Part shown: in pieces, positions 1-64,000 of the stretch
Layout: each line of letters begins with the position of its first letter
Position numbering within the stretch: the stretch's first letter is position 1
Origin: Octopus sinensis
Lineage: Eukaryota
Assembly: GCF_006345805.1 (NCBI RefSeq)
Contig: NW_021836310.1
Span: 9,746-73,745 of the forward strand
Length of the DNA stretch: 64,000 nt
Direction of reading: 5' to 3'
The notes under the pieces: model-generated
The model's database searches: none
What the model was told of the DNA's origin: nothing
Seen by the model: the letters and a program-made list of their open reading frames with translations, nothing else
Made by a program: the position numbers and the translations under genes

Positions 1-116
1 GGTTCTTCAATTGCTTTCATTTCACCATTTCACCATTTGACTTATACCTTCTGTTCCGACCAGCTTTCCTCTTCTCATCGCCATCACAATACATTTTGAA
101 AATCCAAACTCGACTG

Positions 117-272
117 CTTAAAGTCAAGCAACTGACAAGAAAATCTGTGGTATTGAGCAGAATATTTGCTGTAGCCCATCTTTTATGCCAAGACAAAACA
201 ATCTACATGGTAAGACTTCTAGTAGTTAAGATCAGAAGCCATGAGAGCCACTGTCTGGTACTGCATTAGGGC
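117..272 (-). mobile_element. Partial copy of the 520-bp (TAA)n-flanked repeat
   Basis: Matches 735-863 (caactgacaag..aatctgtggtattg..cagaatatttgctgtagc). Confidence 0.7.
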
Positions 273-279
273 TATTCTT

Positions 280-342
<63 letters not shown>

Positions 343-863
343 GAGTGAGAGAGCTGCGCATGCCATCAAAGCGACACTGGAGTGCAAATATACGAAGTCC
401 CATAGACCTATCACGACTACCTGTCTGAAAAAGGTACACCAGGCACATGCATCACAACATGTGTGCGCGACATGGTGATCTCATATCAAGAAACTGCGTG
501 TGACCTTGCAGTTAGTATTTTCTTCAGGTCAAATAACCCATCCCGTTCAAAAGATCGCTGAATAAGGGTTGTTTAAGGATGATGAACGAAACACCCATGT
601 TTCTAGAAGGGAATTATTCAAATCTCAAAGAATTCTTCCCAACACATGGCTACGATGCTCCCCCACTACCCCTACTCGTGATCAGTCATGCACATATTGT
701 CAACCAGCAGGGGACATGTTCAACTGGTTAAGGTCAAGCAACTGACAAGCAAATCTGTGGTATTGAACAGAATATTTGCTGTAGCGTATCTTTTATACCA
801 AGACAAAACATTACATGATAACACTTCCAGCCACGAGAGCCACTGCCTGGTACTGCATGAGGA
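343..863 (-). mobile_element. About 520-bp (TAA)n-flanked interspersed repeat, probably a LINE 3' end or non-autonomous retroposon
   Basis: Ends CTCTCTCACTC(AAT)n on the minus strand and is flanked by TAT/AAT tracts on both sides; four other copies in the window. Confidence 0.75.
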
Positions 864-908
864 CTATTATTATTATCATTATTATCATTATTATTATTAT
901 TATTATTA

Positions 909-1017
<109 letters not shown>

Positions 1018-1405
1018 CATCATCATCATCATCATCAACATCATCTTCATTGTTTTATAGACAACATTACGGATTTTCCAAGAGTTAGTCAGCAAACTCG
1101 TAGTTAGTAAAGGGTGCTAAAGAATACTGGTAAGAATCAAGAGATAAGCTGACAAATTTTAATCCTCTATTATCTTAATTCTCCGCTATCTTTCATTCTC
1201 CATTATCTCAGCCAGATCTATCCACATATAAAATATATCAGACACTGAACGAGATAAACAAAGTCTTTGTTTGCGTCAAACAAACCATATTCCTATGAAC
1301 TATATACTACCAAGATCGTGTTGTTTGGAATCACTCTTAATTGTTCTGGTAGAGACGATTCGGAAATTTTATGGCATTACTTGTTTCAATGCAGAAATCA
1401 CCAGT

Positions 1406-1546
<141 letters not shown>

Positions 1547-2579
1547 CAGAGAAACAGACAGACAGACAGACAAAAAGAAAGAAAGAGAAAGAGAGAGGGA
1601 AGACATATCTGAAATGGTCTTTAACAAAATCTACCAAAACTGGAGGTGCAATATATTCTTAAGGATCCACCAACAGTAAATCAACCCCGTACCTATCCAA
1701 AGCATTCATAAGTTTGTCCTAAAAATCTACGTCTGACGCTTGAAAACAGAATTTCTTTCATATGTGAGGCATGAACACCGAGGAAATAGGTGGTGCTTTA
1801 GACAAAAGAGCAAATCAGTCCTGTTAGAAGACATTGTGTGACATTGGTGAATTATGTTATCGAAAATATATCGTTATAGTCAACCTATCTGTGACATTAA
1901 CCCCTTGCCAGCCCAAAGCATTTTCATGGGTCTGTCCAAAACGTCCATGCTTGTTTCATATGTTCTGAGTAATATAAAGCTTTTCTTCGTAAGTTCCAAG
2001 TTACTCAGGTGGTAAAAACATTGAGAATATGTATCATATTTATGGCCTGTATACCAGGTAACTATAGGGGAACTTTCTAGGTGCAATACCATGGTTATTC
2101 ATGACCGAAGGAGGTCTTTATACCTGATAGGTATGTCCTGATTATAACGTGACAAAATGCTAAGCAGTTCTGTTAGAAGAGGCAATTTAGTGTGACTTTG
2201 GTGAATTATGTTATCGAAAATACATCTTTAGTGTGAACCTATGTGTGACGTTAACCCCTTGCCTGCCCAAAGAATTTTCATAAGTTTGTCCTAAAAGTCC
2301 ATGCTTGTTTTCAGACTTTCAGACATTCTGAGTGATATAAAGTTTTCCTTTCATAAGTCCCAGTTTACTTCGATAATTGAAAAGAAATTGTGAGTGTGAA
2401 CCATTTATAATGCATGAACACCAGGGAAAAAATTATTGTGTATAACACATGATACACAGGACAGGTGAAATGTTATATCATTATTTCATCGAATCCGAAA
2501 GGATAAAATACACAGTTGACTCAAAAGGGATTTGAACTCACGTGAAGAACCAGAATTTGCTAAATAGCATAAAATTTCA

Positions 2580-2975
2580 AATTTGGACGCAAGACCAGCA
2601 AGTTTAGGAGAAGGGGCTAGTCGATTATATCAACTGGTACTTATTTAATCGATCACAAAAGGACGAAAGACAAAGTCGTTCTTGGCGGAATTTGAACTCA
2701 GAACATAAAAACGGACGAAATACCGCTAAGTATTTCGCCCGGCGTGCTAATGCTTCTGCCAGCTCACCGCCTTAAATATTCTTTTCACAAAGCCCGAAAT
2801 TTTGGGGAGGGGCCCAGTCGATTAGAGCGACCCCAGTACACATCTGGTACTTTATTTATCGACCCCGAAAGGATGAAAGGCAAAGTCGACCTCGGCGGAA
2901 TTTGGACTCAGAACGTAAAGACAGACGAAATACCGCTAAGCATTTCACCCGGCGTGCTAACGATTCTACCAGCTC
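2580..2975 (-). mobile_element. Two tandem Meta-like SINE copies
   Basis: CTGGTACTT..TCGACCCCGAAAGGATGAAAGGCAAAGTCGACCTCGGCGGAATTTG blocks. Confidence 0.75.
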
Positions 2976-3342
2976 ACCGGTTTGCTGCTAAATATAAAAA
3001 TGATTTCTAACATTTCCACAACGAAGTCCATTCCGCTGGGATTGGAACTCAGAATGTAATGGGTGGCTCATATATACCACAAAGCATTTGGCTGCTGCTC
3101 AACTGATTCTGTCAATCTATTCTCCTATATAATGAAAATACTAACAATAACGTATTAATGGAATACATTCAAGAGAAAAACTAATTAAATTTCATCAGAA
3201 CCGTTGTTGTCAGTATTATTTATTTAATATTGCTATTGGTTACCAATGCTAATGCGTGCATGTGTGTGTGTGTGTGTGTGTGTGTGTATCCTATATATAA
3301 TGCGTTCATGTAAAAGTGTATAAGTGTATCTACATCTGTCTG

Positions 3343-3375
<33 letters not shown>

Positions 3376-4041
3376 ATATATATATATATATATGTATATG
3401 TGTGTGTGTGTATGTATGTTTATGTGTGCGTGTGTGTATGTGTATGCATGCATATATATATATCTATATATATATATATATACATATGTATCTATATATA
3501 TGTGTCTGTGTGTGTTATATATATATACACACGCACACACACAAACACATACATAATACATATGTATACAAACATTCACACTTACACACACACAAGAGTT
3601 TTATTTGATAAAAATCGATATTACGAGATGATCGAACCGTTCCCTTTTCAATCATTATCAGATGTCTTTATTCCTACTCACATGTACACAGTCACAGGCA
3701 CACGCCAATACCTTACACGCACACACACATCTGCAGACATGCACACGCACACACACACATCTGCAGACATGCACCTGCACACACACACACACACACATCT
3801 ACATACATGCACTCACACACACCTACACCCAGGGACGCGCACACCTACACATAAAAGACAGACATACACAGATATATACAAACACTGTTCCAACCAGTTT
3901 TACAAATAAATGGTCTTACACAAACCAGTCCGCACTATGTACACATCGGAGAATAAGACAAACTGATGACGATCGGAGATCGAACCCGATCGAAGCGTTG
4001 TGTACATATAAACATTAATGTCTTAATATTTTATTCAAGTA

Positions 4042-4435
4042 AGGCGGCGATCTGGCAGAAACATTAGCACGCCGAACGAAATACTTAGAGGTTTTTCATC
4101 TGCCGCTACGTTCTGAGTTCAAATTCCATCGAGGTCGACTTCGCCTTTCATCCTTTCAGGGTCGATTAAATAAGTACCAGTTACACACTGGGGTCGATAT
4201 ATTCGACTTAATCCGTTTGTCTGTCCTTGTTTGTCCTCTCTGTGTTTAGCCCTTTGTGGGTAGTAAAGAAATAGGTATTTCGTCTGTCTTTACGTTCTGA
4301 GTTCAAATTCCGCCGAGATCGACCTTGCTTTTCATCCTTTCGGGGTCGATAAATTAAGTACCAGTTGCGTACTGGGGTCGATCTAATCGACTGGCCCCCT
4401 CCCCCAAAACTTCGGGTCTTGTACCTAGAGTAGAG
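4042..4435 (+). mobile_element. Meta-domain-like SINE, dimeric
   Basis: GGCGGCGATCTGGCAGAA head; TTCTGAGTTCAAAT; GTCGACTT.GCCTTTCATCCTTTCGGGGTCGATAAA..AAGTACCAG block present twice. Confidence 0.75.
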
Positions 4436-4707
4436 CATTCAAGTGAAATGCATGGTGACTGTAACTTCGATGACAGTGTCACCAAAAAATTCATTATAAT
4501 AGATTACAGTGTGTAACAAAATTTTAATTTTATTTTATTTATTGTCATTGGTCAGTAAGTATTATTTCCTATTTCCTTCTATCTAGAATTGAAGAAAGTC
4601 ACTACTATTCCCGTTGCTTTTATGACCTGGACACCAAAGTTTTGAAACTGACCTATTTTCCATTACATTACATCAGTGCTAAGTTGCTGAACCAGAAATA
4701 TCATTAT

Positions 4708-4873
4708 AGCAAATATTCTGCTCAATACCACAGATTTGCTTGTCAGTTGATTGACCATAACCAGATGAACATGTCCCTTAGTGGTTGACAATATGTACAT
4801 TTCTGATGATGAGTAGAAGTGAGGGAGCATCGTAGCCATGTGTTGATAGGGATTCGTTAGGGTTTGAATAAAT
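4708..4873 (+). mobile_element. Partial inverted copy of the 520-bp repeat
   Basis: agcaaatattctgctcaataccacagatttgcttgtcagttg is the reverse complement of the 343-863 copy. Confidence 0.7.
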
Positions 4874-5063
4874 GTAACAAAAGCAAAGTTTGAAGGAATA
4901 TTAGCAATTTTTCATACTTTCTAGGAGTAGGGGTAAGCAAATAGTTGCTACCCAAGGACAAAAATCGTGTTGCACGGTGTCATTAAACTCTTCATCGACA
5001 TTTTTTGGCTACTCAGTGTTTTTAAGGGTTCTTATAAATGTATACGTCAAGTTGTTTAAATAT

Positions 5064-5765
5064 AGGTGCAGGTATGGCTGTGAGATTAAGATGCTCTCTT
5101 CGCAACCACATGGTTTCGAGTTCAGACCCACTGTGCGACATCTCAAGCAAGTGTCTTCTGTTTTAGCCCCTGAGCCAACCAATGCTTTGTGAGTAAATTT
5201 GATAGACGTAAACTGTGAAGAAGCCCATTGTTATATGTATGTGTGTATTTGTGCTTGTGTTTGTCGCCCCACCCAACGTCCACCACCGATTGCCAACCTG
5301 TTCGTTTATGCTCCCGTACCCTAGCGGTTCGGCAAAAAGACACGAATAGAACAAGTACCAAAATTTTTTTAAATAAGTACTTGTGTCGATTTCTTCGACT
5401 AAAGCCTTCAGGCACTGCCCCACAGTCCAATAACTGAACCAAGTAAAAGATTATAATAATTTTAAAAATCCAGTGCTTAACTGGTACTTGGTTTTATAGA
5501 CGCCGGGAGGAAGATAGGCAAAACTAACCTGAGCGGGATTTGAACGCAAAGCACGACGTTTTAACGGTTCTGCCAACCAGTACTAGTAAAATAGGTGCAG
5601 GTGTGGCTGTGTTGTATGGAGTTTGCTGCCCAACTAAATGGTCTTGGGTTCAGTCCCATTGTGTGGCACCTTGGGCAAGTGTCCTCTACTATAACTTCGG
5701 TCCGACTAAATACTTATGAATGGATCTAGTAGAAGGAAACTGAAAAAAGTTTGCCACATATACAT

Positions 5766-5843
<78 letters not shown>

Positions 5844-6010
5844 AATACCACTTGACTGTTGGTCTGTTTACGTCTCCGCAACTTAACGGTTCGGTAAAAT
5901 ATAGGGATAGAATAGGACTAAGCAAAAATAAGTACTGGGATCGATTTGTTCAACTAAACCCTTCATGGTGGTGCTCCAGCATGACTGCAATCCAATAACT
6001 AAATCAAATA
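5064..6010 (+). mobile_element. Two further copies of the CORE-like tRNA-SINE (about 5064-5450 and 5593-6010)
   Basis: Same head, CORE-like block, internal microsatellite and tail as 8461-8906. Confidence 0.75.
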
Positions 6011-6209
6011 CTAAGACCCACCAAGCATTCTCACCGCCATTACTGGATGCTTTTATTATCTGCTACTGATATAGTTTTGTGTTTTTAAGTATAGCTCGTC
6101 CATTAGCAATTTTATCTCGGGACGAATACCACAGTTAAATTGCCTTTAAAATATGATACACATATGGGTATTTTAATCTAATCCTCCTTCTGTTGCATAA
6201 AATGGCTAA

Positions 6210-6317
<108 letters not shown>

Positions 6318-6492
6318 GTGTGTGTGTGTAGATACGTACGCAAGTGTATTATATATGTGTGTGTGTATATATATATATATACATATATTGATAGAAATGG
6401 CAAGACAACAAAAGAATGAAAGAGACCTCGATATTATGTAAATAGAAGCCTTTATCTGTAAATATAATATGTGACAATTATTCGGTAGCCAT

Positions 6493-6553
6493 GATAAAAC
6501 TCCGAGTTTCGGATGCCGGAGCGGAAATCCACGCCGGCATCTCTTCAGTTATC
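6493..6553 (-). ncRNA. Type I hammerhead ribozyme motif in a Penelope-like repeat
   Basis: Minus strand GAUAA-CUGAAGA-GAUGCCGG[14 nt]CCGGCAUC(C)-GAAA-CUCGGAG-UU/UUAUC: stem I 5 bp, stem II 8 bp, stem III 3 bp, full catalytic core, GUU site. Confidence 0.65.
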
Positions 6554-7504
6554 CGGCCTTCGATGACCTGATAACTGAAGAGTGGAGAATTCTCTCTCCG
6601 CTTGCAATATATATCGAGTACGCAGCGCACTGAATAGCAAGCTGCAAGAAGCGTTTTCCTGGGGCTAAAATAGCATCATCATCTGTTCTTAAAGAACGCC
6701 CGCATTTAAGTGGCGATAAACGTTACTTCTCCGTATAAATACTGCTTCCACCTTTAATAGAGATTTTCTTAACGAACTAGTTTGCTAAATAATAACATAT
6801 ATATAATACAGACACACGTGCACATACACACACAACACACACACACAGATACACACAGGCAGGTGGAATGTATTTGGTCGTATGTCTGCTCATTCAAGCG
6901 CTGTATGGGAGTCTAAAATAACAAAATCATGTTATTGTTCTTTTTGTGCCCATGTTTAAAATGGATGCATGGCTGATTAATTGTAACGACCACCTTTCGT
7001 GCCTCAGTTTCGTGTCATCACCAGGATAAAGAGACTTCATCATCCATTAGCAAAAATTTGCTCTTGTCCTCGTTTTTCAAGTGTACAGCAACAGCGCAAG
7101 AAACTATCATGTGTATGTATGTATGTATGTATGTATGTATGTATGTATGTATGTATGTATGTATGTATGTATGTATGTATGTATGTATGTATGTATGTAT
7201 GTGTGTACACTCACGAACGCACCGCTTACATATATAATCAGTGATGAGTCGATGAAAGGATAGCGGGGGAGAAAAAATTGATATGAATACATACATCGTG
7301 TAAGTGTGTGTGTATACATACATACATACATGTAAATATAGGTATGCGTGTATAACCGGTCTTATTTCCGCGTCTCCCTGTACAAGTCTCCAGTGGAGTT
7401 GCGCACTACAGGAGACTTTATATATATATATATTGTGGTTATGTAGATATTATATGTGAATATATATGTATATATATATATATATTATTATATAGATATA
7501 TATA

Positions 7505-7542
<38 letters not shown>

Positions 7543-8097
7543 TAATATACATGAATATGCATATGTATGTATAATATATACATAGCCTTCACACATAGCG
7601 AGGAAAAAGAGAGAGTGAGAGAGATGAGAGAGGTATAGAGAGAGGGAGCTCACGTCCGACCGGTTTTTTTTCTTTTGATAGTATCTCCACCAATATTAAT
7701 AACAGCAATAGTAATAATGATGATGATGATGATAATGATCATCATCATCATGCTAATAATAATATTGCTAGTGATAATGCTAAAAAGAGTTCTAATGAAG
7801 GCATTAGCTATTATCGCTAAATATATTTAGTGCAACAACGACGACATTAAGATAGCTTATTGTGTTCGAACGCCATGTTTAGCGGCGGCGGCAGCCATAT
7901 TAAAACGAGGAGAAACACAATGAAAAGTGACTGGTTTCGTGAGGCGTTGCTGCAGCTGTTGCCGCCGTTGTTGTTGTTGTTGTTGTGGATGATGATGACG
8001 ATGATGACGATGTTATACCTGTTGCTGTTGTTAAGATTTATCCTGATATTGCTGTTGTTGTTGTTGTTGTTTTTGTTGTTGTTGTTGTTGTTGTTGA

Positions 8098-8137
<40 letters not shown>

Positions 8138-8460
8138 CTGGCAAGATGGCTGAATCGTGTGTCAGACAAAATGCTTAGCAGTATTTCTTCCGACTCGTCA
8201 CGTTCTGAGTTCAAATACCACCAAGGTCGACACTTCACCTTTCATCCTCTCGCGATCGATAAAATAAGTACCAGTCTAATCGACTTGCCCCTCCCCTCAA
8301 AAGTGCTGGCCTTGCGTCAAATTTCGAAAGAACAAATACTGTTAACTGTTTTATTGTTTAACGATCAGCTAAACTCTCGGTAAAGAAACTTATAATCGGA
8401 GCGTTCTAGCCATGATCATCGGATCTTATTTGCGACGATTGCATCAAAGATAGTTATCCG

Positions 8461-8906
8461 CAGGAGCGGCTGTGTGGTAAGTAGCTTGCTTACCAGCCAC
8501 ATGGTTCTGGGTTCAGTCCCCTTGCGTGCCACTTTGGGCAAGTGTCTTCTGCTATAGCCTCAGGCTGACCAAAAAGCCTTGTGAGTGGATTTGGTAGACG
8601 GAAACTGAAAGAAGCCCGTCGTATATATGTATATATGTGTGTGTGTGTGTATGTGTATGCGTGCGTGTGTGTGTGTGTGTGTGTCTGTTTGTGTGTATGT
8701 TTGTGTGTCTGTGTTTGTCCCCCCAACATCGCTTGACGACCGATGCTGGTGTGTTTACGTCCCCGTAACTTAGCGGTTTGGCAAAAGAGACTGATAGAAT
8801 AAGTACTAGGCTTACAAAGAATAAGTCCCGGGGTGGATTTGCTCGACTAAAGGCGGTGCTCCAGCCTGGCCAGAGTCAACTGACTGAAACAAGTAAAGAG
8901 AAAGAG
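8461..8906 (+). mobile_element. tRNA-derived SINE with CORE-like domain and internal (TG/TA)n microsatellite, full length
   Basis: A box TGGTAAGTAG, B box GGTTCAGTCCC, CORE-like CTTTGGGCAAGTG, 3' tail GGCGGTGCTCCAGC...ACTGAAACAAGTAAAGAG. Confidence 0.8.
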
Positions 8907-9289
8907 ATATTATGTCCTTCCGTTTTGTAGGACAATGAGGTATTTTTAAAGCGGATTTGGTTGCACTTTCTCCCAGTTCGAGCGGCCATACAGTGGCTCT
9001 GCCTGCTGCTTCTGCTGTTTTTGTTGTGTCTGTTGTTGCTAATGCTGTGACTCCTGTTGCTCTTTTTATTAGTGTATTTGCTGTAGTTGCTATTGTTACT
9101 ACATGCGCTATTACTTCTGCTGCTGCTGCTGCTGCTGTGCTGTTGTTGTTGTTGCTTCAATTAAATAGCATACTTATCAGGCAACAACAATACAACAACC
9201 ATCATCATCATCATTGCCATCATTCACGTCTCCATCAACCACCACCACCACCACCACACCGCCACCGAGCCAATCGCATCTGCACGCAA

Positions 9290-10130
9290 ACATGCACACA
9301 CATGCGTTACACACACACACACACACACACATACATACGTACTTCAACGCAACTCTATTTACATGTATAAACACACGCATACATCTACGCTCGCTGATAT
9401 ACATTCACACATGCTCACACGTACGCACAAATACATATAAACACCGAGACATACACAACTACTTAACGCTGCAGATATACACACATACACACACATTCAC
9501 ACACAACGACACACCAAACTACACACATCCCTACACACATGTGCACATATATTTATACCTACACACACATACATACACATTCACACACAACAACATACAT
9601 CACTACATACACACATGCACACATATCTTAACCTATACACACACACACACACACACATACAGCTACACACTCATACACACACCTTCGCACAGAACCACAT
9701 ACACAACTACATACAACCCTGCACACACACATGCGCACAGATATATATCTATACCCCCCCACACACACACGAACAGCTACACACACATACACATACACAC
9801 ACACTCACACGACCACACATACACAATTACATACATCCCTACACACACGCATGCACACATATATATCTATACCCACATACACACACACACGCACAACTAC
9901 ACACGCACAACTACACACGCACAACTACACACGCATACATACTCATTCACACACAGCGACACACGGTTACATACATCTCTATTTCCACACATGCACACAT
10001 ATATCTATACCCACATACACACACACACGCATACACACTCTCTCACACACAATCACACACACAACTACGTACATACCTACATACACACATGCACACATAC
10101 ATATCCGCACACACACACACAGCTACACAT
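9290..10130. repeat. Imperfect (CA)-rich region with higher-order periodicity
   Basis: Source of the 343-aa and 173-aa H/T-rich ORFs; anchor atgcacacatatatctatacc recurs. Confidence 0.85.
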
Positions 10131-10354
10131 GCGTAGGCACACAAAATACTTGTTATCGGCCATCAGCAGGCAGGCCTGCCATGCAACAGTGTCGAGAGCC
10201 CCAGTTCGCTTGCAGAGATGCGCTCAACGAAGATGGCATCGTTAAGTGTTAACTTCCCTCTCACGACAGCTAACATGTTTCAACTTCAATCACGCTACTA
10301 TTGACACAAAGTGCGTAATGTGTGCACTGACGCATGCACTGTACGCAATGTGTC

Positions 10355-10403
<49 letters not shown>

Positions 10404-10890
10404 TGCACATTTGCATGCAACACCGCCATAACACCAGAGTCGCTCGTATGTTTTCTGTGTCATGTAGTGCCTGTTACATTGTGATTCTGAGTCCAGCGCA
10501 GCTCAAATAAACTTTATCTTACATCTTTCCGAGATCGATTACATTATAACCAAGCGACAGAATAGGTAACTGGGTGGACGTCACCGACCCCACCCCGGAA
10601 GGTGATGACGTCACAGCATCGCACCGCTCCAATGATCTTTACATGTGGGACGATGGTCTCAAAAGGTTATCGCCACGTCCACTGATTTTTGCTGGTGTGA
10701 GACGATGGCCATTCACAGTTGCGGTGGCCTACACTGAACCTAATATATTGAATTCATCGATTCATACTCAGGTTATCGATCACTGATGAATTAAAGGAAA
10801 TGTTGAAGTGGGCAGGGATTGAACTCAAAATGTTAACGGACGTAATCACTCTATTTCCGACAACAGGTATATAATATATACTATATATTA

Positions 10891-10924
<34 letters not shown>

Positions 10925-11215
10925 TCACATTATGCATGTATGTCGACTGCGCTCTCCCTCTGTCTTCTCTGTCTCTCCTCCTAACTATTCTCTGACCTCG
11001 TGTTGTACCGTTGGCGATTTTTTTTTCCTCTGTCTTCCTCCTTTCTCTGGATCTTTCCTCATTGTTTTTCCAACGAGAGCTCCGCTCGAAACGTTAAAAA
11101 ACCCTCACCTTCTTTCCTTCTTCCTGAGCGTCTAAATAATACTATATTTGTTCCACGTCCTGCGCGGATTTTGTTGTGTTGTTTTTTGATTGTGCTTATC
11201 TGTTTGGCTTAAAAC

Positions 11216-11272
<57 letters not shown>

Positions 11273-11439
11273 TATAACATATATATATATATGTATGTAT
11301 GTATATATATATATATGTATATATATACTACATCTGTGTGTGTGGTAATATATATATTCCACTATGTATACGTACATTCATATATAAACTATGATGTATG
11401 TATATTAATATTCATACATGTATATATGTATATATATAT

Positions 11440-11508
<69 letters not shown>

Positions 11509-12275
11509 TGTGTGTGTGTATGTGTGCGTGTGTGTGTGTGTATTTTGATATATATATATATATAGCACTGATCTGCTGTTGTAAAGTCTGAATGTTAAGA
11601 TGAAATATATTTTCCGAAATAACTTTTAGATATCAAAATAAATAAATAAAAAAGAACTAATTAATCCTCTAGATACTGGTTAATCCGCTAGTAACAAGGT
11701 TAATTTATATTACGCATTATGATATATTAATAACGAAAATTTAATTTCATAATTTCCATGTCTCTGTGACATTTAAGGTGCTACAAGATATATCTATATT
11801 TTATTAATTTATAGAATTGTCATTCGAAATACAAAAAAAAGGCTTTTTTTTCAGAGTGCTCATTTTGTTTTTTTCTTAAAAACGTAAGGGTTTGACGTTT
11901 GAAAAAAGATCATCTCTCCGCAATATGATGGTTCGCTTCACTAAACTTACTCTCGCTTTTGTTTGACAAGCTATACACATATCTGCGTGTCGTCAAAAAC
12001 CAGAGGCTGCGATTGCCTTTATAGACGTATTGTGTTCAAAAACACAATAAATTTCAAAGCTAGGCGAAAAGAAATCGCCCAGGAAGTGTGTTCGAGAGCG
12101 ACAGAAACGTATTTCGCCATTGTTGCAGCTTCTCAATGTCACGTAATCGTGTCACTTCCGAAACGAAATTGAATCAATGATGGGCATATTTCCCGGACGA
12201 AAACTGCAGCCTCTATCTTTTCAAACTACACATGTATGTTGAATATGTTATAGTGATAATCTTATCGTTATTATG

Positions 12276-12822
12276 GAGTGAGAGAGCAGTGCATGTCATC
12301 AAAGTGACGAAATATACGAAGTCCAGTATACTCATCATGACTACCCGTCTGATAAGGGCACACTAGGCACATGCATCACAACTATATGTGCGCTACATGG
12401 TGATCTCATATCAAGATAAACAACACATGACCTTGCGGGTGGGGCCCAGCTAGAATTTTCTTCAGGTCGAGTAACCCATCCTGCTCAAAAGGTCCCTGAA
12501 TAAGGGTTGTTTAAGGATGTTGAAGAAAATACCCCATGTTTCCAGAGGGTGAATTATTCAAACCCCAAAGATCCTCTCAACACATGGCTATGATGCTCCC
12601 CCACTATTCTTTCGTACTCAGAGATGCACATATCGTCAGCCACTAAGGGACATGTTCAAATGGTTAAGGTCAAACAATGACAAGCAAATCTGTGTATGGT
12701 ATTGAGCAGAATATTTGCTGTAGCCCATCTTTATACCATTTCAAAACAATGTACATGATAACATTTCCAATCAGTTAAGATCAGAAGCCACGAAAGCCAA
12801 TGCCTGGTACTGCATCAGGGCA
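12276..12822 (-). mobile_element. Full copy of the 520-bp (TAA)n-flanked repeat
   Basis: Collinear with 343-863; followed by a (TAT)n tract to about 12985. Confidence 0.75.
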
Positions 12823-12830
12823 TTTAATCA

Positions 12831-12886
<56 letters not shown>

Positions 12887-12931
12887 TATTATTATTATAT
12901 TAATATTATTATTTTATTATTATTATTATTA

Positions 12932-12974
<43 letters not shown>

Positions 12975-13578
12975 TATTATTATATGGTTGTTATCATAAA
13001 GTTGCTTCTATAGCATAATGCGATATACAAATCATTTCGCATATCAAGCATGTCCGTGCCAAAATTCTACAAACTGGCCATAACATTCCTTGTCATCGTT
13101 TGGCATAATTCTCATATGCACCTAGCAGTATCATTAAATCACTGTTGTCATAAGCAGTAAAATTCAGCTTTAAAACAATAAAACATCCATTCTAAAATCA
13201 AAACAATATCTCAGGATAAAACCATTCTAGAGCATCTTTAATTCAGCGTGAAATGTTGTGCTAACGACGACTGACTTAAAGCCTTATGTTAGTATTTTTT
13301 ATGGGCATCTTGTGTTTGAAAACGAAACACATCGATAGTAGATGAAAATCATCCAGAAATGGTTGGTGAGAATGCTGGATGCGTTTCTGCTTCATTTGGG
13401 AATATATATCATTAAATCAAAAGTTCTCAAAGAGTTGTACAGTAGTTTTGCTATGGAATAGTGAAATTATTTTTTCGTTTTCTGTAAAAGCAATGTTTTG
13501 GATTTACGACACTTATGCATAATAGCGACGACACATATATATGTGTATGTGTGTGTGTGTGTGTGTGTGTTGTGTGTG

Positions 13579-13611
<33 letters not shown>

Positions 13612-14349
13612 TTGTATGTGTTTATACCCCACCATCGCTTGACAAGCGATGTTGGTGTGTTTACGTCTCTGTAACCTAGCGGTTTGGCAAAGAGTCCGAT
13701 AGAATAAGTGCTAGGCTTACAAAGAATAAGTCCTGGGATCGATTTCTTCGACTAAAAACCCTTTAAGGCGGTGTTCCAGCATGGCCGCAGCTGAATGACT
13801 GAAACAAATAAAAGAATATAAAAGTATATATAGATATATATATATATATAATATATATATATATATAATATATAGAGAGAGAGAGAGAGAGATTGAGAGA
13901 GAGCGAGAGAGAGAAATAGATATATAAAGAGGAACGGAAAAATATGTGGGAGAGGTCACAGTTGGGTGTAAATTTCGACATCACTTAGTCGTATGTTTAT
14001 GTTGTAGAGCAACGGGTGTTGGATATCGAAAACGATGAATTTCCAATTCTCACGCTGAACGCCCTTATAGCAGCGACCCTCAGGTCCTTTTACATTTTTA
14101 ATTAACCTCTGTCAAGTTGAAGACGTGTGGAGGTCAAATTTCAGCTTTACATTTCGTGCCTTTGTCGATCGATAACAATAATTATCATTTCCCTCCAAAA
14201 GTTTTGGTAACGTGGATCGATGTGGAAAGTCAATACAGTTCGGCATTTGGAATATTATTAAGGCACCATAATGGTGCCGGGGGGGGGGGTTGTGTGGTGC
14301 GGGGGTTGAGAGGGCACCAATATAACAGAAAGGCAATTAATATTGGTTA

Positions 14350-15330
14350 CTAATTTTGGAACACGGCCAGGAGTTTTAGGGGACTGGTAAGACGATTATA
14401 TCGATCCCCAGTGCTCAACTGGTACTTATTTTATCAAACCCCGGAAGGATGTAAAGCAAGGTCAACCTCGGCGGAATTTGAACTCAGAATGTAATGCGGG
14501 TCGAAAGGCCGCAAAGCATTTTGCTCGGTGTGCTAACAATTTTGCCATCTGCCACCTTCGAATGGCAATTACATTCCTTTCTACTCTTGGCACAAAGCCT
14601 GAAACTTGGAGGGAGGAGACTAGTTGATTACACCGACTCCAGTGTTTCACTGGTACTTAATTTATCGACCCCGAAAGGATGAAAGGCTAAGTCAACCTCG
14701 GCGGAATTTGAACTCAGAATATAAAGACAGACGAAATACCTATTTCTTTACTACCCACAAGGGGCTAAACACAGAGAGGACAAATAAGGCCAGACAAACG
14801 GATTAAGTAGATTTAATCGACCCTGAAAGGATGAAAGGCAAAGTCGACCTCGGCGTAATTTGAACTCAGAACATAGCGGCAGACGAAATACGGCTACGCA
14901 TTTCTCCCGGCGTGCTAACGCTCACCGCATTATCAGCGTGATATAGTTATTTCTTTATTGCCCACAGGGTGTTAAACAGAGGAGTAAACAAGGACAGACA
15001 AAGGGATTAAGTCGATTACATCGACCCCAGTGCGTAACTGGTACTTAATTTACCGAATTGTTAGAGCATCGACAAGATCCTTAATTGTATTTCTTTCGAC
15101 TCTTTGCATTCCTTAAGGCGGCGAACAGGCAGAATCGTTAGCACGACGGCAAAAATGCTTAGCAGCATTTCGTCCGTCTTTACGTTCTGAGTTCAAATCC
15201 CGCAGAGGTCAACTTTGCCTTTCATCCTTTCGGGGTCGATAAAATAAGTACCAGTGAAACATTGGGGTCGATGTAACCGACTTACCGCTTCCTAGAAATT
15301 GCTGGCCTTGTTCCAAAATTTGAAGCCAAT
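14350..15330. mobile_element. Cluster of Meta-like SINE monomers and fragments in both orientations
   Basis: Repeated GTCGACCTCGGCGGAATTTGAACTCAG blocks at about 14460, 14690 and 14845 (minus) and about 15200 (plus). Confidence 0.7.
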
Positions 15331-15706
15331 ATTGTATTTTGTTTGGTCATTAGATTTCGGGATGGAGAGGTTCCTTGTTGGCCTTTAATAAAGGAAACTG
15401 ATTACTATCGAAAGCGCTCCGGTCGTGACCTCTTAGTACTTCGGGTATATCTATAACTACATTATCTACTGTCCTTCCCTGATTTAAGAGGTTTTGATTT
15501 AATTTGAGGGAAATTTGCCAGTCATTTCGAGTACAACGAGTGACCTCTTCGTTGTTGTTGTTGATGGCTTCTGTGTTGCTGACCCAGGTCAGCCCTGACT
15601 GCACAGGGATCATGCGTTAAAAGCGTTTCAGCAAAACAACAAACCTTTGCTGATACATACACGGCGCGCTCTCTCTCTCTCCTCTCTCTCTCCTCCTCTC
15701 TCTCTC

Positions 15707-15737
<31 letters not shown>

Positions 15738-16215
15738 AACACACACACACACACACACACACATCTAGACACACACACGCACTTAAACACAAGGACATGA
15801 AATGTTCAAGAAAATGTGCTCCCCTAGGCTAGAATCCAAATCATGCCCTACCGATCGTGAGTACATCACCCTAACCACAAGACAACATACCGACAGATGC
15901 GGTATACAGGTGTGCCATGAGACGATGCTAGGTGTGCCGCAGTGTAACCTGAATATAAGTATTTTTCCAATACTTTTAGTTATATTTTGTAGTCGAGGTG
16001 TGCCGCCAAACTTTGAAAAGAGTATAAATGGCCACAGTCCAATGGTTGAAAGATGTAAAAGTATAAAAGAATATATATATATATATATACATACATACAT
16101 ACATTCATACATACATATATACATACACACACATGAATATATATGTAAAATTGTACATATGCATATAGACACACATCTATATCTGTGTGTGTTTATGTAC
16201 ATAAATCTGTATTTA

Positions 16216-16262
<47 letters not shown>

Positions 16263-16557
16263 GTGTGCGTGTGTGTGTGTGTTTGTGAATACACACACAG
16301 ACACACATATAGATAAATAGAGAGGGGCAGAGAGCTACATATTTATATCTATGTATACTTCAATTAAATATAGTAGAATGAAACGGGGTTGCTATTTCTA
16401 GCAGGTCTAGAAGCCAGCTTATGGACCACGTGGATCGGGGAAGGAAGGAAGAGACAGACAGGAAGGTCTTGCAGACAACAGAGACAGACGAAAGGAGGAA
16501 ATATATATATATATATACATGCATACACACATACATATATATATATAAGTGTGTCTG

Positions 16558-16634
<77 letters not shown>

Positions 16635-17219
16635 ATATATATTATATACCCACATCCTATTTATAGAGAGAGAGTGGGGAGAGATTAAAGAAGGGGGAGA
16701 GATCTGATATCCACCAATCAGCAACGTTGTCTCAGAGATAGCAATCGATCAGTAATAGCACCGTATGCGTGATTAATTAACATTGTGATACATCCAGTGC
16801 ATTCTGCAGTGCGGGGAATGATTCCATCTGAAAACCTTTTGAAATGAAATGGAATAGATAAATAAATAAATAAATATATATACATTTATATATATATATA
16901 AAGGCTTCGCTCCTGCCTACATCGCCATCTGCAGTATATATATGATTAATATATACATGAATATTTATATATGTGTGTGTGTGTGTGTGTGTGAATATAC
17001 GTGTTCACACAATCATACACATTTATTTCAACGTATGTCTTGATTGTTTTCAACTGTCTCTTCTTATTAAGTGTGTTATATATCGTAATCCGTATATATG
17101 CTGGCTCATACATACATACATACATACTCTCACTTACATACGTAAACTTTGCTTGTTTCTCATCTTTCTGATATGTCAATAGCGATTTCATGGAGTTGTT
17201 ATTTATGCCCTCAAAGATT

Positions 17220-17253
<34 letters not shown>

Positions 17254-17400
17254 TGTATGTATGTATGTATGTATGTATGTATGTGTATGTATGTATGTAT
17301 GTGTATGTATTGTATGTATGTATGTATGTATGCGCGTATGTATGTATGTATATATAAGAAAACTTTTACACATGCGCACACACCCACACCCAAGCCACAC

Positions 17401-17455
<55 letters not shown>

Positions 17456-17703
17456 ACACACACACACACGGCATAAAACAACGCAGGAAGCCCGAAGTAC
17501 TCTTAGGCCGTTGGTCAGTCAATAAGGGTGTGGACAACACCAGACTTCAATTTGCTACTCCATAACACTTGACAAAATGTTTTCAGATGAAGTGGGTGAC
17601 GGTGGTAGCGGTGGTGCTGGGGGATTTGTATATGTGTGTGTGTGTTGTGTGTGTGTGATATTTAGTGGAGATATGGCTGTGGTAATATGTATCTATATAT
17701 GTA

Positions 17704-18572
17704 CAGGGTGCGATGAACTAACTGTCGTCTCAGTTACCCAAAAATGAAAATAACACTGACATCCCATTTTAACAGATATCTTTACCAAAATTACATAAAA
17801 ATATCTTGAAATACTGAAGAGTAAATTTATTCAATAAAATCGCCATTGCCTTCAATTACGGCCTCCAGTCGACTTCGGAATCTCCTGCAACTCTTGTGCA
17901 CCGTCTCCTTGTTTAAGTTAGTGAATGCTGTCATAATCCTTGCCTTCAGTTCGTTTTTGGAGTTGCAAGGAGTTTTGTTGGTCTCTCGCTCAGCTGCACC
18001 TTACACAAAATAATCAAGGGGGTTGCTGTGTGGGGAGTTAAGTGGCCAGATGTTAGGGGTGATGTGGTCGCAGAAACTGTCTGACAGCCATGACTGGGTT
18101 CTCCTGCTTGTGTGACATGGTATCGTGTCCTGTTGCCAGACATAGGGTCTTTCAGTAGCCACTCTCTTGACCCAGGGCAGCCGTACCTCCTCCAGGCACT
18201 TGATGTAGGCCTCCGTGTTGAGTCTGAGATCGTGTGGGAAGATGAATGGAGGCATAACGTCGCCATCACTTGTGATTACTCCAAACACCATGATGTTGAC
18301 CGGATGTTTGATTTTTATCACTCAAGGTACATGCTCTCAGATAGCAGTCCTGAGATTGACACCCAAACACTGAAATGTTCGTATTGGAGCTTCCGGCGTG
18401 AATGACAAGCAGTACATGTCATTTCCAAATTTCTGACAGTGAATTGTGTCATAGAGTTGTTTTTCTCATAGACAGTGCCAACTGACCCTACTATACTGTG
18501 TAGTTGACAAAATCAAAAACAATGCGCAGAATTAAATATATAAAATGACGACAATTTACCCATTTGCATATG
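17704..18572 (-). mobile_element. Internally deleted Tc1/mariner, DD37D (maT-like)
   Basis: ORF 18001-18321: KHPVNIMVFGVITSDG...WQQD-x37-D(YFV), spacing counted by hand. Left end TA|CAGGGTGCGATG; the right TIR near 18545-18572 is degenerate. Confidence 0.8.
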
Positions 18573-18618
18573 TACATATTAGATGTATACACGCATACAT
18601 AGTTTATTATATATGTTT

Positions 18619-18652
<34 letters not shown>

Positions 18653-19422
18653 GCGCTCGCACACATACACACATAATACATATATAGTGATTTATTGTAG
18701 GTAAAAATCTTCCCAAACTGTTAGTTTCAGTTAAGCGATTATCAGACAGAGTTGAACTTTTATGAAAATACAAAGGTTTATAAACGTTTGTAAATGGTGC
18801 AGTGATAACTAATTATCAACTCATTGGACACGAGGCAATTACTTTTCAAAATAACAAGAATGTTTTGGATAAAAACGACCTGTCGTTGACGAATACTAAT
18901 ATATGAATTTAGAAATATTGTGCTTGGGTGGACTTAAACACAGGGACCTGATAACCAAGGGGCCCATCTTCCAGTCCAAAACTTTTTTACGATAAATTTC
19001 GTAAGCATGTCTGCCTGACTGCAAGCAAGAGGCCTCATAACTTAACTGATGATCGCTTACGTGAAAATTTGAGTAACGGTTCCTGAAGTTTTTCAGCTAC
19101 AATGAAATACATTTTACTCTCCCTTTGGTATTTCAGTGCTATTTTCTCCACCTTCTATTACACCTGTTGCTCAATGCCTGTGTGTGGGTGTGTGTCTGTG
19201 TGTATGCATGTGTGAAGGCGTTTGTGTGTGTGTATGTGTGTGTGTGTGAGTGCGTGCGTGCGTGCGTGTGTGTGCGCGCGACGTGTAATATGTAGAATAG
19301 CTCAAAAGTAAAAATTTCACAGACATTTGATAATTTCATTCTAACTTCTACAGCTGTTTCAACAGTTAAAATGCAAACATCATCATCCATATAATTACGT
19401 AATATATAAAAATACATAATAC

Positions 19423-19505
<83 letters not shown>

Positions 19506-19613
19506 CATATATATTTCTCTGTGTGTGTGCTATATATGCATGTATGTATATTTATCTATCTTTGTATCTATCTAGCTAACAATCAATTACTATATATATA
19601 TATCTATATATAT

Positions 19614-19645
<32 letters not shown>

Positions 19646-19676
19646 CATATACATACACACATATGTATGTACATAC

Positions 19677-19720
<44 letters not shown>

Positions 19721-20594
19721 TATATATATATACATCTGAGTCACACACATTCTTGTTTAACTCACACATGCAAGCACACACACATGCAAGCACACAATCA
19801 TTTTCGCTTAATACATCTGAAAATGTTTGACTCTAACGACCATTAACATCAATCACTTCAGTTTGGTGTGGTGTGGTGTGTAAGGGATGACGTGGTATGG
19901 TGTGGTGTATGATGTGGTAGGATGTGAGGAGTGGTGGAGGTGGGGAACAGACATTCAATAAATACGGATCGATATTTATTTAATAATAATTGACTATTAA
20001 AGATAAATATAAATGTGAATGTAATCATCGTTATTATGTCCATCTCTAGCCACTGGTCAATATATACGCTGACCATACTGACCGCATCCAATGTCGGCGT
20101 GGCTCTTACACACATGATGGATTTGCTAGAAATAGCAGTTACAATGTTCTTCAAACCATACAATTCTGTCATTGAATAATATGGAAGGATCTACTGGATA
20201 AATGTAATCCTAGATGTATTATGTCAAGCAAGAACAAATCACCTACAAAAGGTGTGATAGTCACGGCTGGAATGTTTTGGATCAAACGTTTTGTAGGGGA
20301 TTGTGGCGTTGGTTTTGGTGGTGGTAGCAGGGGTTGTTGTGATTCTTTCGGAGGTCGATAAAATAAGTACCAGTTGAACACTAGGGTCGATGTCATCGAC
20401 TAAACTCCTCTCTCAAAATTGCTGGCCTTGTGCCAAAATTTGAAGGTATTATTATTGTTGTCGTTGTTGCTAGCTTCGGTGATGATCGTAGCGTCGTTGT
20501 TCCGTGATTCGAATGTTTAGGGTTTGACGCTGAGCTGGAAATGTTTCCTTCTAGAATATCTTTATTGTAATGTATTACAAACAATACGACGCCG

Positions 20595-21260
20595 AGCTGG
20601 CAGAATCGTTAGCACGTTGGGTGAAATGCTTGGCGGTATTTCGTCTGCCTTTCATCCTTTCGTGCTCGATAAATTAAATACCAGTTGCGTACTGGGGGAG
20701 ATCTAATCGGCTGGCCCCCTCCTCAAAAATCCCCCCTCCCCCAGTACTCAACCCCGAAAGGATGAAAGGCAAAGTCGACCCCGGCGGAATTTGGACTCAA
20801 ACGTAGCGGCAGACGAAATACCTATTTCTTTATTACCCACAAGGGGCAACACAGAGGGACAACAAGGACAGACAAGACAGACAAACGGATTAAGTCATTA
20901 CATTGACTCCAGTCTACTGGTACTTATTTATCGACCGCGAAAGTAGAAAGGCAAAGTCGACCTCGCGGAATTTGAACTCAGAACGTAACGGCAGACGAAA
21001 TACCGCTAAGCATTTCGCCCGGCATGCTAACGGTTTTGCCAGCTCGCCACTTTATAAATAATAATTCTTTTCTACTCTAGGCACAAGGCCCGAAAATTTG
21101 GGGGACCTCAGTACGCAACTGGTACTTAATTTATCGATCCCGAAAGGATGAAAGGCAAAGTCGACCTCGGCAGAATTTGAACTCAGAACTTAAAGACAGA
21201 CGAAATATCACTAAGCATTTCGCCCGGCGTGCTAACGCTTCTGCCAGCTCGCCGCCTTTG
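20595..21260. mobile_element. Cluster of Meta-like SINE monomers, mainly minus strand
   Basis: Three minus-strand GGCAAAGTCGACC.CGGC blocks after one plus-strand head. Confidence 0.7.
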
Positions 21261-22770
21261 TACGTTACAAATTATAATCTATGGCTTACCGCAATACTTA
21301 CTGTATTCTGTTTTATAAGTTCGTTTTCACTTAATGATGTCTACATCTATTCTATATTCAGTACTTTATGATATATGCATCTGGCCTGAGTGCTCTATCT
21401 GAGCAGGGTGCTCTATCTGGAAGTTTCAATGATAGCAAATTTAAAGCAAAAACCAACATAGAGTAACATCTCACGTAAAGCTGTAGCAAGGGTTAACAGT
21501 TGTATAATTCTTTAATCTGACGTTGATGATTTTATCAGTTCATAACAGTATTTCAATGATCGTTTGGAAACTACTGCAAACCGCACGAACAGCATGGTAG
21601 CTCGACGGCATTCTTATCGCCTCTTCAGTCTGATGATGAGGCCGGGAAAGTCTTGAAACGTTAATGAACGAACGGATTTAGAAATGCTTATCTTCTGTAT
21701 CTAATATTAATTTCAAATTTTGGCACAAGGCCAGCAATTTCGGGAGAAGAAATAAGTCGATTACATTGATCCCAGTACACAACTGGTACTCAATTTATCG
21801 ATCCCCGAAGGGATGAAGGGCAAAGTCGACCTCGGCAGAATTTTCTTCTGTATTTGATATTAAGGACATGAGTAAGATGACGAGCTTGCCGGAACTTTAA
21901 CACATCGAACTCAATGCTTAGAGGCACTTCCTCCGTTTTCACGTTCTGGATTCAAATTCCGCTGTGATTGACTTAGCCTTTCAACCTTTCGAGGTCAATA
22001 AAATAAAGTACCAGTTGGACACTGGGGTAATATAATCAATTTACCAAAATATGAAATCACTATTAAGGATATGGGTTGCTTAGATTAACTGTACAGAGCG
22101 CTTAAGCGGAGGTTGAAAGGTATGAGGTTCGATTCTCTCTTGCGACCTGATAGCCACCTTTTTAAACGGTGATGCTCCAGCATGGCTGCAGCCACACAGC
22201 TGACATGAAGAAAAGAATAAAAGAATAAAGGGATATAATATCTAAATCCTTAGTACATAAAAATAAACTCGAACAGACGTATTTTTAAAGCAAAGTATTT
22301 GGAAAGAAAGTTCGTTATTAACAAAGACACGTATAATCGAAACTTCGAAGTCACTATCAGTCTTTCCTTTGTAAAAAAACTGAAAGGTTTTTCTGTTGAA
22401 AGGTGTTAAGTGATCCTTCAATTTTGAATGTTTGAATGTTTTTTTTTATATATATGAGAGATAGATAAAACAAACATTTATATAACACACTCACATACAT
22501 TCGCCCATTCATGTATAAATTCATAAATAAATATGTATCTTATAAGTATGTGAATATATATACATTATATAATATGAATATACATACAAGTATACACACA
22601 CATACATATATACACATACATAAGCATATATATATATTCATGTATGTGTATATATGTATATACATCATACACACACATAATACACACACACATAGATTTA
22701 TCACATGCATAAGTAGATTATATATATATATAGATATATTTTATATATAATATATTATATACACATTCAT

Positions 22771-22833
<63 letters not shown>

Positions 22834-23989
22834 TTCATTATATATATATATGTACATGTATATATATACATGCACACACACAGACACACACACACACAAC
22901 CCTAAACGGTTTCTGTTTCTGCTACTCACTAACTGGAACGGTACTGCTACACAACACAATACCAATACGGTTTCATCTGGTCACATTTGACTACACACAT
23001 TGGTGCATCATATACTGATACGGATGCAGCTAGCCACGCGTCACTGAACACAGACTGACTTGTGGAAGAACCAATAAAGGAACTTTTACTTGGTCCCTGG
23101 CTTGTTAGAAATAGCAGTCAACCTAGTTAACATTAATCGCTATTGTTAAAAAAAAACTGGAAACAAGGTAAGCCTTGATGAGTTATATGTGAAATGTGGT
23201 TTTGACCGGAGGTACTTTGCTCCCAGTGGTATTGAACCGAAAACGACGAGGTTACGGTAACCATATGGAATGTTTGTTGGACCAGTTAGACAGAAGCAGC
23301 AACGATAGGTCCTTCGGATCTTAGGTCAACGGCTTAAATACAAAAGGCTCACTCGAGAGATAATATAGCCACACGTTTGAGAAGACGGTGACGTGGTTAT
23401 ACGTGGATCCAATCATGGCCTCTTCGCCGTCATCGCTGTCATCATCATCATCATTATTATCATACCGTCATCATCATCATCATCATCATCATCATAGTCG
23501 TCGTCGTCGTATTTGTCATCGCCGACGCCGGTAGCACCATCGTCGTCATTATCGTGGTTATTGACATCTCTCCACTGGCACCACCACTGCCACCACCACC
23601 GACACTACCACCATCATCATCATCATCACCATCATCACCATCGTCATCATCTTCACCACCATCACAACCACAGCCACCACCATCACCACCACAATCATCA
23701 TCATCAACCTCATCATCAACACTACCACCACTACCGACACCATCACCACCACTCTCATCGTCACAACCACCACCATTACCACAACCACCATCACCATATC
23801 ACTATCACCACCACCACCAACACTACCATCGTCACCGCATTGTGTTACACAGCTCCACAATACTGAAACGTATCCCTATCTAGTAATTTGTTCATAGCTA
23901 ACAAATATATTTGTGTCCCGTATGACATGATGACTGTTTTCACGGATGTATATACATGCATGCATACATATATACATGTATATATATAT

Positions 23990-24057
<68 letters not shown>

Positions 24058-24774
24058 TATATTTATGTGTGTGTGTGTGTGTGTGTACATAAGTATATAT
24101 TTACATATACAAATACATACAAAAATGTGTGTGTGTGTGTAGATGGTAGCTATAAACATAAATTGTATATATATCTAATTCTCTTGGAACTCAACAACTC
24201 AACAACAACAACAACAACATCAATAACCACACCAACAACAACATTAGTAACCAATGTACCATGAACAACCAATAAAATTCAGTTATTCTGATAACACATT
24301 TGTATCGATTAAAAATCCTGTTGTTGTTATTGTTGTGCAACCCCAGGTCAATTCTGATCAAAAAGACCTCTGTGTTTATTGTAAAGCAATCCCCTTGCTT
24401 TGTATTGTTATATGGTTTTTGGGGTGTGTTTTTTTTTTTGCGGGGAGGGGTTCATCTCAATCTATTGTGAGAGAAATTATTATATTTTATTTTTTCAATT
24501 TGTTTCCAATCATAATGTTAAAAAAAAAACATGAAATTATAAAAAAAAAATCCTCTCGTAATTCGTATTCATAATGTCATAATATCTCCCTCACCCAAAC
24601 ACATCCCCTAATATTTGCTGCCTTTGTTGTAATAAAGAAATCGAACTGGGACGAATTTTGATGACGGATAAGATCGAAGAGAATAATGGAAATTGATAAG
24701 GAAAAAAGGAGAAATTGTTGAATGATTGGTTGAAAAACAAGTTATTGTTCCCTTGTTCTCAATGGCGGAACCAG

Positions 24775-24936
24775 AGTTTGTACCATCCGGGGCCGCCCTT
24801 AGGTTTGCTTTCATTTCCACCCCCTACCCTCGCTTCCAATACGAGATTATACTGCAGACTCGAAAGTGCCACCGCTATAAAAGCGGCGCCTGGGACGAAC
24901 CGCTCCTAAGCCTTACCACCAGCAGCTACGCCTCTG
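24775..24936 (+). CDS. Candidate exon, C-terminal half of an FN3-like domain, just upstream of the TM exon
   Basis: AG at 24773-74, GT at 24937-38; 162 nt, phase 1-1. Translates (E)FVPSGAALRFAFISTPYPRFQYEIILQTRKCHRYKSGAWDEPLLSLTTSSYAS, resembling the FN3 pattern P.T.Y.I.V.A...G.WS.P, and joins in frame to the TM exon. The donor (TG|GTCGTT) is weak. Confidence 0.45.
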
Positions 24937-25589
24937 GTCGTTCTTTCACACTTGTTCATCAAATATCATTCACCAGAAGGAAGAGAAACTACCCCCTTTT
25001 CCCAGCCAAAGCAATGCAGGTGTAGTGGAGTTAGATCCATCCTGCACACAACAATAACAGGGTGGCTAATCTTACCCAGTAGGATGAAGGGGAGATTTTC
25101 CTGAAGGTCAAACAGAGATGGTCAATACTTCCTTCTGCCTGACCGTCATACAATGGTATGACTACAGAGTTGTGCTGACGTTTTTATGGTAGGGTCACAT
25201 TTAACATAGCAGGAGGTTTACGTGCTGTTTAAAATGATACTTGTGCAGGGGGTTCGTTATACTGTGGCCAAAAATGTTCAATTATTCGCTGAGACAGCGC
25301 CATCTGCAAACGTTCTTTGATGCTTGTTGAATGCAGGAATCCTTTTTTATCCCCTGTAGTCGGTTTCTTTAACAATGCGATAAACGAAGATCAAAATAAG
25401 GCGCCTAGTATCTGGAATATTGTTAGACTCTCACTGGTTTCTGCCACTGAAAGTTAATTTCAGTAAGGAGTGTAGAAATAACAGACAAAAACCTTTGGAA
25501 ATACCTTCATTTCTTTAAAATTCTATTTCTATTGTTATGTAGGGCGATGGATTGGCAGAAATATCAGAGCGTTAGAAAGAATGTCATGT

Positions 25590-26190
25590 AATATTGATTT
25601 CAAATTTTGGCACAAGGCCAGCAATTTCGGTGAGAGGGTGTTCCATTACCTCGACCCCAGTACTCAACTGGTGGTTATTTTTATCGACCCCGAAAGGATG
25701 AAAGGCAAAGCCGACCTCGACGGAATTTGAACATAGAACGCTAAGCATTTCACGCGGCGTGCTAACGATTCTTATTTCTTTATTGCCCACAAGGTGCTAA
25801 ACATAGAAGGGAAAAACAAGGACAGACAAAGGGATTAAGTCGATTACATCGACCCCAATGCGTAACTGGTACTTAATTTATCGACCCCGAAAGGATGAAA
25901 GGCAAAGCCGACCTCCGCGGAATTTGAACTCAAAACGTAGCGGCAGACGAAATACCTATTTCTTTATTACCCACAAGGGGCTAAACACAGAGCGGACAAA
26001 CAAGGACAGACAAACGGATTAAGTCGATTACATCGACCCCAGTGCGTAACTGGTACTTAATTTATCGACCCCGAAAGGATGAAAGGCAAAGTCGACCTCG
26101 GCGGAATTTTGAACTCACAACGTAACGCAGACGAAATACCGCTAAGCATTTCGCCCGGCGTGCTAACGATTCTGCCAGCTTGTCGCCTCG
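25590..26190 (-). mobile_element. Head-to-tail multimer of Meta-like SINE modules
   Basis: Three near-identical ATCGACCCCGAAAGGATGAAAGGCAAAG units separated by the cccacaagg...gacagacaaa..gattaagtcgattacatcgacccca module. Confidence 0.75.
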
Positions 26191-26945
26191 CCTTAGAATG
26201 TCTTGTAATACTGCTTCCCAAAAAAAAAAGAAAGAAAAAATGGGGTGAGCTGCATGAATTAGCGGCATTTCGCCCGTCTTCACATTCTGAGTTCAAATTC
26301 TGCCGAGATCGACTTTTCTTCTAGTTGCGTACTAGGGTCAATGTAATCGACTTAGCACCCCCACCCCCACATCTGCCCCTGGAAATTGTTGGCCTGGTGC
26401 CAAAACTTGAAACACTATTTCTTCCAACTTTGTTTACATTCTAACTTCAAATTCCGCCTTTCGTCTTCCTGGGCTCAATAAAATGAAGACCCAGTCCAGT
26501 ACTAGTTCATTAGGATTGACGACTCATTCTCCTTTAAAAATTGCAGGCCTTATGCCTAAATTAGAAACCATTAATGTTGTTGCTGCTATTATTATCACCA
26601 CCATCGAACTCACAACCTCATGACCGTGAACCCGACGCACTAACCACTGCGCCATGCGCCTTCAGTTACAATTTACCCTTTACTACCATTACAACAACCA
26701 CCATCACCATCATCATCATCATCATCGTTATTGGCGCCAAGCTGTCAAAAATGTTAGCACGCCGGGCAAAATGCTTAGCGGCATTTCGTCCGTCTTTACG
26801 TTGCGAGTTCAAATTTCGCCGAGGTCGACTTTGCCTTTTATCCTATCGGGGTCAATAAAATAAATACCAGTTGAGCACTAAGGTCAGCATAATCAACTTG
26901 GCCCCTGCCCCAAAACTGCCGGCCTAGTGACAAAATTTGAAACTA

Positions 26946-27017
<72 letters not shown>

Positions 27018-27275
27018 GATATACGCAAAACGGACTAGACAGTTGAAAAAAGAAAAATTCCTAGCATCAGGCGACAACGAGTAACCTTAGATGTCAAGAA
27101 CCCTCCCAAGTATCCTAGCTGTCCCTAACAACACTGTTTCCTGGAGCTGTACTAAACTGGGTTTTATGCCTGTTTCCTCCATATATCTGTTCAAATCTTT
27201 AGGGATACTTCCTATTGCACCTATAACTACTGGGATACATTTTACCTGCTTTTTCCATAGTCTTTGTAATTCAAT
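27018..27275 (-). mobile_element. 5'-truncated R4/Dong-type non-LTR retrotransposon (RLE C-terminus plus 3' UTR)
   Basis: ELQRLWKKQVKCIPVVIGAIGSIPKDL...LQETVLLGTARILGRVLDI*, the typical end of R2/R4-type ORFs; short UTR then a (TAA)n tail; also preceded by (TAA)n. Confidence 0.8.
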
Positions 27276-27291
27276 TATTATTATTATTATT

Positions 27292-27327
<36 letters not shown>

Positions 27328-27329
27328 AA

Positions 27330-27388
<59 letters not shown>

Positions 27389-27773
27389 TTTCGTAACACA
27401 GTGCAGGTAAAAATGTACCGGAGTCTTTAGTCATCTGTCAAGTCACAACAAGGATCGTATTCAATATGACAATATCCGGCCAACATATTGAATATCTCTT
27501 ATTCAATATGACAATATCCGGTGTTTAATTACACGATCCGTCTGAAAATCATATTCCCAGATATCCTTACTTTTCCATCTTCCTGTATAACTTTACTTGG
27601 TACATTGATACCAGTTCTCTACTGCTTCATATTGGCATTTACAGCATAAAAGCCAATAAAGATACACACCACCTTATCGTGGCGGCGCTTGTATCCTCCT
27701 CCTCTTCCTCCTCCTCCTCCTCCTCATCATCATCATCATCATTATCATCATTCTTCTTCATCTCCTCCTCCTT

Positions 27774-27844
<71 letters not shown>

Positions 27845-28115
27845 AATCATCATCATCATCATCATCATCGTCGTCGTCGACGTCGTCGTTGTTGTTGTTG
27901 TTGTTGTTGTTGTTGTCGGCTTCATTATTTTATTTATTGTTCTGTTTTTGCATCTTTTTGCAGGACGCCCGCCGTGCCAAAACCACCAAAATCCACTGAA
28001 AAGACAAGTAAGCCATTAATTATATCCCTTGCTTTGTCTATTACTATCCTCATTGCTGAGAGACGGAAACGATAACACCGTCTCTCTCTCTCACTCTCTC
28101 TCTCTCTCTCTCTCT

Positions 28116-28155
<40 letters not shown>

Positions 28156-29060
28156 CTCTCTCTCTCTCTCCATCGATTCTTCGCCTCGGACCATGGTTGT
28201 CCATTCAGACAGAGATCTTCCGGTGCATTCTTTGACATCCTCTAGTCATCATCTTCTCGTTCTCTCACTTCTTCAGTTCTCATTCATCTTCCTTCTTGGG
28301 TGTGGAGACAGAATTTTTGGGCCCTGATGACAAACCCCAAGTCCTATAGATTTCCCTTCCTGACAGTTAGCAAAGGGTTTCTTTCTATTCCCACTTCTTC
28401 AAGTACTAACTTATTTGTTCGATGGTCACACCAGCTGACCCTCAATAGTCTTCAAAAGCTTTAGGTTTAGCAGTGTTGTTTGCACTTAGGGTTCAGCTTT
28501 CACATCCATACAGTGCAATAGGCCAAAGTGATGTCTTCGGGGGCTCTAATTTGGTGTCCTTGCTAAGAGGTCTGTCATTCTTGATTGTATGATATACCAT
28601 TGATACAAAATTTATACATTAAAGAGTGAAACGAGGAAACGCACATCATATTCACCAACACAAATTAATGAGGGAGCCTACGACAGAAGGAGTATCTAAC
28701 ATTTGGCCCTTGGCAATGCTTGCCTGGTCCTCGGCTCAATTTCACAGAACAATTGGTTTAACTTTATTAAAAAATTATTATTGGCATGCTGGCAGAATTG
28801 TTAGCACGCTAGGCACGATGCTTAGCTATGAACTCAGAGAGTTCAAATTCCGCCGAGGTCGACTTTACCTTTCATCCTTTCGAGATCGATAAATTAAGTA
28901 CCATACAGTTGAGTACTGGGGGGGGGTCGATATAATCGACTTACCCTCTCCCTCCAAATTTCAAGCCTTGTGCCTTTAGTGGAAAGGATCATTGTTATAC
29001 TTACCTGACACAGGTAAGTAAAATTTGATTGGTCAATAATCTTGTTTTTTCTTCATTCAG

Positions 29061-29153
29061 CCAATGATACACAACAAAGCAACGTTCCCGTCGGTCTGAT
29101 AGCAGCTTTGATATTGCTATGCGTCCTGATAGCAGCATTGATATTTCTTTGGG
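29061..29153 (+). CDS. Transmembrane exon of a single-pass type I membrane protein
   Basis: Acceptor cttgttttttcttcattcag, donor G|GTAAGT; 93 nt, phase 1-1. Translates (x)NDTQQSNVPVGLIAALILLCVLIAALIFLW(V), a hydrophobic stretch of about 23 aa that splices onto a basic stop-transfer exon. Confidence 0.85.
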
Positions 29154-30102
29154 GTAAGTAACTTTTCAAATCGCATCTTCTCTACCGCCGTCGCGGTCTT
29201 CACACATCTTCCGTTACAATCACTAAGGAGACTGTATGTGCCACTATAATGGGTGGCATTGCTGAATATATGTGTGTACATACATACATGCATACATACA
29301 AACATACTTACATACATACACACACTTACAAATATAAATACATGCATGTATACATACATACATACATGCATAGATACATACATGCATAGATACATACCTA
29401 CATACATACATGCATACATACATACATACATACATACATACATACATACATACATACATGCATGCATGCATGCATACATACATACATACAAACATACATA
29501 CATACATACATACACACATACATACATGAGGTTAAGAAGCTTGCTTCCCACAGAATGCTGTCTTGGCTTCAGTACCATTGCATCGCACCTTGAGCACATG
29601 TGCGCGCGCGCGTGTGCATATATGTTTTGTGTGGGGTGTATGTGTGTGTGTGTAATCTTAAAATAAAAACTACAAATCATATAAATACAGCTACCTAGGG
29701 TTTCCTGTCCGAAATTCCATCATTTAGCAAGCTAAAAACAAGATTGTTTGTCAGTTCTCTTTTGATATATATATATATATATATATATATAGCAAATCCA
29801 AACATGAACAAAGAGAAAACACAACAATGCGAGGACGTGGAACAAGTATAGTATTATTGGACGCTCAGGAAAGGAAAGAAAGAAAGGGGATTTAACGTTT
29901 CGAGCGGAGCTCTTCGTTAGAAACATAGGAAAAGGAAAGATCCAAAGAAGGGAAGACGGAGAAAGAAAATCGCCAACGATACACTCATGGTGTAAGGTGT
30001 AGTGGTGTGATGGTGTGATGGTGTTGCAAGGTGGGGAAGGTGAGAGTGGGGAAAGCAAGGGTGGCGTGTGGATTAGACTGAGGATGGGGAGTGGGTGTAA
30101 GG

Positions 30103-30141
<39 letters not shown>

Positions 30142-30429
30142 GACAACTGCCCAAAGTGCCGTGCAGTGGGACTGAACCCGAAGCCATGGAATTGAAAGCG
30201 CGCTTCTTGCCCACACAGTTACGCCTATATGTATTTATGAAAATGTTACATTAATTCCCATTTTTCTATGCAAGTTTAAGAATAACGACAGAACATTTAA
30301 CGATGGGGAGACTCGATATTGAGAGTAGAATCAAACATATAGAATTCGGGTTGATTGGGACTTTGAAGTGTTAGGAACTTTATGGTTGAAAAGGCCTGCG
30401 GGCGAAACAGGAAGGTCCAGGCAAGAAGA

Positions 30430-30460
<31 letters not shown>

Positions 30461-30580
30461 TATATGTATATGTGTGTGTGTGTGTGCGTATGTATGTATA
30501 TGTGTGTGCGTATGTATGTATATGTGTGTGCGTGTGTATGTATATGTATGCCTGTGAGTATGTATATGTGTATGTACGTA

Positions 30581-30626
<46 letters not shown>

Positions 30627-30722
30627 TATATGTGTGTATTACGCCTGTATGTATATAGGTATATGTGTGTATATAAGTATGTGTATGCGTGTATGTATAT
30701 ATCTATGCATATACGTTTATGT

Positions 30723-33768
<3,046 letters not shown>

Positions 33769-34402
33769 TTACTAAGATTGGTGTACAAGAAGTACCTGTG
33801 CAGATGAATAATTTTCAGTGAGTGTAGCTTGCACCGCACTACCCCCACCTATTGGCCCAAGGAGACTTTCGCCGGTGTGACATGAGAATTGACAAAACCG
33901 GGAACCTCCAAGGCCTCAGTTTTTATTTTGGATATTTCCTTCTTTTTGGTAGATTACCAACCAAGGTTAAAGAGCTTCTACCTGCCCATGAGATAGGCTA
34001 GACACCGAAACGCTTCATAGAATCATTAAATATTATTCCGGTATCCGACGCTGAGCAGCACATACATAAATACATTAAAAAGTACAAGATATGTGATTTA
34101 AACATATAAATAGAATAAGATTTAAATATAGATAATATATACATAAAAAGGAAAAATATACACACATATATATATAAGAATATGTACAAAAGAATATATA
34201 CAAATTTTACACATATTTGTTGGATGGCCGTTTGATAGGTCTTATTTTTCGCCCTGCAAGGTGTCCAACAATCACCCTCCTCCCTAAGGAAGCCTGATGG
34301 GGTTGTCAGTCTAGTCGCCGACGACCCGATAGGTTGTACTGGATCACATGTTACCAGTAGCACTCGAGAGCGACCTGACATATATATATATGTGTGTGTG
34401 TA

Positions 34403-34435
<33 letters not shown>

Positions 34436-34438
34436 ATG

Positions 34439-34497
<59 letters not shown>

Positions 34498-34754
34498 TAT
34501 ATATATAATATATATATATATGCATATATGTATTATACTATACGTGCGTGTATATATATCTATGTCTGTAATATATATATAAACTCGAACCTCTTACCAC
34601 ACAGCCACGCCTGCGCCTTTAAAGTATGTATGTACACACACACATACGCTCACACATACACACACACACACACACAGACACTCAGACACACACATATATA
34701 CGCACATACAGATATACACGTAACATATTCACTGCTTAACATTTCTCTTTCTAG

Positions 34755-34817
34755 TGAAATATCGTAAACGAGAGAAAAAGCGGCGCAACCGACGGATCAT
34801 GGCTGAAGCTTCTGAAG
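34755..34817 (+). CDS. Juxtamembrane exon A (basic stop-transfer)
   Basis: Acceptor ttaacatttctctttctag, donor AG|GTGTGT; 63 nt, phase 1-1. Translates (V)KYRKREKKRRNRRIMAEASE, in frame with the TM exon (TGG G + TG AAA). Confidence 0.8.
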
Positions 34818-34894
34818 GTGTGTAACAAACAATGAAACAGAAACATATTCGTTTAGTATTTTAACCCGTTGTTTTATATTTCCAATATTTGCAG

Positions 34895-34963
34895 TAAAAT
34901 ACAGGGAGCACAAAAGGAAGATTCAGGAGCGAGTATTAGAACGAATGATGAGGCGAACTCAAG
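34895..34963 (+). CDS. Juxtamembrane exon B (paralogue of exon A)
   Basis: Acceptor ttttatatttccaatatttgcag, donor AG|GTCAGT; 69 nt, phase 1-1. Translates (V)KYREHKRKIQERVLERMMRRTQ; same VKYR start as exon A. Confidence 0.75.
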
Positions 34964-35407
34964 GTCAGTCTATCATTGTCAAGACTTCCGGTCAGTCAGC
35001 CAATCGCTGGGTTTTATTTTTGCTTGACAGTGGCCATATTGCCTTGCTGCCTTTGATATCTTGAAGCATGCCTTGATATCTCGAAGCATGCCTTGACTCT
35101 TCGCTGCCTTCAATATTTGGGTTTATTGTTCTCTTTCTTTCTCGCATGGCTTTTTAACTTTCTTTTCTTTCAGCATGTCGACTTTTTTTTCTATTATTAT
35201 TACTTCTAATTTTTATTTTTATTATTACTAGAGTGATAAAAGATGGTGAGTTGGTAGAATCGTTACCGAGCCGAGCAAAACTGCATAACGGCACTTCGTC
35301 CAGCTTTACGTTCTGGGCTCAAATTCCGCCGAGGTCGACTTTGCCTTTTATCCTTCGGGGTCGATCAACTAAGTACCCCCACACCACCAACATTGCTGGC
35401 CTTGTGC

Positions 35408-35680
35408 CAAAAATTTTTTTGCCGAACCGCTAAGTTACGGGGACGTAAACACACCAGCATCGGTTGTCAAGCGATGTTGGGGGGACAAACATATACACAC
35501 ACATACATATATATATACGTCGGGCTTCTTTCAGTTTCCGCTTACCAAATCCACTCACAAGGCTTTGGTCGGCCCGAGGCTATAGTAGAAGACACTTGCC
35601 CAAGGTGCCATGCAGTGGGACTGAACCCGGAACCATGTGTTTGGTAAGCAAACTACTTACCACACAGCCACTCCTACGCC
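35408..35680 (-). mobile_element. CORE-like tRNA-SINE
   Basis: Reverse complement of the 8461-8906 family (gacacttgcccaaggtgcca, gggactgaacccggaaccatgtg). Confidence 0.8.
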
Positions 35681-36202
35681 TGTGTGATAATTTCCTTTCA
35701 CTATTAACAAGAGCATCGAACAAAATGCTTTGAGCTGTTTCTTCAGACTCTTTGCGTTCTATGTTTCAATCACACTATTGTCAACCCAGTTGTTCATCAC
35801 TCTGGCATCGATAAAAATGAACGACCAGTCAGGTATTATGGTCGATATAATCGACTAGCCCCGTTCCCTAAAATTCTTGGTCTTCTACTAACATTTGAAA
35901 TCTATAAAGGTGACGAACTGACAGAATCGTTAGCGCGGCGAACAAAACACTTAGCGACATTTCTTCCGGCTCTTTACATCATGTGTTGAAATTCCGCTGA
36001 GGACAACATGACCTTTCTTTCTTGCGGGATTTGTAAAATAAAGTACAATTTAAATATGGGGTTCGATGTAATTGGCTTGCCCCTACCCTCAAAATTTCTG
36101 TCCTTCTCCCTTAATTAGAAGCCATTAACACTGGTGTCGATGTAATCGACTGGTCCCCTCCCACCAAATTTTGGGCCTTGTGCCTTCAGTAGAAAGGATG
36201 AC

Positions 36203-36256
<54 letters not shown>

Positions 36257-36344
36257 TACTACTACTACTATTATTATTATTATTATATTATTATTATTAT
36301 TATTATTATTATATTATTATTATTATTATTACTATTACTACTAC

Positions 36345-36389
<45 letters not shown>

Positions 36390-36554
36390 TACTACTACTT
36401 TTATTATTATTATTATTATTACGTACAACAGATTTCTTTCTTTTTGTCTTTTCTTTTTCTTTCTCTTTTATTTTATCATTTTGTTTGCTGCATTTTCACT
36501 TTGTTTTTGTTTTTGTTTTTTTATTGTTGGCGTATCATTCATATTTCTAACATA

Positions 36555-37474
36555 CGACATGGTATCGAAATGAACCCGGACTAGTTATGTTTAATAGAAA
36601 ATAACTTATTTACCTAAGTTTTAACATCATCTTCTTCGAAATTGTAACCCTGCGCAGCAATTCACCGGTCCCAGCGCTCCTGCCACTTTGGGAATCCAGT
36701 CTGGAAGTTGTTTTCCATGAGTCGAGGACCTTCTACGATTTGTTTTGGATCTCGACAACTGTGTTAGAACAGCGACTTTTGAGCAACATTTTCCCCTTGG
36801 GGAAGATATGGAAGTCCGCGGGTGCGAAATCTAGGGAATAAAGTGCGGAAGCGATGCCATGTTTTTTTTTTTTTTTTTTTTTTTTGGTGGGAAGCTCGTG
36901 AGTGAGGAGAGCTCGGTGACAGGGTGCATTGCCGTCGCGAAGAGTCCAGTTCTTCCCGCTCCACAGATCCGGTCGCTTTCACCGATGTCCTCCCTCAAAA
37001 GTCGCAGTAGAACTCTGGATTGACAGTCTGACCCCGGAGAAGAAATTCTCGATGCTCAATATCCCATTTTCGGGAGTGACGCTCGTGACAGGTTTTCCAG
37101 ATCGCCCATCGTCTTCCAGAGATGTTCTTCCGCCTTTGAAGAACCCGTGCCACTCGAAACATTGCGTACGACCCATTGCCTCGTCGCTGTAAGCTTACCG
37201 ACGCATGCTCGATGTCTCTGTTGCAGACATCTTAATTTTAACGCAAAATTCCATGTTGGCTCTATGTTCCAACTTCCTGCCCAGGGCAAAAATCGCAGAT
37301 TACAGCATACACGTGATCACAAAAACACAAATTTCACAACTTGCGAACACAGCAATGTCACTTGGCACACTGCCTCATGAAGGTCACTGCTAACTCTCAC
37401 TATGTGTGCAACCGTGTGCTGCCATCTGTTGGCGCGCTACAGAACTAGTCTGGGAACTTTTTGGTATCACTTCG
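36555..37474 (-). mobile_element. Internally deleted mariner element
   Basis: TIRs (TA)CGACATGGTATCGAAATGAACCCGGACTAGTT and (TA)CGAAGTGATACCAAAAAGTTCCCAGACTAGTT; N-terminal HTH remnant MGRTQCFEWH..FKGGRTSLEDDGRSG and a C-terminal DFAPADFHIFP...KWQERW remnant. Confidence 0.8.
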
Positions 37475-37563
37475 TATGTAACGTACTTAACCTGTACCTT
37501 TGTACTAACCGTGCTGTATAATAATTATGTACCTAAGTGGCATGATGTCGCGTTCGTTTCTAT

Positions 37564-37912
37564 CTGAGGTTTCTCAACCATTTTTTTTTCTATGGACTCC
37601 TTTGATTACTATTTTATTCTGGTGGACCCCCATAGCCATCTAATGTTGAAAAACTAGCTTTATAGAAACTTCTTTCAAAATTTCATTTTTTTTTCACACA
37701 TTAACTCGGGTAAGTTGAATTACGTAAACTTGGAGACAAAGCCTAGCTGATTCTTGTAATACATACCAATACATACATCTAAAGCGAAATTTTTTCAAGG
37801 TCCCTTAAAATATTGTGGCTCCCCCGATTTACTATTTTGTTATGTCCCCCCACCACCACCAAATCTTATATGGACCCTCATGGGCCTTTTGGACCCTGGT
37901 TGAGAACCACTG
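37564..37912. mobile_element. hAT-like non-autonomous element
   Basis: Termini CTGAGGTTTCTCAACC ... GGTTGAGAACCACTG, typical CAGTGGTTCTCAAC hAT ends; the 8-bp TSD is not clean. Confidence 0.6.
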
Positions 37913-38475
37913 GTCTATAAGCTGAATTCAATATGGCGCCAAGGTAGATTTCGTGTTTTGTTTATCGGGTACGGTATAATAACGTACCACTCATCAACTG
38001 CTGTCACTGTAATCGACTTTATTCTCCCCACCGAATGTATTAGCTTGTAAATCTTACAAATATAAACATACATACATACATACATACATACATACATACA
38101 TACATACATACATAAATTTTAACTTTTCGAAAAATATATTACTGTTTTTAATTCCTAACTGGATATACGTATATATAAAATTAATATAAACAGTAATATT
38201 TCACCGAAAAAGACAATTATAATTGTCACTAAATGTGACTCGGTGCTAAGGAACACCTCCATTGTATAACAGTGGGATTGGTATAACGGCTGATTGGGTA
38301 CCACGTTCATAATGTGGTGTATTATCTTATATGGTTTCTACTGGCATAGATAAATATATTTTATTCCTTGAGTAAAAATCTACAATAATAAACCCACCAC
38401 TTATAACTTAATAAGTATTATCACCATACATAAATCTTAAATCAAGCTACATAAACACCGTAGTGATATATATAT

Positions 38476-38517
<42 letters not shown>

Positions 38518-38677
38518 ATATTATATATATATATATTATATATATATATATATATTATATATATATATATATTATATATATATATTATATATATATATAT
38601 ATATCAAGACGCTTAACGTCATGTTGAAGATAAGTTCGTGTTCTTTTTCACCTCTTTAAAAATTGTTTCATATGCAG

Positions 38678-38737
38678 AAGTAATTTACATTAACAGGCTG
38701 GAAAGAAGTGAAGAAAAGGAAAATATTTACTACATTG
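38678..38737 (+). CDS. Candidate cytoplasmic exon with Tyr motifs
   Basis: Acceptor ttgtttcatatgcag, donor TG|GTTTAT (weak); 60 nt, phase 1-1. Translates (E)VIYINRLERSEEKENIYYI. Confidence 0.5.
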
Positions 38738-39597
38738 GTTTATTTGTGTACATTTAATATTTACAGTACATTTGGAAGTAAGGCAATTTCTCGTAGAGAG
38801 CTACGACATAAATTTATTACTACCTAATTCCTTAATACTAACTATTATCAGAGTTTACACAACAATTCAAATAAGTCTTATTGGATTTGAGCAATAAACA
38901 TGGCATAAAAATAGCCAATATCTCAAAGGAGTGAATGTCGTGGAGTTTAGTAACAGCCAACGATCACTACGGTGAGTGTCGTGGAGTCTACTGAAAACCA
39001 ACGAACACTGATTAATTTCCCCAAAATCAGGGTTTTTATAACTGCTGATACCTGGATTCTATGAACCGTATTTCCTGAATTCTCTTTGACGAAAGTTTAG
39101 ATTTCAAATATGGGCAGTAATTTTAACCAATTGGAAACCAACAATCATACTTGTTCGGTCAACATGACCATTACGTCATATTAACGCCTTTTACGACATG
39201 CCTGCTGCTCGCTACAGTTGCTAGAAATAAGAGCTAAAATACTCTAATGCTGTAATTAGTGCACATGAATGAAAACATATACAATAACAGGAACCTGAAT
39301 CGTCCGAAAAATTTCTCGGTCGGCATTTTTCGGACGTTTATGGTCCCAATTAGTTTATATGTTTGCATTCACCTGCATTAAGAGTTAAAATGCCCTAATG
39401 CTACAGTATTAGGGCATTTTAACTCTTATTTCTAGCAATGTAGGTGTTTCCTAACACCCTAGTCACATTTAGTGAGAATTGTAATTCTCTTTTTCGGTGA
39501 AACATTGTAACCTGCTGTTTATGATTTTACTGTATGTATATGCAATTATATACATACATACATACATATACATACATACATATATATATATATATAT

Positions 39598-39629
<32 letters not shown>

Positions 39630-39794
39630 ATATATATAATACACACATGCACACACACATACATACATACATACATACATACATACATACTTACATACAT
39701 ACATACATGCATACATAATACATACATACATTTATACATACATACATACATACATACATACATACATACATACATACATACATACATACATACA

Positions 39795-39827
<33 letters not shown>

Positions 39828-39834
39828 GTATGTA

Positions 39835-40519
39835 TTAGGGTGGAGCGTTTTTCACGGCTTTCGATTTCGCGTGGCGGGGGTGTGAATGGACATCAAAATA
39901 GCGAGTGTAGAATCTTTGAACTCTGCAACAATATCTTCTGTCTCCACAAATGCATCGAAAAATGGAAGAAAAGTGATAAAAAAACGCCTCTACTTATTTA
40001 TTGGATATAAAATACAGTTTTCATTGCATCTTCTTCAAGTAGCTTATAAATAAGTGTGATGCAATTACTCTGAAATAAACCGTGAAAAAAACATATTTTT
40101 TTCTGTCACTTCATCTTCTGCTTCCAGAAGGAGGGGCGGGGGTGTACCGTAATTTACATTTACATGAAAAATTTTCTGAATCCGATAAATTACAATATTT
40201 TTGCATATTTTAAGGCGTTTGTAGCGGCAGAAGATGAAGTCACAGAAAAAAAAAACTGTTCAAGTCGTAATTTAGAGTAATTTCATCATATTCATTTCAA
40301 AACTACCCGAAGAAGATGTACTGGAAACTGTATTTTATAGCTAATAAATAAGCAGAGGCGTATTTTTTCTCTCCACTTTTTTTCGATGCATTTGTGGAGA
40401 CAGAAGATGTTGTCGCAGAATTCTATGATTCTACACCAGTTATTTTGATGTCCATTCACAACTTTACCGCACAACCGCCATCACGAAATCGAAAATCGTG
40501 AAAAAGCGCTCCGTCCTAA
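39835..40519. mobile_element. MITE/foldback element with about 290-bp inverted arms
   Basis: Arms 39835-40121 and 40227-40519 are reverse complements (TTAGGGTGGAGCGTTTTTCACG / CGTGAAAAAGCGCTCCGTCCTAA); TA flanks. The same peptide, [11 protein letters not shown], appears on both strands in the ORF track. Confidence 0.85.
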
Positions 40520-40899
40520 TATATATGCGCCGTCAAATTTATGGTTTGTTGATGAGGTTGTGAATGGTGAATTTGGTATTGATGGCGGATGATGCACAGC
40601 AATACAAAAACGCTTGCGTTCTAAGATACAATGACGTCGTTCATAATTCAATATGTTTTCAATTCTTTTGTCTAATGGGGAAAAATTCTCTTGGGACTAG
40701 TTCCACAGCGAAAAGTCTTCTAACGTTAGAATGTACATGTTGCAGTTGTTGTTGTTGCTGACCATGCCGACCATGTCCCTTTCTATACATTGTCCAAAGT
40801 CTTCTTTAAGTAAGAAAGTGGTTGAAGGAGATTAAAGTGCAATTTCAAGCGACGACGTAGACGACCCCTTCTCTTTCCATTACTGTCATCTATATTTTC

Positions 40900-41500
40900 G
40901 TTAACATTGTTGTGGTTGTTATTGTTGCTGCTGTTGTTGTTGCTGTTGCTGCTGCTGCTGTGGGTGCCCTTGTTTAAGTTGCTGCCGCTTTGTTATGGTT
41001 GTTTATTCGTAATTTTGTTGTTGTTGTTGTTGTTGTTATTGTTGTGGTTGTTGTCGTCAACGTTGTGTTTGTTGCTGTCATGTTTTGTTGTTATTGTTGT
41101 TGTTATTGATGATGATGATGGTGTTGTTGTTGTTATTGTTGTTGTTGTTGGTCGTGGTGGTGGTGATGATGATAGTGAGGAAGTTGATGTTAATGGTGGC
41201 GGTGGTGGTAGTGATAGTGTTCATGACGTGGGGATCGCTGTTATCGATATGATGGTGATGATGATGATCATGATGATGACGACAACACCGACGCCGATGA
41301 TGATGAGGAGGAGAAGGAGAAAGAGGAAGGGTGCAGGTGATGACAATGATGATGGTGGTAGCGACGATGAGGATGATGACGATGATGAAGAGAATGAGGA
41401 GAGGTAATGAGGATGGTGGTGATGATGATGATGATGATGTTTATGCTGACAGTGGTCGTGATGGTGATCACCGTCATCGTCTTGGTGATGATAATGATGA
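40900..41500. repeat. Compound (GTT)/(GAT)/(GGT) trinucleotide region; similar ones at 7960-8135, 23420-23840, 27700-27915, 51760-52110, 63600-63780
   Basis: Direct reading; poly-L/V/D/H ORFs appear in several frames. Confidence 0.9.
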
Positions 41501-41521
41501 TGGCTACTCACCAAATTTCAG

Positions 41522-41605
41522 TTTCACTGGAACAGGTCTACATGACACTCAGCTGGAGAAACCAGACGGTTATGGACAGATCAGCCAACGAATATACGGT
41601 TGAGG
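41522..41605 (+). CDS. Candidate cytoplasmic exon (uncertain 3' boundary)
   Basis: Acceptor ctcaccaaatttcag; (V)SLEQVYMTLSWRNQTVMDRSANEYTVE with donor G|GTATAT gives 84 nt, phase 1-1. A stronger donor (G|GTGAGT, 41621) would include in-frame TAA TGA. Confidence 0.35.
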
Positions 41606-41996
41606 GTATATAATGAATGGGTGAGTGTTTTAGAGGGGTAGTCAGATTGGGTGGTGGTGGTGCGACACGTTGCGACAGAGTCACCGTGACTCAAATATAC
41701 CGTGTCACGGTGTCACACCACACCACGGATGAAATTTGTTGTTACTAACTGACATCTTGAAATATATGTATGTGTATGCGCGAGTGTGTCTGTATAGCTG
41801 TAATTGTGTGTACGTAGATGTCTACATATATTATATATGTGTGTGTGTATTATATACATGTATGTACGTATATGTATATATACGTATATGAATCTACATA
41901 TTTGTATGTATTCTATATTCATCTATGAATACATGTATATAAGACATATATATGCATTGATGTGCATGTGTGTGTGTATACACATATATATGCATG

Positions 41997-42052
<56 letters not shown>

Positions 42053-42747
42053 TATGCATATAAATATATACATATATAGAGAGAGATATAGATAGATAGT
42101 TATAGATATATGTATAGATATATATATTCATACACATATACATATACATACATGTATGTGTGTGTGGTATGCGTGTACATCGATACTCACGTACAAGTAA
42201 GCCATCTTCAGTAAGACGACACTGCCTCGATGTATCAATCGAATTGCTCTTTTGTTTTTTGTTGTTCTTTATATATTTATATTCCGAAAATACAAAAGAA
42301 AAATATTTATGCTTTTTTTTTTCCCTCCCATTCCAAGTAACTTCACATTAGAGAAGGCTCTGGAGATTAATTCTTCGACATTATTACAAAGAATCGACTA
42401 CACTGAATATAAATGTCTAGTTTACGACGTTAACAACAACAACAACAACAACAACAATAATAATGATAATAATAATGATAATAATAATTATTTGCACAAC
42501 AGCTCCTGGTTGATTCCTGTGTCCGTGAGTATACATAAATATATACATACATGCATACATACATATATACATACATACATACTTACGTAAGTACAGACTT
42601 ATACGTATATGTATATGTGTATATATGTGTGTGTGTGTAGATATGTATGTACATAAACTGCTTTATATAACGCATGTATATATGTGCATGTATATTTATA
42701 TCTCTTTATCTTTTCTCTGATTACGTTCACTATTTCTGAACTGACAG

Positions 42748-42816
42748 CTGATACGGAGAGTAACGGTCAAACCATTTCACGTGATACTAGTAAAGATCTC
42801 AACAAATCAGAATCCG
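42748..42816 (+). CDS. Cytoplasmic exon
   Basis: Acceptor ttcactatttctgaactgacag, donor CG|GTGAGT; 69 nt, phase 1-1. Translates (A)DTESNGQTISRDTSKDLNKSES. Confidence 0.75.
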
Positions 42817-43176
42817 GTGAGTAGTTTATGCAAACATCATTGCGCATGTATGTACGTATGTATTATGTATGTATGTATGTATGTATGTATGTATGTATGT
42901 ATGTATGTATGTATGTATGTATGTGTGGGTATGTATGTATGTATGTATGTATGTATGTAGATGTATGTATGTATGTATGTCTGTATGTATGTGCGTCTGG
43001 ATAAAAAAAGAAATCAGTATAAGGATAAAGAATGTAATCCAAATAATATTCCAAAATAAAGTTCCACGGTCGGATCCAAGCAGTAGAACTCCGAAATGTT
43101 TTTCAAGTTTTCCCTTTATACAAGAAATATTATTTGTTAATGAAAATACCCGTAAAGTTTTAGTCACACACACACG

Positions 43177-43225
<49 letters not shown>

Positions 43226-43951
43226 ATATATATATAATATACTCAAAATAAGCAACAAGACTGACTCCAGTAATTTGGTACGATCGTTTCGTACTACATC
43301 ATTTTATTAATGTTGTAAGTATTACAACAGTTTTAAAATGCTGAGCACTCATCAGCCAATTATATGGATTTATATGGATTTATATGGATAACACCATACA
43401 GAATTCTGGTGCATCTAAATTAAGTACCATATTCATTTGAATCTAAATTTTTGCTGAACTTATATATATATATATAATGTGTGTGAGTGCGTGTACCTGT
43501 ATTTCAAATGGTCAGCCTTGTCACACTCTGTGTCACGCTGAATCTGCCTGAGAACTACGTTAAGAGTACACGTGTCTGCGGAGTGCTCAGCCACTTGCAC
43601 GTTAATTTCACGAGCAAGCTGTTCTGTTGATCGTAATGACTGATACCCTCGTCGTCGTAACCGAGGGAGTGTTCCTTTTATATATATATGTGTGTGTGTG
43701 TGTAAATATATATATATAGAGAGAGAGAGGGAGAGAGAGAGAAAACGTATTTATCCACCCTTCATCCTTTCAGGGTGGATAAATTAAGTACCAGTGCGTA
43801 CTGGGGTCGATCTAATCGACTGGCCCCCTCCCCAAAAATCCCGAGCCTTGTACCTAGAGTAGAAAAGAATATATGTATGTATGTATGTATGGATGTATGT
43901 GCGTGTATGTATGTATGTATGTATGTATGGTAGTATGTATGTGTAATATTA

Positions 43952-44332
43952 TCTTCTCTATATAAAACGGCAGTTGTCTGTGCGTTGTTTCTGGTTGTCT
44001 GTTTGCTTGTACCCTCACCCTGACCACGGCTTTCAACGATTTCTGATGAACTTGACACACACATAGCCCAATGTCATAATTCAAAAACTAACGCAGCGAA
44101 AATTTTGAAAAGTTCCCCCAGTTCTGAAAAAAAAATCGATAATTCGACATGGGGTCGAGAATCAGAAACACAACCACAAACTGTCTAGGGGACGCAACTC
44201 CACCTTTTTTAACTGTCAAAAAAAATTTACCATAATTTTTTTCCATTTTTGCTATTTTTTGCTATAACTCTCTAAAAATGCTTTATAGTTATTTCCCTTA
44301 CAAACCTGAGCCAACGCCGGGCGATACTGCTG
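43952..44332 (+). mobile_element. Probable non-autonomous Helitron
   Basis: 5' A|TCTTCTCTATATAAAA; 3' GC-rich hairpin remnant CCTGAGCCAACGCCGGG followed by GATACTGCT(a)GT; no TIR or TSD. Confidence 0.55.
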
Positions 44333-44421
44333 TGTTTGTATAAAAGCCCTGTTATCTTAGCTATATATTGTCAGGATCATGATGTTTCGTTTACCTCTGT
44401 AAAGTTCTGTATTTCATATTT

Positions 44422-44455
<34 letters not shown>

Positions 44456-44638
44456 AATATAATATATATGATTGACCGCTAGCCACTAACGCTTTTTTAA
44501 TCTCTCTCTGTTTATTTTCTTGTGTTCTTTTCTCGAAACGTAAAAGACTATCTCACCTTCCCGAGCGTTAAACTAATACACCTGTTTGTTGTTTACACAC
44601 CTATCTTGGTCTTTTGTCTTTTTGTTGTAAATTCCAGC

Positions 44639-44721
<83 letters not shown>

Positions 44722-44728
44722 ATGCAAC

Positions 44729-45033
44729 ATACATATAAGAGAGATGACCCACTAAGTGGATCCATTATGCTAGAGGTAGACAGCATATGGTCTGACCACT
44801 AAGAAAATATTGTTCTCTGGCGTTTGCTGAATTTTCTTGAGAACAATCTTTTCTTAGTGGTCAGACCATATGGTGTCTACTTCTAGCATAATGGATGTCC
44901 ACTTAGTGGTCATCCCTCTTATATGTATGTAATATAATTTTTTCTGATTCTTCAGATTTTTCAATATGCTAGACCACTGGTTTTAAATTGATATTAATCA
45001 AATTAATATTCAATTTTCGCCCTTATTTAAATT

Positions 45034-45106
<73 letters not shown>

Positions 45107-45240
45107 ATTTTAAATAATAAGGGTGAAAAATAGAATATTAATTTGATTAATATCAATTTAAAACCAGTAGTCTAGCATACTGAGAAATCTGAAGAATCAG
45201 AAAAAATTATATTACTTACATATAAGAGGGACGACCACTA
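44729..45240. repeat. Two overlapping long palindromes
   Basis: Hairpin 1 at 44729-44930 (about 90-bp arms, 21-nt loop); hairpin 2 at 44904-45240 (about 130-bp arms around a (CA)n(TA)n loop). Confidence 0.9.
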
Positions 45241-45354
45241 ATATTGGTAATTTATGTTAAACTTTAATATTCATACTATTGCCTATATAAAAAATTATTT
45301 CCGTTAAAATTATAATAATTATCATTACTATTATTATTATTATTATTATTATTA

Positions 45355-45413
<59 letters not shown>

Positions 45414-45446
45414 TATTGTTCTTGCTACTGTTTTTCTCCATTTCAG

Positions 45447-45494
45447 AAAACTTACTGTATCCTACATCTGGTCACAGTAATTCGGTAGAAGAAA
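45447..45494 (+). CDS. Cytoplasmic micro-exon
   Basis: Acceptor tttttctccatttcag, donor AA|GTTAGT; 48 nt, phase 1-1. Translates (E)NLLYPTSGHSNSVEE. Confidence 0.65.
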
Positions 45495-45968
45495 GTTAGT
45501 GACAACTATCACAGCACTTCGCAAACATCTTACCGTAGCAGTAGTTGTGGTGTTAGTGCTAGTAGAAGTAGTCACAATATGTGCTGTTGTTATTGTTGTT
45601 GGTGTTGCTATTATTGTTGCTGTTGTCGGTTTGAAGTGTTCGTAGTCATAGTGTCAGTGCCGCCGCCGCCATTGCAAATGACGCCGTTATTTCCTGCCCG
45701 CCCGTCTGGATCGTAGCGAAAAACTACTTAGGGTTTTTTTTCACCTGGAGAGTACACAAGTCCTTCACCAACTGCACTCCCTATAAGATTTGTGGTTTCC
45801 CAATTCGGCTGCTTTATTATGAAGAAAACTATGTAAAATTATCGATATATATATACATACATATTATATATATTATATAATATATTATATATATATATAT
45901 TATATATTATATATATCTATATATATAATATACATATATATATATATAATATATTATATATGTGTATG

Positions 45969-45999
<31 letters not shown>

Positions 46000-46780
46000 C
46001 AGCATATACGTGCATGCATACACTCACACATATATAGGTGTATATATTGTATATCAGGCTGAATAAAAAGTAAGCAACGTTTTGAAGCATGAAATTCATC
46101 ACAATATATTCCAACAATGCGGAGATTTTAATCATTAAAGTAAGTGCCATTACAATCAACACATTTTTGCCAACGAGTTACAAGTTTGTTTATTCTGGTA
46201 ACATAAAAATCTGGAACTGTTTGAACGCACTTTCAGCATCGGTTTGATTTTTGAACTCCTCCTCTCACAGGAAACCATCAAGGTGCTTGAAAGTGGTATC
46301 GGTAGGAGAAGGAGGAGAAGGTGTAGGGAATAAAAGCTGGTGGGGGAGAAACTTTGTAGCCAAGTTCCCTCAACTTCTGGAGCGTCATTAGGGAAACGTG
46401 TGGTCAAGCATTGTCATGAAGAATGATTGGTTCTCTTCTGTTGACCAGTCTGGGATGGAGGAGTAGCAGTTTTTTCATTCATTTTGGCAATTTCGTGGCA
46501 ATATGTTTCTGCAGAAATGGTTTTTCCGGGTTATAACAAGTTATAATGGATGAATCCATCAATACACCACCAAACAGTCACCATAACCTTCTTTTTGAAG
46601 AGCTCGGGTTTAGGCAAGGTTTCCGGTGCTTCATTTTGGTCCAACCAGTGTGAATAACGTTTTTTATTATTGTACAGAATCCACTTTTCATCGCAAGTTA
46701 CAATAGAGTCGAGAAATGGATCGGTCTGGTTACGGAGAAGAAGCGATGGGCAAATTTCATATCTGCGCATTTTCTGATTT

Positions 46781-48991
46781 CACTGTGCAACAAATTTCAG
46801 GTTCAAAAAAAGTACAAGTTAAGTAAGACTTGTTTCTAGGTCAAAAAATTGTCCTGATTCTGATTCTGACCTTTATTTCTCCAGATTAGGCACCGTTTTC
46901 CTGTACCATGAACCATATGTTTTATAATATACTGCATAATATTGCGTATTGAATACAACATTGCAAATACTAAAAGTTACAGAAAACAAAACCAAAAATT
47001 TAGTTGCTATAACAAAACATATATCGGCTATGAATTAAAAACACACCTGTCAGTTTTGTCCTTCTAAGCCTCTTGTGCGGAGTGTGATCTGTTTTTTATA
47101 CCCCAGCAGTAGTCTGCCAACATGCCAAGGTTCCATTTTCCTTTGAATCGTTGCTCCATCACTGAAATATCCTGATGGAATCTTTCATCATGTTCATCAC
47201 TCATATCACCAAGATTTTCCCTCAAAAAAATCCAAATGAGAGTGAAGCACATGGACTTTTAGAGACATGTTACATCCCATATCATGATAATGACTTAGCA
47301 GATGATTCACAACTTGCACATAGTCTTTTGAACGATGGTTGCCCAGGAGGTTATCGCAAACTTTCTTGAATGACTCAAAGGCAAGCTTCTCTTTTCTCTT
47401 GAGATGTGTGATGAAGGTTTCATCAAGTAGAATTTTTCGAATTTGGGGACCTATGAAGAAACCTTCTTTAATTTTAGCTTGACTCAGGTAAGGGAACTTT
47501 TCTGCAAGATATGCAAATGCGAAGGATTCTTTGTCCAAGGCTTTCACAAATTGCTTAAACAAACCAAGTTTAATATGCAAAGGTGGTTTTAAAAATTCTA
47601 TCACTTTTCACAAATGGTTTGTGCATGATGTGTTTTCCTTGCTCAATTTCGTCTCGGATCGCCCAATCCTTGTATACATAATGTTCAGCTTTTGCTCTGG
47701 AATTCCATAAGCACAGGAAGCAGGAAAATTTAGAATAGCCAAGCTGAAGGCCAGTAAGCATGGCTACCACCTTAAAATCTGTACAAATATGCCAGGTATG
47801 GTCATCATATCGTATGCTTGTTAGAATTGCTTTCAGATTTTCATATGATTCTTTCATGGTTGTGCTATAAGCTATGCGAACAGAAGGCAGAGTGTTACCA
47901 TTGTGTAGCAGAACAGCTTTGATGCTGTCCTTGGATGCATCTATGAAAAGTCGCCAGTTGGTTTTATCCTATGGTATTTCCAGTTGCTCAAAATGTTCAG
48001 TGATGTCATTACAAAAGCATAAGTCATTCTTCATGGGGAATAATGCCAGCAGATCCTCTGTACGTTTTCTGTACAGTGTTATCTTCACTCCCTTCTCAAG
48101 AAGATTACGTTCTTGAAGCCTTGATGACAGAAACTCACTTTTCTCTTTGGTTAAATAGAGATCCCTGCACAAGTCATTTAGAGCCTCTTGAGAAAATGGT
48201 ATTGGTTTATTCTTGCTTTCTGGATCATTGGGCTCCACACATTCACCACTGGAATGTTCATCAGCACTGCTGGAACTCTGCATTTCTTGATCTGGAGATT
48301 TAGGCACAGGTAAATTTTCTCAGTGCTCTACAGGGCGCATTGCTGATTGCAAATTTGGGTAAACAATGTGTTTCTTTTTCTTTGCTGTAGTACAGCCTGT
48401 AAAGTCATGGTGACAGAAATAGCAATCATTAGAGTGATTTTTCTGCTCACGCCAAATCACTAGCACACCAAACTTCATGTGAACATTTTTTTCCTACATA
48501 TCAGGCACTCAATGTCTTCGCACATGTAAGGCAACACACATGAGGAGCCCATGACTTATCCTGGTCTCCTAGGTAACAATCGAAGTACGCCTTGTAAATT
48601 TTCTTGATATGGCGTGTAATACGGCGCTTTTCTTTAGCAAAAGTCAATTCCCTACAGATATAACAGAATCTCTTTGCATCATTTTTGCACTGTCTTGCAC
48701 TCATTGTTGAAAACAAATAAGATTTGAAAGATAAAAAAATAACATTAAAACACAAGCTTTGAATCACATTGTAGGTGTTACTAAGATTGGTCTCTAGCCC
48801 TGGGTTGAAACCCATTTTACAATGCGGTAGAGAATTTTATTTAATAATAATGACAAAAAGAATATGCAGTGACAATTCTGTAGAAGCCATGCCTAATTCA
48901 ACAAAAAGAAGGCCAGAAATGGATTTCCCATGTCATTTTGCATATAAAAATAGCCACAGATCTCTTGTACTTTTTTGAGTGTTGCACAGTG
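46781..48991 (-). mobile_element. Chapaev3-like (CMC superfamily) DNA transposon
   Basis: CAC...GTG termini; 12-bp TIR CACTGTGCAACA plus a shared subterminal TCAAAAAAGTACAAG; 3-bp TSD TTT; 2211 bp. The superfamily call rests on my recall of termini, TSD length and protein motifs. Confidence 0.8.
47064..48704 (-). pseudogene. Frameshifted Chapaev-type DDE transposase
   Basis: Fragments MSARQCKNDAKRFCYIC...LGDQDKSWAPHVCCLTC, WRLFIDAS, HICTDFKV, CFLCLW (C2C), PPLHIKLGLFKQFVKAL (LH), KVHVLHSHLDFF (H..H), SDEHDERFHQD...LADYCW, spread over at least five frames. Confidence 0.85.
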
Positions 48992-50598
48992 TTTTCATTC
49001 AAATCGTGTGATACCCATTTGTCGAGATTTTTTGATTTTCCGATCGCATGTAAATGGTTGCAGGCAGTTTTCTGGCTAATTTGAAGTTCTTTTGCCAGTT
49101 CTCGAGTGGTTTTACGTGGATCTTTCTCAATGACGGTCTTTAATTGACTGTCATCGATGACAGATGGGCGTCCACTACGCTCACGATCTTCAAGGCTCAG
49201 GGCTCCACTGCGAAATCATTTAAGCCATTTTCTAGCTGACCACTCACTGGTCATCTCCTCACTAAATGTTTCGTTGATATCGCGAGCAGTTTCAGCTGCT
49301 TTACGTCCTATTTTTGAAGTCGAATAGCAAAATTGCTCGAATATCGCATTTTGACAGTTCCATTTCAGATGATTGTAACAAGTCTTTGTCTATATTATCA
49401 GACAATTTCTTAAAAATGTTTTTAAAAATTCAAAACTCTGCAAAAATCTGGTACAAATTCTTCATGGTTCAAAACCTTGCTTACTTTTTACTCACCATGA
49501 TATATATATATATATATATGCATATGATTGATTGATTCTAGTTTCAGCTCATGAGCTGTGGCCATGCTGGGGCACCACATATAAATAAATATGTATATTA
49601 TATATAAAATATATTATACATGTTATATATATTTAAATATATGTATGTGTGTGTGAGTGTGGAGGTGTGTATAAACATGTGTGTGTGACTATGTTTGTGA
49701 GCGAATATGTGTGCGTATATATTTTCTTACATTTTCGTTCTTTGGTTTGCTTTAGCCATCGCACTTAATGCCATGCTGGAGCACTCACGTATGTTCTTAA
49801 CATGCAAACATAAAGGCATCTGCAACATTCAGTATATTAATATATTTTAAATATTCATAGTCATGGGGCAGAGTGAAACCTTGGGGAGAAAAATTTAGCT
49901 GCTGGTGTCAAAGATATCTTTCAATTAATAAAAGTCAATGTTAAAGGGAGTATGAGAGGAAATCCTGGTGATTCCGAATGCGACAAAGTCGGAATCTATA
50001 TTCTCTTTGATATATAAGTAGTTATGCAACGATTTGGAAAAAGACTAAACCAAGATCCACACTGCAACACACAAATCCTATAGATATATATTGATTTAAA
50101 ATTTTGGGACAAGACCAGACGTTTCAGAGGAAAGGCTAAGTCGAATGCATCAACCCCAGTGTTTAACTGGTACTTATTTTATCGGCCTCAGAATGTAAAG
50201 ACGGACGAAATGCCAGTAAGCAACTTTCCCGGCGTGCTAACGATTCTGCCAGAATATATTGATTTAAAAATTTTCTGGCAAGGCCAGCAATTTCAGACGA
50301 GGGGTTAAGTCGATCACATCAGTCCCAGTGTTCAGCTGGTACTTATTTTATCGACCCCCGAAAGGAAAATAAAAATCCAAATTGCACGGTACATATGTTT
50401 CTTAGCTAGATAAAGCTCTAGATGTAACTGTTATGCAAATGAGTTATGCCCAACTTAGCGAATCATCATGGATGAAACGAAGGTTACATTGTCACTCGGA
50501 ATTCCTAAATCAACTCCACTTGCGTTGAGTTTAACTACACACACACACACACGCACGTATATATATACGTGTATATGTATACGTATATATATATATAT

Positions 50599-50632
<34 letters not shown>

Positions 50633-51235
50633 GGTGGGTGGGGGTGTGTGTTTGTGTGTGTGTGTGTGTGTTTGTATAAGTATATGTGTATGTGTATGTA
50701 TGTATGTATGTATATAATAAATATCAGTATCACACACTTAATGTATACGTGTTGTTAATGCCCCTTTAAAGACGTACAGGTGAAACGGAAACCTCCACGA
50801 AAGTGAACAAGAATGACAGATATTGATATTTCACAGTCCTCTCCACCCACCAGTGTCGCACATTCACCCCGCTTCCGAAACGAGCTAGAATTGCCAGATA
50901 GAAGTATATACAACCAGCGTAAAATCTATTTACTGATGTGACAAAACGTTGCACAAGTAGAACAAAATTCAAATCTTAAGTCTAAAGAAGCTCTGTAATG
51001 TAAACATTATTAATGCCATATACTGGGATGGAGGTGGAGCAGTTTTTCGTTTATTTTGGCAATTTCATGGCAATGTGTTTCTGCAGAAATGTAAACATGA
51101 TCAATGCCATATACTTAATGAGTGTACATTGTTAAACCCTCGTAGCTGAAGTATCATGTCTTGCAGACATAAGTTTAAATGCGTAACACACGGCTCTTTA
51201 ACGCCACGCTTCGTTTACGCATTCATATACTTTTT

Positions 51236-51645
51236 TATTCTTTTGCTTGTCTCAGTCATTTGACTGCGGCCATGTTGTAGCATCGCCTGTAGTCGAGCAA
51301 ATCGACCTCAGGACTTATTCTTTGTAAGCCTAGTACTTATTCTAGCGGACTGTTTTGCCGAACCACTAAGTTACGTAAACACACCAGCATCGTTTGTCAA
51401 GCAATGTTGCGGGGACAGACAGACAGACACACACACACACACACACGCAAACACACATACACGCAAACACACACACATACATACACATATATATATATAC
51501 GACGGGCTTCTTTCAGTTTCCGTCTACCAAATCCACTCACAAGGCTTTGGTGCGCCCGAGGCTATAGTAGAAGACACTTGCACAAGATGTCATGCAATGG
51601 GACTGAACCCGGAACCATGTGGTTGGTAAGCAAGATACTTACCAC
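51236..51645 (-). mobile_element. CORE-like tRNA-SINE, full length
   Basis: Reverse complement of the 8461-8906 family with an internal (CA)n. Confidence 0.8.
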
Positions 51646-51825
51646 ACATATCTATGTTATTAAACTGTTATGTTAAGAAAGCGGCGTGAATGAATTCGAA
51701 CTAGGATCCTCAGATCTTGTACCCATCTTCTTTATTTACTCGGCCCTTTCCTCCGTGCAATGGTAATTGTAATTGTAATAGTTACACTAATAGCAGCAGT
51801 GATAGTATTGGTAGTTTTAGTACAA

Positions 51826-51909
<84 letters not shown>

Positions 51910-52011
51910 TTCATTATTATTATTGTTAACAAGGATTGTTATGCTGGTGATGTCATTGGTAATGATGTTTGTGATGTCGATTGTCATTGATTAATGACAT
52001 TAACAGCAATT

Positions 52012-52057
<46 letters not shown>

Positions 52058-53659
52058 CAGCAGCAGCAGCAGAAGCAGCAGCAGTAGTAGTAGTAGTAGT
52101 AGTAGTAATAGTGCTGTTGTTGCTGTTGGTGCTTCGTCTTTATTTCGTCGTTTTAATAATTTCAACGTTGACCTTGGTGTTCCCTTCTTTCCCTCTACAC
52201 ATTAACTTTGACCTTTGACCTCAATGTAAAAAAGCGCTAAACACATATGTCTATATCAGTGACGTAGCTAACGTGTGCTCCTGCCAGGAGCAGCCCTTTA
52301 GTTTGCCCCTCCTCCCCTGTACTGGCTTCTACAGCAGACTCAAACGTGCCGCCTCTATGAATGCATCACCTTTGGTGTACCACCACCTACACTGATGATG
52401 AGCAATCAGCGGTATCCATGAATAGATTATTCTATTAATTTCAGTGAACGAACGAACGGTGGTGGGTTTGTTTTTGTTTCTTATTAAGGGATTTAGAGGG
52501 ACAAAACTGCGTCAACGTCGAATTCACCAACCATTCAGGGCCTCTTGATGCCATGTTTTAGCTAGGAGGGCCCGTGAAAGCCTAAACCCAAAGCAAATGA
52601 TGAAAAAGATTTTTTTTTAAAAAGGAAAGTACCTTTCTACTGGGTCCGAATAGAAGCTTCCTCATCAAATTGTATAAAATACAGAACCTTGAATACTGAA
52701 ACGAAATGAGAACGGAACACTAAGACAACACAATCAATAACTAAAACCATGTTACACATTTTTACATGTGGAACGAAAAAGAAAAAAAAACAGACCATTA
52801 AGGAAAAGTTTTACGATAAAACAATGGAAAAAGAAAGTTAAACAGTTCGCCATTTTGAAAACGAATTTCCTATCCTCAGTCGTGTCCTTTTGCATTTCTT
52901 TTTGACTGATCCCTGTGTATTTCTGTCCATTTTTATGTTTTAAATTTCACCGGTGAAGTTTTAATGTGGCCTTGTAATTCAGTCAGAAGACACAATATTT
53001 CTTTTATTTCATTGCATTCACCATTTGCTGTTTCGTTATGCGATGTAATAATATCTAAAGAAAAATGTTATTGTTGTCTGTCTAACGTGTCACGTGTTAC
53101 GCAGGCTGATGGCGCTGGTGTTGGTGTTTGAAGAGGGGAGGGTACATATTGAAGATGAGATTGTCGTGGCACTTTTTCCTCCTCAAGTTTTGATCTCACT
53201 TTTATCTTTTGTTGGTTTTCTTTTAAACATTTTTGTATATTTTATTTGAAGTGCTGGTGTTATTGAATTGATAGGTTGATTATATTATTTATGGAGACGT
53301 CGATATGTGTGTGTATGCATGTACATACTTGTATTCAAACACATATATGTAACATATATTACATATAATCACATACACGCACGTACACACACGCACGCAC
53401 ACATACGCACGTAGACACACACACTTACACACACACACACATGTATATATATATACACTTATATGTAGCATACGTACATAGCAATACTTACATATAAATA
53501 TATATATATACACACACACACATGCATATCTATATACATACACATGCTTATATATATATATATATATATTCATACACATATCCAATCCATAGATACACAC
53601 AGACACACACACACACACAATTCAGATATAGAATAAATATATTATTTATTGTTTTCTAG

Positions 53660-53704
53660 GTTTGCCATCACCAATATCGGATACATACGATGAAACTTCT
53701 GAAA
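53660..53704 (+). CDS. Cytoplasmic micro-exon
   Basis: Acceptor ttatttattgttttctag, donor AA|GTAAGT; 45 nt, phase 1-1. Translates (S/G)LPSPISDTYDETSE. Confidence 0.7.
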
Positions 53705-55185
53705 GTAAGTATAGTCAGCAACTTTTCCAGCCATACCAATTGATAACAACTGTTCTGAACATCGGTGAGATGTGGGAGATTATTTCTTGAAGAAATTGTG
53801 AGTCTCATGTCTTGTCTTCAAATTTCTTAGTGATGCAAACTGAAGACTTTAATGAAATGATTTCCTGTTAGGGACCAGCCTTCATCCCTTTTCTCACTCA
53901 TTTCTTACATTCTGCAAATATAGAAGCATCCATTGTGTTGCGGAAGCATTATGTTCATGAAAATATTACCGTAATGTGGATTTCCCTAACGCGAAATGAA
54001 TTTACCTATTGAAGCCATTGTTTATTCGTTTCTATGTAATACGGAATCGATGGTAAAATGTGGTTTCTCATCACGTGAGCACACGTTACATTAAGGCTTT
54101 CCACAGTGTAATCGTTTCGTAATGCAGAGGTTACCTGTCGATAAGGGCTGTCGTCTGTGTGGTGTATTTTTTCTATGACAGCTGTATCGAGGAGGTCCAA
54201 CTTTAGTCCCCCGCTCCACAAAATATATCTGAAAATATTATACGTAATGAAGCCTTTCTAGACATCATATAAAACAGAATACAAGGAAGCAAGCAATTAT
54301 CTGCTTTAAAACTTTACACATGTAATCTTATTGAGTTTTAAAATAATTAATTCCACTTCATCAACTTTTCATAACTTTACATACGATTCACTGCAAGGTT
54401 TCAACTCCTTCGAGAAGGAATACCGCTGTGGGATTCATTCTTCAAATGAAACACTGCCCACTTTAGAAAATTTATTGTGAAAAGAGAGTTGCTAATATAG
54501 CTTTAGCATCCAGACAAACAGACTAATATGATAACACTTAAAAATGCCGGTCAACATTCTATGAGAAAAATGATAATAGTGAATTAATAGTCGATATCGT
54601 TATGACGGTTGAGTACGATGCTGTAAAGATAAGTTGAACTGAGAAGTTAAAACTAAGGAATCACACTGCCTTGGCAGTAGAATTAAGACTATTATGGTGA
54701 TTACAAAATATGCCCAACATTCTTTTTCTCACTGGTGCAGTTATAATAATACACAACTATTACTTTAAAAGACATAGATAGATTACCAGGAAGGATGGCC
54801 ATCGGTATACTGGAGGAAATACCAATGTTTGGAGCTATATAAAATGTTCGAGTCCATACACAAGGGGATGCTGGAAAGCTCCTGGCTTTGGGTAAAAAAA
54901 AGAAACTACAGGAGAATAAGTTGTGATTTGGTGCAATATATTCTCCTCTCAGATTCACACACTTATTGCAGCAGAACTTCAGTTTTTTCTAAGAACTTGG
55001 AAATTTGCTTTTCCTTCTTTCGGGTTCGATAAAATAAGTACCAGTTGACTATTGGCACTGATGTAATCGACTTACCCCTACCTCGAAATTGCTGGCCTTG
55101 TGCCAAAATTTGAAATTATTATTATTATCCCCTCCCCACAAATTTGAGGCCTTGTGCTTCCAGTAGAAAGGATTATTGTTATCAT

Positions 55186-55522
55186 AATTTTCTTCAGGTC
55201 GAGTGGCCCATCCTGTTCAAAAGGTCCCTGAATAAGGTTTGTTTAAGGATGCTGAACCCATGTTTTCAAAGGTGAATTATCCTAACCCGAAATAATTCCT
55301 CTCAACACATGGCTACCCTCACTACTTCTGCTCATGATCAGAGATGCACATATCGCCAGCCATTAAGGGACATGGTCAACTAGTTATGGTCAAACAACTG
55401 ATAAGCAAATCTGTGGTATTGAGCAGAATATTTGCTGTAGCCTATCTTTTATACCAAGACAACACTTCCAATGAGTTGAGATCAGAAGCCATGAGAACCA
55501 CTGCCTGTTACTACATCAGGGC
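55186..55522 (-). mobile_element. Partial copy of the 520-bp (TAA)n-flanked repeat
   Basis: Collinear with the right two thirds of 343-863; followed by (TAT)n to about 55770. Confidence 0.7.
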
Positions 55523-55572
55523 ATTATTATCATTATTTATTATTATTATTATTACTATTATTATTATTATTA

Positions 55573-55616
<44 letters not shown>

Positions 55617-55651
55617 TTATTATTATTATTATTATTACTATTATTATTATT

Positions 55652-55682
<31 letters not shown>

Positions 55683-55728
55683 TATTATTTTATAATTACT
55701 ATTACTATTACTATTATTACTATTATTA

Positions 55729-55770
<42 letters not shown>

Positions 55771-55851
55771 AGCTAAAAAGTGTCTCGATCCTATTGAAGA
55801 GGATGGAAATCAAGACGGTAAGCTACTATTTACTAGTTTCGACTCAGTGAG

Positions 55852-55882
<31 letters not shown>

Positions 55883-56053
55883 TGTGTGTGTGCGTGCGTG
55901 CGTGTGTGTGTGTATATCTATTTACGTATTGTAAATCTGGGTCAAACTACAGATTGTCAATACAATTACTGTTGTAACTTCCTCGGTACGCAAAATCTTT
56001 AAACAATGTGGTTGATATCGGAGACACGTTGTCATCATTTTCTATAACACAAC

Positions 56054-56105
<52 letters not shown>

Positions 56106-56350
56106 TATATATATATATATACATACATACCACACACATACACTTATATACACACACATATATTTATATACATATACGTATATATATATATATATATATA
56201 CATATATTATATACATCTATGCATATATATAACTTGAAATCATGTTACTTATTTTGATCATATATATATGTATGTGTGTATGTATGCAGGCATGTATATA
56301 TATATATACACACACACACACACATACACACTCATACATATATAAATATA

Positions 56351-57407
56351 CAGGGTGGAGCAGAGAGGAAGGACGTTTTAGAAAATTTCACAAGATCATT
56401 AATTTTAGTTGCAAACAAATTTCATTGACATTAATGTATTCGTATTGAATTAGCATTTGTCAAAATCGAGTGTGGAAAACAACTTCCATCATGTGGTGTC
56501 CGTTTTCATTGAGGCATTTCCGAAGGTGTTCTTAAAAGTTGGCCTCCGCTCTCTCTAGCAATGCTCTGTCGATTTGGGCGACTACTTCCACGCGAATAGC
56601 GTCCTTCAAATCGTCCAATATACGGGGCTTATGCGCATATACACGTACCTTGAGGTTTCCCCCACAAATACAAATGACGGCAGTTTTTCCAACAGCACAC
56701 CAGACCCCTTACTTTGGGGTTGTGCAGTGGTGTTTCGTGCATTTCTCTTGGATTTTCAAGTGCCCATTAATGATAGTTCCCCATGCCATTGAGATGAAAT
56801 TGAGCTACATCACTCATTAGCAAAATGCAATTGTCATTTGCCTCAAAAATTGCTTCCATCTGATGTGCGAAGTTGAGCCGCTGTGCATAGTTCCGTGGTT
56901 TCAACTGTTGCCCAATGACCAATTTGTACGGGTGGAAATGCAGGTCTTCATGCAAAATACGCCTTACCGATTGATTACCGATGCCAAGTTCAGTGGAATG
57001 CCTCCGAGCAGAGTGATTAGGACTTCGTATCAAAGCTTGTCTCACGTGTTTCACATTTTCCGGGGTCCGTTCTGTTCGTGGCGCACCCACTGGTCTCCTA
57101 TTCATTGGTATACTTCGTATAAGAAGTGCATTCACCCAATGTAAGAATGTCTTTCGGGTGGGAACAGACGGATTTCGGTGAATGTTGAAGTGACGCCGAA
57201 ATTCAACCTGAACTGTTATGACAGACTCATTATTCTTTACGTAAATGTCGTAGGCAAACACGCGATGCCCTATCGTCCACAGCGCCTGAAAAGAAACAAA
57301 AATGCTCAGACACCACGGACCAAATGGTACCTGTTGGAGATATGTCCCTTCTCCTGGGGCTGAATAATAGCCATTTCAAAAACGTCTGTCCTCTCTGTCC
57401 CACCCTG
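56351..57407 (-). mobile_element. Internally deleted Tc1/mariner-superfamily element (DUF4817-type N-terminus)
   Basis: TIR CAGGGTGGAGCAGAGAGGAAGGACGTTTT vs CAGGGTGGGACAGAGAGGACAGACGTTTT; TA flanks. ORF 56767-57261 has LHFHPYKL and MSDVAQFHLNG; the region with the 2nd and 3rd catalytic Asp is deleted. Confidence 0.85.
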
Positions 57408-57442
57408 TATATATACACATATATATGTGTATACATGTGGAT

Positions 57443-57640
57443 CGTTGGCGATTTTTTCCTCCGTCTTCCTTTTCCTCTGTCTCTTGTTTCTGAAGAAGAG
57501 CTTTGCTCGAAACGTAAAACTACCTTTCTTTCCTTCCCTGAGTGTCTTTTAATACTTTGCATGTACCACGTCCTCGCGTTGTTGCTTTTTCTTGTTGCGA
57601 TTTTTCTTCGGTTTTTTTTTTAGGTGGACTAACTATAGAT
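57443..57640 (+). mobile_element. About 200-bp Penelope-like solo repeat carrying the minimal hammerhead; relatives at 11009-11214 (+), 29791-29978 (-), about 44470-44640 (+)
   Basis: Shared CGTTGGCGATTTT start, GAGC...GCTCGAAACGT core, CCTGAG.GTC..ATA.T...T.CCACGTCCT.GC block; each copy abuts a (TA)n-type tract. Confidence 0.6.
57486..57520 (+). ncRNA. Minimal hammerhead ribozyme motif
   Basis: GUUU-CUGAAGA-A-GAGC(UUU)GCUC-GAAA-CG-UA/AAAC: stem I 4 bp, stem II 4 bp, palindromic ACGU stem III, GUA site. Confidence 0.55.
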
Positions 57641-58327
57641 ATGTATAAATATATATACATGTATACATGCATGTATATATAGCTGTTTCTGCTATAAGGT
57701 TAAGTGCACTCAGAGCTGTAATCTCATGATGTTCATTACATAATTTACTGTTCCTCTGTCATTTATTTAATTTCCCGCTTTATTCTGAAACATTTGTATT
57801 TCTATGCCAAAGCAAAATATTAATATATTTATATAATATGATGGACTCTCTCGTCGTGAGACGACGTATGAGGGTTTGGCAATTTCTTGCCGAACAACCA
57901 TACAGGTGTTTTGTTTATAGTGATCAAATGTTTGTGTACACATAAGCTCAGGCCTTCCATCAAATCAACATTACCTGTACAGGTACACCGAGCGCCACAT
58001 GTCAGATGACGAAATGACCGCAGAGTAACATGAAATGAGGTTCTTTGCCCAAGAACACAACGCAACGCTCGGTCTGTGAATCGAACCCTCGATATAGCAA
58101 TTATGAGTGCAACCCCCTCACCACTAAGCCATGCACCTTCACACACACACACACACACACACAAGGTTGAGCACATAAGTGCAAAACAAGGTGGAAAAGT
58201 TGGTACTCGAATACCAAAGGTAGAGTAATGTGCTTTTATTAAAGCTGCAAAATCATCACAATTTTCGGACAGCTGTGATGGAAACTGAATTAAAACTATA
58301 AACACAATTTTATTCAGTTTATATATA

Positions 58328-58368
<41 letters not shown>

Positions 58369-58712
58369 TATATATATAAAGGCGTGCTCCAGCATGGCCG
58401 CAGTCAAATGACTGAGACAAGTAAAATAGTAAAAGAGTAAAGAGTATATATATAAGAAATATATATATATTATAATTATATACATAATTATAACAAGGGC
58501 TTCGCTTGCGCCTCACTAAGCACTGAAAAATAGACGTCAAAAGACACTATTGCGATTATAAATTATCCGAGAAAAACAAACAGTGGTTTTTCTCGGAGAA
58601 TTTATGTCTTGTATAATTATGTATATAATTATAAAAATCTATATTAATTTACACTACGAGGTTTTATATTTCGCACAGATTAATTGGTAAAACTCATTTA
58701 TATTTTACCATT

Positions 58713-58787
<75 letters not shown>

Positions 58788-58823
58788 TATATGTAGTAGT
58801 GTATGTATTTATGTATGTATGAC

Positions 58824-58871
<48 letters not shown>

Positions 58872-59135
58872 TTAGAAGAAATGGGGTAATCAGAAGATCG
58901 GATGATTCATATTACAGATATTTATTTATATATTACATTTTTTACATAATATATATCATATCATTCAGATCATATCATTCAGATCATTAGCGATTTCTCC
59001 ATTCTAGTGGGGTTTTCAAATCAAATAAATATATATACATATATATATAACATACACATTTATATATAATATATATACATATATATATATTATACATTAT
59101 ATATATATACATATATATATACAAATAATATATAC

Positions 59136-59182
<47 letters not shown>

Positions 59183-59505
59183 GATATATATATTATATAT
59201 ATATAATATATTATATATATATATACATACATACATACGTATATATATTTGTGTGTTTGTGTGTGTGTGTGTAGATGGGAAACAGTGAGAGAAAGAGGGG
59301 AGACAGAGATGTATTCTTGTGTGTGAGATCGAGAAAAGATTAAAAAATCAAAGTTCCAGAAGAGGCCAAATGTTACAATCTTCGACAAGCCATGATGTCT
59401 ATCATCCATCGACTGACACCGTTACCGATTAACCGTAGCTCCTAGCAATATTCTGTGATGAATTAAATAATTCCAAATATTGGCATTCTTTCGATATTGT
59501 TCTAG

Positions 59506-59577
59506 AAAGTAACGGTGTGAAGAGACGACATCGTTCGTTTCCCCTTTCAACGGAGCCGCTTTATGTGACGAGGAAAG
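59506..59577 (+). CDS. Candidate cytoplasmic exon
   Basis: Acceptor ttctttcgatattgttctag; (K)SNGVKRRHRSFPLSTEPLYVTRK; donor AG|GTTGTG (weak); 72 nt, phase 1-1. The frame stays open to a TGA at 59658-60, so a terminal exon is an alternative. Confidence 0.45.
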
Positions 59578-59894
59578 GTTGTGGGTTAATGGCATCGTTT
59601 ACCGATATCGAAGGATTGCCCCAAATATTTTTCTTACCGGATCAACTAAATCACCACTGATTTTATTCTATGTCTGACTCCTAGAGTAAGACATGGTTTA
59701 ATAGTTAGTGTCTTACACTCCTGATCGCAAGATTGTGGTTTCAGTTCCCAAACCAGGTGGTGCGTTATGTGCTTGAGCAAACCCCTTCATTTCATGCTGC
59801 CCTAGTCCACTCGGCTGTAAATGGATCACCCTGTAGCGGACTGTCTTTCCGTTCAGAGGGAATATTGTGATTTTATACGCCATAGAAAACGGGT

Positions 59895-60125
59895 AACCTA
59901 TTTTTTTACTACCCACAAGGGGCTAAACACAGAGGGGACAAACAAGGACAGACAAACGGATTAAGTCGATTATATCGATCCCAGTAACTGGTACTTAATT
60001 TATCGACCCCGAAAGGATAAAAGGCAAAGTCGACCTCGGCGGAATTTGAACTCAAAACGTAGCGGCAGACGAAATACCGCTAAGCATTTCGCCCGGCGTA
60101 CAAACGATTCTGCCAGGTCGCCGCC
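59895..60125 (-). mobile_element. Meta-like SINE; other copies near 8135-8330, 21710-22050, 26250-26945, 28785-28990, 35240-35400, 43755-43865, 50100-50370, 55010-55175, 60590-60735
   Basis: Same diagnostic blocks as 4042-4435. Confidence 0.75.
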
Positions 60126-60286
60126 TTTTATACGCCTTCGAGGTCTAGGACTTGGATCAGTTATGCCCAAGGGAGGATTATGATGATACTGGTTCCAAAT
60201 CTTGGCACAAGGGTAGAAATTTAAGGGGAGGCGCTAAGTCTATTAAATCACCCCAATGTTCAACTGCTACTTATTTTATCGGAGAA

Positions 60287-60595
60287 GGCGTGTGGCTTAG
60301 TAGTTAGAGCATTCGGGTCACGATCGTGAGGTTGTGAGTACGATTCTTGATAAGCCGTTGTGTTCTTGAGCAAGACACTTTATCTCACGTTGCTCCGGTT
60401 CACTCAGCTGGAAAAAAATGAGTGGTACCTCTATTTGAAAGGACCAGCCTTATCACACTCTTTGTCACGCTGAATCTCCATGAGGACTACGTTAAGGGTA
60501 CACGCATGTGCGGAGTGCTCAGCCACATGCACGTTAATTTCACGAGCAGGCTGTTCCGTTGATCGGATCAACTGGAACCCCCGTCGTCGTAACCG
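60287..60595 (+). mobile_element. Second tRNA-derived SINE family; partial copies near 43500-43670, 57850-58135 (minus), 59695-59860, 61520-61720
   Basis: tRNA-like head GGCGTGTGGCTTAGTAGTTAGAGC, CORE-like GTTCTTGAGCAAGACAC, distinct 3' part (gtcacgctgaatctcc...gagaactacgttaag...tcgtcgtaacc). Confidence 0.75.
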
Positions 60596-60778
60596 TTTAA
60601 CTTATTTTATCGACACCCCGAAAGGATGAAATGCAAAGTCGATCCTGGCGGCATTTGAACCCAGAGCATAAGGACGGAAGAAATGCTGCTAAGTATTTCG
60701 CCCGACTTGCTAACGATTCTGCCAGCTCGCTGCCTTACCACCTTGTATGGTAAGGATGACATTGACGTCCCGTTTAAG

Positions 60779-60838
60779 GGGTGCGCTGCGATCTCTCACA
60801 CCTTCATCTATATGCCACGGAAACCGAATACCAGTTCT
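60779..60838 (+). CDS. Candidate cytoplasmic exon
   Basis: Acceptor tgacgtcccgtttaag, donor CT|GTGAGT; 60 nt, phase 1-1. Translates (G)VRCDLSHLHLYATETEYQF. Confidence 0.55.
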
Positions 60839-61138
60839 GTGAGTCCGAGAGCTCGAGACAGGTCTTACTTCACAGACTTTTAGAAATCTAAATAAAAGAC
60901 AGGTGAGTTAAGCACATATTTGAATAATTAAAAAACATGTGGGTGGAGGGGGGAGGGGTTCGATTTCCATAACACATTTAATAAATATTGATAATTTGAT
61001 TTACTAAAAATTATCAAAGAATTTTTTTCCTTTCAATATTTGTGCTTGGAAATAAATTATCGATATTCACTAATTTTATTATGTAATATATATATATATA
61101 TATACATAGATTTATATATATATATATATATATAATAT

Positions 61139-61202
<64 letters not shown>

Positions 61203-63152
61203 ATATATATATGGAGTTGTATTTGTGTTGTCTAGCATATAATTTCAAAAAATAAATAAATAAATAAATAATATAAATAGCTACAAACTAAATCCGATAA
61301 AGCTTTAGTTACTCGGTGGCGCATTCCTGTTTGTTCGGCTTTTATAGTTTACGAGATCGATTCCAAGATAAACATTAAAGCGACACAATATATTTTGCCA
61401 GGTTTTTTAAAGTTTTTTTATTCACTGCTTGACTTCAGATACACAAACACAGAGACTCGCAGACACACGCCAGACACACAGCAGGAACATACACGCAGAA
61501 ACTATAAAAATGAATCTGAAGTTAGCCTAGCGGTTAGGGCGTTGTACTCACGATCGCAAGGTCGCGGTTTCGATTCCTACACAGGACACGGCATTGTGTT
61601 CTTGAGCAAAGCAATTCCATTTATGTTGTTTCACTCCACTCAGCTATAATGCGACAGACTGGCGCTCCGTTAGGTGGGGATGTCATAATATCTGTCACAT
61701 ATGCCATGGAAATCGTATAACTGGCCCCTTGAGTTTTAGAACTCGAGACAGCAGTGTCCAGTGGTTGGTGGTGGTGGTGGTGGCGATGATGATTTCCTTA
61801 GTTATAACGACATTTTCTTTGGTGGGGGTCCCTTTCTGGCCACTACAAAACGCATCAACAACGCTCCACAATCATCAAATCATTCACAAATTAGGGCCAA
61901 AAATACCTACAAGCGTTAATGAACGTTTAGTTTCAAATTAACACTGATAGAACATAATTAATTCTCTCCTGCCAGGACCACCCTGTCATTTTTAATGGTA
62001 TCTGTTTGTCAATCTGACTGCCATTGGTCTGTTTGGATGGTCAGTTGGCTTGTCTGATGTGTCTGGAATACATTGTCTAATTTATCGTTTCTTCTTTTTC
62101 GAAATTGTAGAAATAGATTGAAAGAGATTTAAAAGCAATATTTAGCATGATGTATGAATGTGTATGTATGCGTGGCTATGTGAGAGAGTGTGTATTTGTG
62201 AGTGTATGTGTGAGTGTGTGTGAGTGAGTGAGTGCATGTGTGTGTGTGAATGTACGTGAGTGTGTGTGTGTATGTGTGTGTGTGCGTAGCTATGCATGAG
62301 TGTGTGTGTATTTGTGAGTGCGTGTGTATATATGAGTGGGTGAGCATGTGTGCGAGTGAATGTGTGTGTGAATGAGCGTATGTGTGTGTGAGTGCATGTA
62401 TGAGAGTGTGTGAATGTGTGAGTGTGATTATGATAATAACGGCACCTATCTACCAGCTGGACGCCGAGTACATTTCTGTACTCCACGGATGCACCCCTTT
62501 CAAAAAACTTGACATGCGCACTCCGTACATTTTGTCTGTTGGCTGCCATGATTCTGTTTAGTTCCTCCGATTAAACATGGTTACACACCTTCCGTCAAAA
62601 ATACAGGCTACCAGCAAGTCAAAGGAGCTTTATGTATTCGTTGTATCTGTTAGAAATATCAACCAAATTCTCATGAAATTAAGCTCTGTGTCTTAAAAAC
62701 AAGAAAGTTGCATTGAAAGATGTAGTTTTAAATACATTGTAGACAACAGCTACGGAGATGTGTTTGAACCTGGAACCGTCTGGTTGTGTAGCCAACATGT
62801 TAGCGACACAGCCACATCTGTGTACCTATGTTGACATTTGTGACTGTCACCAAAATGAAGTACAGGTAACTTGTCATTGGAAGTCTATGATCTACAGGTA
62901 ACATGAGTCATGTTATTTCTGACGTATGTCACACTAACTCATTGATTTACAGGTAACGTGATATAGAGGTAACATGATTGATTAACAGGTAACATGATTC
63001 ATTTGCAGAAATGTGCGTGGGTGTGGGTGGGTATATGTATGGGTGTGTGCGGGTTTCGCAGCCGCATGGCTGAAAGGAATAAAAGAACAAAAGAATATAT
63101 ATATATACATGCATGTTATCCCATGGAGGTTGAATTTACAACCCCTATCTCA

Positions 63153-63211
<59 letters not shown>

Positions 63212-63212
<1 letters not shown>

Positions 63213-63390
63213 TATTATTCGAGACAAAACCACTATTTTGCAAAACAAACAAGGAAAGACTTATCAATACATAAAATTTTAATAAATTTTAATAAATAGT
63301 CAAAAAAATGACTATTTATTAAAATTTTATGTATTGATTAAGTCTTTCCTTGTTTGTTTTGCAAAATAGTGGTTTTGTCTCGAATAATAT
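63212..63390. repeat. Near-perfect palindrome between (TA)n tracts
   Basis: ATATTATTCGAGACAAAACCACTATTTTGC...TAGTCA-A6-TGACTA...GCAAAATAGTGGTTTTGTCTCGAATAATAT. Confidence 0.9.
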
Positions 63391-63475
63391 TTTATAATAT
63401 TTTACTATAAAATCGATTTATCCTAAATCGATTTTTTCCCTGTAAATTTGGATTATTCCTATATTTATTATTATC

Positions 63476-63538
<63 letters not shown>

Positions 63539-63682
63539 GCATGTATGTATGTATTATTATACCTGGACATGGTCATATTTTTGCTTGGTCTTCACTTCGG
63601 CTTTATTATCATTATCATTATCATTATTATCATTATCATTATTATTATTATCATTATTATCATTATTATTATCATTATCATT

Positions 63683-63729
<47 letters not shown>

Positions 63730-64000
63730 CATTATTATTATTATTATCATCATCATCATCATCATTATCATCATTATCTTCGTTTCTTTGTCAAAGCTCT
63801 TTCGTCACAGATCCTGCGACCTCTTCAGCGACTCTTTATCTCACGTCACTCTTCTTGTTCTGTGCCTGCCCGCTAGACAAGCAAGACTGTCGCTGACACA
63901 AGTGTCAGCAATGCCCATGCAAGGGCTTTAAGACGACTGCGGCTTGCACAATACGCCAACGACCTTCACTGGCAATACCAAGAAGCCCAAGGACAAACAA

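What the first reader, a model, noticed from the sequence alone, without database searches (positions are those of the whole stretch)
34755..34963. Tandem-duplicated juxtamembrane exons with geometry predicting mutually exclusive splicing
Exons A (VKYRKREKKRRNRRIMAEASE) and B (VKYREHKRKIQERVLERMMRRTQ) both begin VKYR, each works as the stop-transfer after the TM helix, and both are phase 1-1. The 77-nt intron between them has its best branch point (TTTTAAC, A at 34864) only 47 nt from the A donor, within the range where steric interference is known to enforce mutual exclusion (e.g. alpha-tropomyosin). This predicts two receptor isoforms with different membrane-proximal basic segments, which could alter sorting, lipid or calmodulin binding, or dimerisation.
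Basis: partly seen in the sequence, partly recalled or inferred. Interest (0 to 1): 0.75.

Follow-up and report, generated by a model that had tools for sequence, protein, structure and literature searches.

The report
Paired alternative juxtamembrane exons, unproven
Two small look-alike coding exons sit 77 bases apart just after the membrane-spanning exon of an unidentified animal membrane-protein gene. They are probably real and may be used one at a time, but nothing available here can show how they are actually spliced.

Summary
The described anatomy is in the sequence. Exon A is 34755-34817 (63 nt). The intron is 34818-34894 (77 nt). Exon B is 34895-34963 (69 nt). Both exons are phase 1-1 and both begin VKYR. 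The best branch-site match, TTTTAAC, has its A at 34864, the 47th intron base. A transmembrane exon (29061-29153) ends in phase 1, and I found a further in-phase "stalk" exon (27964-28007). This arrangement is far above chance: block shuffles average 0.45 such candidate exons per strand and never an adjacent pair. Homology of A and B is modest (protein p=0.003) and their intron flanks are no more alike than unrelated acceptors.

Mutual exclusion is plausible but untested:
- 47 nt is below the ~50-nt vertebrate limit, but that limit differs between species.
- A second branch-site candidate lies at intron base 59.
- Both exons are multiples of 3, so joint inclusion stays in frame.
- No U12 sites, frame-shift safeguard or competing RNA structure was found.
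- A dense GCAUG cluster downstream of B and weak acceptors hint at regulated use.

No homologue, transcript or orthologous locus could be retrieved. The gene family and the "receptor" label are unsupported. It is an ordinary kind of feature and a testable lead.

The parts
27964..28007 (+). Candidate extracellular 'stalk' exon (44 nt, phase 2 to 1). It encodes TPAVPKPPKSTEKT, and its last base A joins CC of the next exon to give Thr.
   Evidence: Read: acceptor tttttgcAG|, donor CAA|GTAAGC. Site scores 8.7 and 4.0. Its end phase matches the start phase of the transmembrane exon.
29061..29153 (+). Transmembrane exon (93 nt, phase 1-1): NDTQQSN, which contains the N-x-T sequon NDT, then a 23-residue hydrophobic helix VPVGLIAALILLCVLIAALIFLW. 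It ends with G|GTAAGT.
   Evidence: Acceptor at the 99.6th and donor at the 99.8th percentile.
34380..34716 (+). (UG)n ... (UA)n ... (CA)n microsatellite block that can fold into a long hairpin ending about 38 nt before the exon A acceptor. Whether it takes part in splicing is unknown.
   Evidence: Inverted repeats. Fold of -130.7 kcal/mol, z = -5.3, with 0 of 100 shuffles as stable.
34735..34740 (+). CTTAAC, the likely branch site for the exon A acceptor (A at 34739, 15 nt before the end of the intron).
   Evidence: Read. Aligned with B's TTTTAT.
34755..34817 (+). Exon A, 63 nt, phase 1-1: (V)KYRKREKKRRNRRIMAEASE.
34818..34894 (+). Intervening intron, 77 nt, GT-AG. If retained, a stop follows after two codons (…EASEGV*).
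34859..34865 (+). Best branch-site match, TTTTAAC. Branch A at 34864 is intron base 47, 30 nt before the end of the intron.
   Evidence: 5 of 7 matches to TACTAAC, fits yUnAy, top score.
34871..34877 (+). Second branch-site candidate, GTTTTAT. Branch A at 34876 is intron base 59, 18 nt before the end of the intron.
   Evidence: the only other yUnAy match. It aligns with exon A's own CTTAAC.
34895..34963 (+). Exon B, 69 nt, phase 1-1: (V)KYREHKRKIQERVLERMMRRTQ.
34964..34996 (+). Two in-frame donors with the same core: AAG|GTCAGTC at 34964 and CCG|GTCAGTC at 34991. The second would extend exon B by 27 nt (GQSIIVKTS).
   Evidence: the 34895-34990 form is also open in phase 1-1, donor score 3.6.
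35066..35177 (+). Cluster of four GCATG (the GCAUG core of Rbfox-type sites) 100-210 nt downstream of exon B. Two of them lie in a 20-nt tandem repeat at 35053-35092.
   Evidence: the densest cluster in the window, and 0 of 500 block shuffles reach 4 in 120 nt.

Best explanation
A and B are two real coding exons of a single-pass membrane-protein gene on the + strand, with the N terminus outside and the C terminus inside the cell. They probably came from an old duplication of about 140 bp. Each encodes a strongly basic segment that starts with the same four residues (VKYR) and follows directly on the transmembrane helix.

The most likely usage is one exon per transcript. The donor of the transmembrane exon pairs with either the A or the B acceptor. 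The A donor is then a poor partner for the B acceptor, because only about 47 nt separate it from the best branch site. The choice is probably tuned by regulators: both acceptors are weak, and a GCAUG cluster lies downstream of B. The result would be two isoforms with different membrane-proximal segments. A is almost purely basic and then acidic. B is helix-prone and amphipathic.

Shown: the anatomy, the phases, the distances and the excess over chance. Inferred: that both exons are expressed, that they are duplicates, that they exclude each other, and any functional consequence.
For: - The stalk exon, transmembrane exon, A and B form a phase-compatible chain with GT-AG sites.
- Candidate exons of this kind are rare: 6 on the + strand, 0 on the - strand, 0.45 per shuffle, and no adjacent pair in 300 shuffles.
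- VKYR is encoded as GTG AAA TAT CGT in A and GTA AAA TAC AGG in B. That is four nucleotide differences, all silent, while the rest of the exons have diverged. This fits selection on both peptides at the same position after the helix.
- Protein global alignment gives p=0.003. The exon-start pattern occurs only at these two sites.
- The best branch site is 47 nt from the A donor. That is under the ~50-52 nt minimum reported for human spliceosomes (PMC6692369, PMC7969005) and under the <50 bp criterion used for human mutually exclusive exons (MXEs) (PMC5740500).
- The acceptors of A and B are weaker (about the 96th percentile) than those of the flanking exons (99.6th or higher). The same was reported for mutually exclusive exons in C. 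elegans (PMC4165533).
- The densest GCATG cluster in the window lies just downstream of B.
Against: - There is no transcript, homologue or orthologous locus.
- Both exons are 3n, so joint inclusion or joint skipping stays in frame and no frame-shift safeguard applies.
- A second branch-site candidate lies at intron base 59, above the vertebrate limit.
- The limit itself differs between species (PMC4165533, PMC4040987) and is unknown for this organism.
- Many similar neighbouring exons are not mutually exclusive: 6,541 human candidates gave 1,399 validated (PMC5740500).
- The intron flanks show no trace of duplication, and the local protein alignment gives only p=0.06.
- No downstream exon was identified, so the A-to-next and B-to-next junctions are hypothetical.
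Confidence: 0.4

Rival explanations
1. A and B are ordinary consecutive exons that are both included. The 77-nt intron is simply a short, efficiently spliced intron, and the protein has one 44-residue basic juxtamembrane region with an internal repeat.
For: - Both exons are 3n and the joint product is in frame.
- A second branch-site candidate at intron base 59 is above the vertebrate limit.
- Short introns of 32-60 bp are spliced routinely in several invertebrates (PMC4040987, PMC4165533).
- A human construct with an 80-nt intron and 56 nt from donor to branch site still splices (PMC6692369).
- Many similar neighbouring exons are not mutually exclusive (PMC5740500).
Against: - The best branch site is at 47 nt.
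- VKYR is kept at the start of both exons, which is most easily explained if each one abuts the helix.
- Both acceptors are weak, and a GCATG cluster lies nearby.
- A median intron of about 2.5 kb in octopus annotations (PMC10700109) makes a 77-nt intron atypical, if the organism is an octopus.
Confidence: 0.25
2. Only one of the two is a working exon, or each is an independent cassette exon. The other is a decaying duplicate or a rarely used cryptic exon.
For: - The similarity is concentrated in four residues, and the rest has diverged.
- The acceptors are only moderate and both start with T at +1.
- Skipping either or both keeps the frame.
- No protein containing either exon is in a 5.8-billion-protein collection. 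This is weak evidence, since no relative of this genome is in it at all.
Against: - Both copies keep an open frame, GT-AG sites with donors at the 99th percentile or higher, and silent-only differences in VKYR.
- A dead copy would be expected to pick up stops or lose its sites over the time needed for about 50% nucleotide divergence.
Confidence: 0.2
3. Neither is an exon. They are chance open stretches between AG and GT in purine-rich intronic or intergenic DNA.
For: - There is no external support of any kind.
- The splice matrix is generic and the thresholds were set after the fact.
- At least one other candidate, 35174-35245, looks like a chance product of T-rich DNA.
Against: - No adjacent pair appears in 300 shuffles, and there are no candidates on the - strand.
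- The pair is phase-matched to a convincing transmembrane exon and stalk exon.
- The start pattern occurs twice against 0.34 expected, and the two sites are 140 nt apart.
Confidence: 0.12

Closest known systems
Alpha-tropomyosin exons 2/3 (Smith and Nadal-Ginard 1989, as cited in PMC6692369 and PMC7969005)
   Same: A pair of alternative exons whose joining would be blocked because the branch site of the downstream exon lies too close to the donor of the upstream exon. Own knowledge for tropomyosin: about 42 nt.
   Different: In tropomyosin the branch site is unusually far (over 100 nt) from its acceptor, behind a long pyrimidine tract. Here the branch site sits at a normal 30 nt and the intron is simply short. 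The distance of 47 nt is closer to the limit. Nothing has been mapped experimentally here.
OGDH exons 4a/4b with distant branch points (PMC7969005)
   Same: Mutually exclusive pair enforced by branch points 25-41 nt from the donor (46 nt in one fish), judged against a threshold of about 50 nt. The intron size is constrained.
   Different: OGDH uses a cluster of distant branch points with a very long pyrimidine tract. Here there is one conventional site plus one alternative above the threshold. The OGDH case is backed by lariat mapping and minigenes.
C. elegans mutually exclusive clusters with too-short introns, for example egl-15 (FGF receptor) 5A/5B and let-2 9/10 (PMC4165533)
   Same: Invertebrate homologous exon pairs, several of length 3n, where the short intervening intron itself prevents joint inclusion. 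One of them is in a receptor gene.
   Different: Those introns are 14-40 nt, below the worm's minimal intron of about 40 nt. A 77-nt intron would be freely spliced in the worm. This shows that the limit must be measured in the species concerned.
Drosophila Dscam exon 17.1/17.2 (Yue et al. 2013; seen only as a reference in PMC7969005, and the paper itself is not held)
   Same: From own knowledge: alternative exons encoding the transmembrane and juxtamembrane segment of a single-pass receptor, which alter sorting. Steric hindrance plus RNA structure has been proposed.
   Different: Dscam swaps the helix itself. Here the helix is constant and only the cytoplasmic membrane-proximal segment would be swapped. 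No supporting RNA structure was found here.
Predicted mutually exclusive exons by the WebScipio / human MXE atlas criteria (PMC5740500)
   Same: Neighbouring exons, same reading frame, length difference within 60 nt, GT-AG sites and sequence similarity. A and B meet all the sequence-based criteria.
   Different: The atlas required RNA-seq validation, and only about a fifth of the candidates passed. That step is missing here.

Membership tests
Mutually exclusive exon pair (sequence criteria of PMC5740500) | Neighbouring internal exons with GT-AG sites | tested here: met
Mutually exclusive exon pair (sequence criteria of PMC5740500) | Same reading frame or phase, and similar length (difference within 60 nt) | tested here: met
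   Both are phase 1-1, at 63 and 69 nt
Mutually exclusive exon pair (sequence criteria of PMC5740500) | Sequence similarity of the encoded peptides | tested here: inconclusive
   Global alignment p=0.003, local p=0.06, DNA p=0.03. The similarity rests mainly on VKYR. The intron flanks are not alike.
Mutually exclusive exon pair (sequence criteria of PMC5740500) | Transcripts carry exactly one of the two; A-B junctions and double skipping are absent or rare | not testable with these tools
   No transcript data. Protein and DNA collections gave nothing.
Steric-hindrance mutually exclusive splicing (alpha-tropomyosin type) | Donor-to-branch-site distance below the minimum for spliceosome assembly | tested here: inconclusive
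   The best site is at 47 nt, below the ~50-52 nt of vertebrates (PMC6692369, PMC7969005). A second candidate lies at 59 nt, and the minimum for this organism is unknown (PMC4165533, PMC4040987).
Steric-hindrance mutually exclusive splicing (alpha-tropomyosin type) | Branch point mapped experimentally and no usable alternative | not testable with these tools
   Needs lariat sequencing or primer extension
Steric-hindrance mutually exclusive splicing (alpha-tropomyosin type) | Distant branch point separated from its acceptor by a long pyrimidine tract | tested here: not met
   The branch A is 30 nt from the acceptor, and the tract is ordinary at 71% pyrimidine. The geometry is of the 'short intron' type, not the 'distant branch point' type.
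U2/U12 spliceosome incompatibility | One flanking intron with U12-type donor (A/GTATCCTT) and branch site | tested here: not met
   The donors are GTAAGT, GTGTGT and GTCAGT
Mutual exclusion backed by nonsense-mediated decay | [quoted passage not shown] | tested here: not met
   63 and 69 nt
Docking-site / selector RNA structure (Dscam exon 6 type) | Competing complementary sequences next to each alternative exon | tested here: inconclusive
   The 321-nt region folds no better than shuffles (z = -0.43). Only a 14-nt, 79% inverted repeat was found, 34758-34771 with 34849-34862. Long-range partners were not searched exhaustively.
Single-pass type I membrane protein | One hydrophobic helix of about 20 residues, with net positive charge on the cytoplasmic side | tested here: met
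   A 23-residue helix followed by segments rich in K and R. An NDT sequon and a Pro/Thr/Ser/Lys-rich stalk lie on the other side. Pfam gives only sub-threshold generic membrane hits.
Single-pass type I membrane protein | Signal peptide and ectodomain; a receptor-type cytoplasmic domain | tested here: not met
   None was found in the window: Pfam on + strand open frames from about 10 to 50 kb and a kinase/phosphatase motif scan of the whole window. + strand frames outside 10-50 kb were only inspected by eye. Such exons may lie outside the 64 kb.

The most novel reading that the evidence does not exclude
A cephalopod-type single-pass membrane protein switches its membrane-proximal cytoplasmic segment through a strictly mutually exclusive exon pair. 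The exclusion is enforced purely by a minimal-length intron (donor to branch site 47 nt). Exon B is switched on in particular tissues through the GCAUG cluster downstream. The two isoforms differ in lipid, calmodulin or sorting interactions.
Probability: 0.3. Interest if true: 0.45.

Novelty: new member of a known kind. Interest (0 to 1): 0.3.

Why it matters
If confirmed, this would be a clean invertebrate example of exon choice set by intron geometry in a membrane protein. It would also give a practical way to measure the minimal donor-to-branch distance in an animal whose introns are otherwise very long. It would add a splicing-based source of protein diversity in a lineage mostly discussed for RNA editing. 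As it stands it is a well-formed prediction in a gene of unknown family. Its main value is as a target for junction counting in existing RNA-seq data.

Tried and rejected
- Protein search with the spliced transmembrane+A+B peptide: 3 word candidates, none scored.
It was not used further.
- Exact look-ups of three window open reading frames, including two next to exon A: not on record.
- Last protein search with 13 open frames from 28-39 kb, aimed at reaching the same locus in a related genome: 6,067 word candidates, none scored.
- Degenerate DNA patterns for exon A and exon B in metagenome contigs: no match.
- Pfam on + strand open frames from about 10 to 50 kb: nothing. Pfam on the spliced peptides: only generic sub-threshold membrane hits.
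- Kinase and phosphatase motif scan: nothing credible.
- Rfam and tRNA scans of the window: nothing.
- Search for a third VKYR exon copy: none.
- Test for duplication traces in the intron flanks: negative.
- Fold of the A-intron-B region: not different from shuffles.
- Downstream exon: several phase-1 acceptor candidates (40128, 53660, 55773) were listed, but none could be validated.
- The candidate exon at 35174-35245 was rejected as probable chance (T-rich, hydrophobic).
- The ENA contig reached through the transposon protein shares only the transposon (82% nt), not the locus.
- Literature searches for the cephalopod minimal intron size and for cephalopod mutually exclusive exons gave nothing usable.

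Full report
**The observation**

The window is AT-rich eukaryotic DNA (GC 0.29-0.44 in 2-kb windows), full of microsatellites and short interspersed repeats. I did not establish the organism.

At the given coordinates the sequence reads as described:
- Exon A is 34755-34817 (63 nt). It lies between ttctctttctAG| and AAG|GTGTGT.
- A 77-nt GT-AG intron follows at 34818-34894.
- Exon B is 34895-34963 (69 nt). It lies between atatttgcAG| and AAG|GTCAGT.
- With one G carried in, A encodes VKYRKREKKRRNRRIMAEASE and B encodes VKYREHKRKIQERVLERMMRRTQ. Both are phase 1-1.
- TTTTAAC lies at 34859-34865. Its branch A at 34864 is intron base 47 and lies 30 nt before the end of the intron. It is the best branch-site match in the intron.

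**The gene around it**

It is 93 nt and phase 1-1. It encodes NDTQQSN followed by the 23-residue helix VPVGLIAALILLCVLIAALIFLW, and it ends G|GTAAGT.

I found one more exon that fits. It lies at 27964-28007 (44 nt) and has a very strong acceptor and a GTAAGC donor. It encodes a Pro/Thr/Ser/Lys-rich stalk, TPAVPKPPKSTEKT, and ends in phase 1, exactly as the transmembrane exon requires.

The stalk, an N-x-T sequon, the helix and then a K/R-rich stretch give the topology of a single-pass protein with the N terminus outside.

No ectodomain, signal peptide or cytoplasmic domain could be found in the window:
- Pfam on + strand open frames from about 10 to 50 kb gave nothing.
- No kinase or phosphatase motifs were found.
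- The spliced peptides gave only sub-threshold, generic membrane hits.

"Receptor" is therefore a guess. The downstream partner exon of A and B is also unknown. Several phase-1 acceptor candidates exist, but none could be validated.

**Is it more than chance?**

I scored sites with a generic splice-site matrix.

| Exon | Acceptor percentile | Donor percentile |
|---|---|---|
| Transmembrane | 99.6 | 99.8 |
| A | 95.9 | 99.5 |
| B | 95.5 | 99.2 |

Percentiles are among all AG or GT dinucleotides of both strands.

- With thresholds at the A/B level, only six phase 1-1, 3n candidates of 45-150 nt exist on the + strand and none on the - strand. The transmembrane exon, A and B are three of the six, and A/B is the only adjacent pair.
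- In 300 block shuffles the mean is 0.45 candidates, and no shuffle has an adjacent pair.
- The start pattern AG-T-N-AAR-TAY-MG occurs exactly twice in the window, at A and at B, against 0.34 expected.

The thresholds were set after the fact and the matrix is not trained on this organism. The excess is nevertheless large. I take A and B to be real exons with a probability of roughly 0.75.

**Are they duplicates?**

- Composition-preserving shuffles give p=0.003 for the in-register global protein alignment. The local alignment gives p=0.06 and DNA gives p=0.03.
- The signal is mostly VKYR. It is encoded GTG AAA TAT CGT in A and GTA AAA TAC AGG in B, which is four differences, all silent. This is what purifying selection on both copies would leave. 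The sample is four codons.
- The 40 nt before each acceptor are no more alike than A's flank is to 285 unrelated acceptors.

If this is a duplication, with a unit of 140 nt, it is old. Convergence of two basic stop-transfer segments is not excluded.

**The splicing geometry**

Three sources put the vertebrate minimum between donor and branch site at about 50 nt:
- PMC6692369 derives about 52 nt from the structure of the B complex. A construct with 56 nt still splices, and a 70-nt intron is severely impaired.
- PMC5740500 uses <50 bp, which is met by 9% of human clusters.

By that yardstick 47 nt is just under the limit. Four points weaken the inference.
1. The limit differs between species. 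In C. elegans only introns under about 40 nt are unspliceable (PMC4165533). Intron-length modes of 32 and 58 bp occur in a flatworm, and the optima for minimal intron length are said to vary between species (PMC4040987). I found no figure for cephalopods, only a median intron of about 2.5 kb in octopus annotations (PMC10700109).
2. A second yUnAy site (GTTTTAT, A at 34876) lies 59 nt from the donor and 18 nt from the acceptor. It aligns with exon A's own CTTAAC.
3. Both exons are 3n, so joint inclusion and double skipping stay in frame.
4. Similar neighbouring exons are often not mutually exclusive (PMC5740500).

**Other mechanisms**

- There are no U12-type donors.
- No frame-shift safeguard is possible, since both exons are 3n.
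- The A-intron-B region folds no better than shuffles (z = -0.43).
- One 14-nt imperfect inverted repeat links the start of exon A to the sequence just before TTTTAAC. I treat it as chance.

**Hints of regulation**

- The acceptors of A and B are weaker than those of the flanking exons. The same was reported for mutually exclusive exons in C. elegans (PMC4165533).
- Four GCATG lie on the + strand within 112 nt, 100-210 nt downstream of B. This is the densest cluster in the window, and none of 500 shuffles reaches it. Two of the four sit in a 20-nt tandem repeat, and none has the preferred 5' U. From general knowledge, GCAUG clusters downstream of an exon are typical of Rbfox-enhanced alternative exons. 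Here this is a lead, not a result.
- Just upstream of A, (UG)n and (CA)n tracts can form a very stable hairpin (-130.7 kcal/mol, z = -5.3). Its relevance is unknown.

**External evidence**

None could be obtained.
- The spliced peptide has no relative among 5.8 billion proteins.
- A query of 13 open frames from the locus also found nothing. No close relative of this genome is therefore in that collection, which makes the first negative result uninformative about expression.
- Exact look-ups failed.
- Metagenome scans with degenerate exon patterns failed.

**Surroundings**

The - strand carries only transposon remains:
- Pfam-supported mariner remains: a Mos1-like transposase fragment at 46534-46779, with matching HTH domains at 48901-49389, and a DUF4817/HTH fragment at 56770-57375.
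- Fragments at 18004-18321 and 36736-37316 look like Tc1/mariner transposase on inspection, but Pfam gave nothing credible for them.
- A 1.8-kb element at 47067-48836 sits inside the 46.5-49.4 kb mariner copy. Its roughly 600-residue protein has no Pfam match, but it has 1,059 homologues across animals.

No cellular gene overlaps A and B on the other strand.

**Verdict**

| Reading | Probability |
|---|---|
| Mutually exclusive use | about 0.4 |
| Constitutive joint inclusion | about 0.25 |
| One dead or rarely used copy, or independent cassettes | about 0.2 |
| Not exons | about 0.12 |

The anatomy is that of a candidate mutually exclusive pair of the "short intervening intron" kind. It is closest to the C. 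elegans short-intron clusters and, in its effect on the protein, to Dscam exon 17. It is not of the distant-branch-point kind seen in alpha-tropomyosin and OGDH.

This is a known kind of feature in a gene of unknown family, and one RNA-seq junction count would settle it.

Noticed in passing
window 35066-35177 (+): Four GCATG motifs within 112 nt, 100-210 nt downstream of exon B. This is the densest cluster in the window, and 0 of 500 shuffles reach it. Two of them lie in a 20-nt tandem repeat at 35053-35092. It may be an Rbfox-type splicing enhancer cluster.
   Followed up: partly
window 34380-34716 (+): (UG)n, (UA)n and (CA)n microsatellites are arranged so that the RNA can fold into a long hairpin (-130.7 kcal/mol, z = -5.3). 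It ends about 38 nt before the exon A acceptor. It could affect use of the acceptor or act as a double-stranded RNA substrate.
   Followed up: partly
window 34964-34996 (+): The donor core GGTCAGTC occurs twice, 27 nt apart and in frame. The second donor (34991) would lengthen exon B by nine residues (GQSIIVKTS).
   Followed up: no
window 35174-35245 (+): A third phase 1-1 candidate exon (72 nt) with strong splice sites lies 210 nt after B. It encodes a hydrophobic run (ACRLFFLLLLLLIFIFIITRVIKD) in T-rich DNA. It is probably chance, but it would add a second membrane segment if used.
   Followed up: partly
window 27964-28007 (+): A 44-nt exon candidate with a very strong acceptor encodes a Pro/Thr/Ser/Lys-rich stalk and is phase-matched to the transmembrane exon. 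The finding did not mention it.
   Followed up: yes
window 46534-49389 (-): A Mos1-like mariner copy is interrupted by a roughly 1.8-kb element at 47067-48836. The frameshifted protein of about 600 residues has no Pfam domain but has 1,059 homologues (E<1e-10) in many animals, including a mantis shrimp and a frog. It is 82% identical in DNA to a contig of ENA assembly ERZ25067576 (L001).
   Followed up: partly
window 18004-18321, 36736-37316, 56770-57375 (-): Further degraded transposon-like fragments lie in the presumed introns. Only 56770-57375 has a Pfam match (DUF4817 HTH). The other two look like Tc1/mariner transposase on inspection, but Pfam gave nothing credible for them.
   Followed up: partly
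window 10550-10783 (+): A GC-rich island (50-56% GC), open in all three frames, contains a perfect TGACGTCA palindrome (10606-10613) and a second ACGTCA nearby. It may be a promoter or regulatory element. No gene was assigned to it.
   Followed up: no
window 31024-31373 and 32497-32871 (+): A near-identical segment is repeated with a period of about 1.47 kb inside the 5.6-kb intron between the transmembrane exon and exon A. This is a local tandem duplication.
   Followed up: no
window 34758-34771 and 34849-34862 (+): A 14-nt, 79% complementary inverted repeat pairs the start of exon A with the sequence just before the TTTTAAC branch site. It is not part of the minimum-energy fold and is probably chance.
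   Followed up: partly
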